Below the pieces are notes generated by a model. That model was given only the letters and a program-made list of their open reading frames with translations. It was not told the DNA's origin and searched no databases. A stretch of DNA of 63,617 nucleotides, counting the filler, from Deltaproteobacteria bacterium (GTDB lineage Bacteria; JAUYMQ01): the NCBI GenBank assembly GCA_030698575.1. It is 12 parts of 12 records of this genome, joined end to end, with 100 filler letters (N's around TTAATTAATTAA, not from the genome) between each part and the next. Parts side by side here need not be neighbours in the genome. Positions count along the whole stretch, not along the records: positions 29,630 to 32,639 come from JAUYMQ010000535.1; 11 more parts are not named here. One strand, given 5' to 3'. The position numbers and the translations under genes are program-made. Positions 1 through 63,617 of this stretch are shown one piece after another. The stretch's first letter is position 1. Every line of letters starts with the position of its first letter.

Positions 1-317
1 TCCCGGGCGGGGTCTGCTTCCGGCTGCTTCGCGGCCGGGGCCGGTACGGATGCGCGCGATGGAGGCGCGGCCTCCTCGCCGTCTTCAACGAGCAGTGCTA
101 TCACCGCGCCTAGTTCCACCGACTCGCCTTCAGCCACCCGAATTTCCGCAAGCGTTCCCGTGTAGAACGACTGGAACTCGACGTCCGCCTTGTCCGTCTC
201 GATCACGCAGAGGAGATCCCCCTCCTCGACGTGATCTCCCGGCTTCACCTTCCACTCAACGACTTTTCCCTCGTCCATCGTGTCGGAGAGCCGCGGCATC
301 TTGATCTCGACGGGCAT
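1..317 (-). CDS. pdhC: Dihydrolipoamide acetyltransferase E2, N-terminal lipoyl domain (runs off window)
   Basis: Own translation MPVEIKMPRLSDTMDEGKVVEWKVKPGD...IETDKADVE contains the lipoyl-lysine motif ETDKA; lies downstream of E1 beta. Confidence 0.88.
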   Translation of the reverse strand, partial: MPVEIKMPRLSDTMDEGKVVEWKVKPGDHVEEGDLLCVIETDKADVEFQSFYTGTLAEIRVAEGESVELGAVIALLVEDGEEAAPPSRASVPAPAAKQPEADPAR

Positions 318-338
318 GTCTTCCTCGGTGGGGCGGGT

Positions 339-1316
339 TCAGCGGCCGAGCAGGCGGTTCACCGCCGCAAAGACCTTCTCGACGCTCGGGAGCGCCGCTT
401 TCTCGAGGTTCGCCGCGTAGGGCATCGGGACGTCCTCGCTCGTCACCCGTTCGACAGGCGCGTCGAGGTAATCGAAGGCGTTTCGCTGCACGAGATAGGC
501 GATCTGCGCTCCGACGCCACCGTAGGGCCAACCTTCCTCGACGATGAGCAGGCGGCTGGTCTTTCGCACCGATGCAAGGATCGCATCCTCGTCGAGGGGC
601 CGGAGGGTGCGGGGATCGATCACCTCGGCGTCGATCCCCTGCTTTTCGAGCTCCGGCAGCACCAGCTTCACAAGGTGCTGCATCTTCGACCAGGCAACGA
701 TGGTCAGGTCTTTCCCGGGACGCACGACCTCCGCCACGCCCAGCGGAATGGTGTATTCCTCCTCGGGCACCTCTCCCTTGAAGCCGTAGAGCACCTCGCT
801 CTCGATGAATACGACCGGATTCTCGTCGCGGATGGCGCTCTTGAGGAGCCCCTTCGCGTCGCGGGGGGTGGCCGGCATCACGACCTTCAGCCCGGGGGTG
901 TAGCAGTAGAACGGCTCGGTGCACTGCGAGTGTTGCGCGCCGAGCTGGTGCGCCCCGCCGCCGGGGCCGCGGAAGACGATGGGGAGGGTAATCTGGCCTC
1001 CGCTCATGAGGCGGAGCTTGGCGGCGTTGTTGATGAGTTGATCGAAAGCCACCAGGGAGAAGTTCAGCGTCATGAACTCGATGATGGGCCTGAGCCCGAC
1101 CATGGCGGAGCCGATGCCGACGCCGGCGAAACCACATTCGGCGATTGGCGTATCGACGACACGCTTCTCGCCGAACTGCTCGAGCATCCCCTGGGTCACC
1201 TTGTAGGCGCCCTGGTAGGCGCCCACCTCCTCGCCCATGAGGTATACCCGTTCATCGCGGGCCATCTCCTCGGACATGGCCTCGCGAAGCGCCTCGCGAT
1301 AGGCAATCTGTCTCAC
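339..1316 (-). CDS. pdhB: Pyruvate dehydrogenase E1 beta subunit
   Basis: MGEEVGAYQGAYKVTQG, DTPIAE, GAQHSQ and DPRTLRPLD motifs. Confidence 0.93.
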   Translation of the reverse strand: MRQIAYREALREAMSEEMARDERVYLMGEEVGAYQGAYKVTQGMLEQFGEKRVVDTPIAECGFAGVGIGSAMVGLRPIIEFMTLNFSLVAFDQLINNAAKLRLMSGGQITLPIVFRGPGGGAHQLGAQHSQCTEPFYCYTPGLKVVMPATPRDAKGLLKSAIRDENPVVFIESEVLYGFKGEVPEEEYTIPLGVAEVVRPGKDLTIVAWSKMQHLVKLVLPELEKQGIDAEVIDPRTLRPLDEDAILASVRKTSRLLIVEEGWPYGGVGAQIAYLVQRNAFDYLDAPVERVTSEDVPMPYAANLEKAALPSVEKVFAAVNRLLGR

Positions 1317-2299
1317 GTCCCGCCTCCGGCCGTCTCTTCGCCGCTCCCGGCGTAGACATAGTCGTGGAGCGTCTTCTCGTCGGGCAGCGGGGAGTTCCGC
1401 GCGAACTCGACGGCTTCATCAATCTCTCGCCGCACCTCGAGTTCCATCTCCTTCAGCTGCGCCTCGTCCGCCATGCCGAGCGTGTAGATTCGTTCAGCCA
1501 GTGTCAGGATCGGATCGCGTTTCTTCCAGAACTCGAGCTCCTCCTTCGATCGGTACTTCGCCGGGTCGCTGATGGAGTGGCCGCGGAAGCGGTAGGTCTT
1601 GGCTTCGACGAGCGTGGGCAGGCCTTCCTCCCTCGCCCGCCGGAGGGCGCGCCCCACCGACTCGCGCACCTCGAGCGCGTCGTCGCCGTTGATCGTCTCG
1701 CGGGCCATCGGGTAGCCGAGCGCGCGTGTGGAGACGTCCTCCACCGCCAGCGTCTTGTAGAGCGGCGTTCCCATGGCGTAGAGATTGTTCTCGCAGATGA
1801 ACACGACGGGGAGTTTCCAGAGCGAGGCGAGGCACAGCCCCTCGTGGAAGGCCCCCATGTTCGCGGTCCCGTCGCCGAAAAAACAGAGCGTCACGTCCGG
1901 CTCAGCACGGTACTTCGACGCGAAGGCCACGCCCGCGGCCAGCGGCACGTGCCCGCCGACGATGGCGTGCCCCCCCATGAACCGCCTGGCGAGATCGAAG
2001 AAATGCATCGATCCGCCCCGCCCCTTCGAGCAGCCGCTCGCCCGCCCGAATAACTCCGCCATGGCGGACTTCGGGTCACGTGTGCGCGCCAGATAGTGCC
2101 CGTGCTCGCGGTAGGTGGCGACGATGTAATCGGTGGGGCGGGCGGCCGAGATGGCCCCGACGGCCACCCCTTCCTGGCCGGTATAGAGATGAAGGAATCC
2201 GCTGATCAGGCCCTCCGTGTAGCAGCGGTGAGCCACTTCCTCGAAGCGCCTGATGAGAAGCATGTCACGGTAAATTTCTAAAAGGAGTCCTCTGTCCAT
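1313..2299 (-). CDS. pdhA: Pyruvate dehydrogenase E1 alpha subunit
   Basis: GFLHLYTGQE, TPP motif GDG...ENN, YRFRGHS; ATG 2299 preceded by AGGAGG. Confidence 0.93.
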   Translation of the reverse strand: MDRGLLLEIYRDMLLIRRFEEVAHRCYTEGLISGFLHLYTGQEGVAVGAISAARPTDYIVATYREHGHYLARTRDPKSAMAELFGRASGCSKGRGGSMHFFDLARRFMGGHAIVGGHVPLAAGVAFASKYRAEPDVTLCFFGDGTANMGAFHEGLCLASLWKLPVVFICENNLYAMGTPLYKTLAVEDVSTRALGYPMARETINGDDALEVRESVGRALRRAREEGLPTLVEAKTYRFRGHSISDPAKYRSKEELEFWKKRDPILTLAERIYTLGMADEAQLKEMELEVRREIDEAVEFARNSPLPDEKTLHDYVYAGSGEETAGGGT

Positions 2300-2513
2300 C
2301 CCAACCTCCTCGAACGCAGGGTACATCAGGGGCTATCGGCCGCAAACCCTGCCCTCTGGAGCGGACGCGCATGCTCACTAACGTGCTTGACAGCCATTCG
2401 GGGGCGGTGTTAGCTAGAACCACGCTGCGGATCGGGAACTCATGTTCCTTCCCTGTCGGGTAATCCGCGGCGACGCAAGACGGAGGGCCAGTCCGCCATG
2501 AAAGGAGGCTAAG

Positions 2514-3140
2514 TTGGGATTGGCTCAACCACGCGCTGTCAGACCGGACAGCCGCCGGGAAATTCTTCGGGTCGCAGAAGAGATCTTCGCCCACAAAGGC
2601 TACGTCGCAACCACCACCCGCGAGATCGCCGAAGCCGCAGGCGTCACGAAGGGCCTGCTCTTCTATCACTTCCAGACCAAACAGCAACTCTATCTGAACG
2701 TCATCGAAAGCCTCATCCAGTCGCTAGCGCAACTCGCCGTGCCCGAGCGGCAGCTCGAGGGCATGGATCGGTTCGACCACGTGAAGGCCTTCATCGAGGG
2801 GTGGACCGATTTCCAGGCCGACCACCCAAACGCGCTGAAGCTCATCACCCGCGAACTGATGGACGAGGGGCGGTTTCACCGGATGGTCATGGATGACTAC
2901 ATCCGGCCGTTGATGGAATTCGGAGTGGATTTCGTGAGACAGGGGACCGCGGAAGGGGTCTTCGCGGATGTGGATCCATTTCATTTCGTGCAGATGCTCG
3001 GCGCTTCGAACACCCTGTATTTCATGCTTCTGAATTTCAACGAGCGCATGTCGGGAGAAAACCTGCGCACGCCCGAGGCCCTGGCCCATCGCAAGAAAGA
3101 GCTCTGGCGCAATTTCTCCCGTGTCCTGCGAAAGGATTGA
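2514..3140 (+). CDS. TetR/AcrR family regulator
   Basis: N-terminal HTH TTREIAEAAGVTKGLLFYHFQTK; AAAGGAGG before TTG. Confidence 0.9.
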   Translation: MGLAQPRAVRPDSRREILRVAEEIFAHKGYVATTTREIAEAAGVTKGLLFYHFQTKQQLYLNVIESLIQSLAQLAVPERQLEGMDRFDHVKAFIEGWTDFQADHPNALKLITRELMDEGRFHRMVMDDYIRPLMEFGVDFVRQGTAEGVFADVDPFHFVQMLGASNTLYFMLLNFNERMSGENLRTPEALAHRKKELWRNFSRVLRKD

Positions 3141-3158
3141 TGCGGCCGGGCGAAGGCC

Positions 3159-3359
3159 CTAGCGGGATTCCCGGCCCACCACCTCCGTCGGCTCCGGGAG
3201 GCGCTCGACATTAATCTGCACGTTCTTCCACTCGCCGTCCGCCGCGCCGAGCGGTGTCAGCATGCCCACGAGAGTGCTTGCCACGAGTTCCTGCATGAAG
3301 TGATTCATGTGGGTCTTCTTCCCGTCCCGTGTCACCGTGACCTGGTAGTGCTTCGTCAT
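3159..3359 (-). CDS. Small hypothetical protein (66 aa)
   Basis: MTKHYQVTVTRDG...; GGAG upstream; fills the gap between TetR and the sigma54 activator. Confidence 0.6.
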   Translation of the reverse strand: MTKHYQVTVTRDGKKTHMNHFMQELVASTLVGMLTPLGAADGEWKNVQINVERLPEPTEVVGRESR

Positions 3360-3397
3360 GCTCTGCTCCGCAGTCGGTGAAGGCTTCGCCACTCTAC

Positions 3398-4960
3398 CTA
3401 TTCGCGCGCGAATCGGCTCCGATCGATGTTGTACTTCTTCAGCAGCTGTTGCAGCAGCGTGCGGTTCATCCCCGCTGCAGCCGCCGCCTGGGTCACGTTT
3501 CCCTTGCTTGCCGTGAGTATCTGCTCGAGGAATCTTCGCTCCACCTCGGCGGCCGCCTGATCCCGGGCCCTGCGCTTCGCCTCCTTGAGATCCTCGTTCA
3601 TGACAACCCCGTCCCGCGCCTCCGGTGCGCTGCTGAGGGCAGCCGCCAAATCAGGCGGCAGATCCGACTTCTCGATTTGCGGACCGCGGCTCAGGACGAT
3701 GCCGCGCTGGATGACGTTTTCGAGCTCGCGCACGTTGCCCGGCCAATGATGGGCGCGCATGGCATCCATCGCCGCGGACGTAAGGCTCTTGAGATTCTTT
3801 CGCGACTCCTTTGCGTATCGCTCGAGGAAGAACGCGACGAGCAGGTCCAGGTCGGCGATGCGCTCGCGCAGCGGTGGCAGGATGATCGGCACGACGTTCA
3901 ACCTGTAAAAGAGATCCTCGCGAAATTTTCCCTCGCGGACCTGTTTCTCGAGGTCGAGGTTGGTGGCGGCAATCACGCGGATGTCCACGGCGATCGGGCG
4001 ATTGCCGCCGACGCGCTCGATCTCGTGCTCCTGAAGCAGCCGGAGGAGCTTGATCTGCAGCTCCTGTGGCATCTCGCCGATCTCGTCGAGAAAGAGCGTG
4101 CCCCTCTGGGCCAGCTCGACCTTGCCGATCTTCTGCCGCGTCGCCCCCGTGAAAGATCCCTTCTCGTGGCCGAACAGTTCCGAGGCGAGCAGTTCCTGAG
4201 ACAGCGTGGTGCAGTTCACCGCAACGAAGGGCCGCCCGGCGCGGGGACTCCACTGGGTAATCGCCCGCGCGAAGATCTCCTTGCCGGTTCCGCTTTCTCC
4301 CAGCAGGAGGACCGTGGCCTTCGAATCCGCCACGGCCTTGGCCAGATCGATGACCCGCGTCAGCGCCGGGCTCTCACCCACGATCTGATAGCGCTTCGAG
4401 ACCTGAACCCGGAGTTCCTCGCGCTCCTGATTGGCCACCCCGTAAAGCCGCGCGTTCTCGATGGCGATCGCGGCGAAATGGGCGAAAGCCATGATCAGCG
4501 CCATGTCGCTCTCGTCGAAACCGCTCGCGCGCCTGGCGTTGATGGCCTCGAGTACGCCGATGAGCCGGTCTTTCACCTTGAGCGGGACGGCCAGCAGGGA
4601 CCTGGTATCGAAGCCGCTCTCCTCGTCGTAACCTGAATAGAAGCGGGAATCCTTGTGGGCGTCGCCGATGAGGACGGGCTTCCCCTCGCGAGCCACCCAT
4701 CCGGCCACGCCCGTATCCACCGGCAACCGCTGCTCCCTGAGTTCCTCCCCCTTCGCGCCCTTGGCGACCGCAAAAACGAGAGAGGTCCCCGCCTCGTCGA
4801 GCAGGAGGAGGCTGATTGCTTCGCACTGAAGGAGTTCGCCGGCCCGCGTCACAAGGACATCCAGGATGGCGTCCAGTTCGAGGGTCGATGTGAGAAGGCC
4901 GCCTACTTCGAGAAGGCTCTCGAGGCGTCCTGCTGGGATTCGGCCGAGGTCTTTGGTCAA
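3398..4960 (-). CDS. GAF-domain sigma54-dependent Fis-family activator
   Basis: GAF domain, Walker [15 protein letters not shown] loop, [28 protein letters not shown]-terminal HTH; start (TTG 4960) uncertain. Confidence 0.92.
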
Positions 4961-5181
4961 GGGGGCACCCCTGGGTCCGGCATCTCCGGGCGACGGGACC
5001 AGAGTGTTTGTTATTTCATAACAATTGCTTCGGAGAGCGTCAAAGAAAACCTGAGAGACCGGGGATGGCGCGCCGGCCTCCGGCCATGCTATGGGGTTCC
5101 CGGGGCCGGCTAATCCGGGAATATTCCCGCGGGGCCGACACGTCTTGGGGGTGAGACTTACAGCAACCCGGGTATCCAAGC

Positions 5182-5922
5182 TTGAGCCATTTCTCCATTC
5201 GAACGCCGCTCGCGCCCCTTCTGCTGGCGGCAACTGCCGCCGGGGCCGGCGCCTCTGGTCCGGACCGGAACCACGCCTTGTCCCGTGATCGCGAGAACAC
5301 CCCCCCTCGCCCTCCCGAGCCCACCGCCTCCGGGCCGACGGACGAGTATCTGCTGTGGGTGGCGGAAGCCCGGACCGAGAGCGCTGCCGGGGATCGGGCG
5401 TTCACGCGGCTGGTGGAACTTTACCGCTCGCGGGTGGTATCGCTGGTGGCGGCGCACCTCGGCGACGCCGATCAGGCGGAGGATGTTGCGCAGGAGGTCT
5501 TCCTGAAGGCGCGGGCGGCCCTGCCCTCCGTTCGGGAGGAGGCGCGGTTCGAGTCCTGGCTCCTGCGCATCGCCTATCGGACCGCGATCGATCACACGCG
5601 CGGGTTCTGGTGGCGGCGGCGGGTGAGCCTCGAGAGGCTTGCGGAGTCCGCCCGCGAGACGGCGCTGGCGGGCGCCGCGGTGGCCGGGGCGGGGAATGAT
5701 CCGGAGAGCACGCTCCTGCGCTCCGAACGGTCGAGCCAGGTTCGCAAGGCCCTTCGCGAAGTGCCCGAGGCCTTCCGGGCGCCGGTGGTCCTGAGAGATA
5801 TTGCCGGTCTCTCTTACGAGGAAATCGGTCGCATCCTCAACTGTCCGCTTGGCACCGTCGAGTCGCGAATACACCGGGGCCGACAAGCCCTTCGCAGGAA
5901 ACTGGAGAAGCTGCTGCCATGA
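5182..5922 (+). CDS. ECF sigma factor (RpoE-like)
   Basis: [28 protein letters not shown]...[11 protein letters not shown]; true start probably further downstream. Confidence 0.9.
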
Positions 5923-6356
5923 ACTCCGAAATGCGGTGTCAGGATGTCCGCTCCCGCCTGTCCGGCTACCACGACAGCGCACTGCCTCCGCCGCTCGCCG
6001 GGAGCATCCGCCTTCATCTGGACAAGTGCCCCGACTGCGCCGGGGAGCTGGCGGCGATCTCTCGCGTGGCCGGACTGGTCAGCGGGAGCATGCTGGACGC
6101 ACGGCCCGGCTTCGAGGAACGGTTCGCGCGCAAACTCACGGCGCGGCGCGCGGCAGGAGAGTCCTGGGCGGCGCGGGCACGGCTGGCGAAACGGCTGAGC
6201 GCCTATGCCGCCGCGTTCCTGCTCGCGGCGCTCGTCGGGCTCGGACCGGCCGTCGTCCGTGACGTGCGGGATTACGTGGCGCCATCCAGCGACGCTCAGA
6301 TTCTCTACCTGGCGCTCATCGAGAACGGTTCAGGGGATCAGGAGGATTCGCATTGA
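5919..6356 (+). CDS. Zinc-finger (zf-HC2) anti-sigma factor
   Basis: HLDKCPDC motif plus one TM helix; 4-bp overlap with the sigma gene. Confidence 0.85.
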   Translation: MNSEMRCQDVRSRLSGYHDSALPPPLAGSIRLHLDKCPDCAGELAAISRVAGLVSGSMLDARPGFEERFARKLTARRAAGESWAARARLAKRLSAYAAAFLLAALVGLGPAVVRDVRDYVAPSSDAQILYLALIENGSGDQEDSH

Positions 6357-6796
6357 ATTCGGAAAGACGTTGGATCGGAGTTTTCTCGGCGCTTCTGTTG
6401 CTGCTCGGGATCTTCATCGGCATCGCGATGGATCGATTCCTCTTCCGGCCCGGGCCGCCGCGCATCTCCGTGGCCGGTGGAGCGGAACCGGGACGGCGTC
6501 CCGCGGGCGACGCCCGCCATTTCCTGGAGCGGCTCACCTTGCAACTGGATCTGACGGATGAGCAGCGCGGGCAGGTGGAAGAGGTGTTCAATCGTAACAT
6601 TCCGCGCTTTCGCGAGGCGCGGGGCAACCGGGCTGGCTTTCAGGAGGCCCGCCGCCAGATGTGGGAAGAGCTGGCAGCCGTGCTCGGTGAAGAGCAGATG
6701 AAGCAGCTTGACGAACTGAGACGCAGCGAGCGGGACGAGCATCGCAAGCAACGGGGACTGCCGCCGGGCCCGGGCGCCCCCCCCCGCAACGAATGA
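6353..6796 (+). CDS. Membrane-anchored periplasmic Spy/CpxP-like protein
   Basis: N-terminal TM helix; LDLTDEQ and VLGEEQ (LTxxQ-type) motifs. Confidence 0.65.
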   Translation: MNSERRWIGVFSALLLLLGIFIGIAMDRFLFRPGPPRISVAGGAEPGRRPAGDARHFLERLTLQLDLTDEQRGQVEEVFNRNIPRFREARGNRAGFQEARRQMWEELAAVLGEEQMKQLDELRRSERDEHRKQRGLPPGPGAPPRNE

Positions 6797-6861
6797 TCGC
6801 CGCGCCCAACGGCGCGACGGGTATCACGACGATTTCCCAGAGGGGAGAGGAGGCAAGCACG

Positions 6862-7314
6862 ATGCGTTCAAACCGTATGCTTCACTTCACCCTGCCGGCG
6901 GCGCTCGCGATGGCCGTCGCGCTCTTCGCCTGGGCAAGTCAGGCCCCGGCCTTCCCGCGCGGGCAAGGTCACGACGCCCCTTCGGTGGCGCTCGAGAAGG
7001 CCGCCGAACTCGGACTGACGGATGAACAGGTGCAGCAAGTCCGCTCGCTCAGGGAAAAGCAGCTCTCCTCAATGGCTGGACCTCATGATGCGCTGAAGTC
7101 GCGGCAGGCGGCCCTCCGGGCGCTGCTCTCCGCGGATCCGATCGACCGCGGTGCGGCCGAGCGGGAGATCGATGCACTCGTGAAAGAGAGCTCCGATTTC
7201 CAGCGGCGACGGCTGCAGGCGAAGATCGATCTGGCGGAGATACTCACGCCCGAGCAGCGGGGCAGGCTGAAGGAACTCAATCGGCCGAGGCGCGGTCGCC
7301 CCGGTCACCGCTAG
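6862..7314 (+). CDS. Spy/CpxP family periplasmic protein
   Basis: Signal peptide; LGLTDEQ and ILTPEQR motifs; GAGGAGG RBS. Confidence 0.82.
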   Translation: MRSNRMLHFTLPAALAMAVALFAWASQAPAFPRGQGHDAPSVALEKAAELGLTDEQVQQVRSLREKQLSSMAGPHDALKSRQAALRALLSADPIDRGAAEREIDALVKESSDFQRRRLQAKIDLAEILTPEQRGRLKELNRPRRGRPGHR

Positions 7315-9467
7315 TCGTCCGTGGAGGGCGCGGTCCCGGCCGCGCCCTCTTCGTTTTCGTCCGCCGGCGCGCCACGAACCTGCATGGGTGGGTACCGCGC
7401 GACGAGTCCGTTGTCGCCGGCCGCCCAGGCGCCGCCGTCGTCGAGCTGGACGAACGCGCGGAGGAAACGTGAGGGACCAATCACCTGGCGGCGCCAGTTG
7501 CGCCCGCCGTCCGTTGTAACGTGTATCGATTGCGGCCCGGCGAGCCAGCCACGCTTCGGATCGGCAAAGAAGGATGCGCGGACATCCCTCGCCGGAAGTT
7601 CGATCGCCTGCCATTCCGCGCCGGCGGTCTCGGTGATGTAGAGGAGATCCGGCGAGCCCTCCTTCCGCCCCAGAACCCACCCGTGCGCGGCGTCTACGAA
7701 CTGCAGGGCCCTGAGGCGCGCGTCCGGATCCACCACCACCCGATCCCATGCCTCTCCCCCGTTTCGCGTCCGAAGAAGCCGCCCCTCGGCCTGGAGGGCG
7801 AGCAGATGCTCCGGCGCCGGCGCGGCGAGATCGACGAAGCTGCCCGCCCCCAGCCCCGACGGAAGCGATGCGGCTGTGAGCGATTGCCCGTCGTTGCCGG
7901 AACGATAGATCGTGGAGGCGGTCGCGGCCCATAGTGCATTCCGCTCGACGAGAGCGACCGCGACGATCGCGCCGCTGATTCCCGTGCTCCGGCGGATCCA
8001 GCTGTCGCCTCCGTCCGCCGTCGTCATGAGCAGGCCGTTTTCGCCAGCCGCGGCGCCGCGTGAGGAATCCTGAAACGCAAGATCGAGGATGTCCTCGCGC
8101 GTCGTCGTTCGCTGCGACCGCCAGGGGCTGCGCCAGGGATGCCCCTCGGAAATCGAAGCCAGAACGGTGCCGCCTCCTCCAGCTGCCCAGGCGCGGGCGC
8201 TCTCCGGGGAAAGCAGCACGCTCTGCACGCGGCGAAGCGGTGAATCGAACCGGCGCGACCCCTCCCGCCAGCGCTTCCCGCCGTCCTCCGTGACGAGAAT
8301 CCGCCCGGCCCGTCCGACCGCCCAGCCACGTTGCGGGTCAGCAAAGTGAACATCGGTAAGATCGAAGAATTCACCGCCGATCTGGACCGGCCAGGTTCGG
8401 GCGCCGTCGCGCGTTGCCCGGAGGTTACCGTTGCCGTCAAGGGCAAGGCCGTTGCGCCCGTCGGACATGGAAAAGCTGACCAGTTCGGCGCCTTCGCCGC
8501 GGCGAGCCTTGTATGCCTGCTTCCAGAACCGGCCCAGGCTTCGCGTGCGGAACAGTCGCTGCGTCCCGCCATCCATCACTTCCGCCAGGCCGTTGTACCG
8601 GTCGACGAAGCGGACATGTGAGATGTAGGACGCCCCATCCGGTCCGCCGTCGAATTCGAGAAGGTGCTCGAGCGCGCGAACGGGCCGCCAGCTTTCGCCG
8701 CCGTCGTCGGTTGCGAATATGCTCTTCCCGTCCGTCGCGTAACCGCGCCGGCCGCTCACGAACCACCAGCCAGGCGCGTCTTCGAGAGCCACCCAGCTCG
8801 TTCCGGCGTCGCGCGTGCCGAGAAGGAGTCCGGGGCCGCCCGCCCAGCCGGTTTTCTCGCTCAGCATTTGCACGACGGTCAGATCGCCCGACACCGCCTC
8901 CTCGTAACGGGCCCAGGTGGACCCGCCGTCGATTGTATGCAGGAGCAGCCCGCGCTGACCGACGGCCCAACCCTTCTCCTCGTCGACGAAATCCAGGTGC
9001 AGCACCCGATCGGACGAAGCAGCCCTCACGCTCTTCCAGGTTCCACCGCCGTCGTCCGTCCTGAGGATCTCGCCGTCAGTCGCGAGCGCGAAACCGCGAT
9101 CAGGCCCCTTCCAGTCGAGCTGAACAAAACGCCCAAGGTCCACGCCGACGAGCGCCTCCCAGGATCGGCCGGCATCGCGAGTCCGGTAGACGCCCCCGGA
9201 GACCCCGCCCACCCAGGCGTGCTCTCCGTCGACGGCCCACAGTGCCGTCAGATCGTCGTCGATCCCGGACTCGATGACCCGCCATCTGTCTTTGTCGTAG
9301 GGAGATCGGTAAGGCTTCTCGGAGGCGCGGTGCCCGTGGACGATCACCTGCGCCTGGTTGGCCCTTCGCCCCAGTCCAGGCGTGGGCTGGGGAAAGAGCA
9401 GCGCCGCCAGGCCCAGCAGGGCGATGGCGGTCGCTGAAAAGTGGAATAGACTGGAGTTGGGGATCAC
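7311..9467 (-). CDS. Secreted YCF48/BNR-repeat beta-propeller protein
   Basis: Signal peptide and many TxDGGxTW / GWAVG repeats. Confidence 0.85.
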   Translation of the reverse strand: MIPNSSLFHFSATAIALLGLAALLFPQPTPGLGRRANQAQVIVHGHRASEKPYRSPYDKDRWRVIESGIDDDLTALWAVDGEHAWVGGVSGGVYRTRDAGRSWEALVGVDLGRFVQLDWKGPDRGFALATDGEILRTDDGGGTWKSVRAASSDRVLHLDFVDEEKGWAVGQRGLLLHTIDGGSTWARYEEAVSGDLTVVQMLSEKTGWAGGPGLLLGTRDAGTSWVALEDAPGWWFVSGRRGYATDGKSIFATDDGGESWRPVRALEHLLEFDGGPDGASYISHVRFVDRYNGLAEVMDGGTQRLFRTRSLGRFWKQAYKARRGEGAELVSFSMSDGRNGLALDGNGNLRATRDGARTWPVQIGGEFFDLTDVHFADPQRGWAVGRAGRILVTEDGGKRWREGSRRFDSPLRRVQSVLLSPESARAWAAGGGGTVLASISEGHPWRSPWRSQRTTTREDILDLAFQDSSRGAAAGENGLLMTTADGGDSWIRRSTGISGAIVAVALVERNALWAATASTIYRSGNDGQSLTAASLPSGLGAGSFVDLAAPAPEHLLALQAEGRLLRTRNGGEAWDRVVVDPDARLRALQFVDAAHGWVLGRKEGSPDLLYITETAGAEWQAIELPARDVRASFFADPKRGWLAGPQSIHVTTDGGRNWRRQVIGPSRFLRAFVQLDDGGAWAAGDNGLVARYPPMQVRGAPADENEEGAAGTAPSTDD

Positions 9468-9552
9468 GCGCGGGATTCTATCACACGGGAATAACGCCGT
9501 GCTTCCTTCGCGGCCTGTAAACTTCTCTCCTGGCGATCATCTCGCTGCCACC

Positions 9553-10338
9553 TCAGCGTCCCTTCCAGACCGGGTCGCGCTTCTCCATGAACGCCGATAT
9601 TCCCTCGATCACGTCCTCGGCCATGGTGTTGATCGTAAGTTGGGACTTGAGGAATTCGAGAGCTTCGTCGAAGCCCATGTCCTGGGCGTTGTAGAAGGCA
9701 TCCTTGGCGAGCTTCAGAATGGCGGGAGAAAGTCCCGCAAGCTTCTCCGCCATTTCGTTCACCTTCGCCTCGATCTGATCCTTCGCCACCACGTAGTTCA
9801 CGAAACCGATGCGGTGCGCCTCGGCGGCGTCGATGCGCTCGCCCGTGAGGATCATCTCGAGCGCTTTCTTTCTCCCGAGGTTGCGGACGATCGTGGCCAT
9901 GATGATCATGGGGACGAGGCCCCGCTTTATTTCGGGCGTTCCGAATGTGGAATCATCCGTTGCGATGATGAGATCGCAGGCGAGGGCCAGGCCGAACCCC
10001 CCCGCCAGGCAATAACCCGTGACCGCGGCGATCACCGGCTTGCCGAGGCCGTTCATCGTCAGGAAGAGATCCGCGAAGACACCCCGCCCCTCGTGGCGAT
10101 CCAGGAACGACTGATCCGCCTGAAACATGCCTCCACCCAGATCGGCGCCGGCCGAGAAGGCTCGCCCGCCCGCGCCCGAAAGCACGACGACCCGAACCTC
10201 CGCGTCGGACTTCGCCTTCTCGAGGAGTTCCTTGAGGCGCGTGGTCACCTCGGGGGAGATGGCGTTGCGGGCTTCGGGACGGTTGATGGTGATCCTGGCG
10301 ATGTGATCCTTGACTTCGTAGAGAACGACGTCGGACAC
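9553..10338 (-). CDS. Enoyl-CoA hydratase/isomerase family protein
   Basis: INRPEARNA, FSAGADL, GGFGLALACD, FGTPEIKRG. Confidence 0.92.
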   Translation of the reverse strand: MSDVVLYEVKDHIARITINRPEARNAISPEVTTRLKELLEKAKSDAEVRVVVLSGAGGRAFSAGADLGGGMFQADQSFLDRHEGRGVFADLFLTMNGLGKPVIAAVTGYCLAGGFGLALACDLIIATDDSTFGTPEIKRGLVPMIIMATIVRNLGRKKALEMILTGERIDAAEAHRIGFVNYVVAKDQIEAKVNEMAEKLAGLSPAILKLAKDAFYNAQDMGFDEALEFLKSQLTINTMAEDVIEGISAFMEKRDPVWKGR

Positions 10339-10425
10339 GGACTCCTCCCACGGGGGCGCGGCCGGGCCGCCGCCCCGGGTCAGGTGTTCAAAGGCTGCAA
10401 GGCTAGCCCACGATTGATTCGCGAG

Positions 10426-10982
<557 letters not shown>

Positions 10983-11082
10983 NNNNNNNNNNNNNNNNNN
11001 NNNNNNNNNNNNNNNNNNNNNNNNNNTTAATTAATTAANNNNNNNNNNNNNNNNNNNNNNNNNNNNNNNNNNNNNNNNNNNN
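10983..11082. other. Artificial contig spacer (N44-TTAATTAATTAA-N44); first of 11
   Basis: Same 100-bp spacer at 13952, 20383, 26600, 29530, 32640, 35655, 42869, 46779, 51348 and 60330; it has stops in all six frames. Confidence 0.99.
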
Positions 11083-11143
11083 ACCCGGGCGGCCGCGTCG
11101 TTCGGCGAAGTCAAATTTTAGACCTGACCCCAGGAATTTGATC

Positions 11144-11599
11144 ATGAAGATGGGGGACAAGCTGCCGTCGCTCGACGGGGCGGGAGTGTCCTGGCTCGAT
11201 GACACAGCCGTGCGCAAAGCGGCCCTCGCGCCCGAGCCCGGCACGGTGCTGCTCGTGCATTTTTTCGCGGTGAGCTGCGAGCAGTGCAAGTCGCAGCTCC
11301 CGACGCTCGTCGAGTGGCGCGACAAAACCTACGCGGGCCGGGTCCAGCTCGTCGGCGTCCACATGCCGCGCTATCCCGACGACGTCGATCTCCCGCGCGT
11401 GAAGTCCGTTGTCGCCGAGTACGGCCTCGCGCACCCCGTCGCCGTTGACGACGAGCACACCATCACCGACCGCTTCGCGAACGAGTTCGTCCCCGCCTAC
11501 TACACCTTCGACGCCGAGCGGACCCTCGTCCACAAGAAGGCCGGCGATACCGCCCTCGGGTTCGTCGAGAAGGCCATCTTGAGGGGGCTTACCCCGTGA
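11144..11599 (+). CDS. TlpA/YkuV-like thiol-disulfide oxidoreductase
   Basis: HFFAVSCEQC CxxC, VGVHMPR, cis-Pro region FVPAYY. Confidence 0.85.
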   Translation: MKMGDKLPSLDGAGVSWLDDTAVRKAALAPEPGTVLLVHFFAVSCEQCKSQLPTLVEWRDKTYAGRVQLVGVHMPRYPDDVDLPRVKSVVAEYGLAHPVAVDDEHTITDRFANEFVPAYYTFDAERTLVHKKAGDTALGFVEKAILRGLTP

Positions 11600-11649
11600 G
11601 GTTCGCGGGGGTCTGACTCCATTATGTTTTTCACGCCTGCCATCGCCGA

Positions 11650-13125
11650 TCAGGGCAGCGGTATCACGTAGCCCGTCACGACTCCGGTCGTGCGGTCCAG
11701 AACACGCGAGCCCTGGGTGGCGTCATTCACCAGAAAAGCCACGGCGCCCACGCAGGCCAGCCCCTCGTTCTTGAACCACACCACGCCCCGCCGGTTGGTC
11801 ATTCCCGAGACCGGCGCGTCCATCCAGTAGTCGTCGAGGAACCGCCCGTTCACCCGGACCCGCCTGAGGGGTTGCCCGGCTTCGTCCACCAGCTCGAGCC
11901 TCACCGTCACGCGGTTCTTCGCGTCCGGCGTGCAGCTTCGGGGATTCTTGCGATCCGAAATGAACCTGCCCCACATCTGGAGGTTGTTCACGCGGATGCA
12001 GCCGGTCGTGCAGGCCTCGCCCGGGGTGAGGCGCACGAGCCGTGGGGACCGGCCGACGAAGACCTGGGTCAGGATCTGCCCCGCGCCGTTCATCGGGCCG
12101 CCATAGGTGGCACCGGCTCCCTGGTAGGCCGGGGACATGAGAGCGGCGAGGGACTGGGCCAGACCGTCGGGACCGTAGGCGATCATCGCACTCCCCCCCA
12201 CCGTGGCGGTCACATCGCCCATGTCCGTGATCGACCCGACGCCGAAGGTCGCGAGATGGCCGGTAGGGATGCCGGAGAGAAGCTGCCAGGTGCCGTCGTG
12301 ATGGAAGCGGAAGAGGTAAGCGAGGTTCTGGGTGCTGGTTGAGACGAGGAAGCGCGCCTGGTCCCCCGTGTCGTTGATCGCCGTCGGATAAGTCGAGGCC
12401 GAGAAGAAGCCCGGCGGGGAAGCCGGCATGGGAACGACGCTGGCCGGATCACCGAGCCGGTACCACGTGCCCGGGGTTGCCACGGCGCCACCGGGGCTGA
12501 TGGCGATGGGCGGCTCGTCCGGGAAGCCCTCGGCGGAGAGATCGACGATGCCGGTCGCCTCGGACCACATGAAGGGCGCGGCGGCGGTCGGGATAGCCCC
12601 CCCGGTCGACGACCAGCCGACCACACGCCCCTGGTCGTCGATGCCAGCGGCATCCGAGCTGGTCGTTCCCGACAGCGTGCCCAGGTCGATGGCATCGTAA
12701 CCGGCGCCGTTCGGCTTCCAGACCACGGCGTGGGTGGTGGTCCCGGGGAAGCCTGCGATCCCGGCCACCCAGCCCTGGGCATTGATGCCCCGGACGTAGA
12801 TGCCCGGGAGTCCGGGCACGCTCGGGAGGACGATCCGCTCACCGCCCCGCCACACGACGGTGTCGCGGGGAGGGAGGCAATAGGGACCGCAGCCCGTATC
12901 GGTATAGGAGGTGCCCGCCACGTCGCCCGCATCGTTCATGGCGACGCCAGTGGCCGTGGTCGAGACGAAATCCGCGACGTACCCCGCGGGTGGCGCGGCT
13001 GCGGCGGTCAGCGCGGAAGAAGCCGGAGACGCCCAGGCGGCGCCGGCGAAAGTCCCGGGAATGACCATGAACGCGAGTCCAAGGATCGCGCCCTGGAACG
13101 CATGGATTGGACGATGGGGGTTCAT
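11650..13125 (-). CDS. Secreted HAF-type extracellular repeat protein
   Basis: Signal peptide; repeats such as GINAQGWVAG, DLGTLSG..SDAAGIDDQGRVVGWS, AINDTG. Confidence 0.75.
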   Translation of the reverse strand: MNPHRPIHAFQGAILGLAFMVIPGTFAGAAWASPASSALTAAAAPPAGYVADFVSTTATGVAMNDAGDVAGTSYTDTGCGPYCLPPRDTVVWRGGERIVLPSVPGLPGIYVRGINAQGWVAGIAGFPGTTTHAVVWKPNGAGYDAIDLGTLSGTTSSDAAGIDDQGRVVGWSSTGGAIPTAAAPFMWSEATGIVDLSAEGFPDEPPIAISPGGAVATPGTWYRLGDPASVVPMPASPPGFFSASTYPTAINDTGDQARFLVSTSTQNLAYLFRFHHDGTWQLLSGIPTGHLATFGVGSITDMGDVTATVGGSAMIAYGPDGLAQSLAALMSPAYQGAGATYGGPMNGAGQILTQVFVGRSPRLVRLTPGEACTTGCIRVNNLQMWGRFISDRKNPRSCTPDAKNRVTVRLELVDEAGQPLRRVRVNGRFLDDYWMDAPVSGMTNRRGVVWFKNEGLACVGAVAFLVNDATQGSRVLDRTTGVVTGYVIPLP

Positions 13126-13400
13126 GGCGTCGTTCCTTTCTGCTTCTGTCCGTTTGTCGTGATCCGAAGATCTTTCTCGATCCCGCGGGTCTCGCGGTAA
13201 CCGATCGAGCGGTCCCGGAAGTTTTCATATCCGTGTTGATGCTCCAAATTATAGTAGCAAGGATCATACCAGCGGATGCCACGAAGGACGCACTCTCGAG
13301 GCTTTCCAAAAAAACGGGTTTCGAGCGCGGTACAGCGCCTGCGAAAAACGCCTGACCCCGCATCGAAAACTGGGGCTTCTCACCCGAATGGCTCAAATCA

Positions 13401-13724
13401 CGCCGGGGGTCTGACCGATACGTGCGGGTGCAATCTCTGCACGTCTGGGGCCTGACCCGTCGCCGGGGGTCTGACCCCACTATTTGAATATCGCGGCCGG
13501 TGCCCCGTCTGCGCTCTTCGGAGAACGGCAACACCAAGCAACATCGAGCAAGAAAGAGAACGGCGGAAACACCTGTGAAACAGCAGCCCCGTCCGGGAAA
13601 CCGGGCGGGGCTCGCTGTTTCGGCGAAACCCACCCCGGGGGGTCAGACCCCTTGAATTGAGCGTCGACACCGGCGCCCGAAGCCCGGAGCAGGACCGGAC
13701 GCTAAATTAAAGGGGTCTGACCCC
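13401..13724. repeat. Cluster of GGGGTC(T/A)GACCCC REP-like palindromes
   Basis: Copies at about 13406, 13447, 13466, 13639 and 13712; related copies at 11121 and 11608. Confidence 0.75.
13577..13621. terminator. Strong hairpin, possible terminator
   Basis: GAAACAGCAGCCCCGTCCGG-GAAA-CCGGGCGGGGCTCGCTGTTTC. Confidence 0.45.
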
Positions 13725-13828
13725 ATTATTTAAATTTGCGAAAACGCCGCCGCCGGGCCATTTTTGGTCGTCCCGAGCGCCCAAAGCCTCCCCCGCGCCA
13801 TCCCCTTTCGCAGACGGAGCCGCGCTGC

Positions 13829-13951
13829 ATGAATCCAAATCCGTTTGATCTCCAGCCCGAGCCTTTCAGGGTCCGTGGCGTCCGCCGCCTGCTCTCGATC
13901 TCGGGGGTGACGCTCATCTTCGCGCTCTATCTCTCGACCCTGCCGCTTCTC
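13829..13951 (+). CDS. Hypothetical membrane protein, N-terminus only
   Basis: GGAG then ATG; hydrophobic segment running into the spacer. Confidence 0.45.
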
Positions 13952-14248
13952 NNNNNNNNNNNNNNNNNNNNNNNNNNNNNNNNNNNNNNNNNNNNTTAAT
14001 TAATTAANNNNNNNNNNNNNNNNNNNNNNNNNNNNNNNNNNNNNNNNNNNNCCGCGGTTTCGCTCCCCGCTTCTTTCAGCGACGGCCTCGCGACCTCCGC
14101 CTTACGGTTTGCTTGGGTCCCCGCGACCAGGTTCCCGGAGGACTTGCACCTCCAAGTCGAAGCCCATGCTGGGCACACAAGAGAACGGGCGCGACAGAAA
14201 GCCGCGCCCGGTTCACACTGCGTATCAAGGATCAAGGATCAGAATGGA

Positions 14249-15454
14249 TCAGTGACTTTGCTCCGCCAGCCAGCGCTCGGCGTCGATGGCCGCCATGCAG
14301 CCGGTGCCCGCAGCGGTAACAGCCTGCCGGTAGCGAGGGTCCATTGCATCCCCGCTGGCGAAGACTCCCTCAACGCTGGTGTAGGAGGTCCCACCTTCCA
14401 CCCGGATATAGCCCACGGGATCCATGTCGAGTTGCCCTTTGAAGAGATCCGTATTGGGCCGGTGCCCGATGGCGACGAACAGCCCCTGGGTCGGGTACTC
14501 GGATATTTTGCCTGTCTTCAGATTCTTCAGCTTCGCCCCCGTGACGCCTCCTTCAGGCGTGCCCATCACCTCTTCCACCGCGCTGTCCCAGACGAAGGCG
14601 ATCTTCTCGTTCTTCATGGCGCGCTCCTGCATGATCTTGCTCGCGCGGAGCTCGCCCCGCCGGTGGACCACGATCACCTTGGTCGCGAATTTGGTGAGGA
14701 ACAGCGCCTCCTCCATGGCCGTGTCGCCGCCGCCCACGACAACGACTTCCTGTCCACGGAAGAAGAACCCGTCGCAAGTGGCGCAGGCCGAAACCCCGTG
14801 CCCCATCAGGCGCTTCTCGCTATCGATTCCCAGCAGCTTGGCCGATGCGCCCGTGGCGATGATGAGGGCGTCGGCCATCAGCCGCCCCTCGTCGCCGATC
14901 TCGACGCTGAAGGGGCGTTTCGACAGATCGACCTTTGTCGCGTCTCCCGCGAGCACCCGGGTGCCGAACCGGAGCGCCTGTTTGCGGAACAGTTCCATCA
15001 TCTCCGGACCCTGAATGCCATCCGGAAAACCGGGATAGTTTTCAACGTCCGTTGTGATGGTCAGCTGCCCGCCGGGCTGCGACCCTTCGATCACGAACGG
15101 CGAGAGTTCCGCCCGGGCCGCGTAGATTGCGGCGGTCCATCCCGCCGGACCCGTTCCGAGGATGGCCACGCGAACGTGTTCCTCGCGCCGCGCCTTCCTG
15201 CTGATTTTCAACATGGGGTCGAGCTTGCCGGAGACGTCGAGCGCGTGGAGCTCGTCGTAGCCTCCGACGTGAACACCGTCGATGAAGATCTGGGGAATAG
15301 TCATGAGCTGCGACCGCGCGATCATCTCATCCTTCTTCTCGGGATGATCGTGGATGTTGAACTCCTCGAAGGAAACGCCCTTCGATTCGAGCAGCCGCTT
15401 GGCGTTCGCGCAGAATGGGCATCCGTAGCCGGTATACATCTCGATGCGTGGCAT
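14249..15454 (-). CDS. trxB: Thioredoxin reductase with N-terminal glutaredoxin domain
   Basis: Grx CPFC and [18 protein letters not shown], then [47 protein letters not shown]. Confidence 0.92.
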
Positions 15455-15637
15455 CGTCCTCGATCCGTCCTTTCTGGATGGCGGGTCTGGATGGGGGGTT
15501 TCGGCGGCCGGCGGCATGATTCTCATGCCTCGCCGCACAGGCCGCCCTTTAGATGCGCCGCCGGCCCAAACGTTACGGCGCCGCGGCCCCGGGCAGGATA
15601 CGGCCCTGGCCAAAGAAGGCAAGCGCCCCGGCCGGGT

Positions 15638-16744
15638 TCAGCCCGCGGGCAGCGCTTCCGACCGCTGCAGAAAAGCCCGGAGGGGCCGTGGCAGGACGCC
15701 CGGGTCGAGCGCCCCCTGAAAGGTCGGCAGCGCGATTGAGTTGAACGTGTTCCAGAAGAGCAGCGGGGCCGATCCACTCCCGCCGCCGTCCCTGCCCATG
15801 TGGTCCAGTACCGCAGCCAGCGTCTTGCCAGTATAGATCCCCTCGAGCGCGATCCCCGAACCAGCCGCCCGCGCGATGGCCTGTTCCCCCGCCGGCGTCG
15901 GATGCCCGTAACCCCTGCCCATCCAGTTGCGAGGCAGGTCGAGGCGCGCGCGGTCAGCCTTCACGTCGGGGAACGAGGCATCGTGCTTTCGCAAAAAGTT
16001 GAGCGTCTGATCAGCGAGAGCACAAACGCGCCGCGCCGAGATCGGCATCAGATCGTTCACCACCACCCCGAGGACGCGGCTGCGAAGCGCGGTCAGCGAC
16101 AGACCCGCCAGAAGTCCCGCAGCCGTCCCCATCGATCCGACTGGCACCGTGATGATCTCCGGCTCCGGAAGCGCGCCCTCCTGCACCTGCGCTTCCAGTT
16201 CCAGCGCGGCTTCGACGAAACCAACGCACCCGAGCGGTGAGGAGCCCCCCGGCATGACCAGCAAGGGGCGCTTACGTCCAACGCCGGGCAGGAGCCAGCG
16301 CCGCGCTCCGGACAGTGCGGCCCGGGAGGAAGATCCGACGAACTCGACACGGGCGCCGGTGTCGAGGATCCGCCGGAGGGTCTCCAGCACATGGGGCGTC
16401 GGGGGCTGGCCCACGGCGACGAGGATCATCCGGAGCCCGTGCTGCTTGCCGCACAACGCGACCGCCAGCGCGTGGTGCGATCCGATGGCGCCGAAGGTCA
16501 GGACCGTATCGGTTCCCTGTGAAATCGCGTCGGCGAGCAGGAATTCGAGCTTCCGGGGTTTGTTCCCGCCGTAAACCAGGCCCGCGCGGTCGTCGCGTTT
16601 GATCCAGAGTCCGGGGGCGAGGGCATCGAGCGCGTGAACCTCGCTCGGCCGCCGCAAGAGGGCCAACCGCGGGAGCCGACGCTCCAGTGCGGGATACCGG
16701 AGGAAGAGTCCGAACGGCCGGTCCTGCGAGGGTGCGGCGGTCAC
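15638..16744 (-). CDS. D-cysteine desulfhydrase / ACC deaminase family PLP enzyme
   Basis: WIKRDD...YGGNKPRKLEFL, GSMGTAAG, LEGIYTGK. Confidence 0.85.
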   Translation of the reverse strand: MTAAPSQDRPFGLFLRYPALERRLPRLALLRRPSEVHALDALAPGLWIKRDDRAGLVYGGNKPRKLEFLLADAISQGTDTVLTFGAIGSHHALAVALCGKQHGLRMILVAVGQPPTPHVLETLRRILDTGARVEFVGSSSRAALSGARRWLLPGVGRKRPLLVMPGGSSPLGCVGFVEAALELEAQVQEGALPEPEIITVPVGSMGTAAGLLAGLSLTALRSRVLGVVVNDLMPISARRVCALADQTLNFLRKHDASFPDVKADRARLDLPRNWMGRGYGHPTPAGEQAIARAAGSGIALEGIYTGKTLAAVLDHMGRDGGGSGSAPLLFWNTFNSIALPTFQGALDPGVLPRPLRAFLQRSEALPAG

Positions 16745-17154
16745 GGGCCGAAGTCCGTCAGTACTCCCTCGGTGAAAACCAGCGTGGCCGGACGCGTATT
16801 ACCGCCATACTGCCAGTACTCGGTGCCCATCTGCGTGATGGTGAAAACGTTCTTGGGCTCACCCCAGGCCAGCCGGCATTTCTCGCGATCCCAGCCCTTG
16901 ACGACCCGGCCGGCCCGGAGATCGATCTTGTCGCTCTCGGAGGTATGAGGGTGGGAGGCGATGTAGCGCTCGATGTTGTGGGAAAGCCAGAGCTCCTGTA
17001 AGGCACCGCCGCTGTTGCGGACCGTGTCGACGGCGAGGAAGAGCACCACCATCCCGAGCAGGAGGATGATCCTCCGCACCCAGACCCTCCGGCGACCCGG
17101 CTTGGCCCGCCCCGTCAGGGACGGCGCGCCGGGGTATGTGGTCGGCAGCCCCAT
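16741..17154 (-). CDS. Hypothetical membrane-anchored protein (SmpA/OmlA-like C-terminus)
   Basis: TM helix followed by GW..E.CRLAWGEP...EYWQY...LVFTEG. Confidence 0.55.
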   Translation of the reverse strand: MGLPTTYPGAPSLTGRAKPGRRRVWVRRIILLLGMVVLFLAVDTVRNSGGALQELWLSHNIERYIASHPHTSESDKIDLRAGRVVKGWDREKCRLAWGEPKNVFTITQMGTEYWQYGGNTRPATLVFTEGVLTDFGP

Positions 17155-17312
17155 CGCCAGTCCTCGAGATTTCGCCCGGATTGCGTTCACGCTGCGCTAC
17201 GTAGATGACGCAGCGGCCTTCAGTCAGGCTAGGCCCGCGCTCCGCCGCATGTCAAGTTACACGTGCAGGTGTGTAGCGATGAACGGGGCGGGGATCACCG
17301 TTCGCTGAACGC

Positions 17313-17344
17313 AAAATAGAAGGGGCCCCCGCAGGGGCCCCTTC
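17313..17344 (-). terminator. Rho-independent terminator of groESL
   Basis: GAAGGGGCCCC/GGGGCCCCTTC stem followed by TATTTT on the minus strand. Confidence 0.8.
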
Positions 17345-17365
17345 GAGATCCAGCCTGGGTGTGGC

Positions 17366-19048
<1,683 letters not shown>

Positions 19049-19098
19049 TCATTTCGCGGTCCCGCCGCAGGCGGGACGTGTGCAAGAAATCCAGGCTG

Positions 19099-19389
19099 TC
19101 AGTCTTCCAGGACGCCCAGTATGTCGCTCTCGTTGAGGATCAGCCGCTCTTCCCCCTCGACCTTGATCTCGACCCCGGCGTACTTTCCGAAGAGGACCCG
19201 GTCGCCCTTCTTCACGTCGAGTGGTTGCAACAAACCGTTCTTCATACGCTTGCCGGCGCCCACGGCGAGCACCTTTCCTTCCTGAGGCTTCTCCTGCGCC
19301 GAATCGGGAATGATGATGCCTCCCTTTGACTTCTCCTCCTGACCGAGTCGCATGGCAATGACCCGATCTCCCAGCGGTTTGATCTTCAT
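19099..19389 (-). CDS. groS: Co-chaperonin GroES
   Basis: [23 protein letters not shown]. Confidence 0.98.
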
Positions 19390-19452
19390 CTACCGAACCT
19401 CCTTGAGAGTGCTAGTTGTGAGAATCCTGACGCACTGAGTTGATTGTTAGCG

Positions 19453-20382
19453 TCAGCCTTTGATCGCCGGCTGCGCCCGCTCGGGGGGAGGGGGTAGCAC
19501 GGCTTCGAAAGCGTCGTCGAGCGAATCCACAAACCGGAACTCGAGATCCCTCCGTATGGCCTCGGGGACCTCCACCAGATCTTTTTCGTTGTGACGGGGA
19601 AGGATGACTGTCTTGACACCTGCTCTCTGCGCCGCCAGGACCTTGTCTCTTATCCCGCCCACCGGCAGGACCTTCCCCCGGAGCGTGATTTCGCCCGTCA
19701 TCGCCACGTCGGGGCGAACGGGCACCCCTCGCAGAAGCGAGAGCAGCGACACCGCTATGGTGAGCCCCGCCGAGGGGCCGTCCTTCGGAATACCGCCCGA
19801 CGGCACGTGCACGTGAAGATCCGAGCCCTCGTAAAAATCTCGCGGGACACCAAAGCGCTCAGCGTTCGCGCGAATGTAGGAGAGCGCGGCCTCGGCAGAC
19901 TCTTTCATTACGTCGCCGAGGTTGCCCGTCAACGTGAGGGACTTTCCGCCTTTCATGCGGGTCGATTCGACAAATAGCACTTCGCCGCCTGAAGGCGTCC
20001 AGGCGAGCCCGATGCCCACGCCCGGCTGATCTGTGCGCTCCGAGATCTCCGAGTAAAATTTCTGAGGACCCAGATGCTCGTGGACGGTGCTCTCGTCCAC
20101 ATTAACCTGCGTGGCGGTTCCCTCCGCGACCTTGCGGGCGACCTTGCGGCAGACGGTTCCGATCTCTCGCTCCAGATTCCGGAGCCCCGCCTCGCGTGTG
20201 TAATCGTGGATCACCATCCCCAGCGCGGTGTCGCTGATCGTCAGATTCTCTTCCGAGATTCCATTCTCCGCCAGCTGCTTGGGAAGGATGAACCGGCGGG
20301 CGATCTGGAGCTTGTCGTCGCTGGTGTAGCCCGGAAGTTCGAGCCCCTCCATGCGGTCGCGCAGCGGCGGCGGAATGGTGTG
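19453..20382 (-). CDS. lon: Lon protease, C-terminal part (5'-truncated)
   Basis: PKDGPSAG catalytic Ser; VGGIRDK catalytic Lys region. Confidence 0.95.
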
Positions 20383-20482
20383 NNNNNNNNNNNNNNNNNN
20401 NNNNNNNNNNNNNNNNNNNNNNNNNNTTAATTAATTAANNNNNNNNNNNNNNNNNNNNNNNNNNNNNNNNNNNNNNNNNNNN

Positions 20483-20650
20483 CAGCGAATCCCGAAAGGC
20501 GAGCACAAGTTCTGGTTCTACCAGTATTTCGCAGCTCCTTATAAGCCCGGCGACGAGAAGAAGTTCAATGACATCGTCGATCATCCGTTGGAGGTGAAGG
20601 CGCAGGCGATGTCGCTGCCGAAAACCGCGGCGATGACGTCGCAGCGCTAG
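20483..20650 (+). CDS. C-terminus of hypothetical protein
   Basis: Open frame QRIPKGEHKFWFYQY...SQR* from the contig start. Confidence 0.45.
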   Translation, partial: QRIPKGEHKFWFYQYFAAPYKPGDEKKFNDIVDHPLEVKAQAMSLPKTAAMTSQR

Positions 20651-21345
20651 ACCTTCGCCATCCAGCCGACCAGGGGCGCCATTACTTTGCAGTGCATGAA
20701 ACAGGCATCGAGCAGCTTGGGTGAGCTGACGGTTGACGCCGGAATGCGCGGAGACAGCGCGTAAAGATTGCCGTGGCGCAGCAGCTCGGCCCGCGGGTGA
20801 TCGGCGGCGTAACCCTGCGGAACCCGCTTGTAGCTCGGCTCGCCGGTCGTGTAGCCGGGTTTCTTCGCGATCGATTCCAGAACTCGCGCAAGCTCCTTGC
20901 CTCGGCGGCTGTCGTCGACCGACTCGCGGTATGCCTTCAGATAATCGGGCGGGAAGCCGTACAGGCCCGCGAAAAGGCGGCCGCCGTCGGCATCGAGATG
21001 GAAGAGAAAGCCCGGATTTTCCTTCTTCGCCTTCCGGTTGCCTTGCCAGAAAAGAATGCCGAGGTAGGTCTTGTAAGGCGTCTTGTGTTTGCTGAATCGG
21101 GTATCCCGGTAGATTCGCTTGACCGAGCCGGTCCCGCTGGTCCGGGGGTCGAAGCGAATGTCACGCGAGAGGCTCCTGAGGCGGGGACCGAGCATCGAAA
21201 CGAACGCCTCGGCCGGCGCGAGGACATTCGCCTCGTACTCTTTCTTGTGCGCTTCGAACCACTTCCGGTTATTGTTCTTTTTGATTGCCTTGAAGAACTG
21301 GAGGGCTTCCTTCGGGAAGCCCGAGAATCGCGGCACGTCACGCAT
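20647..21345 (-). CDS. DUF2461 family protein
   Basis: NNNRKWFEAHK, RIYRDTRFSKHKTPYK, KRVPQGY..DHP. Confidence 0.88.
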   Translation of the reverse strand: MRDVPRFSGFPKEALQFFKAIKKNNNRKWFEAHKKEYEANVLAPAEAFVSMLGPRLRSLSRDIRFDPRTSGTGSVKRIYRDTRFSKHKTPYKTYLGILFWQGNRKAKKENPGFLFHLDADGGRLFAGLYGFPPDYLKAYRESVDDSRRGKELARVLESIAKKPGYTTGEPSYKRVPQGYAADHPRAELLRHGNLYALSPRIPASTVSSPKLLDACFMHCKVMAPLVGWMAKV

Positions 21346-21371
21346 GGGGGACCTCCGTTGCTGGTCCGGGA

Positions 21372-22106
21372 ATGATCTCATCCTCGCCCATCTTTGCACA
21401 CCACCGAGGCGCCCTCAACCGGTGCGCGGGTCCGGGGACATCTGCTCTTGCAGCGGCTCTCGCGGGGGTATTCATCCTGGCGGCTTGCGAGACGCCCGCA
21501 CTGCGATCGCCGCCGGTCCGCGCGCCGCTTCGCGTGGATGGAAGCCGGGTGCCCTCGGTGGCGCTCATCACCTACGCCGGCGAAGTCGATCCCGCGACGG
21601 TGAGCGACGGAACCTTTTGCCCGCACGCGGACCGCGCCCTTTTCGCGCGCTTCTTCTCCGCACCGGAAGACATTCTTTCGGAGGAGATGGAACAGGCCGG
21701 CTATCCGGTCACCGCGATCCCGGCACCTATGGCGGAGAGTGTGGCCGGGGCTTATGCGAGCCGGGTTCGCGTCAGCTTCGTCGGCGGCAGCCGCTGCGAC
21801 ACGCGGGTTCCGCTCTTCGGGGAAGTCCAGACCGAGGATTGCAGCGTCACGGTTCGCGTGACGGTCACCGACGAGACCCCCGCCGGAACGGTACGCCGGG
21901 ACTTCGAGCGCACGGGCGAGTCGTCGCTCCACGTGCCCGTGGACTCTCCGACACTCCCCGGTCCCAGCCCGGTTTGGGAGGCGGCGCTGCGCGACGCGGT
22001 CCGGCAGATACTCGCCGATCGCACCGCCGTGGCCTTCCTGACGGGCCGCGGGAACCTGGTGGCGCCGTTGTCATCACCATCGAGGAGGTGGGCGAGCCCG
22101 CCCTAA
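21372..22106 (+). CDS. Hypothetical lipoprotein
   Basis: Hydrophobic stretch ending in lipobox LAAC. Confidence 0.55.
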   Translation: MISSSPIFAHHRGALNRCAGPGTSALAAALAGVFILAACETPALRSPPVRAPLRVDGSRVPSVALITYAGEVDPATVSDGTFCPHADRALFARFFSAPEDILSEEMEQAGYPVTAIPAPMAESVAGAYASRVRVSFVGGSRCDTRVPLFGEVQTEDCSVTVRVTVTDETPAGTVRRDFERTGESSLHVPVDSPTLPGPSPVWEAALRDAVRQILADRTAVAFLTGRGNLVAPLSSPSRRWASPP

Positions 22107-22345
22107 GTGTCAGAAAATAGTCAGGTTTTTGATCTCCCGGGAGACCTTGTCGGCACGTCACCGCCCATGCGCCTCGTCCATGCGCCGGCCTTCCATTTTT
22201 TCCTTGTCGCCCCTTGACCACCTCCGGAGCCGCCCTTAGGTTCCCCCCGACTTCGAAAGAAACGATCGCGCCGTGGGACACGCGGCGGCAACAAGTCCGG
22301 TACCAAGTCAAGGTCCGGCACCAAGTGAAGAAGGAGGAAGACACC

Positions 22346-22786
22346 ATGGCGTTGACGACCTGGAATTCTATTCACGACCTGTTCGGCATGCCCCGCGAGA
22401 TGGGCAGGTTGCTCGATGATCGGTTCGATCTCCCCAGGGGGATCGGGCCGAGCGCCTCGAACTGGGTGCCGCCCGTGGACATCCACGAGACCGACGCCGG
22501 CTACCAGATTTCCGTCGAGTTGCCGGGCATCAAGAAGGAAGACGTTGTGCTGGAGGTGAAGGACCGCGTGGTTTCAATCCGCGGCGAGCGGCACAGCGAG
22601 AAGGAGATCTCGGAGAAGAATGTTCACCGCATCGAGCGAAAGTACGGATCGTTCCAGCGGGCATTCAAGCTGCCCACGAACATCGACGCGTCGGGCGTCA
22701 AGGCCGCCTACAAGGACGGCGTTCTCGAGGTCACGCTTCCCAAGTCCGAGGACGCGCGGCCGCGCCAGATCGATATAGCAGCCTGA
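22346..22786 (+). CDS. Hsp20 small heat-shock protein
   Basis: WVPPVDIHET, ERKYGSFQRAF, AAYKDGVLEVTLPK; AAGGAGG RBS. Confidence 0.95.
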   Translation: MALTTWNSIHDLFGMPREMGRLLDDRFDLPRGIGPSASNWVPPVDIHETDAGYQISVELPGIKKEDVVLEVKDRVVSIRGERHSEKEISEKNVHRIERKYGSFQRAFKLPTNIDASGVKAAYKDGVLEVTLPKSEDARPRQIDIAA

Positions 22787-22914
22787 CAACGAGCGGGTTT
22801 CCAGACGAGAAGACGGAGCGGGGCTTCAGGTCAGTCCCCTCCGGCTTCCGTCTATTATGAAATTGAACAAGGACTCAAGGACGAGGCCCCGCGGGGCCAG
22901 TGGAGGAGCAGCCA

Positions 22915-24820
22915 ATGGGGAAGATCATCGGTATCGACCTGGGGACGACGAACTCGGTGGTGGCCGTCATGGAGGGCGGCGAGCCCGTCGTCATAGCCAA
23001 TGAGGAGGGGAGCCGGATCACCCCGTCCGTCGTCGCCTTCACCAAGGACGGCGAGGAGCTGGTTGGACAGGTCGCCAAGCGCCAGGCGGTGACCAATCCC
23101 GAGAACACCATCTACTCGATCAAGCGCTTCACCGGCAGGCGGCTCGATGAAGTGAATGAAGAGATCAGGCTCGTTCCCTACAAGGTGGTGGCCGACGAAA
23201 AGAACGCGGCCGTGGTCGAGGTTCGGGGCAAGCGCTACGCGCCCCCGCAGATCAGCGCCAAGATTCTCCAGAAGCTCAAGCGATCGGCGGAGGCCTACCT
23301 CGGCCAGCCTGTTACTGAAGCGGTCATCACGGTTCCCGCCTATTTCAACGACGGCCAGCGGCAGGCCACGAAGGACGCGGGCGCCATCGCCGGCCTCGAG
23401 GTCAAGCGGATCATCAACGAGCCCACCGCCGCCGCGCTGGCGTACGGTCTCAACAAGAAGAAAGACGAGACCATCGTCGTGTACGACTTCGGCGGCGGCA
23501 CCTTCGACATCTCGATCCTCGAGGTCGGCGACGACGTCGTCGAGGTGAAGGCGACCAATGGCGACACGCATCTCGGTGGCGACAATCTCGACCAGCGGAT
23601 CATCGATTGGCTGGTGGCCGAGTTCAAAAAGGACCAGGGGATCGACATCAGCAAGGATCCCATGGCCGTTCAGCGCCTGAGGGAAGCGGCCGAGAAGGCG
23701 AAGATCGAGCTCTCGAGCACCGTCGAGACCGACATCAATCTCCCCTTCGTCACGGCCGACGCCTCGGGCCCCAAGCACCTGAATCTGAAGCTGACGCGCG
23801 CGAAGCTGGAGCAGCTCGTCGGTGATCTGCTCGAGCGTACCCTCGAGCCTTGCCGGAAGGCGATGGCCGACGCGGGGCTGAAGACCGGCGACATCAACGA
23901 GGTCGTGCTCGTGGGAGGCTCGACGCGTATCCCCAAGGTCCAGCAGCTCGTGAAGGAACTGTTCGGCAGGGAGCCCAACAAGAGTGTGAACCCCGACGAG
24001 GTGGTCGCCGTGGGCGCCGCCGTCCAGGCCGGCGTGCTGGCGGGAGACGTGAAGGACGTGCTGCTGCTCGATGTGACGCCGCTGAGCCTCGGCATCGAGA
24101 CCCTGGGCGGCGTGATGACGAAGCTCATCGATCGCAATACCACCATTCCCACCCGCAAGAGCGAGACTTTTTCCACAGCGGCCGACAACCAGTCGAGCGT
24201 GGAGATCCACGTGCTCCAGGGCGAGCGGGAGATGGCTGGGGACAATCGGACCCTGGGCAAGTTCCACCTCATGGGCATTCCGGCTGCGCCCCGGGGTGTT
24301 CCGCAGGTCGAGGTGACCTTCGACATCGACGCTGACGGAATCGTGAACGTGTCTGCGAAGGATCTCGGCACCAACAAGGAGCAGTCGATCAAGATCACGG
24401 CCTCGAGCGGGCTCAGCAATGAGGAAGTCGAAGGAATGACGAAGGACGCCGAGGTGCACGCCGAGGACGACAAGCGCCGCCGGAGCGTCATCGAGGCCCG
24501 CAACCAGCTCGACTCGCTCATCTATCAGACCGAGAAGCTGATGGGCGAGAACAAAGACAAGATTCCCGAGGCCGAGGCCAATTCGCTGAACGAGGCGGTC
24601 ACCGCCGGACGGAAGCTGGTGGATGAGAAGTCCGACGACGAGGCCGGTATCAAGGCCGCGATCGAGAAGATCACCAAGGCTTCCCACTCCCTGGCCGAGA
24701 TCCTCTACAAGAGCGGCCAGGCCGCCGGGGATTCTTCAGGCGAGGGTGGCGGGAGCAGCGAGCCCGATTCGGCCGGCAAGGAGGAGGTCGTGGACGCCGA
24801 GTTCACCGAGGACAATAAGG

Positions 24821-24828
<8 letters not shown>
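22915..24828 (+). CDS. dnaK: Chaperone DnaK
   Basis: [32 protein letters not shown] tail. Confidence 0.99.
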
Positions 24829-26599
<1,771 letters not shown>

Positions 26600-26700
26600 N
26601 NNNNNNNNNNNNNNNNNNNNNNNNNNNNNNNNNNNNNNNNNNNTTAATTAATTAANNNNNNNNNNNNNNNNNNNNNNNNNNNNNNNNNNNNNNNNNNNNT

Positions 26701-28371
26701 TGGTTTACCTGGTACACGAAAAACGACCAGTATTCGCGGCAGAAGCTGCAGGGCGACCTGGAGAACCTGCGCTCGTACTACATGAACCGCGGGTTTCTGG
26801 ACTTCAATATCGATTCGACTCAGGTCTCCATCACGCCGGACAAGCGCGACATTTACATCACCGTCAATATTTCCGAAGGCGAGAAATACACGGTTTCGGA
26901 CGTGAAAATCGGCGGCGATCCGATCGTGGCGGAAGAGGAGCTGCGCAAGCTGATCACGATCAAGCCGGGCGACCCATTCTCGCGCGAGAGACTTTCCGAG
27001 ACCTCCAAGCGTATCGTCGACCGGCTGGGCAACGACGGCTACGCGTTTGCCAATGCCAACGCCGTGCCCGATGTGGACCGGGACAAGCGCACCGTCGCCT
27101 TCACCTTCATGATCGATCCCGGAAGGCGGGTATACGTAAGGCGCATCAACATCGCCGGCAATACGCGGACCCGGGACGAAGTCATCCGCCGCGACATGCG
27201 CCAATTGGAAGGCAGCTTTTACGATGCTTCAAAGCTGCAGTTGTCCAAGCAGCGCATCGACCGCACCGGGTACTTCGCCGAGGTGGAAGTGGAAACGCCC
27301 CCGGTGACCGGCACGACCGACCAGGTGGATGTCACGGTCCGGGTCAAGGAAAAGCCCACCGGGGCGATTTTGCTGGGAATAGGGTATTCGAGCGCCGACA
27401 AACTCATTCTTCAGGCCGGGATCTCGCAATCCAACATCTTCGGCAGCGGCAACACGGTTGGTGCGCAGGTGAACACGGGCAGCTTCAGCCGGGTTCTGTC
27501 GATGTCATTTACGCAGCCGTACTACACGGTGGACGGGGTCTCACGGGGATTCGACGCATACAACCGCAAGATTGACGCCGACGTGCTCCTGCTCGGTCAT
27601 TACACGACGAATTCGCTGGGTGCCGGCATACGATACGGCATTCCCATGACCGAGTTCGACACCATCGTGCTTGGCATGTCGGCCGAACGCACGAAACTGG
27701 GTTTGTTTTCGGATAGCCCGGTCCGCCTGCTTGATTTCGAGAATCTGTACGGAAGCGACTATTCGTTCCTTATAGGAACTGCCGGCTGGACCAGGGATAC
27801 GCGCGACAGCGTCATATGGACGACACGGGGGAGCGTGCAACGACTAACCTCCGAAGTGACCTTGCCCGTAGGCGATCTCCGGTACTACAAAGTCGGCTAT
27901 GAGCACCAGTGGTTCTATCCGCTCAGCCAGACCTTCACGCTCATGTTGCGGGGCGATATTGGAGTAGGCGAGGGAACGGGCGGCAAGCCGCTGCCGTTCT
28001 TCAAGAATTACTACGCGGGTGGTGTAAGTTCCGTTCGCGGTTACAACACCTCCTCGCTGGGGCCCCGCGACCCCAGCGACGACAGCGTCGTCGGCGGCAG
28101 CCGGCGCCTTGTGGGCAATGCCGAACTGCTGTTTCCGATGCCTGGGATGACAGCCGACCGGTCCGTACGGCTCGGCGCGTTCGTCGACGGGGGGCAGGTA
28201 TTCGCGCCCGAAGACAAGATCGCGCTGTCCGAAATGCGTTATGCGGCAGGTCTGAGCCTGGCCTGGAATTCTCCCGTCGGCCCCCTGAAATTCAGCGTGG
28301 CCTGGCCGCTCAATTCAAAATCCGGCGACAACATCCAGCGGCTGCAGTTCACGCTTGGCCAGGTGTTTTGA
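26701..28371 (+). CDS. bamA: Outer membrane assembly factor BamA (5'-truncated)
   Basis: POTRA motif [16 protein letters not shown] loop, C-terminal QFTLGQVF. Confidence 0.96.
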
Positions 28372-28432
28372 GGTTACAGGTATAATATAAGGGCATTTTT
28401 GCGGCCCCCCACGGTATTGGTAGGAGACGGGT

Positions 28433-28945
28433 TTGAGCTACGCGCGTCTGATTCTTTTTTCCCTGCTGGCGGTTGTTGCGACGAGCAGCGTTGCCCAGGC
28501 CGAAGGACGGGTTGGCTATGTCAATCTCGAGCGCATACTACGGGACTCCGCGCCGGCGGTACGTGCGCAGAAGAAGCTGGAGCTCGAGTTTGCCAAGCGC
28601 GACCAGGAACTCGGCAAGTTCGCCGATCAGCTGAAGCAGCTGCAGGCCACGCTCGAGAAAAACGCCGTGACCATGTCCGAGTCGGAGCGCACCAAGCGTG
28701 ACCGCGAGTTCGCTGACCTCAATCGCGAGTTCCAGCGCAAGCAGCGTGAGGCGCGCGAAGATTTCAACCAGCGCCGCAATGAGGAGTTGGCTGGCGTCAT
28801 CGAGCGCGCCAACCGGGCGGTGAAGCAGATTGCCGAGGCCGAGAAATACGACGTCATTTTCCAGGAAGCGGTCTGGGCAAGCCCGCGCATCGATATCACC
28901 GACAAGGTCATTAGGGCGCTGGACGACAGCAAGCCGGCGAAATAG
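28433..28945 (+). CDS. skp: Periplasmic chaperone Skp/OmpH
   Basis: Signal peptide, VGYVNLERIL, DITDKVI; canonical position after bamA. Confidence 0.94.
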   Translation: MSYARLILFSLLAVVATSSVAQAEGRVGYVNLERILRDSAPAVRAQKKLELEFAKRDQELGKFADQLKQLQATLEKNAVTMSESERTKRDREFADLNREFQRKQREAREDFNQRRNEELAGVIERANRAVKQIAEAEKYDVIFQEAVWASPRIDITDKVIRALDDSKPAK

Positions 28946-28949
28946 CGGG

Positions 28950-29529
28950 ATGACCGCCCCCCGAGCGTTCATGCTCGCTGAGATTGTCGAGCGCCTGGGG
29001 GGCGAGCTGGTCGGTAATCCCCAGGTCATGATCAGGCAAGTCGCCACCCTGGAGTCCGCCGGGCCGGGCGACATCGCATTTCTGGGCCGAGGCAGATACC
29101 GGCCGCAACTGGGTGCGACGCGCGCCGCGGCGGTGATACTTCCCCACGCACAGCGGGATGCCACGGCAGCGCCCCGCATCCTTTGCGACGACCCATACCT
29201 CTATTTCGCGCGGGTTTGCGCGCTGCTCAACCCGCCACAGGAAGTCGCACCCGGCGTTCACCCGAGCGCAGTGATCGAGCCGGGTGCGCATATCGCCGCC
29301 TCTGCCCGCATCGGGCCTGGCTGCCATATCGGCAGGCGCGCGCAAGTCGGTGAAGGGGCGTGCATCGACGCGGGCTGCGCGATCGGGGATGATGCGTGCA
29401 TTGGTGAACGAAGCCGGCTGTATCCCTCCGTAGTGGTGTATGCACGCTGCATCATTGGCCGGCGGGCCGTCGTTCACTCCGGGGTGGTCATCGGGGCCGA
29501 CGGGTTTGGCATGGTGCTCGACGCCGGGC
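28950..29529 (+). CDS. lpxD: UDP-3-O-acylglucosamine N-acyltransferase (3'-truncated)
   Basis: DPYLYFA, hexapeptide repeats, IGADGFG; bamA-skp-lpxD order. Confidence 0.95.
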
Positions 29530-29651
29530 NNNNNNNNNNNNNNNNNNNNNNNNNNNNNNNNNNNNNNNNNNNNTTAATTAATTAANNNNNNNNNNNNNNN
29601 NNNNNNNNNNNNNNNNNNNNNNNNNNNNNCCCCGGCGGGTCGCTCCTGATG

Positions 29652-29924
29652 TCACTGCCTTACGTCAAAGAGCACAAAGCGCACAGGGGCCGTGCCCCCG
29701 TTGACCGCATCATGTGTCGCGTTTGACGGCCACTCGAACGGTTTCCCCGCTCCGATCCTGTTCTCGACGCCGCCTACGTGACTGGTCAGCGTTCCATCAA
29801 CGACGTACCCCATGCCGGGTTCGGCAGTGGCGCCCTCCGCCAGCAGCTTGTCACCTACCGGCGCCAACGCGGTCGCCCACGGCTGACCTAGTTGATGCCA
29901 GCCGCGATCTCCCCGTGCTATCAT
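29652..29924 (-). CDS. Cupin-like small protein or fragment
   Basis: GYVVDGTL...GAG..FEWP.NATH.AVN.G..PVRFV resembles a cupin barrel; N-terminus unclear. Confidence 0.45.
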   Translation of the reverse strand: MIARGDRGWHQLGQPWATALAPVGDKLLAEGATAEPGMGYVVDGTLTSHVGGVENRIGAGKPFEWPSNATHDAVNGGTAPVRFVLFDVRQ

Positions 29925-29956
29925 CGAAGCCTGATCGCCTACGGGAGGGCAACGCG

Positions 29957-30745
29957 ATGACGAACCAGGTAAGCGCAGCGAACATCGACCGCGAACGCCT
30001 GCGGGAGCAGGTCGCGTCGAAGTACACGGACGTGGCCAGCGCGCCCGAAAAGGGGTTTCACTTCCATACGGGCCGCCCGCTGGCGAAGATGCTGGGCTAC
30101 GAAGACGCGGACCTCGACTGGCTGCCGAAGTCGACGCTCGAGTCCTTTGCCGGGACGGGGAATCCCCTCTCGATGGGACGCCTGAACCCCGGCGAAGTGG
30201 TGGTCGACCTCGGCTGCGGAGCGGGCGTTGACGCTCTCCTCGCCGCGCGACAGGTCGGGCCGAAAGGTCGAGTGATCGCCGTGGACATGACCGCGGCGAT
30301 GCTGGCGAAGACGCGAATTGGCGCCCTCGCGCTGGGATTGGGGAACGTGGACGCTCGCTTCGGCTACGCCGAGGCGCTGCCGGTCGAGAGCGGGTCCGTG
30401 GACATCCTGATCAGCAACGGCGTAATCAACCTCTGCCCGGACAAGGTCGCGGTCATGCAGGAAGTCCGGCGCGTCTTGAAGCCCGGCGGCCGCATTCAGG
30501 TCGGGGACATCGTCGTCCACAAGGAAGTGCCCCAGGACGCCAGGGAAGACATCGATCTCTGGGCTGGCTGAATAGCGGGCGCTCTGCTGGAAGCAGAGTG
30601 GCGGTGGCTGCTGGGTCATCTGCGTTTCACCGACATCCGATGGGGCAGGCAGGTGGACGTCTTCTCAGGGTCGAAGCACGAATCCGACGCCAGGGAGTTC
30701 GATACGCGGGGCGTCACGCTTGCGGCCGTGAAGCCCAAGACCTAA
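29957..30745 (+). CDS. ArsM-like SAM methyltransferase, probable selenoprotein (Sec205, UGA 30569-30571)
   Basis: GGAGG then ATG 29957; VVDLGCGAG; LWAG-UGA-IAGAL matches the ArsM-type WxGCIAGA motif; frame stays open to TAA 30743-30745. Confidence 0.88.
30580..30600 (+). promoter_or_regulatory. Candidate bacterial SECIS element
   Basis: CG-CTCTGCT-GGA-AGCAGAG-TG hairpin; the G-initiated apical loop begins 18 nt after UGA. Confidence 0.75.
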
Positions 30746-30872
30746 GAGGCGCCACTCGGAGATGCAGCCGAGCGCTTTTCTGTGAGTATTGGTGCCCCGC
30801 CGAACCCGTTACGATCCCGCCATCGTGCGCATACGAGCTTGCCTTGCCCTGGACGAGACTCCCCCGCGGAAT

Positions 30873-31808
30873 TCAAAGGACCTTCACGCTCGCAACAAGA
30901 TTCTCTCTCGCCTGTGCCCTTCTTTCCCGGCCGAGACGTGAGAGCGTCATCGATGTCATGTCTGTAAGCATCTGGACAGTGCGCAAGGCGGCGAGGAAAG
31001 CGTCACTCAGCTGACCCTGCTCCTGGTAGCCATCGAGAATCGCCTGCCTGTCCGTATTGCGAGGCCAACGAACGTCAAAGCCAGGGTGGCTGATATAAGC
31101 GTCACCGAAGTCGATCAACCCTGAGAACCTGAGGGTGGTTGGATCGACGAAGGTGTGTTCTGGTCCGGGGTTGGAGTGGAGGGCGACGAAGGCCGAGTCT
31201 GGCTGCGGCTGGATGAGCGCCATTGCCGTCTCGGCCAGGGTCTCGGGCGATAGCGGAAGGTCCCAGCCGGCGTCGTCGCCATGCGCGGCTGCCACAGCCC
31301 CTTCAAAGCCTCGCTGAAGGCGCGCCCTGAGGTCCTGGAATGAGTCATCGGCCGGGAACAGACCGCAGCTTCTCAGCGGCGACTGGTCAACGCTATGAAG
31401 CTCGTGCAGGGAGCGACCGAGAGCCTGCAGGGTCCTTCTTCGCTCTTCACCTTCGAGGACAACTTGGCGCGCGGCGACGCCAGGCAGGCGAGTCATGCAA
31501 ATGTACTCGACGTCGCCGTCACGCCCGTAGCCGAGCGCTCTCGGGACGCTGATATCAGGATAGCGGGCGAGGACATCCAGGAAGACGGCTTCCTTTTCGA
31601 GGCTCGTCCGGGGCCGCACGCGATGCGGTCTCTGGACCTTCAATACAATGGCGTCGTCCACGAAGTAAGCCCTCGCCTCACCGCCCGATTCGTCGACAGC
31701 CGTGAGCGTCGTGGCGGTCGTGTGCTTTCGGACCAGGGACAGCACACGTCCTTCGTCCAGAACGGGGTCTGCCGGGTCGGGTTGTCTCAGTGCCCCTCCC
31801 GTGACCAT
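30873..31808 (-). CDS. APH/choline-kinase fold protein with altered catalytic loop
   Basis: IVLK, EKE helix, LHSNPGPEH, IDFGDA. Confidence 0.8.
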   Translation of the reverse strand: MVTGGALRQPDPADPVLDEGRVLSLVRKHTTATTLTAVDESGGEARAYFVDDAIVLKVQRPHRVRPRTSLEKEAVFLDVLARYPDISVPRALGYGRDGDVEYICMTRLPGVAARQVVLEGEERRRTLQALGRSLHELHSVDQSPLRSCGLFPADDSFQDLRARLQRGFEGAVAAAHGDDAGWDLPLSPETLAETAMALIQPQPDSAFVALHSNPGPEHTFVDPTTLRFSGLIDFGDAYISHPGFDVRWPRNTDRQAILDGYQEQGQLSDAFLAALRTVQMLTDMTSMTLSRLGRERRAQARENLVASVKVL

Positions 31809-31831
31809 CGACTTACTACCTTCCGCCTCCG

Positions 31832-32639
31832 CTAGATCTCTTGCAGCAGGGAGTGCAGGTTGTCCTCTGCTCGCCCCGGTGGCTCTCGACGGCGCAGCAC
31901 CGAGGCCAACTCGCCGAGAATGAGCCCCACCCGCCAGGTGCGGGCGAACGCGTCATCGACGGGGCCTTGATCAGTGTAGCCGGCGTACACCGCGCCGCGG
32001 TCGGCGGGGTTCCGCCAGGGCCGCAGGTCGAAGGCCGGGTGGCTGATGTAGGCGTCGCCAAAGTCGATGAGCCCGGAGAGTGCCACGGTCTCCAGGTTCA
32101 CGAAGACGTGCTCGCCGGCGGGATTGGAGTGAAGGGGGGCGCGATGGGTCGTGTCAGGGAGCGCCTCCAGCGCCCTGGCGGCGACCTCCTCGGCTGACAG
32201 CCGGAGACGCCACTCCTCGGGGAGTTCGTTCACGGCGGCGACAATCTGAGAGAAAAGTGTCTCCAGGCGCGCCTTTAGCTCCCCAGAACCGCCGTCTTCC
32301 GCGAACAAGCCGCTTTCAGAGAAAGGAGCCAGCGGAAGCGCATGGAGCCGGCGAAGCGTCCTGCCGAGGTCGCGGAGCACTCGTTGCCGCTGCTCCGACG
32401 TGAGGTCTGCGCGGCGCAGCGGCACGCCGGGAACCCGAGTCATGCAGACGTACTCCACGCCATTCTCCCGTCCGTATCCCAGCGGCTCTGGCGCCGGGAT
32501 GCTGGCGTCGCTGGCAAGCTGGCTGAGGAAGAAGGCTTCCTTCTCCAGGCTGGTCTCGAACTCCTCCACAACCCGCGCTCGCAACCGAGCGGGGCGATGG
32601 GTCTTCAAGACAATCGAGTCATCAATGAAGTAGGCTCTG
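31832..32639 (-). CDS. Second APH-fold paralogue (5'-truncated)
   Basis: RAYFIDDSIVLK, TSLEKEAFFL, LHSNPAGEH, IDFGDAYISHP. Confidence 0.8.
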
Positions 32640-32739
32640 NNNNNNNNNNNNNNNNNNNNNNNNNNNNNNNNNNNNNNNNNNNNTTAATTAATTAANNNNN
32701 NNNNNNNNNNNNNNNNNNNNNNNNNNNNNNNNNNNNNNN

Positions 32740-32843
32740 GCTATGGCCAGTTCACCTACGGCTTCAACTACTGGGGCCCGATCGGCGTCTTCACCCGCGA
32801 CACCTACGCCGTCGTGCGCAAGCTGGAGAGGCTGGAGTGGTGA
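32740..32843 (+). CDS. narG: Nitrate reductase/NXR alpha subunit, C-terminus
   Basis: Own translation [33 protein letters not shown]. Confidence 0.85.
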
Positions 32844-32890
32844 GCCCGTCACCCTCGCACGAAGTCGGCGGAGAGAGAAGGAACGAGCCC

Positions 32891-34399
<1,509 letters not shown>

Positions 34400-34401
34400 C
34401 C

Positions 34402-35034
34402 ATGGCCGATCCGAGCGTCGACCGGTCGCTCTTTCGCGCCTTTGCCGAGATGCTCGAGTATCCGCACGCGAGCCCGTTGGAGCGCGCGCGGGCGTGCGCG
34501 GCCCTCCTCGCCCCCCTCAGTCCGGAAGCCGCGGCGCTGGTGGACGAGTTCGCGGCCGTCGCGGAACGAACGCCGCACGGGGACCTCCAGGAGGCCTACA
34601 CGCGGACCTTCGACCTGAACGCGACGTACTGTCCCTACGTCGGCTACCACCTCTTCGGCGAGAGCTACAAGCGGAGCGTGTTCCTCGTCAGGCTCAAGAC
34701 GGAGTACCGGGCCGTGGGCGTCGAGACGGGGAGCGAGATCCCGGATCACCTCGCCCTCGTGCTGCGCTTCCTGGCGGCGAGCGAGGACGCCGATCTGACG
34801 GGCGAGGTGATCGTGGACGCGCTCCTTCCGGCGCTCGGGCGGATGGTCCGGGGGGCCGGCGCCGTCGAATCCTGCGATCACGACGCGCCGCCCGATCCCG
34901 CGCAGGACCCTCAGATCTACCACGGGGTGCTCGAGGCGCTCCGCCTCCTGCTCGCGGCGCGAGGTCCGTCGGCCAGCCCCGATGCCTCGGGCGAGCGACC
35001 GGTGGGTGATCGTGAACCGTCCGCGACCGGGTAA
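34402..35034 (+). CDS. narJ: Nitrate reductase maturation chaperone
   Basis: YTRTFDL, EIPDHL; lies between narH and narI. Confidence 0.9.
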   Translation: MADPSVDRSLFRAFAEMLEYPHASPLERARACAALLAPLSPEAAALVDEFAAVAERTPHGDLQEAYTRTFDLNATYCPYVGYHLFGESYKRSVFLVRLKTEYRAVGVETGSEIPDHLALVLRFLAASEDADLTGEVIVDALLPALGRMVRGAGAVESCDHDAPPDPAQDPQIYHGVLEALRLLLAARGPSASPDASGERPVGDREPSATG

Positions 35035-35054
35035 CCGCTGAGGAGGCCCAGGCG

Positions 35055-35654
35055 ATGCTCGACACGATGCTCTTCGCGGTCTTCCCGTACGTGGCCGTGG
35101 TCCTCGCCGTGGTGGTGGGAATCTCCCGGTACTTCGGGGACCGCTTCTCCTTCTCCAGCCTCTCGTCCCAGTTCCTCGAAAACCGCGCCCTCTTCTGGGG
35201 ATCGGTGCCGTTCCACTACGGCATCCTGCTCGTCCTGCTGGCGCATCTGCTGGCCCTCGTCTTCCCCGCGCAATGGGCGGCGTTGATCGCCGAGCCGATC
35301 CGCCTCTACGTGCTCGAGGTGACCGGGCTCGCCCTCGGGGCGCTGGCCCTCGTCGGGCTCGCGGTGCTGATCGTGCGGCGCCTCCGCCAGCCGCGGGTGC
35401 TCGCCGTCACGTCGGCCGCCGACTGGGTGCTGCTGGCCATCCTGTTCGGGCAGGTCGCCCTCGGGCTCTGGGTGGCGCTCGTGTACCGCTGGGGGTCGGA
35501 CTGGTACCTGCACACGGCGGTCCCGTGGCTGATCTCGCTCGGCAGCCTGAGTCCTCAAGTTGAGTACGTCACCGCGCTCCCGTGGGCCGTCAAGCTCCAC
35601 ATGCTGGGTGGCTTCGTCCTCGTCGCCGTCTTCCCCTTCACCCGGCTTGTGCAC
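35055..35654 (+). CDS. narI: Nitrate reductase gamma (cytochrome b) subunit (3'-truncated)
   Basis: FPYVA, SSQFLE, FHYGI, KLHML, PFTRLVH. Confidence 0.93.
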
Positions 35655-35754
35655 NNNNNNNNNNNNNNNNNNNNNNNNNNNNNNNNNNNNNNNNNNNNTT
35701 AATTAATTAANNNNNNNNNNNNNNNNNNNNNNNNNNNNNNNNNNNNNNNNNNNN

Positions 35755-35895
35755 GGCATGACCGCCGACTGGGTTCGCCTGCCTTACGACGTATTGGAAC
35801 GAATCTCCAGCCGCATCGTGAACGAAGTTCGCGGCATCAGCCGCGTCGTCTACGACATCACCTCCAAACCCCCCAGCACCATCGAGTGGGAATGA
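35755..35895 (+). CDS. guaA: GMP synthase, C-terminus
   Basis: Own translation GMTADW...[17 protein letters not shown]. Confidence 0.93.
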
Positions 35896-36047
35896 AGATG
35901 GGGCCCACTGCCTCTGCGCCCGTTTCTTCAAACTGCTCATCCGTCATCAAGGGCTTCGCCGGCCCGGCTGATCTCCCCCGATCTCAGACCTGTCACCGCT
36001 GACGGGCGCGGCGCCGCCCGGCGCAGCGCGACCCGCTGGAGTGCGAT

Positions 36048-37418
36048 ATGCCCCATGAAACGCAAGCAAATCCCTGGGAGAAGCTCCGGAGCCTGATCGC
36101 TACGAACGACGGGCGGGCACTGGCGGACTTCCTCGATAAGATCGGACCCTCCGAAACGGCCCGGTCCATCTCGCGGCTGGAACAGGCGGAGCAGGCCCGC
36201 CTGATCACGCTCCTCGCGCCCGCCGAGGCCGCGGAGGTTATCGAGGACGTGACGATGGCCCAGGCGGTGGATCTCATCGCGGATCTCTCCGCGGAGGATG
36301 CCGCTGCGATCGTCGGGGAGCTCGAGAGCGATCACCAGGCGGATCTGCTCGGGGATCTTTCTACGGAGAGCGCGGAGGCGATTCTTGGCGTCATGCGGCC
36401 CGAGGAAGCGCGCGACGCCCGGCATCTGCTCTCCTATCCCCCCGACACCGCCGGCGGCATCATGGTCACCGAGTTCGTGGCCTTCCGCGAGGGCGACCGC
36501 GTGAGCGATGCGCTGGCGTCCATGCAGGAGAACCGGGAAGTCTACGCCGACTATCACGTGCAGTACCTCTACGTTTGCGACGACGGCGACCGGCTGAAGG
36601 GGGTGCTGCGAATCCGCGACCTGCTTTATGCGCCGCGCGAGGCGCCCCTCGAGAGCCTGATGATCACCAATCCGCTGACCGTTCCCGCGACGGCAAAACT
36701 CGAGGATCTCGAGCGGTTCTTTGATCAGCATCACCTCCTGGGGGCGCCCGTTCTGGACGACCTGGGCGAGCTGGTGGGGCTGGTGCTTCCGGAGGACGTC
36801 GGGGAAGCGGGCCGGAAGCGATCCGACCGCCAGCTGCTCGACATCAGCGGCATCGTGGGTGGTGAGGAGTTCCGGGGAATGTCTCTCGGCCTGCGATCCC
36901 GCCGGCGGCTCTCCTGGCTTTCGATCAACATCTTCCTCAACGTGATCGCCGCCAGCGTCATCGCTTACTATCAGGACACGCTGGCCGCAGCGATCGCCCT
37001 CGCCGTCTTCCTCCCGATGATCAGCGACATGAGCGGCTGCTCGGGAAATCAGGCGGTGGCGGTCAGCATCCGCGAGCTGACGCTCGGGCTGGTGCGGCCC
37101 GAGGAGGTGCTGCGCGTTCTCGGAAAGGAGGTCAGCCTGGGGGCCATCAACGGCCTGGTGCTGGGCGCCATCCTGGGCGGCGTGGCCTGGCTCTGGAAGG
37201 GGAACATCTATCTGGCGCTGGTCGTAGGCGGCGCACTGCTTGTGAACACGGTGCTGGCTGTGGCGCTCGGCGGCCTTCTGCCGCTCGTTCTGAAGACACT
37301 TCGATTCGACCCCGCGCTGGTGTCGGGTCCCATCCTGACCACAGTGACGGACATGGCAGGCTTCTTCCTGGTGCTGAGCATGGCGACGCTCGTGCTCCCG
37401 AAGCTCGCCATCGGCTGA
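36048..37418 (+). CDS. mgtE: Magnesium transporter MgtE
   Basis: TAGGIM, CBS pair, RRLSWL, GNQA, DPALVSGPILTTVTD. Confidence 0.93.
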   Translation: MPHETQANPWEKLRSLIATNDGRALADFLDKIGPSETARSISRLEQAEQARLITLLAPAEAAEVIEDVTMAQAVDLIADLSAEDAAAIVGELESDHQADLLGDLSTESAEAILGVMRPEEARDARHLLSYPPDTAGGIMVTEFVAFREGDRVSDALASMQENREVYADYHVQYLYVCDDGDRLKGVLRIRDLLYAPREAPLESLMITNPLTVPATAKLEDLERFFDQHHLLGAPVLDDLGELVGLVLPEDVGEAGRKRSDRQLLDISGIVGGEEFRGMSLGLRSRRRLSWLSINIFLNVIAASVIAYYQDTLAAAIALAVFLPMISDMSGCSGNQAVAVSIRELTLGLVRPEEVLRVLGKEVSLGAINGLVLGAILGGVAWLWKGNIYLALVVGGALLVNTVLAVALGGLLPLVLKTLRFDPALVSGPILTTVTDMAGFFLVLSMATLVLPKLAIG

Positions 37419-37425
37419 GAGGGGA

Positions 37426-38487
37426 TTGCGCATGATCTATCTGCTCACCGTCATCGGTGTTGTGATTTTCACCTCGGCGGTCTGCTCACTCTTCGAGGCG
37501 GTGCTCTACTCGGTGCCGCTGAGCCACATCGAATCGCTCTTGCACAGCGGGCGGCCGTCGGGTCGCGCCCTCTCGCAACTGCGGAAGAACGTCGACCGGC
37601 CGATTGCGGCCATCCTTTTCCTCAACACCATCGCGAATACCGGCGGCGCGGCTTTCGCGGGCGCCATCGCCGCCGAGGTGCTTGGAAACGCGTCGCTTGC
37701 CTACTTCTCGGCGGCCTTCACCCTGGCGATCCTCATGTTCTCCGAGATTCTTCCCAAGACCGCCGGGGTGGCCTATGCCCGCCCCCTGGCGCGGTTCATC
37801 GCTCTGCCGCTGCAGTTCATGGTCTGGATCTTCACGCCGATCATCTGGATGAGCCGGTTCGTGACACGCCTAGTCTCCGGCAGGGGGGAGACGCACCGCG
37901 TGACCGACGAGGATCTGCTCGTCATGGTCCGGCTGGGACTTCGCTCGGGGGACTTCAAGGAGCACGAGGCGGAGGTCATCCAGAACATCCTCGAGCTGGA
38001 GGCAAAGAAGGCCTCCGACGTGATGACGCCCCGCTCGGTGGTCTATACGCTGAGCGCGGACTTGACCGTCGGGGACGTGCGGCATGAGGAAAAGCTGCTC
38101 AACTACAGCCGCATACCGATATACGATCAGGGCGCCGAGGACATCGTCGGCATCGTTCACCGCCGGGAGGTGCTCACGGCCATCGCCAACGATCGCTTCA
38201 CGGTGAAACTCCGGGAGCTCATGGGACCGGCGCACTTCGTGCTCGAGACCACGCCTCTCGACAAACTCCTCCGCTTGTTCCTCGAGCGGAGGCAGCACAT
38301 GGTGATTGTGATCGGAGAGTACGGCGTGCTTTCCGGCATCACGACCCTCGAGGACGTGCTGGAGGAGATCATAGGGCACGAGATCGTCGACGAGTTCGAT
38401 CAGGTAACCGATCTGCAGGAGTTTGCGCGCCGCCAGCGCAGTGAGATTCTTGGCAGGCAGGGCGCGCGGCCCGTGCCGAAGGGGTGA
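37426..38487 (+). CDS. CNNM/CorB (DUF21+CBS) protein
   Basis: [35 protein letters not shown]. Confidence 0.9.
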
Positions 38488-38536
38488 GGCGGGCGAGGGA
38501 CGGCAAGCTTTCCGGTGTCGAGAGGAGGAAAGGATT

Positions 38537-39133
38537 TTGGCAAAGCTACGTGACGAAATACTTGCCGCGAACGCGGCCTACGCCGCGGCCTTCGGGGATG
38601 AGCGAAAGCTTGCTACGCCGCCCGCGCGGGGCGTCGCCGTCCTCACCTGCATGGATTCCCGGATCGACTTCTACAGGGTCACCGGGCTCAAGCTGGGCGA
38701 CGCGCACATCATCCGGAACGCGGGCGGGCGGGCAAGCGACGATGCGATCCGTTCGCTCGTGATCAGCCACAAGTTCCTCGGCACCAATCAGTGGGCCGTG
38801 ATCCATCACACCGGCTGTGGCATGGAGATGTTCACCGGCGAGACCATGGCCAGGCTCCTCGAAACCAGCCTGGGGACAGCCATACGGGACGGCGAGGGCT
38901 GGCGAAATCCCGACGAGTCGGGCGGTTCAATGGAGGGGCACTACATCGACTGGCTTACTTATGACGATCCGATAAAGGCGATCTGCATCGACGTGGCGCG
39001 CATCCGGAACCATCCCCTGGTCCCGCGCAGCATCCCCATCGACGCCTTCATTTACGACGTGATGACCGGCCGCCTCGAGGAAGTACGCGAAGCGTCGGCG
39101 ATCGGCAGGCCCGGCGAACCGAGCGGGAGCTGA
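38537..39133 (+). CDS. Beta-class carbonic anhydrase
   Basis: CMDSR, RNAGG, HHTGCG; GAGGAGG before TTG 38537. Confidence 0.9.
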
Positions 39134-39628
39134 CTACCCCTGCGCGAGCCGCCGCAGGATCTTCGGAGGGAGGAACCACCGAAGCTGCCCTCCCCGACGG
39201 ACCGGACCCTCGAACTCCACGCACGCCGCACCGCCCTTCTTGAAAGCGAGCCGGTCCGCGTCGGCCTCGCCGAGGAGCGCGGCGAGCAGCTCCGAGAGGT
39301 GCGGCTCGTGCCCCACGAGCGCCACGGTGGCGCCGGGGGGGTAGCGGGAGAGCAGGGTGGTGACTGCGGCGACGGAACCCCCGGCGAGCGCTTCAACGTT
39401 GCGGGGCGAAACCCCGCCCCAGGCCTCGGCCGCAATCTCGGCCGTGCGCCGTGCGCGGGGCAGGGGGCTCGTCAGCAGGGTGTCGGGACAGGGGGCGATG
39501 CGCGCTAGCCCGATGGCCGCTTCGCGGAAGCGTTCCGCTCCTTCGGGCGTGAGGGTTCGTTCGGCGTCTGGAATGCCGCCCGTGCCGCGGGGTATGGCAA
39601 TAGCGTGGCGGATGATCAGGAGGCGCAT
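39134..39628 (-). CDS. sixA: Phosphohistidine phosphatase SixA family
   Basis: IIRHA, TSPLPRARRTA, VGHEP. Confidence 0.85.
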   Translation of the reverse strand: MRLLIIRHAIAIPRGTGGIPDAERTLTPEGAERFREAAIGLARIAPCPDTLLTSPLPRARRTAEIAAEAWGGVSPRNVEALAGGSVAAVTTLLSRYPPGATVALVGHEPHLSELLAALLGEADADRLAFKKGGAACVEFEGPVRRGGQLRWFLPPKILRRLAQG

Positions 39629-39641
39629 CGGCGATGCGGCC

Positions 39642-40553
39642 TCACCGGGCGGGTTCCCGGAGCCCCATGGCACGCAACCCGCGCCGGGCATTGGCGGGCG
39701 GACCGAGATGGAGGTACGCGCGGTGGTCTTCGCGGGCCGTTGCTTCGATAGCGCCGCGCAGCCGCCGCGCCGTCAAAGCGAGATCGCTCTGCCCCCGCTT
39801 CTCGGACGCCGCAATCTGCCCATCGAGCCACAGCACCAGCACGTGCGCATCATGTAACCGGCCCAGCGCGTCCTGCAGTTCCCGGAAGATGCGGGTGGCG
39901 TCCGGGGTCCGGTCGAGCACGGCCATGTTCACCTCGGCCAGATAGCGCATCCGTCGGACCTGGCGGCGCAGCCGGTGGAGCGCGTCGGGATCATAAGACG
40001 ATCCGACTACCTCCATCGTTTCGAGCAGCTTCATTCCCCGGGATTTCTGCTCCTCGCGCAACCGGCGGAGCACGGTGAAGAGATCGTCGGCGCCCCGCCG
40101 CATGATACCCTGCAGATCCCCCTTGAACTCGGCGATGTCGAGCGCTGCCACGGAGCGTTGCATCCGGCGGTGCGAGCGTCGGCGGGCGTCCCGCAGGCGC
40201 CGGTGAAGGATCTCCGCCTGCCGGCGGTCGCCGTTCGAGGCGCTCGCCAGTTCTTCGAAGAGCGCCACGCTGACGTCCAGATCGCGGCTGACCCCGGCTG
40301 CGCGCCGGAGGCGCCGCATGGCGCGGATGGCGCGGCGGATGCGCTTCCCTCCGGGCTTGACTGCAAGCACGGGCAGCATGATTCCCAGGCGCCGCGTGGT
40401 TACGCGCATATCGTGCACGCCTTCCTCGTCGAAGGTGAGCGCCGCGGGAAGAATCTTGAACAGGTGCCGTATCCTGTCGCGGAGAAGCCTCGTGGCAGGA
40501 TCTTGCCGGGCGCCGATGGCATGGGGCATGATGGACATGTTGGGGGGGGTCAT
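39642..40553 (-). CDS. CHAD domain protein
   Basis: VHDMRVTTRR, RDLDV, LHRLRRQVRRMRY, LQDALGRLHD. Confidence 0.88.
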   Translation of the reverse strand: MTPPNMSIMPHAIGARQDPATRLLRDRIRHLFKILPAALTFDEEGVHDMRVTTRRLGIMLPVLAVKPGGKRIRRAIRAMRRLRRAAGVSRDLDVSVALFEELASASNGDRRQAEILHRRLRDARRRSHRRMQRSVAALDIAEFKGDLQGIMRRGADDLFTVLRRLREEQKSRGMKLLETMEVVGSSYDPDALHRLRRQVRRMRYLAEVNMAVLDRTPDATRIFRELQDALGRLHDAHVLVLWLDGQIAASEKRGQSDLALTARRLRGAIEATAREDHRAYLHLGPPANARRGLRAMGLREPAR

Positions 40554-40633
40554 GGACTGACTCTACACCCCGCGCCCCACCGCTTCAAGGCGCCGGCGCG
40601 AACCGCGCAAGTAGCCGTCACTGGAGAGTTCTT

Positions 40634-42214
40634 TTGAAGATTGCGGCCATCGATCTGGGAAGCAACTCGCTTCACATGATTATCGTCGAGGTGAATGCGA
40701 AGGGCGCGTTCCGGGTGGTCGATCGCGAGGCGGACATGGTGCGCCTCGGATCCGGGAGCCTCACCACCGGCGTTCTCTCCGAAGAGGCCATGGACCGGAC
40801 CCTGGCGGCGCTCAAGGCCTACCGCCGCCTCGCGGAATCGCACAAGGTAGAGGAGGTCATCGCGGTTGCGACCTCGGCGATACGCGAGGCACGGAACGGC
40901 GAGGACTTTCTCGAGCGGATGGGACGGAAGGTCGGGATCTGGCCCCGCGCCATCTCCGGCGAAGAGGAGGCCCGGCTGGACTACATGGCCGTGCTCCACA
41001 GTGTCCATCTTGCCGGGGCAAGGGCGCTGGTGATCGACATCGGCGGCGGCAGCGTGCAGTTCGCGCTTGGCCGGGGAGAGAAGGTGGAACTGGCGGCTTC
41101 CGAGAGGCTCGGCGCGCTGCGCATGGCCGAGCGTTTCATCAACAGCGATCCCCTTTCGCCGCGCGACGAACGGCGGCTCGAGGATCACGTGCGGGCGACC
41201 ATCGCGCCGCATGTCCGGAAGATCCGTCGTTTTGATCCCGAGTACGTCGTGGGCGCATCAGGAACCATCCTCGCGCTCGGCCGCATGGCCTATGAGGCCG
41301 CGGCCGGGCAGAAGGCGGAGAGCCTGCATCACGTCACCATCGAGCGCGATCGGCTGGAAGAGGTTCAGCAGCGGCTCCGGCGGACGAATCTGGCCGAGCG
41401 GCGCCGGCTACCCCGGCTCGACAAGCGGCGCGCCGACATCATCGTGTCCGGGTCTATCATCCTGGGGACGATCCTCGGCGAGATCCGCGCCAAGCGTGTC
41501 GTGCTCTGCGAATGGGCGCTCCGCGAGGGGCTACTCCTGGCCTACCTGGCCCAGCACCGCGGCAAGCTGGCCAGGGCCGAGGCTTATCCCGACGTTCGCC
41601 GCAGGAGCGTCATGGAGCTTGCCGAGCGCTGCATCCACGACGTGACGCATGCCCGCCACGTGGCCCGGCTTGCGCTGGAGATGTTCGACGCTACGGCGGC
41701 CTATCATGGCCTCGACGATCGCCATCGCGCCCTTCTCGAGTACACGACGCTTCTGCACGACGTCGGCCAGCACATCTCACACTCACAGCATCATCTGCAT
41801 TCCTACTACCTCATCAAGCACGGCGACCTTCGCGGTTTTGATCCGGTGGAGATCGAGATGATGGCGAACGTGGCGCGCTACCACCGCCGGACGGGGCCGA
41901 AGAAGAAGCACGTCGCATACGCCTCGCTGTCGCGGCAGGCGCGAAAAGGACTCACGGCGCTCGCGGGCATCCTGCGCCTGGCCGACGCGCTCGACCGGGG
42001 GCACCGCCAGCGGGTCCGGGGCCTGAAGGTTCTGAAGCGGGGGAAGGGTCTGCTCATCCGGTGCGAGGCGGACGGGAACGTCGATCTTGAGATCTGGGGC
42101 GCCCTCCGCCGGCTGGATTTGATGGAGGAAGCCCTGGGAATGAAGCTCGACATCGAAGCGGTTTCAACGAAGCGCAGGCGCGCCACACGGAATTCGCGCC
42201 GGGGAGCTGCCTGA
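40634..42214 (+). CDS. ppx: Ppx/GppA exopolyphosphatase with HD domain
   Basis: IDLGSNS, DIGGGS, ALREG, LLHDVG. Confidence 0.92.
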   Translation: MKIAAIDLGSNSLHMIIVEVNAKGAFRVVDREADMVRLGSGSLTTGVLSEEAMDRTLAALKAYRRLAESHKVEEVIAVATSAIREARNGEDFLERMGRKVGIWPRAISGEEEARLDYMAVLHSVHLAGARALVIDIGGGSVQFALGRGEKVELAASERLGALRMAERFINSDPLSPRDERRLEDHVRATIAPHVRKIRRFDPEYVVGASGTILALGRMAYEAAAGQKAESLHHVTIERDRLEEVQQRLRRTNLAERRRLPRLDKRRADIIVSGSIILGTILGEIRAKRVVLCEWALREGLLLAYLAQHRGKLARAEAYPDVRRRSVMELAERCIHDVTHARHVARLALEMFDATAAYHGLDDRHRALLEYTTLLHDVGQHISHSQHHLHSYYLIKHGDLRGFDPVEIEMMANVARYHRRTGPKKKHVAYASLSRQARKGLTALAGILRLADALDRGHRQRVRGLKVLKRGKGLLIRCEADGNVDLEIWGALRRLDLMEEALGMKLDIEAVSTKRRRATRNSRRGAA

Positions 42215-42868
42215 TGGCCGCGAAGAAGCCACGAAAGCCGAGGGTCGTGTCCGAGAGACGTGCTTCCGCGCCGGAGGGGCCGATCGCCGTCATCGACGTC
42301 GGCTCCACGGCCATTCGGCTGGTGGTGGGAGAGGCGCAGGCCGGAGGCGAGATCCGCGTGATCGAGGAGGCCTCCCGGGGCGTGCAGCTCGGAAAAGACA
42401 CCTTCACCACGGGCCGCATCAGCGCCGCCACGCTCGAGGCCACCCTCAAGGCCATGGAGGGCTTCCGGCACATCATGGACACCTACGGGGTGGCGCGGTG
42501 CAGGGCCGTGGCGACGAACGCCATCCGCGAGGCCAGCAACAGCGAAACCGTGCTCGACCGGATCCGCCTGCGCACCGGCATCGAGGTGGAGGTGATAGAC
42601 GGCGCGGAGGAGAACCGCCTCACCTACATGGCCGTGCGAAGGGTCATGGGCACGCACGACGCCCTCCAGCATGGCAACACGCTCATCGTCGAGGTGGGCG
42701 GCGGGAACGCCGATATATCCTTTCTGCGCGACGGCGAGCCGGCTGTGTCGGGGAACTATCCCCTCGGCGCCCTGCGCATGCGCCAGATTCACGCGTCCTG
42801 GCACGGCCCCCACGAGCAGCGCGTCAGGCTGCTCGCGCGTCACATCGGCAACGTCGTCCACGACATCC
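42214..42868 (+). CDS. Second Ppx/GppA family protein (3'-truncated)
   Basis: IDVGSTAIR, ATNAIREA, EVGGGN. Confidence 0.88.
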
Positions 42869-42968
42869 NNNNNNNNNNNNNNNNNNNNNNNNNNNNNNNN
42901 NNNNNNNNNNNNTTAATTAATTAANNNNNNNNNNNNNNNNNNNNNNNNNNNNNNNNNNNNNNNNNNNN

Positions 42969-43173
42969 CGATGTCGATCTGCGAATCATCGATGCAGCCG
43001 AACGAGTCGCCGTCGAGGAGGCAGTCGTCGCCCGACTCTGTGCCGCCCAGGTCCGTACAGCTGACCGGCGTGGCGGCCGCGTTGGCGATCGCGGTGAATC
43101 CGAAGACGATCGCGAGTGCGAACAGCATCGAAACGAAGAGATTTATCGGGGCGGAAAGTGTTCGGGATGCCAT
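42969..43173 (-). CDS. Secreted hypothetical protein, N-terminus
   Basis: GGAGGA RBS, signal peptide, Cys-containing segment running into the spacer. Confidence 0.55.
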
Positions 43174-43431
43174 GGATTCCTCCGGCGAAAGGAAGCTGAA
43201 TTGGGCGTCGGAAATGGGCCTCCGGGGAGGTCCGCTTCCGGCGCCAAACTCCGGGTCGGTGGGCGGGCACGGCAGATGTGCCGTCCTGCATAGATGCGTG
43301 CAAAATCCATTCCATACCGTGTCGGAAAGCCCGCAATCAAACTTCCATCACCATACCGTGCTTTTAGGGACGTACACCACACTGCCCATCCGTCTGTCCG
43401 CCACTGCGGTAAGAAAATGTTTCCCCCTAAT

Positions 43432-43490
43432 GGGAAAATATTTTCCCTCAGGCAGGCGCGCTTGACCGTGCCGGAGAGCGACGCTACTGT
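43432..43490 (+). promoter_or_regulatory. Sigma70-type promoter with upstream 16-bp palindrome
   Basis: GGGAAAATATTTTCCC (43432-43447); TTGACC-17-TACTGT (43462-43490). Confidence 0.5.
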
Positions 43491-43516
43491 GGCTGCTCTC
43501 CCCCGGAGAACCTTCG

Positions 43517-44935
43517 TTGCCATCCGTGCCTTCTCTCTCAGCGACGCATCTCTACCTCTACGCCCACTGCGAGCACCGGGTGCATCTCGAGCTCCGCGGC
43601 GATAGCGGCGTTCGTTTGGCCGACACCGAGGAGGAGCGCGCGCTCAAGGCCCGTGGCATCGCACATGAGGCCGCCATCGCCGATGCGCTCGCCTTCCCGC
43701 GGCCGGCGCATGGACCCGAAGCGCGGGACCGCGCCTTCGAGGAAACGCTCGCCCTCATGCGCGCGGGAGAGGCCGGCATCTACCAGGGAGTTCTTCTGGC
43801 CGAAGACTTGATCGGTGTCCCCGATCTTCTGATCCGTCAGCCGGGCGCGTCGCACCTCGGCGATCACCACTACACGGTCGCCGACGTGAAGATCTCGCAG
43901 CGGGCGCGAGCGGATCAGGCGCTTCAGGTGGCCTTCTACGCCCATCTTCTCGAGAAGGTGCAAGGCGTGCTGCCGTCGGAGGTCTATCTCATTTTGGGTG
44001 ACGGCAGCCGGGAGGCGATCGCATCGGAAGATCTCGGCGGCGTCTTCGAGCAGGCGCTGGCCGACGTGCGGGCAATCCGGGATGGCGGGCGCGCGACGGA
44101 TCCGTTCTTTCAGGACGCCTGCCCGCGATGCCCCTGGCGCGGGCTCTGCCTCCCGGAGCTCGAGGCCCGCGACGATCTGTCGCTTCTGCCGGGCATGACG
44201 CGCTCGCGCCGCGGCGCGCTGGCACGCTCCGGCTTCGAGACGGTTTCGACCCTGGCCGCGGCGCGACCAGAGCGGGCAGCCACGCGATCGGGCCTTGAGC
44301 GACGGTCGTTGCTGCCGCTCATCCGTCAGGCGCAGGCCGCCGCGAAGCGGGCGATTCTTCCCCTCTCGCCGGGGCCTCGTCCGGAAGGGCCGCCCGAGCT
44401 TCTGGTGACGGCCCATGAAAACCCCGAGAACGCCGGTCACACGGTGCTGCTGACGATCTCGCTCAGTGACATCAAGCAGGGCAATAGAACGGCCCTGATC
44501 TGGGCTGCTGACCCATCTGACGAAAAAGCGCTCTACGAGAAAGCGCTCCGGGCTTTTTCGCGGAGGCCTCACGCGCCGGTCTATCACCACGGGCGCTCCG
44601 CCGTCTGGCAGCTTGCAAGGTTGGAGTCGCGTTACGGATCGGGAAGCGCCGGGCTCCAGGCGCTCCACCGCATGACCGACGTGGCGCCGCTCGTCCGGCG
44701 CGCCGCCGCGCTGCCGGTGCAGCGATACACGCTCGCGGAGGCCGCGCGCGCAACGGGATACGCAGGCGAGCTGCCGCCGGAGGAGATCCTTCCGCTCACC
44801 TGGCGCGCAGCCGGCGGCGATGAAGAGGCCCGGGAAGGGCTCCTGGCCGCGGCGGCTTCGGAGCGCGAAGCGTTGCAGCACCTGATCGGCTGGCTCCGGA
44901 GCCTCTCAGAAACCCCGGCAGGAACCCGCGCATGA
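43517..44935 (+). CDS. TM0106-like RecB/Cas4-fold Fe-S nuclease
   Basis: N-terminal Cys (HCEHR), GIAHE, PDLL..ADVK..QVAFY, CPRCPWRGLC, HhH-like segment. Confidence 0.82.
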   Translation: MPSVPSLSATHLYLYAHCEHRVHLELRGDSGVRLADTEEERALKARGIAHEAAIADALAFPRPAHGPEARDRAFEETLALMRAGEAGIYQGVLLAEDLIGVPDLLIRQPGASHLGDHHYTVADVKISQRARADQALQVAFYAHLLEKVQGVLPSEVYLILGDGSREAIASEDLGGVFEQALADVRAIRDGGRATDPFFQDACPRCPWRGLCLPELEARDDLSLLPGMTRSRRGALARSGFETVSTLAAARPERAATRSGLERRSLLPLIRQAQAAAKRAILPLSPGPRPEGPPELLVTAHENPENAGHTVLLTISLSDIKQGNRTALIWAADPSDEKALYEKALRAFSRRPHAPVYHHGRSAVWQLARLESRYGSGSAGLQALHRMTDVAPLVRRAAALPVQRYTLAEAARATGYAGELPPEEILPLTWRAAGGDEEAREGLLAAAASEREALQHLIGWLRSLSETPAGTRA

Positions 44936-46767
44936 ACCCTGAACTCATTCATAGTCCGGAAGAGCGGCCGCCCAGGGCGGGCGGAGCGGCCGCGGGCACT
45001 CGCCCCAAAGGTCCGACCCCGGAGCGGTTGATGCAGCTTCTTCTGCGCGAAGACGCAGCGGGAAGGCGCAAGTTTCGCGACGGCCACGCGCTCGACGTCG
45101 AGGCCAGGGTGGAAGCCGGTGACTGCGTGACGGATCTGACGCTCCTGGAGGACGATGGCACGGCCCTCGTCCTCGGCGCCGGCGAGAATCACTCGCGATT
45201 CCGTGAAGGAGACCCGGCCTGGCTCGGCGACGGCGCCCGGCCGGGGGCGGGGCTGCCCGTGAACGTCATCGACTACGATCCGGTGGCGGGCCTGCTGCGC
45301 GTCGAGCGCGACGTGTTCGCCCGCAATGAACCGTTCGATCTCGAGGGCCCTTGTGTGCTCGACCGGCGCGAGATCTCAACCATCGACAAGCTGGCCCGGG
45401 CGCTCCAGCGATCCCTTTCGGGCCGCGCGCCGGCGGGCGATCTGCCCACACGGCTCCTGGCCGGCGATTCCCTGCCGCCGATAGCGCCTGGCGGCCTGGC
45501 CGGATCTCGCGCGGAAGCCCGCGCTGACGGCCTCGATCCCTCCCAGGAGATCGCGTACGCCGAGGCGCTCGCGGCCGGTCCGCTCTACCTCGTGCAGGGG
45601 CCGCCGGGGTCGGGAAAGACCCGCCTGCTCGGATCGCTTCTCCGCGCCTTCGCCGCCCGCGGGGAGCGCGTGCTGGTCACCGCCTTCACGCACCTGGCCA
45701 TCAACAACGTGCTGCGGGCTTGCCTTGCGGGGGGCGACGCGCCCTGCCCCGTCTTCAAGATCGGGCGGCCGGCGCAGAACCCCGATCTGCAAGCGCTCCC
45801 CATCACCATCCGCCCCCGGCTCCGGCGCGACGCGGCAGCCGAGGGTCCGTTGATCGTGGGCGCCACCGTGTACGGCGCCATCGGCCTCTGGGATGCCCTT
45901 CCCTTCGATCGGGTGGTCATCGACGAAGCGGCCCAGGTGCCGCTCCCCATGGGGATGGCGGCCCTCGGGAGCGCGCCTCGCACGACGCTGGTGGGCGATC
46001 ACCAGCAGATGGGCCCCATTGTCAGAACCGATCCGCCGGACGCCCTTGCAGGCGTCTCGATCTTCGCCCACCTCCACGCCATCTACGGTTCCACGCTCCT
46101 CACCCGCACCTACCGCATGAACGCCGAGATCAACGACTTCGTGAGCCGGCACTTTTACGCCGGGCGGCTCGCCTCCGATCCCTCGTGCGCCGGAAGGCGG
46201 CTCGCGCTTCGACCGGGCGGACGCTTTCGCGATCTGCTCGATCCGGAGCGGCCCGCAGTTGTCGCGCTGGTTGATCACGAGGGGTGCCGGCAGCGCGCCC
46301 CCGCCGAGGCGGCGCTGGCCGCCGAGCTGGTCATCGAGCTGATGGCGCATCACCGCGTGCCGGCCCGCGAAATCGCCGTCATCGCACCCTACCGCGCCCA
46401 GGTGAACGCCATTCGGCAGGCGCTGCGCGCGCGCGTCACGAAGCGTCCAGTGAAATCCGGGGGGAATCTCGAGGCGGAACCGGTGATCGACACAGTGGAA
46501 AGAATTCAGGGGCAGGAGCGGGACGTGGTCATTGCCAGTTTCACGAACAGCGATCCCGACTATCTGATCCGGGACGCCAGCTTCTTCTACTCGCCCAACC
46601 GGCTGAACGTCTTGCTCAGCCGCGCGCGGGTCAAGCGCATTGTCATCGCCAGCCCGCTCGCCTTCCGTGCAATCCCACGTGATCTCGAGACGCTTCGCCA
46701 CGCGAGCCTCTTTCGCAGGCTGCACGACGAGAGCGACCGCATGGTTGTCCCGGGGGGTGACGCTTGA
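44932..46767 (+). CDS. SF1B (Dna2/Upf1-like) helicase
   Basis: QGPPGSGKT, DEAAQ, VGDHQQ, YRMN, TVERIQGQERD, NRLNVLLSRAR; ATGA overlap with the nuclease. Confidence 0.9.
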   Translation: MNPELIHSPEERPPRAGGAAAGTRPKGPTPERLMQLLLREDAAGRRKFRDGHALDVEARVEAGDCVTDLTLLEDDGTALVLGAGENHSRFREGDPAWLGDGARPGAGLPVNVIDYDPVAGLLRVERDVFARNEPFDLEGPCVLDRREISTIDKLARALQRSLSGRAPAGDLPTRLLAGDSLPPIAPGGLAGSRAEARADGLDPSQEIAYAEALAAGPLYLVQGPPGSGKTRLLGSLLRAFAARGERVLVTAFTHLAINNVLRACLAGGDAPCPVFKIGRPAQNPDLQALPITIRPRLRRDAAAEGPLIVGATVYGAIGLWDALPFDRVVIDEAAQVPLPMGMAALGSAPRTTLVGDHQQMGPIVRTDPPDALAGVSIFAHLHAIYGSTLLTRTYRMNAEINDFVSRHFYAGRLASDPSCAGRRLALRPGGRFRDLLDPERPAVVALVDHEGCRQRAPAEAALAAELVIELMAHHRVPAREIAVIAPYRAQVNAIRQALRARVTKRPVKSGGNLEAEPVIDTVERIQGQERDVVIASFTNSDPDYLIRDASFFYSPNRLNVLLSRARVKRIVIASPLAFRAIPRDLETLRHASLFRRLHDESDRMVVPGGDA

Positions 46768-46878
46768 CCTGTCATAGGNNNNNNNNNNNNNNNNNNNNNN
46801 NNNNNNNNNNNNNNNNNNNNNNTTAATTAATTAANNNNNNNNNNNNNNNNNNNNNNNNNNNNNNNNNNNNNNNNNNNN

Positions 46879-48274
46879 GATCGGCCTGCTCGATGGCCCA
46901 GCGAATCCGTTCTTCGCGATGAGCAGCCCGCACGCCGTAGATGGAGGCGTAGAGCGACAGGTTCTCGAGCACGGTGAGGTCGGTGTAGAGCGAGAAAAGC
47001 TGCGACATGTAGCCGAGCCGGCGGCGAAGCGCCGCTCCGCCCCGCTCGACGGCGAAGCCGGCGACGCGTGCCTTTCCCGCGCTCGGAGGCAGGAGCCCGC
47101 AGATCATCTTGAGCGCGGTCGTCTTGCCGCTTCCGTTGGGGCCGAGGAGGCCGAAGATCTCCCCCCGCTTCACGCAAAAGGTCAGGCCATCGACGGCAGT
47201 GAAGTCGCCGAAGCGCCGCGTGAGATCCGCGACTTCCACGGAGGCGTCGGCGTCGGCGTCGGACGCGGCGACCCGATCGGCGGGGAAGGGTCGGTAGGGC
47301 GGGAGCCCCCCGCTCTCCTCGGCGACACGGGCGGCGAACACGTCCTCGAGCGCCGGGCGCGGGTCGAGGGGCTCGACCTCTGGCGCGAGCGCCTCGCGCA
47401 GGGGGCCGAGGCTCTCGTCGCCCTGCCTGAGGGGCACGCGCAGGCGGTCGCCGCGGCGGATGAAGTGGACGGAGGCGCGGTCGAGCGCCGTCATGGCCGC
47501 CGGCATTCGCTTGGGGCGGAACTCGTGCAGTGACGTCGGCACGGCGTCGCGCACCTGCGCCGGCGTTCCGATCGAGAGGATCCGTCCCTTGTAGACGAAG
47601 GCCAGCCGCTCCATGCGCTCGGCCTCGTCGAGGTAGGAGGTTGAGATGATGGCGGTGAGCCCTTGCTCCAGGATCAGGCCGGTGAGGATCTCCCAGAACT
47701 CGCGCCGCGAGATCGGGTCGACGCCGGTGGTGGGTTCGTCGAGGACGAGAAGCTGCGGCTCGCCCATGAGGGCGCCGCAGAGCCCGAGCTTCTGCTTCAT
47801 GCCGCCCGAGAGCTTGCCGGCGGGGCGGCTGCGGAAGGGCGTGAGCTGGGTCATGTCGAGAAGGCGCGTCTTCGAAGCCTCCCGCACCTCGGCGGGAAGA
47901 AGCCTGAGATCGGCCAGGTAGTCGAGGTTCTCGTCGACGGTGAGATCGGGGTAGAGGTTCAGGCCGATGCCCTGGGGCATGAAGCCGATGGAGAGCTTCG
48001 CTTTCTCGGTGGCGGCGTCGCTGCGAAGGTCGTGTCCCATCACCTCCAGTTCGCCCTCGAGGCGCAGCACCCCGGCGATTCCCTGGAGCAGGGTCGATTT
48101 GCCCGCGCCGTCGGGGCCTATGAGGCCAAAGAACTCCCCGCGGCGCACATCGAGATCGACGCCTCCCAGCGCGGTGATTGCGCGGTAGCGGCGCGTGAGG
48201 CCACGAGCGCGCACGGCCGGGGAAGCGCCGGAGGAAGAGGGCAGAGCGTCTATCGATCGAAGGGGTTGATCCAC
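46879..48274 (-). CDS. ABC transporter with tandem ATPase domains (YbhF/RbbA-like, 3'-truncated)
   Basis: GPDGAGKS, LSGGMKQK, DEPTTGVDP, second Walker A GPNGSGKT. Confidence 0.9.
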
Positions 48275-49287
48275 AGCGCGTCGGCCTTCCAGCGGATGGC
48301 CGCATCAGCGGGCATGCCGGGCACGAGGACCCGGTCAGGAGTCTCGTCGAGATAAAGTTTCACGGCCACCACCTGCTTCACGCGCTCTTCGCGGGTCTGC
48401 ACTTCCTTGGGCGTGAACTCGGACTGCGAGGCGATCTCGCGCACGGTGGCCGGGAAGGGGCGTTCGGGCATGGCGTCCACGTGGACATGCGCCGGGTTTC
48501 CGAGCTTCACGAGGCCGATCTGGGGCTCGGGGACGTAGGCCTTCATGTGGAGCCTGCCGAGATCGACGAGGATGACGATGGGCGAGCCGGCGGCCAGCAC
48601 CTCGCCCTCCTCGGCGACCTTGGTCATGACGATGCCCCGGGAGGGCGCCTGGATCTGCGTGTCGCCGAAGGTGGCTCGGGCCTCTTCGAGCGCGGCCTTG
48701 GCGCGCTCGAGATCGCCCGTGGCCGCCGCCACACGTGCTTCTGCGGCGGCTGCGGCCTGACGGGCCCCGCTGACCCGCTCCCGCGCCGCGCGCAGCTCGG
48801 CCTCGGCCACCTCGCGGGCGGTGCGGGCGTCGTCACGCATCGACTGCGCGACGACCCCCTGCTCGAACAGCTTCTCGACGCGGGTGGCGTCGGTTCGCGC
48901 CTTGCGGATCTGCGCGTCTCGCCCCGCCACCGCGGCCTCGGCCTGGCTGATGTCCTGGCGCGCCGCCGATGCCGCGCTGCGCGACGCATCGAGCGCGCTT
49001 CCCGCGGCCCTGGCGCCGGCCGCTGCCTGCTCCACACGCGCGACGATCTGCCCGGACTCCAGCTCCGCGATGAGCTGGCCCGCGGCGACATCGTCGCCCT
49101 CCTTTACCTTCATCGAGATGATGCGGCCGGGGATCTTGGCGGCCACCACCACCGAGTCGCCCTCGATGCGCCCGTTCACGATCACGATGCCGTCGGGGAT
49201 CTCGTCGTTTCCGAGGATCCAGTAACCGAGGCTGCCGACGCCCAGCGCGGCGGCGCCCACGACGCCGATGACGAAGTTGGATTTCAC
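48250..49287 (-). CDS. HlyD family periplasmic adaptor
   Basis: NGRIEG, coiled-coil hairpin, EFTPKEVQTREER, PGMPAD; AGGAG before GTG 49287. Confidence 0.9.
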   Translation of the reverse strand: MKSNFVIGVVGAAALGVGSLGYWILGNDEIPDGIVIVNGRIEGDSVVVAAKIPGRIISMKVKEGDDVAAGQLIAELESGQIVARVEQAAAGARAAGSALDASRSAASAARQDISQAEAAVAGRDAQIRKARTDATRVEKLFEQGVVAQSMRDDARTAREVAEAELRAARERVSGARQAAAAAEARVAAATGDLERAKAALEEARATFGDTQIQAPSRGIVMTKVAEEGEVLAAGSPIVILVDLGRLHMKAYVPEPQIGLVKLGNPAHVHVDAMPERPFPATVREIASQSEFTPKEVQTREERVKQVVAVKLYLDETPDRVLVPGMPADAAIRWKADALWINPFDR

Positions 49288-49738
49288 GCGTTGCGTCTCC
49301 TGGGCAGGGCGTCCGGGAAGATCTGAACATCTTTCAGTTTTATGGTGATTAATGCAAGGAATGTTCCGCACGACGGCCACTTCCCGAAGCCCCGGTCGGC
49401 GGTCCATTCGGCCCCGGATCCGAGGCTTGGGTCGCCCGGGTCTGCTCGATTCGGGCAGGATTAGCATTCGCTGGCGCAGATATTGCGCAGGGTATTGAGG
49501 GGCGGCGGCCCGAGCAGGGGAGGGTTGGCGAGGGAGGCCGGTTCCCTCCGGCGCGATTGTGAGGGGCCCGGGTCCGCCCGGTCGAACGTTGCGACTTGGT
49601 TTTAGTGACTGTCACCATTCTGTGTAGGCTGATCGATTTCTGAAGTTCCGTCAAGATGTCGCAGGATGCAGCGCGCAGGCGGATCATGTGCGTCGGAATC
49701 GTCGATCGGCGCTCGATGCGGGCAAACGGGCGTCCCGT

Positions 49739-49766
49739 TTGACTTTCCTTCCGCCCTTGCTACCAT
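49739..49766 (+). promoter_or_regulatory. Sigma70 promoter of the tRNA-Lys locus
   Basis: TTGACT-16-TACCAT with TG extension, 12 nt before the tRNA 5' end. Confidence 0.55.
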
Positions 49767-49778
49767 TCCGCGCGTTAC

Positions 49779-49821
49779 GGGCCGTTAGCTCAGTTGGTAG
49801 AGCATCGGACTTTTAATCCGA
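49779..49821 (+). tRNA. tRNA-Lys(UUU) 5' fragment, probable att site
   Basis: GGGCCGT-TA-GCTC-AGTTGGTA-GAGC-A-TCGGA-CTTTTAA-TCCGA, then no T-arm or 3' acceptor strand. Confidence 0.85.
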
Positions 49822-50016
49822 CAGGAGCGGATCGCGAGTTTTCCAGTGGATTCGCATAAGACAGCGAACCACCAAGAGAAACCCCAGTCTCCGGTGCGAA
49901 CTGGACGGACTGAAAAACACCCCGCGGACGCAATAACAGACGCGCGGCACCAAGAATATCCCGAAGGCGATTCGCTGGAGGCTCCCGGGCAGGAGCCTCT
50001 TCCATTTGGAGGCGGT

Positions 50017-50241
50017 ATGAACAGAAGGCGGGGCAAGGGGACCTACGGCGAGATCCAGAAGCATGTCAAGGGGCGTCATGGATTCACTGCGGAAACCTGC
50101 TGGATAGCCCACGTGAGGGAGCTAAATGGGCTTGCGACGCGACGGGCCTGGAATCGGAGGGGGGAGAAGCGGGAGAAGCCCTGCCCGCCCGGTAAGAGGG
50201 CGGCCATCGAGGAGGCCCTGCGCCATTTCGGGCTGATCTGA
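50017..50241 (+). CDS. Small basic hypothetical protein (74 aa)
   Basis: GGAGG RBS; TYGEIQKHVK...CWIAHV...CPPGKRAAIEEALRHFGLI. Confidence 0.7.
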   Translation: MNRRRGKGTYGEIQKHVKGRHGFTAETCWIAHVRELNGLATRRAWNRRGEKREKPCPPGKRAAIEEALRHFGLI

Positions 50242-50297
50242 GGGGTGCCGGAGACACAGAGGGACCCCCCGCTTCGAGGCGCGGAAACATTTTGGCA

Positions 50298-50346
50298 GAT
50301 TTTGGTTCCAAAATCGTTGACTGCCCGGGGCCGGGCCTCGTATAGT
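50298..50346 (+). promoter_or_regulatory. Promoter with adjacent operator palindrome
   Basis: GATTTTGG-TT-CCAAAATC abutting TTGACT-18-TATAGT. Confidence 0.6.
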
Positions 50347-50399
50347 GTGACGCAGGATTGAAGGGCCAGCCTTTCCGGCCCCGCCATAGAGCGAAATCG

Positions 50400-50496
50400 G
50401 GGAAAGGCTCGACGGCTGTACGCGACTCATCGAGGGGTCGCGTGCCGAAACCAGATCACGGTTGTGACCTGGAAGCCGTCGAGCCTTTCCCTTTTT
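50400..50496 (+). ncRNA. Three-way-junction structured RNA/attenuator candidate
   Basis: Perfect 18-bp closing stem, two internal hairpins, CGAAA junction, followed by TTTTT. Confidence 0.6.
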
Positions 50497-50513
50497 GCGT
50501 TGGAGGTTCGGAC

Positions 50514-50738
50514 ATGCAGTTGACGTTTGAGGAACGACTGAAGGTGCTCATAGACCGAAGCGGACGACCTCACTTTGCTATCGCGGTGGAGGCTGGACTA
50601 TCACCCGCTCGTTTGTCGCGCATCCTGCGGTGCCGGGCAGCAGATGGTTTGACGGCCGAGGAGCGGTTGGGTCTCTCAAGGGCTCTCAACTTGCCCGAGA
50701 GGGAACTTGCCGAAGACGGACGTTCCAGCACCGCGTAG
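50514..50738 (+). CDS. XRE/Cro-like HTH protein
   Basis: GGAGG RBS; IAVEAGLSPARLSRIL...LSRALN. Confidence 0.7.
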   Translation: MQLTFEERLKVLIDRSGRPHFAIAVEAGLSPARLSRILRCRAADGLTAEERLGLSRALNLPERELAEDGRSSTA

Positions 50739-50750
50739 GCAGGTGCGGAA

Positions 50751-50960
50751 GTGGATACCGAGATGACGCGGTTGTTCGATGCCAAGATGCTACGCGATCA
50801 CGTACCGCTAGGGCGGACGAAACTTTACGAACTGATGCGTCAAGTTCGACACGTTCGCATCGGCGGCCGCTTGTTTATCCGCGAAGACGACTTCGAGGAG
50901 TTGATCGAACGGCTCACGATAGAAGGCGAGCGGTACTCCCCCGGCAAGAAGAAAAATTGA
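50751..50960 (+). CDS. Excisionase/AlpA-like winged HTH protein
   Basis: LGRTKLYELM...VRIGGRLFIREDDFEELI. Confidence 0.7.
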   Translation: MDTEMTRLFDAKMLRDHVPLGRTKLYELMRQVRHVRIGGRLFIREDDFEELIERLTIEGERYSPGKKKN

Positions 50961-51022
50961 CCCGCGCGAAATGCGAACGCCGCCCCCGGCGAAGGGATAG
51001 GCGGCGGTCGCGGAGGTGAACG

Positions 51023-51347
51023 ATGGCGACGAAGCTACCATACTCAACGGACACTGGACAAGCCCCCGACGCCGCGTCCGTCCCGTCCCTCCGGCCCTTC
51101 GGGGGCTGGCCCATGATCCCAAGCCTTTTCTGCCTTCTCTTGCGGCTTGAAGCCGTGCGTTTCGCGGGCACTGGCCGCTGGATCGCGCGTTGTCCTGCGC
51201 ACGCAGACCGATCCCCCAGCTTGAGCATCGGCGAGGGTGAAGACGGCCGGGTCCTGCTCCACTGCTTCGCCGGTTGCAGGGCGGGAGAAATCTGCGCAGT
51301 GCTGGGGCTGGAACTTCGCGACCTCTTCCCGCCGCCTAAACGTGGGC
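51023..51347 (+). CDS. Primase-type Zn-binding domain protein (3'-truncated)
   Basis: WIARCPAHADRSPSLSI...VLLHCFAGC...LGLELRDLF. Confidence 0.78.
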
Positions 51348-51447
51348 NNNNNNNNNNNNNNNNNNNNNNNNNNNNNNNNNNNNNNNNNNNNTTAATTAAT
51401 TAANNNNNNNNNNNNNNNNNNNNNNNNNNNNNNNNNNNNNNNNNNNN

Positions 51448-51669
51448 TCGACGGTGGGAAGCTCGTCGAAGGCGACGGGGTTGCTGGCGCTCGACCATCC
51501 CGTGATGCTCGTCGGGCTCCGGGAGATCGGCGCGATGGTGATCGACGTGAAGGGTGGGCGCCTCGATGCGACCTGGATCCAGCGGGGCGGCACGATCGTC
51601 GATACGTTCACGATCCTGAAGGGGGGCAAGGACGAAGGCGATTTCATGCCGAACGCCAACGACAACTGA
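51448..51669 (+). CDS. C-terminus of a metallophosphoesterase-like protein
   Basis: GSSS...LDHPVM...IDV.GGRLD...VDTFTI pattern; 5'-truncated. Confidence 0.5.
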   Translation, partial: STVGSSSKATGLLALDHPVMLVGLREIGAMVIDVKGGRLDATWIQRGGTIVDTFTILKGGKDEGDFMPNANDN

Positions 51670-51702
51670 GTTTCGGCGGCGAACGCCGGGCTGGAGGTGA
51701 GA

Positions 51703-52581
51703 TCAGCGGAGAGCGACCACCCAGCTATAGAACACCGTCGCAAGCGCGGCGATGCCGAGGGTCCACTGAAGGCGGGCTCCGGGCGGACGAGGAAATGCGA
51801 TCCCGGCGAAGAGCCCGAGAACGCATCCCAGCAGGAAGCCAAAGAGGTGCGCCCCGAGATCGACGCGTGGTCCCGCGGTGCCCAACCACGCAAGGAGCGC
51901 CAGGCCGGCGGCGAAGGGAACCCACGCGCGCCGGCCGCCCGCTTCCGTTCGGCGGCGCCGTGCGACACCCAGGCCGCCCAGTATGCCGAGTGCACCGAAT
52001 AAGGCGGTCGAGGCGCCCACCGAGTTGTGAGGCGCGCTCTGGAGGAGGGCGTTCACGAAATTCCCTCCGGCTCCCGCGAGCAGAATGAGGGCGCCGCCAA
52101 GCCCCACACCGAGGAGACGAAAAGAGGCGCTCAGAAAGATGGCGCCCATGATCGCGTTGCCGAGCACGTGCAGGACGTCAGTGTGCAATGTGAGAGCGGT
52201 TACCGTGAGCCAGAGATCGCCGTTCACGATCCTCCCGGCATCCGCGCTGCCGCGTTCGAACCAGAGCACCGCCGGATTCCGGGAACCCGTCACAAGAAAC
52301 AATACAAGGAGCGCCACCGAAACGGCGAGCCCGGCCAGCAAGTGACCCGAGCCGGCGGGCGCGTGCTCTTCCTGCACCTCTCCCCTGTTCTCACGAACGT
52401 AGCGAAAGAGGGCGGTGGCTGCGCGCTCGGCATCTCCGACCGGTACGCCGAGGGCGAAGCCCTCTTGCGTGCGCCGCACGCTCGCGGATATGCCCTGTGT
52501 GGCGAGAACGAGCGCCCACTCCTCGGCCACTTTACGCCCCGGAGCGATCCGCAGAAGAATCTCTCTTTCCCGATAGATCAT
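51703..52581 (-). CDS. Rhomboid intramembrane serine protease
   Basis: HVLGN, VGASTA catalytic Ser, AHLFG catalytic His; start uncertain. Confidence 0.88.
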   Translation of the reverse strand: MIYREREILLRIAPGRKVAEEWALVLATQGISASVRRTQEGFALGVPVGDAERAATALFRYVRENRGEVQEEHAPAGSGHLLAGLAVSVALLVLFLVTGSRNPAVLWFERGSADAGRIVNGDLWLTVTALTLHTDVLHVLGNAIMGAIFLSASFRLLGVGLGGALILLAGAGGNFVNALLQSAPHNSVGASTALFGALGILGGLGVARRRRTEAGGRRAWVPFAAGLALLAWLGTAGPRVDLGAHLFGFLLGCVLGLFAGIAFPRPPGARLQWTLGIAALATVFYSWVVALR

Positions 52582-52940
52582 GGCGTCAATGAACTGCCCC
52601 TTCCGGTAGCGCCGGACGATCGATCGAGCTTTGCCTCGAGCGCTCCCGTGATCCAGTATTTCAATCGAAACACGTTTGAGCAATAGCAGGGTTCAACGCA
52701 CCCCGAAGTTGCCGAGGATTTCGCAGGAACCGACTTCTTGAGGTGGCCAGGTGCTTCCCTGGACCGGCTTCCGAGAAGCCCAAAAATTCCAATGCGGACG
52801 GGGGTTCTTGGAAGGAGAGAGCAGGATTCCTGGGCCACGCCTTTTAACCGGGGTCTTCAGATCTGCGCAGGAATCACAGGTTGACAAGTCTGCCAAACCG
52901 TACCAAAATAGAGGCCAACCTGGCAGCATGGAGTAGCGTG

Positions 52941-53390
52941 ATGGCAGCCGAAGCGAAGAGAGTGGTGGACCTCCTTGGCGGAGCGAAAGTCCTTGGGGCG
53001 AAGGTTCGAACACTGGAGGATCTGAAGGCCAGGATACGTGAGGGGCTACCTTATAAGGCGGTTGCCGCCGTCGCGAAGGCGATCGAGGGCAACGGCATCA
53101 AGGAAGAAGAACTGTCGGAAGCACTTGGACTGCCAACTCTTCGCACCCTCCGGCGACGAAAGAAGCGCAACAAGCTGGAGCCTGGGGAATCGGATCGACT
53201 CGTCAGAATGGCGAGAATTGTAGCCAAGGCAATCGAGGTCCTTGGGAGCAACGAAAAGGCCGGTACGTGGCTGGATAGGCCCAACCGAGCCTTGGGCGGG
53301 AAAAAGCCTTTGGCCCTGCTTGATACCGATATCGGCGTAGAGCAGGTTGGGGACGTTCTAGGGCGTATGGAATACGGAGTCTATAGTTAG
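52941..53390 (+). CDS. Xre/MbcA/ParS antitoxin
   Basis: GLP, RTLRRR, ESDRLVR, WLDRPNRALGG..PL.LLDTDIG, GVYS end; TTGACA at 52881. Confidence 0.9.
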   Translation: MAAEAKRVVDLLGGAKVLGAKVRTLEDLKARIREGLPYKAVAAVAKAIEGNGIKEEELSEALGLPTLRTLRRRKKRNKLEPGESDRLVRMARIVAKAIEVLGSNEKAGTWLDRPNRALGGKKPLALLDTDIGVEQVGDVLGRMEYGVYS

Positions 53391-53860
53391 TGATAGTATG
53401 GCGGCTTTGTCGCAAGAAACATTCAAGGACTCCTTTGGACGGAGAAGGTGCCAAGAAATATGGAGGACGCTGGAACCACAAGGGCCTTCAGCTGGTGTAT
53501 TGTTCTTCGACATTGTCGCTCTGTACGCTCGAGTATCTTGTTCATTTGCAAGCGGATCTGATGCCGGCCGATCTTGTCTCCATCTCGATCGAACTACCTG
53601 ATTCTATATCGATCAAGAATGTTGAACTGAAACACCTTCCTCGGGGCTGGCAAAAGTACCCCGCGCCTTCCGAACTTCAAGACCTCGGAACAAAGTGGGC
53701 GAAAAGTAGACACAGTCTTGCCCTGCGTGTTCCCTCTTCTCTGATACCTGTTGAGTACAACTACATTTTGAATCCTGATCACGCGGAATTTACAAAAGTT
53801 ATCATCAAAGAGACCGAGCCCTTCAAGTTCGACCCAAGACTTGTAGGAAAGAGAAATTGA
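53390..53860 (+). CDS. RES domain toxin (NAD+ phosphorylase-like)
   Basis: WRL, GGRWN, TLEYLVH, VPSS, NYILNPDH, FDPRL. Confidence 0.92.
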   Translation: MIVWRLCRKKHSRTPLDGEGAKKYGGRWNHKGLQLVYCSSTLSLCTLEYLVHLQADLMPADLVSISIELPDSISIKNVELKHLPRGWQKYPAPSELQDLGTKWAKSRHSLALRVPSSLIPVEYNYILNPDHAEFTKVIIKETEPFKFDPRLVGKRN

Positions 53861-53912
53861 GCAGGCAGCCTGCCCCTTCAAGAAGCGTCCGCCCTCCCGC
53901 CGTATTTTTCGT

Positions 53913-53942
53913 TTGACAACGTATAATCTGCATTCGTACTAT
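53913..53942 (+). promoter_or_regulatory. Sigma70 promoter of the MarR-activase operon
   Basis: TTGACA-18-TACTAT in an AT-rich patch. Confidence 0.5.
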
Positions 53943-54015
53943 ATGGCTTCGGATAATTAACCGACCGGGAAACCTAGCGCTCCCCCTCCACCGGGGCCCA
54001 GGGGCCCGCCTTTCC

Positions 54016-54477
54016 ATGCCGATGATCCGACCTCACGACTGTTTCTATTACCTGATCTCCAGAGCAACGCTGGTGGCGACCTCGGTCCTCAAGATGGAGT
54101 TCGAGGCCGCCGGTGTGCCGGAGGTGCGGCCGGCCTACCTGGGCGTGCTGCTGACGCTCTGGAACGAGGACCGCCTGGGATCCCTGGAGCTGGGGCGGCG
54201 GGCGGGGCTGGAGCCTTCCAGCATGACGAGCCTCGTCGACCGCATGGAGCGCGATGAGTTGATCCGCCGGGAGGCCGACCCCGGGGACCGGCGGGCGCAG
54301 CGAATCTGCCTCACCCCGACGGGCAAGCGCTGCCAGCAGAAGGTTCTGGAGGTCGTGGACTGCACGCTGGCCAAGGGAACCCGGGGCGTCTCCAGCAAGG
54401 AAATCTCACGAACCAAGGAAATCCTCCAACACTTCCTGACGAACCTGCATGAAGAGAAGAGAGGGAGCCATGAGTAG
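54016..54477 (+). CDS. MarR family regulator
   Basis: [28 protein letters not shown]. Confidence 0.9.
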
Positions 54478-57400
54478 CAGAATCGCCGGCTGCGACCTGG
54501 GCAAAGCTTCCGCGAGTTTCGTGATCGCGCGTGTGCAAGATGGGGGCGAGACCGTCATCGAAGACGTCCAGTACCTTCTTCACGAAGGGAAACCTCTGGA
54601 TCTCTTCCGCCAGTGGTACCACGAGAAGAACGTGGCCGGCTGCAGAGCCCTGGGGGCGACGGGGATCTACGCCGATGAGCTGACCGAACCGGTTCTGATG
54701 CTTCCCGAGGACTCCTGCCAGGAGGCGGCGCTCGAGCAGCTTCCCGGTCTCGAGGCGTCCCTGAACCTGGTGAGCATCGGCGCGCACGGCTACGGGGTCC
54801 TGAGCCGCAAGCCTCGGGGCCCGGGCCGGTCGGGTGGCAACGGGAACGGGTCCGCGTTTTCCTACCAGTACCTGGAGAACGACAAGTGCTCCTCCGGTAC
54901 CGGTGAGAACATCAAGAAGATCGTCGGCCGCTTCGGCCTGAGCATCGAGGAAGCTGATGCGCTGGCGCTATCCGCGCCCGAAAGCATTCCGATCACCGCG
55001 CGCTGCTCCGTCTTCGCCAAGAGCGAGATGACCCACTTCGCGAATCAGGGCAAGCCCACCGGTGAGCTCTTCAAGGGCTTCTTCGCATCGGTGGCCCGGA
55101 ACACGCGGGCTCTCCTGGCGAGAAACCACGTCGACGGCCCCGTCTATCTGATCGGCGGGCCTGCCCGTATTCGTTCGATCAAGGAATCCTTCGAGGCGCT
55201 TCTGGGGCAGCAGGTCATTTGCCCGCCCCACTTCCTCTCCTTCGAGGCGGTGGGCGCGGCGGCCCTTGCGGCGGAGCAGGCCGCGTCTGCTTTGCTGGGC
55301 GTGCTTCCCGAAAATCCAGACGACATCATCCAGAACCGGGAGCGGCGGTTCACGGTGCTCGAGCCCGCCAGCCGCTGGAAAGAGAAAGTCACGCTCATGC
55401 CCGAGGCCGAGCCGGAGCCGGAGGCGATGGGCCAGCCCGCCATCCTCGGCCTGGATCTGGGTTCAACCGGCGCGAAGGCGGTGCTGACCTCGGTGGAGAC
55501 CGGAAGGCCCGTGCTGGACATCTTCGATCGGACCAAGGGGAACCCGGTGGATGCCGCCCGCAGGCTCGTGAAGGCGGTCCTCGATCGCTGCACGCCGGAC
55601 ATCCGGGCAATCGGCATCACCGGCTCGGGCCGCGAGGCCGTGGCGACGCTCCTGCGGACGGTCTTCCCCGACAGCGATCGCATCGTGGTCCTGAACGAGA
55701 TCGTGGCGCATGCGCGGGCGGCGATCCTCTGCGACCCGGACGGCGGCGACGATCTGTCGGTGATCGAGATCGGCGGACAGGACGCGAAGTACATCCGTAT
55801 CCAGGGCGGCAGGATTGTCGAGAGCGACATGAACAAGGCCTGCAGCGCGGGCACCGGTTCGTTCCTCGAGGAGCAGGCGCTCTTCTACGATATCACCGAG
55901 ATCCCCGAGTTCATCCGCCTGGCCACGGAGGCCACGCGGCCGCCGGATCTCGGCTCGATGTGCACCGTCTACGTGGCGGACGCGGGGGCGCAGGCGCTCA
56001 AGGATGGTTTCGATCTCTCGGACATCTTCGCCGGTTTTCAGTACTCGGTGGTGCACAACTACCTGAACCGGGTCATGGGACAGCGGACGCTGAGCAGGAA
56101 GATCTTCTTCCAGGGCAAACCCGCGTCCAATCCCTCGCTGGCATGGACCCTGGGCGCCGTGACGGGGCGGGAGATCGTCGTTCCCCCCAACCCGGGCGCC
56201 ATGGGGGCCTGGGGCATCGGGCTTTGCGCGACGGAGCAGATCGGCGCCGAGGCGCTGCGCACGGCGGAGCCGCTGAACGTCGAATCGATCCTCGACGCCG
56301 AGATCACCGCCCGCTCGGAGTTCCGCTGCAAGGATCCGAAGTGCCAGACGCTCTGCCCGATCGAGCGCACCACGATCTCGATGGGCCCGGAAACAAGGGT
56401 GGCGGTGTCGGGCGGCGCGTGCCCGAAGTTCGAGCTGGCGACGAAGAACCAGCCAAAGCTCGAGAAGGAGGCGCCCAATCCCTTCGAGCTGAGAGAGAAG
56501 CTGGTCCGGTCCTTCGTCAAGGAGAGCCCAGCGGGGCGCGTCGTCGCGCTTCCCGCGGCCGGGGCCACGAACGGCCACATCCCGTGGCTCGCGACGTTCC
56601 TGGCCGAGCTGGGGTTCTCGGTGCGGCTGCTCGAGTCCGACGCCTTCTCACTGGCGAACGGGGAGCAGCTCTGCCACAGCTTCGACTCCTGCGGGCCGAC
56701 CAAGATCACCCACGCTATCTGCGACACCGACGCCGGGCTGCTCTTCTTCCCCAAGATCCTCGACGTCGCCGATCCGGATGGCCCGGGCGGGCAGACCTGC
56801 GTCACCGAGCAGGCCATGCCCGAGATCATCGAGCAATCGCTCCGGTCACGGGGCCGCGAGGTCACCGTTGTTCGCCCTGCTCTCTCCTTCGCGGATGGAC
56901 TGGATAGCCCGAAGCTGGTCGAGAGCCTGAAGCGGGAGGCGAAGCGCCTCGGCGTGAGCGCCGATGCGATCGCCCCAGCCGTGGAGAGGGCGGCCAAGGC
57001 GCAGGTGCGCTGCAAGGAAGCGCTCGAGCGCATCGGTGAGGAGGCCATCGACTACGCGCGATCGCACCAGATTCCCATCGTGCTGCTGTGCGGCCACCTG
57101 CACGTCATCCACGACCCGGGCATCAACGCCAATCTTCCCCTGCAGCTCCGGCGGAACGGCGCGATGGCCATCCCCGTCGACTGCTTCACGATCGATCCCG
57201 ACACCCCGCTCATGCCCAAGGTGTACTGGGGAGACCCCAACCGATTCATGCGCGCGGCCGCCTGCGCGCGCGAGGCAGGCGACATCTTCCCACTTCTGCT
57301 CTGCTCCTTCGGGTGCGGGCCCAGTTCCTTGAACGAGCAGGTCTTCCAGTCGTTGCTCGAAGGCTACCCGAACACCGTTCTCGAAAGTGACGGACACGGC

Positions 57401-58735
57401 GGCGCCGCCGGCTACGTGACGCGGATCCAGGCTTTCCTGCACTCCGTCCACCAGTACCTCGCGAAGAAGGAAGGCTACGCGCTCCCGGACAACCGGAAGA
57501 TCCTCTCTTACGTCGATCATAACCCCCGCACCGGTCCTTACCTCGACAGGAGCGTGCGCTACGTCTTCCTGAGCGCGGCGGATTACTTCGGCGACGTCTT
57601 CGCGGCCGTGTACCGCGCCTTCGGCTACGACGCCGTGGCCGCCGCGCCCCTCTCCAAGTCCAATTTCGATTGCGGCCAGCGGGACTGCTCGGGCAAGGAG
57701 TGCCTCTCCTACCAGTTGATCTGGGGAGCTTTCCGCGAGTATCTCGAGAACAATCCCTCGGAAAAGGAGACGCGGCTCGTTCAGATCACGGGCGAGATGT
57801 GTCGTGCGGGTCTGTTCGGCGTGAAGGACTGCATTTCACTCGGCAAGATGGGCCTGGACGATCACGTCGGCGTCACCGGGCTCCGGGTGGCCGGCGGTCC
57901 CGCGATGACGGCGCTCGCCTGGACCGGGCTCGTGGCCATAGATCTTCTGAGGCAGCTGTATGTCTACCACATTGCCGCGGAGACAAGAGGCGGCGAAGCG
58001 GAAGAGATGTATCGCGGGCACTGTGCAGAGGTCCTGAAAGCGCTCGAGCAGCCGGTCCCGAACGGGCAAGCAAAGCTCGCCGACTTCAGGAAGTCCTGGA
58101 GGGCCGTCACGGTGATCCTGGACCGGGCCTCACGCGACTTCGCGCAGCTCGAAAAAAGCGATGCGAGTGGTAACTCGTTCCGAAGGGTGTTCGTCTCCGG
58201 CGACATCATGACCAAGGGGAACGATTTCGCGAACGGCCATCTCTACCATTCCCTGAGCCGGAAGAAGTTGCGGCCGGTCGTTGAGCCCATGTGCGACTTT
58301 CTGGAGTACCTTGCTCGCCAGCAACCGCACCTCCTCTTCGGAAAAGGCGCGCCCGCCGGCCAGGTGCGCGTGTACATGGCCAGCATGATTCTGATCCGCT
58401 GGCGGCTCTATTCCCGGATACGGAAGCATCACCCCTGGCTCCCGATGCCGAACGTGAGGGGCGCGCTGAAGAAGACGAAACTGCTGCTGGATCCCACCAC
58501 GGTGGGCGGTGCCGCGCTGGCCGTCGGCAGCGTGTTGCATCAGTGGGAAACGGGGCTGTACGACGGGATCGTCATGGCCGCCTGCTGGGGCTGCGACAAC
58601 GGCCTGGTGGGCGAGAGCCTGCTCCGCCCGCAAAAGGACATCCCTTTCTTCTTCTTCTACGACGATGGAAGCCCCATCGACGAGCGGCGCATCAACAGCT
58701 TCGCGTTCCGGCTCCACAGGCGGGGCCTGGCTTGA
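54470..58735 (+). CDS. Large acyl-CoA dehydratase activase fusion (two ASKHA activase domains plus dehydratase-like region)
   Basis: DKCSSGTG and RCSVFAKS; second domain [34 protein letters not shown]. Confidence 0.88.
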
Positions 58736-58822
58736 CTTATTGACTTATTCGCCCTGGCCGACTGCGTCTCCTTCCGGGGCCGCAAGTTTCGGGAAGGACC
58801 CCCCAACAAGTCAATAAGTCAA
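58732..58822. mobile_element. 91-bp MITE-like element
   Basis: 18-bp TIR TTGACTTATTGACTT(A/G)TT flanked by the 7-bp direct repeat GCCTGGC. Confidence 0.7.
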
Positions 58823-59673
58823 GCCTGGCCCCGGTCCAGAAACGCCAGCACCACCTTCGCGAACTGCTCCGGCGCCTCGACGCTCATCGCGTGCCCGACG
58901 CCTTTCATGATCACCTTGCGCGCGCCCGGGATGCGGCGGGCCATCGCCTCGGCCTCCGCGAGATAGTAAGTGTCGTTCTCGCCCACCAGGACGAGCGTGG
59001 GCGCGTGGATGCGATCCAGGGCCTCGAACAGGGAAGGCCGATCGATGGTGACGCGGTAGTTCCCGGCGAAGCCGTGAGGCGTCGCGCCCGCGGCCCACGC
59101 CTCGATCTGCGCATTGAAGCGGGCATCTCGCGCGACGCCCTTGAAGAGCGGGCCGTCGAAATACAATCGATAGGCCTCCCGCAGCCCCTCGCCGGCCAGC
59201 ACCTGCTCGACCAGCCTGGCGCGCGAGATGATCGCCTCGGGCAGCCGCGAGGCCATCGCCGAGGCCAGGATGAGCGCCTCCACGCGCTCGGGCCAGCGCG
59301 TCGCGAAGCTCAGTGCCGTGGCGCCCCCCATCGAGAGCCCCAGCACCCGCGCGCGCTCGATGCCCAGGTCGTCCAGCACGCCCCGGAGATCGTCCCCGAA
59401 CGTGTCGAGGGTGTACGGGTCGGGCTCGCCGGGCACCGGGACGGGGTGATCGGACTCGCCACTGCCGCGCTGATCGAAGGTGATGACCTGGTGGGTCTCG
59501 GCAAAGCGGGGAACCTGCGCCTCCCACATGGTCCTATCGACGCCGAAGGCATGGCAGCAGACGAGCGCCGGGCCGCTGCCCCGGTACTCGTAAGCGATGC
59601 GCACGCCGCCTACCCGCGCCGTGCCGCGCGGGGGATTGCTTCGTCGCCCCTTCGGGGTGCCTGGCAATGACAT
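58819..59673 (-). CDS. Alpha/beta hydrolase (PcaD-like)
   Basis: DQRGSGES, GLSMGG nucleophile, VGEND, GVGHA. Confidence 0.9.
   Translation of the reverse strand: MSLPGTPKGRRSNPPRGTARVGGVRIAYEYRGSGPALVCCHAFGVDRTMWEAQVPRFAETHQVITFDQRGSGESDHPVPVPGEPDPYTLDTFGDDLRGVLDDLGIERARVLGLSMGGATALSFATRWPERVEALILASAMASRLPEAIISRARLVEQVLAGEGLREAYRLYFDGPLFKGVARDARFNAQIEAWAAGATPHGFAGNYRVTIDRPSLFEALDRIHAPTLVLVGENDTYYLAEAEAMARRIPGARKVIMKGVGHAMSVEAPEQFAKVVLAFLDRGQA
59634..59671 (-). repeat. GTCATTGC...CGACGAAGCAATC-type palindromic repeat unit
   Basis: Minus strand GTCATTGCCAGGCACCCCGAAGGGGCGACGAAGCAATC; single copy here, family recognised from memory. Confidence 0.5.
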
Positions 59674-59711
59674 GCGGGGGCCTCCGCGCAATGGTATGGG
59701 ATAACGATGGC

Positions 59712-60329
59712 ATGAAAACGCCCACCGCGAAATCCAGACTACCAGACCTCATCGGCTGGGTCGCCATCCTCCTCTTCGCTGGCATCTACGCCGTTGAGCT
59801 GCTGCCGCACCACGGGCCGCCCGTCACCGTTCGGTGGATCGAGAAGAGCTTCGGGACATCCGGGCTCATCCTCCTGAACATCCTGGTCGTGCTCGGCTTC
59901 CTGGCCCTGCTTCCCTACCGCCGGCCGACGAGAAAGGCCTGGCGGTCGCACGGCGCCTTCTTCGCCTTTGTCATCGCCCTCATGACCGAGATGTTCGGCT
60001 GGCCGCTGTTCGTCTTCCTTGCCTCGCCGCTCGTCGAGATCCCGAGCCTCGCGCACGGGTATTTTCGAGCGGTGGGGCACTGGGTCGCCTCCGCCGGCAC
60101 GGCCGTGAGCCTCCTGGGCGTGGTCCTCATCGCGGTGGGCTGGCGGAAGATTCATCGCGCCGAGACCCTCGTGACCGACGGCGTTTACAAGTACATCCGG
60201 CACCCCCAGTACACCGGCATCTTTCTGTTCACGCTGGGCTGGCTCGTGCACTATCCCACGGCCATCACGCTGGTGCTCTGGCCCATCCTGATGATCGCCT
60301 ACGTCTGGCTGGCGCGGCTGGAGGAGAAG
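59712..60329 (+). CDS. Isoprenylcysteine carboxylmethyltransferase family membrane protein (3'-truncated)
   Basis: ALMTEMFG, LVTDGVYKYIRHPQYTG, EE. Confidence 0.85.
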
Positions 60330-60527
60330 NNNNNNNNNNNNNNNNNNNNNNNNNNNNNNNNNNNNNNNNNNNNTTAATTAATTAANNNNNNNNNNNNNNN
60401 NNNNNNNNNNNNNNNNNNNNNNNNNNNNNCGCATCGAAGCAGTGTGCCGCCACCTGGCTTCACGGGGCGTGGTCGCCGCCACGCTCACGGAGGCCGCCCG
60501 CGGCGTCCGCGCCGGCGGAGGCGCGGC

Positions 60528-61538
60528 GTGAGTGTCGAGGCCAGGCTTGCCGAGATCCGGCCCGCCGCCATGAAGACCTGCGCCGACATGGGCCTGGCCA
60601 CGGAAACGCGGCTCGAGGATCTGCTGAAGGCCCAGGCCGAGGCGCCGCGCTTCGATGAGGCGACGGCGAGCGCCCGGGTATCTCCCGCCGATCTGGCGCG
60701 CCTGTATGAGATGCGCGCCCGCCACCTCGACTGGACCCAGGAGACCGGCTACCTCGGGTTCTTCGCCGAGAATCCGGGCATCCGGTACGCATACCGGCGG
60801 CGCCTGGAGGTGCAGACGTCCCTGCTTGCCGCGGTGCCCGGTGGCTCGCTGCTCGAGGTGGGTTGCGGCGCGGGCATTCTTGCGCTGCTGGCCGCTGACC
60901 GTTTCTCCAGTATCGTCGCCACGGATATCAGCCCGACGGCGGTGGACTTCGCCCGCCGTTTTGCGGCGGCGATTGGCGTGCGCAACGTCCGCTTCGTGGT
61001 GGCGGACGCCGAGCAGCTGCCTTTCCGTGACGGAGCCTTCTCCGCGGTCGCCATCGGCGAGGTCATCGGCCACGTGGCTTCTCCCGCCCGCGCCGCGGAC
61101 GAGCTGGCGCGCATCACCCATGCGGGCGGGGCGCTGCTCCTTTCCACACCCTGCGCCCTCTCGCCCACGCGCGCGCTGTTGCGGCTGGCTGCCATCTTCG
61201 GCCTCGGCCCCGGCCTGCCGGCCGAGCAACATGTCGACAGGCGCGTGGCCGGCGTTCTCGGGAGCGCGAAAGAGAGCGTCAGGCCCGAAGCCCTCCTGCG
61301 GCTCAAGCGCCACTATCGTTTCCGCGAGATCGTCGCGCTCATGGGAGCGACCGGGTACCGCCTACGGCGAAGTCTGGGGGCAACGCTGGACCTCCCGCCC
61401 CCGGTCCTCATCTACCGATACCTTCCCGCGCGGGCGCTCGGCGCGGTGCGGACGGTCGAGTCGGTCCTGAATACCCTCGGTCTGTTCGGGCGCTTTTTCT
61501 CGATCTCGACTATCTTCCGCTTCGAGAAGCCATCTTGA
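60528..61538 (+). CDS. Class I SAM-dependent methyltransferase
   Basis: LLEVGCGAG, TDIS, ADAEQLPF; GTG overlaps the stop of an upstream partial ORF (60430-60531). Confidence 0.85.
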   Translation: MSVEARLAEIRPAAMKTCADMGLATETRLEDLLKAQAEAPRFDEATASARVSPADLARLYEMRARHLDWTQETGYLGFFAENPGIRYAYRRRLEVQTSLLAAVPGGSLLEVGCGAGILALLAADRFSSIVATDISPTAVDFARRFAAAIGVRNVRFVVADAEQLPFRDGAFSAVAIGEVIGHVASPARAADELARITHAGGALLLSTPCALSPTRALLRLAAIFGLGPGLPAEQHVDRRVAGVLGSAKESVRPEALLRLKRHYRFREIVALMGATGYRLRRSLGATLDLPPPVLIYRYLPARALGAVRTVESVLNTLGLFGRFFSISTIFRFEKPS

Positions 61539-61552
61539 AGGAACATCGGGCC

Positions 61553-62134
61553 ATGAAAGCAAATCGCCGGAACACGAAAAAGCAGTTCAAAGAGCTTTCG
61601 CTGCGGCCGATCGAGAGAAAGGACCTGCGGCTGCTTCGTAAGTGGAAGAACGATTCCACGGCGCGCCGCAGTGTGGGCGACGGCACGCGCACCTTTTCTG
61701 AGGAAGACATGGAACGTTGGTTCGAGCGGACCGAAGCCCTCATCGACCGGGATCGGCGCTGGATCGTCGTGGAGGGGGGACGCCCCGTCGGATTCGTGGG
61801 GCTCTACGGAATCGATCTCACCCGCCGCCATGCGGAAATCGGAATTCTCCTGGACAGCGGCGCGCGAGGGCGCGGGATCGGCCGCGAGGCTACGTGGCTT
61901 GTCTTCGATGAAGCCTTCAACATGCTCAATCTCCACCGCCTCTACCTTCACGTGTTGAGCGATCACCGGATCGCGCAGAAGATGTACAAGCGCTGCGGAT
62001 TCCGGGATGAGGGCCGGCTTCGCCAGCACAATTTCAAGGCGGGCCGCTACGTGGATGTGATCGTCATGGGAATACTCGCGAGCGAGCACGCGGCCCAGCA
62101 CCGCGAAGAAGGGCGCAAGAGGTCCCCGCGGTGA
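61553..62134 (+). CDS. GNAT acetyltransferase (RimJ/PseH-like)
   Basis: LRPIE, RHAEIGI, RGRGIG, LNLHRLYL, GFRDEGRLR. Confidence 0.88.
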   Translation: MKANRRNTKKQFKELSLRPIERKDLRLLRKWKNDSTARRSVGDGTRTFSEEDMERWFERTEALIDRDRRWIVVEGGRPVGFVGLYGIDLTRRHAEIGILLDSGARGRGIGREATWLVFDEAFNMLNLHRLYLHVLSDHRIAQKMYKRCGFRDEGRLRQHNFKAGRYVDVIVMGILASEHAAQHREEGRKRSPR

Positions 62135-63258
62135 GCGCAGCGGGCTTTCGGCGGGAAGGAATCGGCAGCCACTTCCCGCTCGACCCGGGGGCTTTTATCG
62201 GCCCGCCGCGGGGCGAGTTCCATTGGCCTGCCTCCCACGGCGTTGGCCTCGAGACGGGACGGGCCGCGATCGGCTGGCTGCTCGACGCGCTGGGTCTGGG
62301 TCACGGCGACCGGGCGCTTCTCCCCGCCTACGTCTGCGATGCCGCGGTGGCCCCCTTTCGCCGGCGGGGCGTCGCGGTCGATTTCTACCGCGTGGGGGCG
62401 ACCCTGGAGCCCGACGGCGATGATGCCGGCGCGCGTATCACGCCCGCCACACGCCTCCTCATGGTCGTCCACTATTTCGGTTTTCCGCTGGGCCGGGAGG
62501 TTCTCTCACGGATGCCGCAGAACCCGGACGTCGTTCGTCTCGAGGATTGGGTTCAGAGCCCCCTCAGTGCCGGCGCCCTGGCACCCGAAGGCTTCGGGGA
62601 GTACCGCGTGATCGCCTGGCACAAGGTCGTCTCCGTCCCCGACAGCGGCCTGCTCATCCGCCGACCAGACGTCTCTGCCCCGCCGATGCTCCCGCCATTG
62701 TCCTTTCCCCGGGCGGCTTTCTTCGGACGTCGCCTTCTGGCCACTTCTCTCAAGGCTGTCGCGGTCACGCTCTTCGACGGAGCGCCGCGGGGGTTCTACA
62801 GGCCCCTCTTCGAGGCCGCCGAGCGCGCCGCAGATGCCGGGGTGCCCGGGCGGATGTCGTGCCTCTCCCGCCGGATTCTCGAGCGCTTGCCTGTGGGCGC
62901 CATTGTGATGCGGCGGCGGGAAAACTTTCTCCGGCTTGCGAAGGCTGTTTCCGATCTTCCAGGCGTAACGCTCCTCCGGCCGGATCTTCCGGCCGGGGTG
63001 TGTCCGCTGGGGCTCCCCGTGCGTGTCCGGCATCGCGACGGGGTACTGGCCCGCCTCATCCGCGCTCGTATTTACGCGCCCGTCCACTGGGTGCTCCCGG
63101 CCGAGGTGGACCGTGCGGTCTTTCCGGCGGAAGCATCGCTATCAGATGAGGAGATCACCCTCCCGGTCGATCAGCGCTACGGGGCCGACGAGATGGACTT
63201 CGTCGCGAGAACGCTCGGCGAGGCGGTCAAGCGGGAAGGTGGGGGGGGCGCGCCGTGA
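62131..63258 (+). CDS. DegT/DnrJ-like PLP aminotransferase family protein
   Basis: TGRAAI, LPAYVC, VHYFGFP, HKVVSVPDSG, RRRENF, LPVDQRY. Confidence 0.8.
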   Translation: MSAAGFRREGIGSHFPLDPGAFIGPPRGEFHWPASHGVGLETGRAAIGWLLDALGLGHGDRALLPAYVCDAAVAPFRRRGVAVDFYRVGATLEPDGDDAGARITPATRLLMVVHYFGFPLGREVLSRMPQNPDVVRLEDWVQSPLSAGALAPEGFGEYRVIAWHKVVSVPDSGLLIRRPDVSAPPMLPPLSFPRAAFFGRRLLATSLKAVAVTLFDGAPRGFYRPLFEAAERAADAGVPGRMSCLSRRILERLPVGAIVMRRRENFLRLAKAVSDLPGVTLLRPDLPAGVCPLGLPVRVRHRDGVLARLIRARIYAPVHWVLPAEVDRAVFPAEASLSDEEITLPVDQRYGADEMDFVARTLGEAVKREGGGGAP

Positions 63259-63617
63259 GCGGCGGAACGCTGACCCTCCTCGAGGCAGAGGGCGCCGACG
63301 CCGGGCGCTGGGAGGGTGCCCTCGCCGATATTCCGGGGGCGGATATCTACTTCACCCCGGCCTACACGCGTCTGTTCAGCGGACTCAACGGCGATCACGC
63401 CCTGGGGGCGATCTGGGAGAGCCCCCGTGGGCGCGCCGTTTTTCCGCTCCAAATTCGCCCTCTTGACCGGCTCCCCTACTGGGCACCCGCATGGCTGGGA
63501 GTGCTGGCGGGCGCCCCTGCCTATGACGCCGTCAGCCCCTACGGCTACTCAGGGCCGATCACGGATGCTGCGGCAGGTGAAGCGCCCGATCTTCTTAGGG
63601 AATTCACCGGCGCGCTT
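63255..63617 (+). CDS. FemAB-like GNAT protein (runs off window)
   Basis: Own translation ...DIYFTPAY...DAVSPYGYSGPI; GTGA overlap. Confidence 0.7.
   Translation, partial: MSGGTLTLLEAEGADAGRWEGALADIPGADIYFTPAYTRLFSGLNGDHALGAIWESPRGRAVFPLQIRPLDRLPYWAPAWLGVLAGAPAYDAVSPYGYSGPITDAAAGEAPDLLREFTGAL

Follow-up and report, generated by a model that had tools for sequence, protein, structure and literature searches.

The closest described relatives of the gene analysed here belong to a kind of selenoprotein that has been catalogued since 2007–2008, and recoding of UGA is a known phenomenon in this known family. The available text of PMC13188914 lists "Arsenite methyltransferase, NF008823, UxxG, one Sec" as "experimentally verified" and attributes it to Fomenko et al. 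2007, and the arsenite methyltransferase selenoprotein family also appears in the accessible parts of PMC9312934 and of the 2008 GOS survey (PMC2398784). Three composite families, NF041537 (ArsM/AhpD), NF041536 (ArsM/DUF2284) and NF047649 (methyltransferase/UXPK-star), are attributed in the same available text to Haft and Tolstoy 2025 (PMC13188914). For the bacterial SECIS element (bSECIS), the model given there comprises an apical loop of 3-9 nt with a G in the first two loop positions, an upper stem of 4-16 bp, a distance of 16-37 nt from the UGA to the loop and a minimum free energy of at most -7.5 kcal/mol (PMC13188914). Small cytosolic SAM-dependent methyltransferases of the UbiE/UbiG class are also described for sulfur: MddH, MddM1 and MddM2 are S-methyltransferases for H2S and methanethiol, according to the available portions of PMC11445057 and PMC12904073.

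An in-frame UGA in a methyltransferase gene

The window, i.e. the whole stretch of 63,617 nucleotides that was analysed, consists of 12 unrelated-looking contigs with linkers of N44, 12 nt and N44 between them, and the gene lies on a 3,010-bp contig at 29630-32639 (Table 1). Translated with table 11, the open reading frame, which starts at the ATG at 29957 with a Shine-Dalgarno-like stretch GGGAGGG upstream, closes at the TGA after ...DIDLWAG and gives a product of 204 aa. With TGA translated as U, the frame runs on with IAGALLEAEW...GVTLAAVKPKT for 57 extra codons to the TAA at 30743-30745, which results in a protein of 262 aa with U205 and only one in-frame TGA. An earlier note on this DNA had described an ORF track stopping at DIDLWAG-TGA with an open 57-codon continuation to 262 aa, which is exact by translation; the 9-bp hairpin with a GGA loop that it had reported was also located, the first loop base being the 18th base past the UGA.

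We consider it very probable that this gene encodes a 262-residue selenoprotein, a methyltransferase of the ArsM/AS3MT fold that carries Sec205 by virtue of a bSECIS element and in which this residue may serve as a soft nucleophile or ligand for the acceptor. For the family as a whole, the selenoprotein reading is in our judgement close to certain, and slightly less so for the host of this contig, for which we infer Sec insertion. In the proposed mechanism, the hairpin would recruit SelB with Sec-tRNA(Sec) to a ribosome at the UGA, selenocysteine would be inserted at position 205 and translation would continue to the TAA. The product would be a SAM-dependent methyltransferase without the extra C-terminal domain of ArsM, and Sec205 would be its only soft nucleophile or ligand to keep the acceptor in place for methyl transfer.

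Table 1. Features of the methyltransferase gene and its surroundings (positions count along the window)
Feature	Position	Strand	Remarks
Proposed selenoprotein gene, full length	29957..30745	+	262 codons then TAA; ArsM-fold SAM-dependent methyltransferase, Sec predicted at codon 205 (translation)
UGA predicted to be read as selenocysteine (U205)	30569..30571	+	column of CmArsM Cys224
57 read-through codons	30572..30742	+	C-terminal portion of the ArsM-like fold, with two helices (212-221, 242-247) and two strands (225-233, 251-258)
Predicted bSECIS hairpin	30580..30600	+	stem arms 30580-30588/30592-30600, loop GGA 30589-30591
Sigma-70-like promoter match upstream of the gene	29895..29924	+	ATGCCA, 18 nt spacer, TATCAT, with TG; consensus scan
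Terminator-like hairpin, then T run	30755..30772	+	pattern scan; starts 10 nt past the TAA
Divergent neighbour, cupin-domain protein, 90 aa	29652..29924	-	Pfam Cupin_2 5e-09; stop codon TGA
Convergent neighbour, APH-family phosphotransferase, 311 aa	30873..31808	-	Pfam APH 1.4e-21; stop codon TGA

The flanking elements were found by pattern scans. The promoter match (one seen versus 0.2 expected in shuffles of the consensus scan) is a pattern match only and not evidence of function, and the same holds for the terminator-like sites, of which two were seen in the region versus 1.0 expected, so that they are weak taken alone. The placement of the terminator-like site in Table 1 fits a gene end at 30745 and not at 30571. 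On the gene's own contig the neighbours are the cupin-domain gene and two APH-type kinases, with no sulfur genes among them according to Pfam.

The UGA column was followed in the loci of the 160 best relatives from genomes and metagenomes, where it holds TGA in 143 cases and TGC/TGT in 10, while the search pattern gave no call in 7; the TGA-bearing relatives reach down to ~52% identity. Split by source, TGA accounts for 71/80 and TGC/TGT for 9/80 of the best 80 loci on one-genome-per-species contigs, and the best 80 metagenome loci comprise 72 with TGA, one with TGC and the 7 without a call. In a protein alignment of 6 short and 13 full-length homologues, each of the 13 full-length ones has Cys in this column within the motif LWS(N/S)CIAGAL, at 59-69% identity. 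The Cys/UGA pairs that the earlier note had proposed to look for are therefore present at this column, and we refer to the two kinds of relatives as Cys forms and Sec forms.

The earlier note had also expected gene callers to truncate such genes, and the 204-aa call under table 11 is matched by public records: among the 120 homologues listed, 19 are 204-206 aa long, cover 78% of the query and end in ...LW(A/S)G, including an NCBI record whose sole name is "methyltransferase domain-containing protein". The rest of these 120 homologues measure about 230-356 aa with a query cover of 92-100%. With gene callers and NCBI family models, this gene and no fewer than 143 relatives end at 204 residues, so that a quarter of the fold is lost together with the key residue; a family model of its own would put many records right.

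Fold, ligand positions and the candidate acceptor

Pfam assigns the protein to the class-I SAM methyltransferase domain (Methyltransf_31 with 4.2e-30, besides Methyltransf_25 and Methyltransf_11). An AlphaFold2 model built from 66 sequences reached a pLDDT of 92.6 and a pTM of 0.91, and the read-through part is modelled as two helices and two strands with a pLDDT of 85-97 per 10-residue block. In a Foldseek search of this model against the PDB, the top 13 matches are all ArsM/AS3MT (TMq 0.61-0.72 over 226-253 aligned columns).

In CmArsM, we take the As(III)-binding cysteines to be Cys72, Cys174 and Cys224, the last of which helps to hold As(III) beside the methyl group of SAM. In an alignment to the solved ArsM structures 5evj and 4fr0, U205 falls in the column of Cys224, the Cys of GEC(L)(A/G)GAL, and T67 and G155 align with the Cys of F(W/Y)GCG and the Cys of ISNCV, respectively. 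This agrees with the earlier note on two counts, since it had assigned the UGA to a conserved ArsM Cys column and had described the other ArsM cysteines, those of GCGNP and SNCV, as replaced. The replacements extend over the clade: across 81 rows, T, V or M stands at position 67, so that the Cys72 equivalent is never Cys, and every one of the 77 rows resolved at position 155 has G there. The motif GFHFHTGR is invariant wherever resolved. The 262-aa protein has a further cysteine, Cys160 (within NLCPDK), which 46 of 72 Sec forms share; the remaining Sec forms have T, M, V or S (22) or gave no call (4), and in 8/9 Cys forms the position holds T, L or I. Some Sec forms are devoid of any cysteine.

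The best NCBIfam match of the 262-aa protein is NF008823 (arsenite methyltransferase) with 222.1 bits, under the cut-off of 263, and it scores 213.6, 207 and 203.9 bits with NF041537, NF041536 and NF047649 versus cut-offs of 510, 575 and 460. Seven Sec relatives (217-239 bits) and one Cys form (226 bits) likewise remain below 263 with NF008823, and none of these eight exceeds any NCBIfam cut-off. Because the clade scores below every one of these cut-offs, the truncated product persists in public records. L061, L075 and L079, three relatives whose C terminus is a ...LNC-x-(V/I)-P tail, were considered as members of NF047649 "UXPK-star" and rejected with 201-224 bits versus 460.

Concerning the substrate, the strongest competing explanation is that the protein is a working arsenite or methylarsenite methyltransferase, in which Sec205 and Cys160 replace the Cys174/Cys224 pair and the catalogue name is functionally correct. 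The fold and the best sequence matches are indeed those of ArsM/AS3MT, the Sec occupies an arsenic-ligand column, and Cys160, where present, could be the second arsenic ligand; a Bacillus ArsM is reportedly active with just two conserved cysteines. Nevertheless, we regard this explanation as unlikely, as Cys160 is not conserved, the equivalents of Cys72 and Cys174 are T/V/M and G throughout, the NF008823 score is below the cut-off and no ars genes occur among the recurrent neighbours of 81 loci. Besides, in 4/5 genomes examined a canonical ArsM without TGA and over the NF008823 cut-off, carrying the N-terminal CC, GCGNP, SNCV and C-x-x-G motifs, exists beside the below-cut-off TGA paralogue. 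Because two of the three arsenic ligands are missing and a canonical ArsM is present in the same genomes, arsenite is probably not the substrate, as the earlier note had suspected, and judged from these residues and paralogues the lone-Sec clade is probably not the cell's arsenite methyltransferase.

The genomic context was surveyed at the same 81 loci with crude ORFs and single-linkage clusters, several of which had no Pfam match and are probably antisense artefacts. A cluster of rhodanese-domain ORFs, including forms that combine a metallo-beta-lactamase or an ArsR-type HTH with rhodanese, lies within 4 kb of the gene in 29/81 loci. Directly adjoining ORFs on the same strand (<400 nt) belong to this cluster at 9 loci upstream and 5 downstream, and to DsrE at 7 loci upstream and 3 downstream. 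Other recurrent neighbours are MFS transporters, TetR, OsmC and DUF4395. The neighbourhood may be said to have a sulfur-trafficking flavour, but this applies to no more than roughly a quarter to a third of the loci, and the lack of sulfur genes on contig 29630-32639 itself speaks against it.

In a quick maximum-likelihood tree of 80 rows, from which the 5'-truncated locus L034 was left out, the 262-aa protein falls among Chloroflexota Sec forms, with L002 and L011 as its nearest relatives. The tree needs at least five changes between Sec and Cys, three of which are forced by well-supported branches, and the Cys forms are nested inside Sec clades. The lone-Sec clade is widespread in Chloroflexota and also occurs in Gemmatimonadota, Acidobacteriota, Eisenbacteria, Rubrobacteraceae and others; literature searches found no biochemical characterisation of it.

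Our leading candidate for the acceptor, at a little under an even chance, is a species of sulfur or selenium, such as sulfane sulfur or selenide in the form of a Se-S or Se-Se adduct. A trivalent arsenical or another metalloid, which would be held by Cys160 as well as by Sec205, is less likely but still to be taken seriously, and what remains of our expectation falls to some other acceptor. As a tentative proposal, to which we give slightly less weight than to the chalcogen acceptor as such, the lone-Sec clade (~260 aa, GFHFHTGR, Thr and Gly for two ArsM cysteines) could be a distinct non-arsenic methyltransferase, whose single Sec would capture and methylate sulfur or selenium species such as selenide or sulfane sulfur from rhodanese or DsrE; Sec would be ancestral, with several later replacements by Cys in lineages that lost the Sec trait. 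If the substrate is indeed a sulfur or selenium species, the clade would provide Chloroflexota of soil and groundwater with a new, selenium-dependent way of making methylated chalcogens. In any case, "arsenite methyltransferase" is probably a misnomer for this clade and, since it lacks two of three arsenic ligands and coexists with canonical ArsM, surveys that count PRK11873-like hits may overcount arsenic methylation.

Hairpin, tail and Sec machinery among the relatives

Returning to the selenoprotein reading itself, the hairpin downstream of the UGA falls within all limits of the published bSECIS model as given in the available text (PMC13188914). It has 9 bp including one G-U and a 3-nt loop GGA that is separated from the UGA by 17 nt, and folded alone it reaches -14.5 kcal/mol (z -3.7; 3/200 shuffles as good). 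Within contexts of 48 nt and 81 nt, the z values are -1.47 and -1.28, and the surrounding DNA is GC-rich. As the values in the longer contexts are ordinary, the stability of the hairpin alone is not beyond chance, and the case therefore rests on conservation across relatives. A search of positions 29000-32000 with Rfam at permissive thresholds gave four chance-level matches, none of which is a SECIS.

Nearly all TGA forms share the codons GCU CUG CUG, then the loop codon, then GCA GAG, and the loop codon varies between those for E, Y, A, G, S and D. In four relatives a different hairpin, CUCCUC-GUN-GAGGAG, stands at the same place, and one relative has the compensated pairing CUGCC/GGCAG. From the genome loci of the Cys forms the hairpin is absent in 9/9 cases, with unrelated sequence at that place. 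The Cys form L022 also folds strongly, but into another structure. With fixed columns, 91% of the cells are paired, versus 26-60% with the partners slid. Classical covariation is thin (both sides change in 3/9 pairs, and the score is reached by 113/500 shuffles) because the hairpin sequence barely varies, and synonymous-site constraint is the stronger measure for this element. Among 137 distinct Sec forms, the synonymous-codon entropy of codons +4 to +9 is 0.06-0.26 bits, versus a mean of 1.21 bits and a minimum of 0.46 for 41 other conserved codons, and the Ala codons of the hairpin are GCT and GCA despite the GC-rich genomes. The SECIS that the earlier note had postulated just 3' of the UGA is borne out by the agreement with the bSECIS model, the retention of the hairpin in TGA forms and its absence from Cys forms.

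The part of the protein behind the UGA is strongly conserved in Sec and Cys forms alike, with the pattern EW.W.L...GF...RWG...DV(F/Y)SGSKHESDA.EF.TRG. The contigs from four sequencing runs show no variant at the codon itself. In the runs of two further studies, one contig each (X3 record 17 and X5 record 26) reads across it unchanged, and the contigs of X1 and X2 break at or near the TGA/hairpin region, one record ending at 30571. X1 and X2 have identical tables; they may stem from the source sample itself or be duplicate deposits of a single data set. No single piece among the run contigs listed spans the whole of the stretch examined. An assembly error is excluded because the X3 and X5 contigs bridge the codon and no run differs. 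The earlier note had named an unconserved tail, or TGC or TGG in the reads, as findings that would speak against Sec; the 57 codons are conserved in both forms, and the independent assemblies keep the TGA.

The depth of the run contigs shows a spike at 30551-30612 with many loose ends. A UGA-plus-SECIS segment common to many organisms in the samples would produce such a pattern.

It follows from the comparative data that a true stop, i.e. a nonsense mutation, pseudogene or assembly error leaving a truncated 204-residue methyltransferase, is already contradicted: standard gene calling does yield the 204 aa, but the TGA recurs in the same column of 143/160 relatives down to ~52% identity, the frame behind it stays open and conserved, synonymous sites of the hairpin are constrained, independent assemblies keep the codon, and the shorter product would lack four secondary-structure elements of the modelled fold, which together leave this option with hardly any credibility.

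Concerning the machinery for Sec, we inspected five genomes with a TGA form. Over the curated cut-offs, selA and selB are each present in 4/5 of them, selD in 5/5, four of these selD genes carrying an in-frame TGA of their own, and tRNA-Sec in 3/5. The TGA-form genome without selA and selB over the cut-off is a fragmented assembly. Among the Cys-form genomes, 2/5 have selA, which is the expected direction but weak, as these are incomplete MAGs in small numbers. Within the 63.6-kb window, tblastn with SelA, SelB and SelD of relatives as queries detected none of the three genes, and no tRNA-Sec was found there, ARAGORN giving no tRNA at all.

A reading of the UGA as a standard amino acid (Trp, Cys or Gly), by a reassigned code or near-cognate suppression, would equally leave the frame open under any TGA-sense code. 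However, TGA is an ordinary stop on contig 29630-32639, because the cupin and APH neighbour genes both end in it, which excludes a general reassignment; moreover, the aligned homologue residue is always Cys, the classic partner of Sec, a SECIS-type hairpin accompanies the TGA forms only, and selA, selB, selD and tRNA-Sec are carried by most of the five TGA-form genomes, with selA rarer among the Cys-form genomes as described, so that we give this reading next to no probability.

Comparison with known systems

With MddH, MddM1 and MddM2, the selenoprotein proposed here would share the general fold class, and bacteria methylate sulfide and thiols with such enzymes, which makes them an analogy for a chalcogen acceptor (PMC11445057, PMC12904073). 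The available text of both papers contains 0 occurrences of arsenite or ArsM, that of PMC12904073 contains 0 of selenocysteine, and the Mdd descriptions in these texts hold no pointer to a catalytic Cys or Sec.

The comparison with the solved ArsM/AS3MT enzymes (CmArsM 4fr0/4fsd/6cx6, CrArsM 5evj, human AS3MT 8xt7) reveals a shared fold, the GxGxG SAM motif and the ...C-x-x-G-A-L loop, at about 30-35% identity over residues 55-234. In contrast to the canonical enzymes of 320-390 aa, the protein has 262 aa and the third domain is absent. Besides, Thr stands for Cys72, Gly for Cys174 and Sec for Cys224, and the N-terminal CC region is replaced by GFHFHTGR.

The composite selenoprotein families are closer with respect to the Sec site. 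The methyltransferase domains of NF041537, NF041536 and NF047649 align over about 220-250 residues with E values of 1e-60 to 1e-63 and have the UxxG Sec site in common with our protein, which in contrast stands alone with a single Sec, without a fused AhpD or DUF2284 and without a second Sec.

Finally, in comparison with the catalogued PRK11873/NF008823 selenoprotein (representative WP_011987699.1), the 262-aa protein and its seven Sec relatives differ by scores of 217-239 bits that stay below 263. At the same time, the superfamily match is the same, U205-I-A-G208 fits UxxG and the bSECIS follows directly 3' of the UGA, so that by listed motif and domain the catalogued family matches the gene described here.

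The UGA-plus-hairpin segment and the make-up of the window

Across metagenome contigs from four runs, the depth over the stretch that holds the UGA and the hairpin of the methyltransferase gene rises from about 3-5 to 11-85, and numerous loose ends lie on both sides of it. It seems that a UGA-plus-hairpin segment of 40-60 nt is common to many other organisms or genes of the same samples, at an identity of at least 90%, and that assemblies are broken at this segment.

The window itself comprises 12 contigs with a GC content of 61-69% per piece, and each joint consists of 44 N's, 12 nt of A and T only and another 44 N's. Genes on separate pieces are not necessarily adjacent, and they may not even share one source organism. 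In the tree, the methyltransferase falls among Chloroflexota sequences. Besides, the piece preceding that of the methyltransferase seems, judging by eye from its translations, to carry genes for proteins resembling BamA, Skp and LpxD. An Rfam tRNA match elsewhere in the window scores 32 bits, where the gathering score is 29, and ARAGORN returned zero tRNAs for the whole window; because the match spans just 56 nt, it could be only part of a tRNA, or a false positive.

Features located in the window and in related genomes
Feature	Location	Detail
Linkers	10983-11082, 13952-14051, 20383-20482, 26600-26699, 29530-29629, 32640-32739, 35655-35754, 42869-42968, 46779-46878, 51348-51447, 60330-60429	window
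UGA plus hairpin	30551-30612	window
Rfam tRNA match	49779-49834 (+)	window
selD with in-frame TGA	L092-L095	genomes G005, G002, G001, G004
Stop inside tail	L037	KH*SS
Stop inside tail	L067	NF*TY
ORF beside Sec methyltransferase	L057, ~5810 onward	starts MDEKQHWDDVYG...
ArsM-like paralogue with in-frame TGA	L186, G010:C151:6761-7348
ArsM-like paralogue with in-frame TGA	G008:C1:1026601-1027209

Selenium-related and possibly damaged genes in relatives

Four of the five relatives' genomes carry a selD gene with one in-frame TGA; this is the familiar Sec-containing version of selenophosphate synthetase. Two relatives of the methyltransferase have an additional TAA or TAG stop within the conserved tail, 3' of the TGA, and in L067 the N-terminus is degraded as well; both may be genes in decay or products of misassembly. 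At a further locus, the ORF immediately downstream of the Sec methyltransferase is, given its VDVGGGTS SAM motif, a second methyltransferase gene.

Paralogues and a sister clade

The two genomes in which the orthologue has the Cys form (those of L078 and L022) each contain an additional ArsM-like paralogue with one in-frame TGA. The L186 paralogue, with the motifs ...ISNGVINLS...FAGULGGAL, differs from the window methyltransferase in that LGLGNP replaces GTGNP and the FHFH motif is absent, and it is a second clade of stand-alone ArsM-like proteins with a single Sec.

L061, L075 and L079, along with L070, L077 and L080, belong to a sister clade with about 53% identity, which has a tail of about 17 additional residues that terminates in ...(A/K)(A/L)LNC-x-(V/I)-P, with the Cys 4 or 5 residues before the C-terminal end. 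Assignment of this clade to NF047649 was rejected at scores of only 201-224 bits against a cut-off of 460; the tail is reminiscent of the name of NF047649, 'UXPK-star'.
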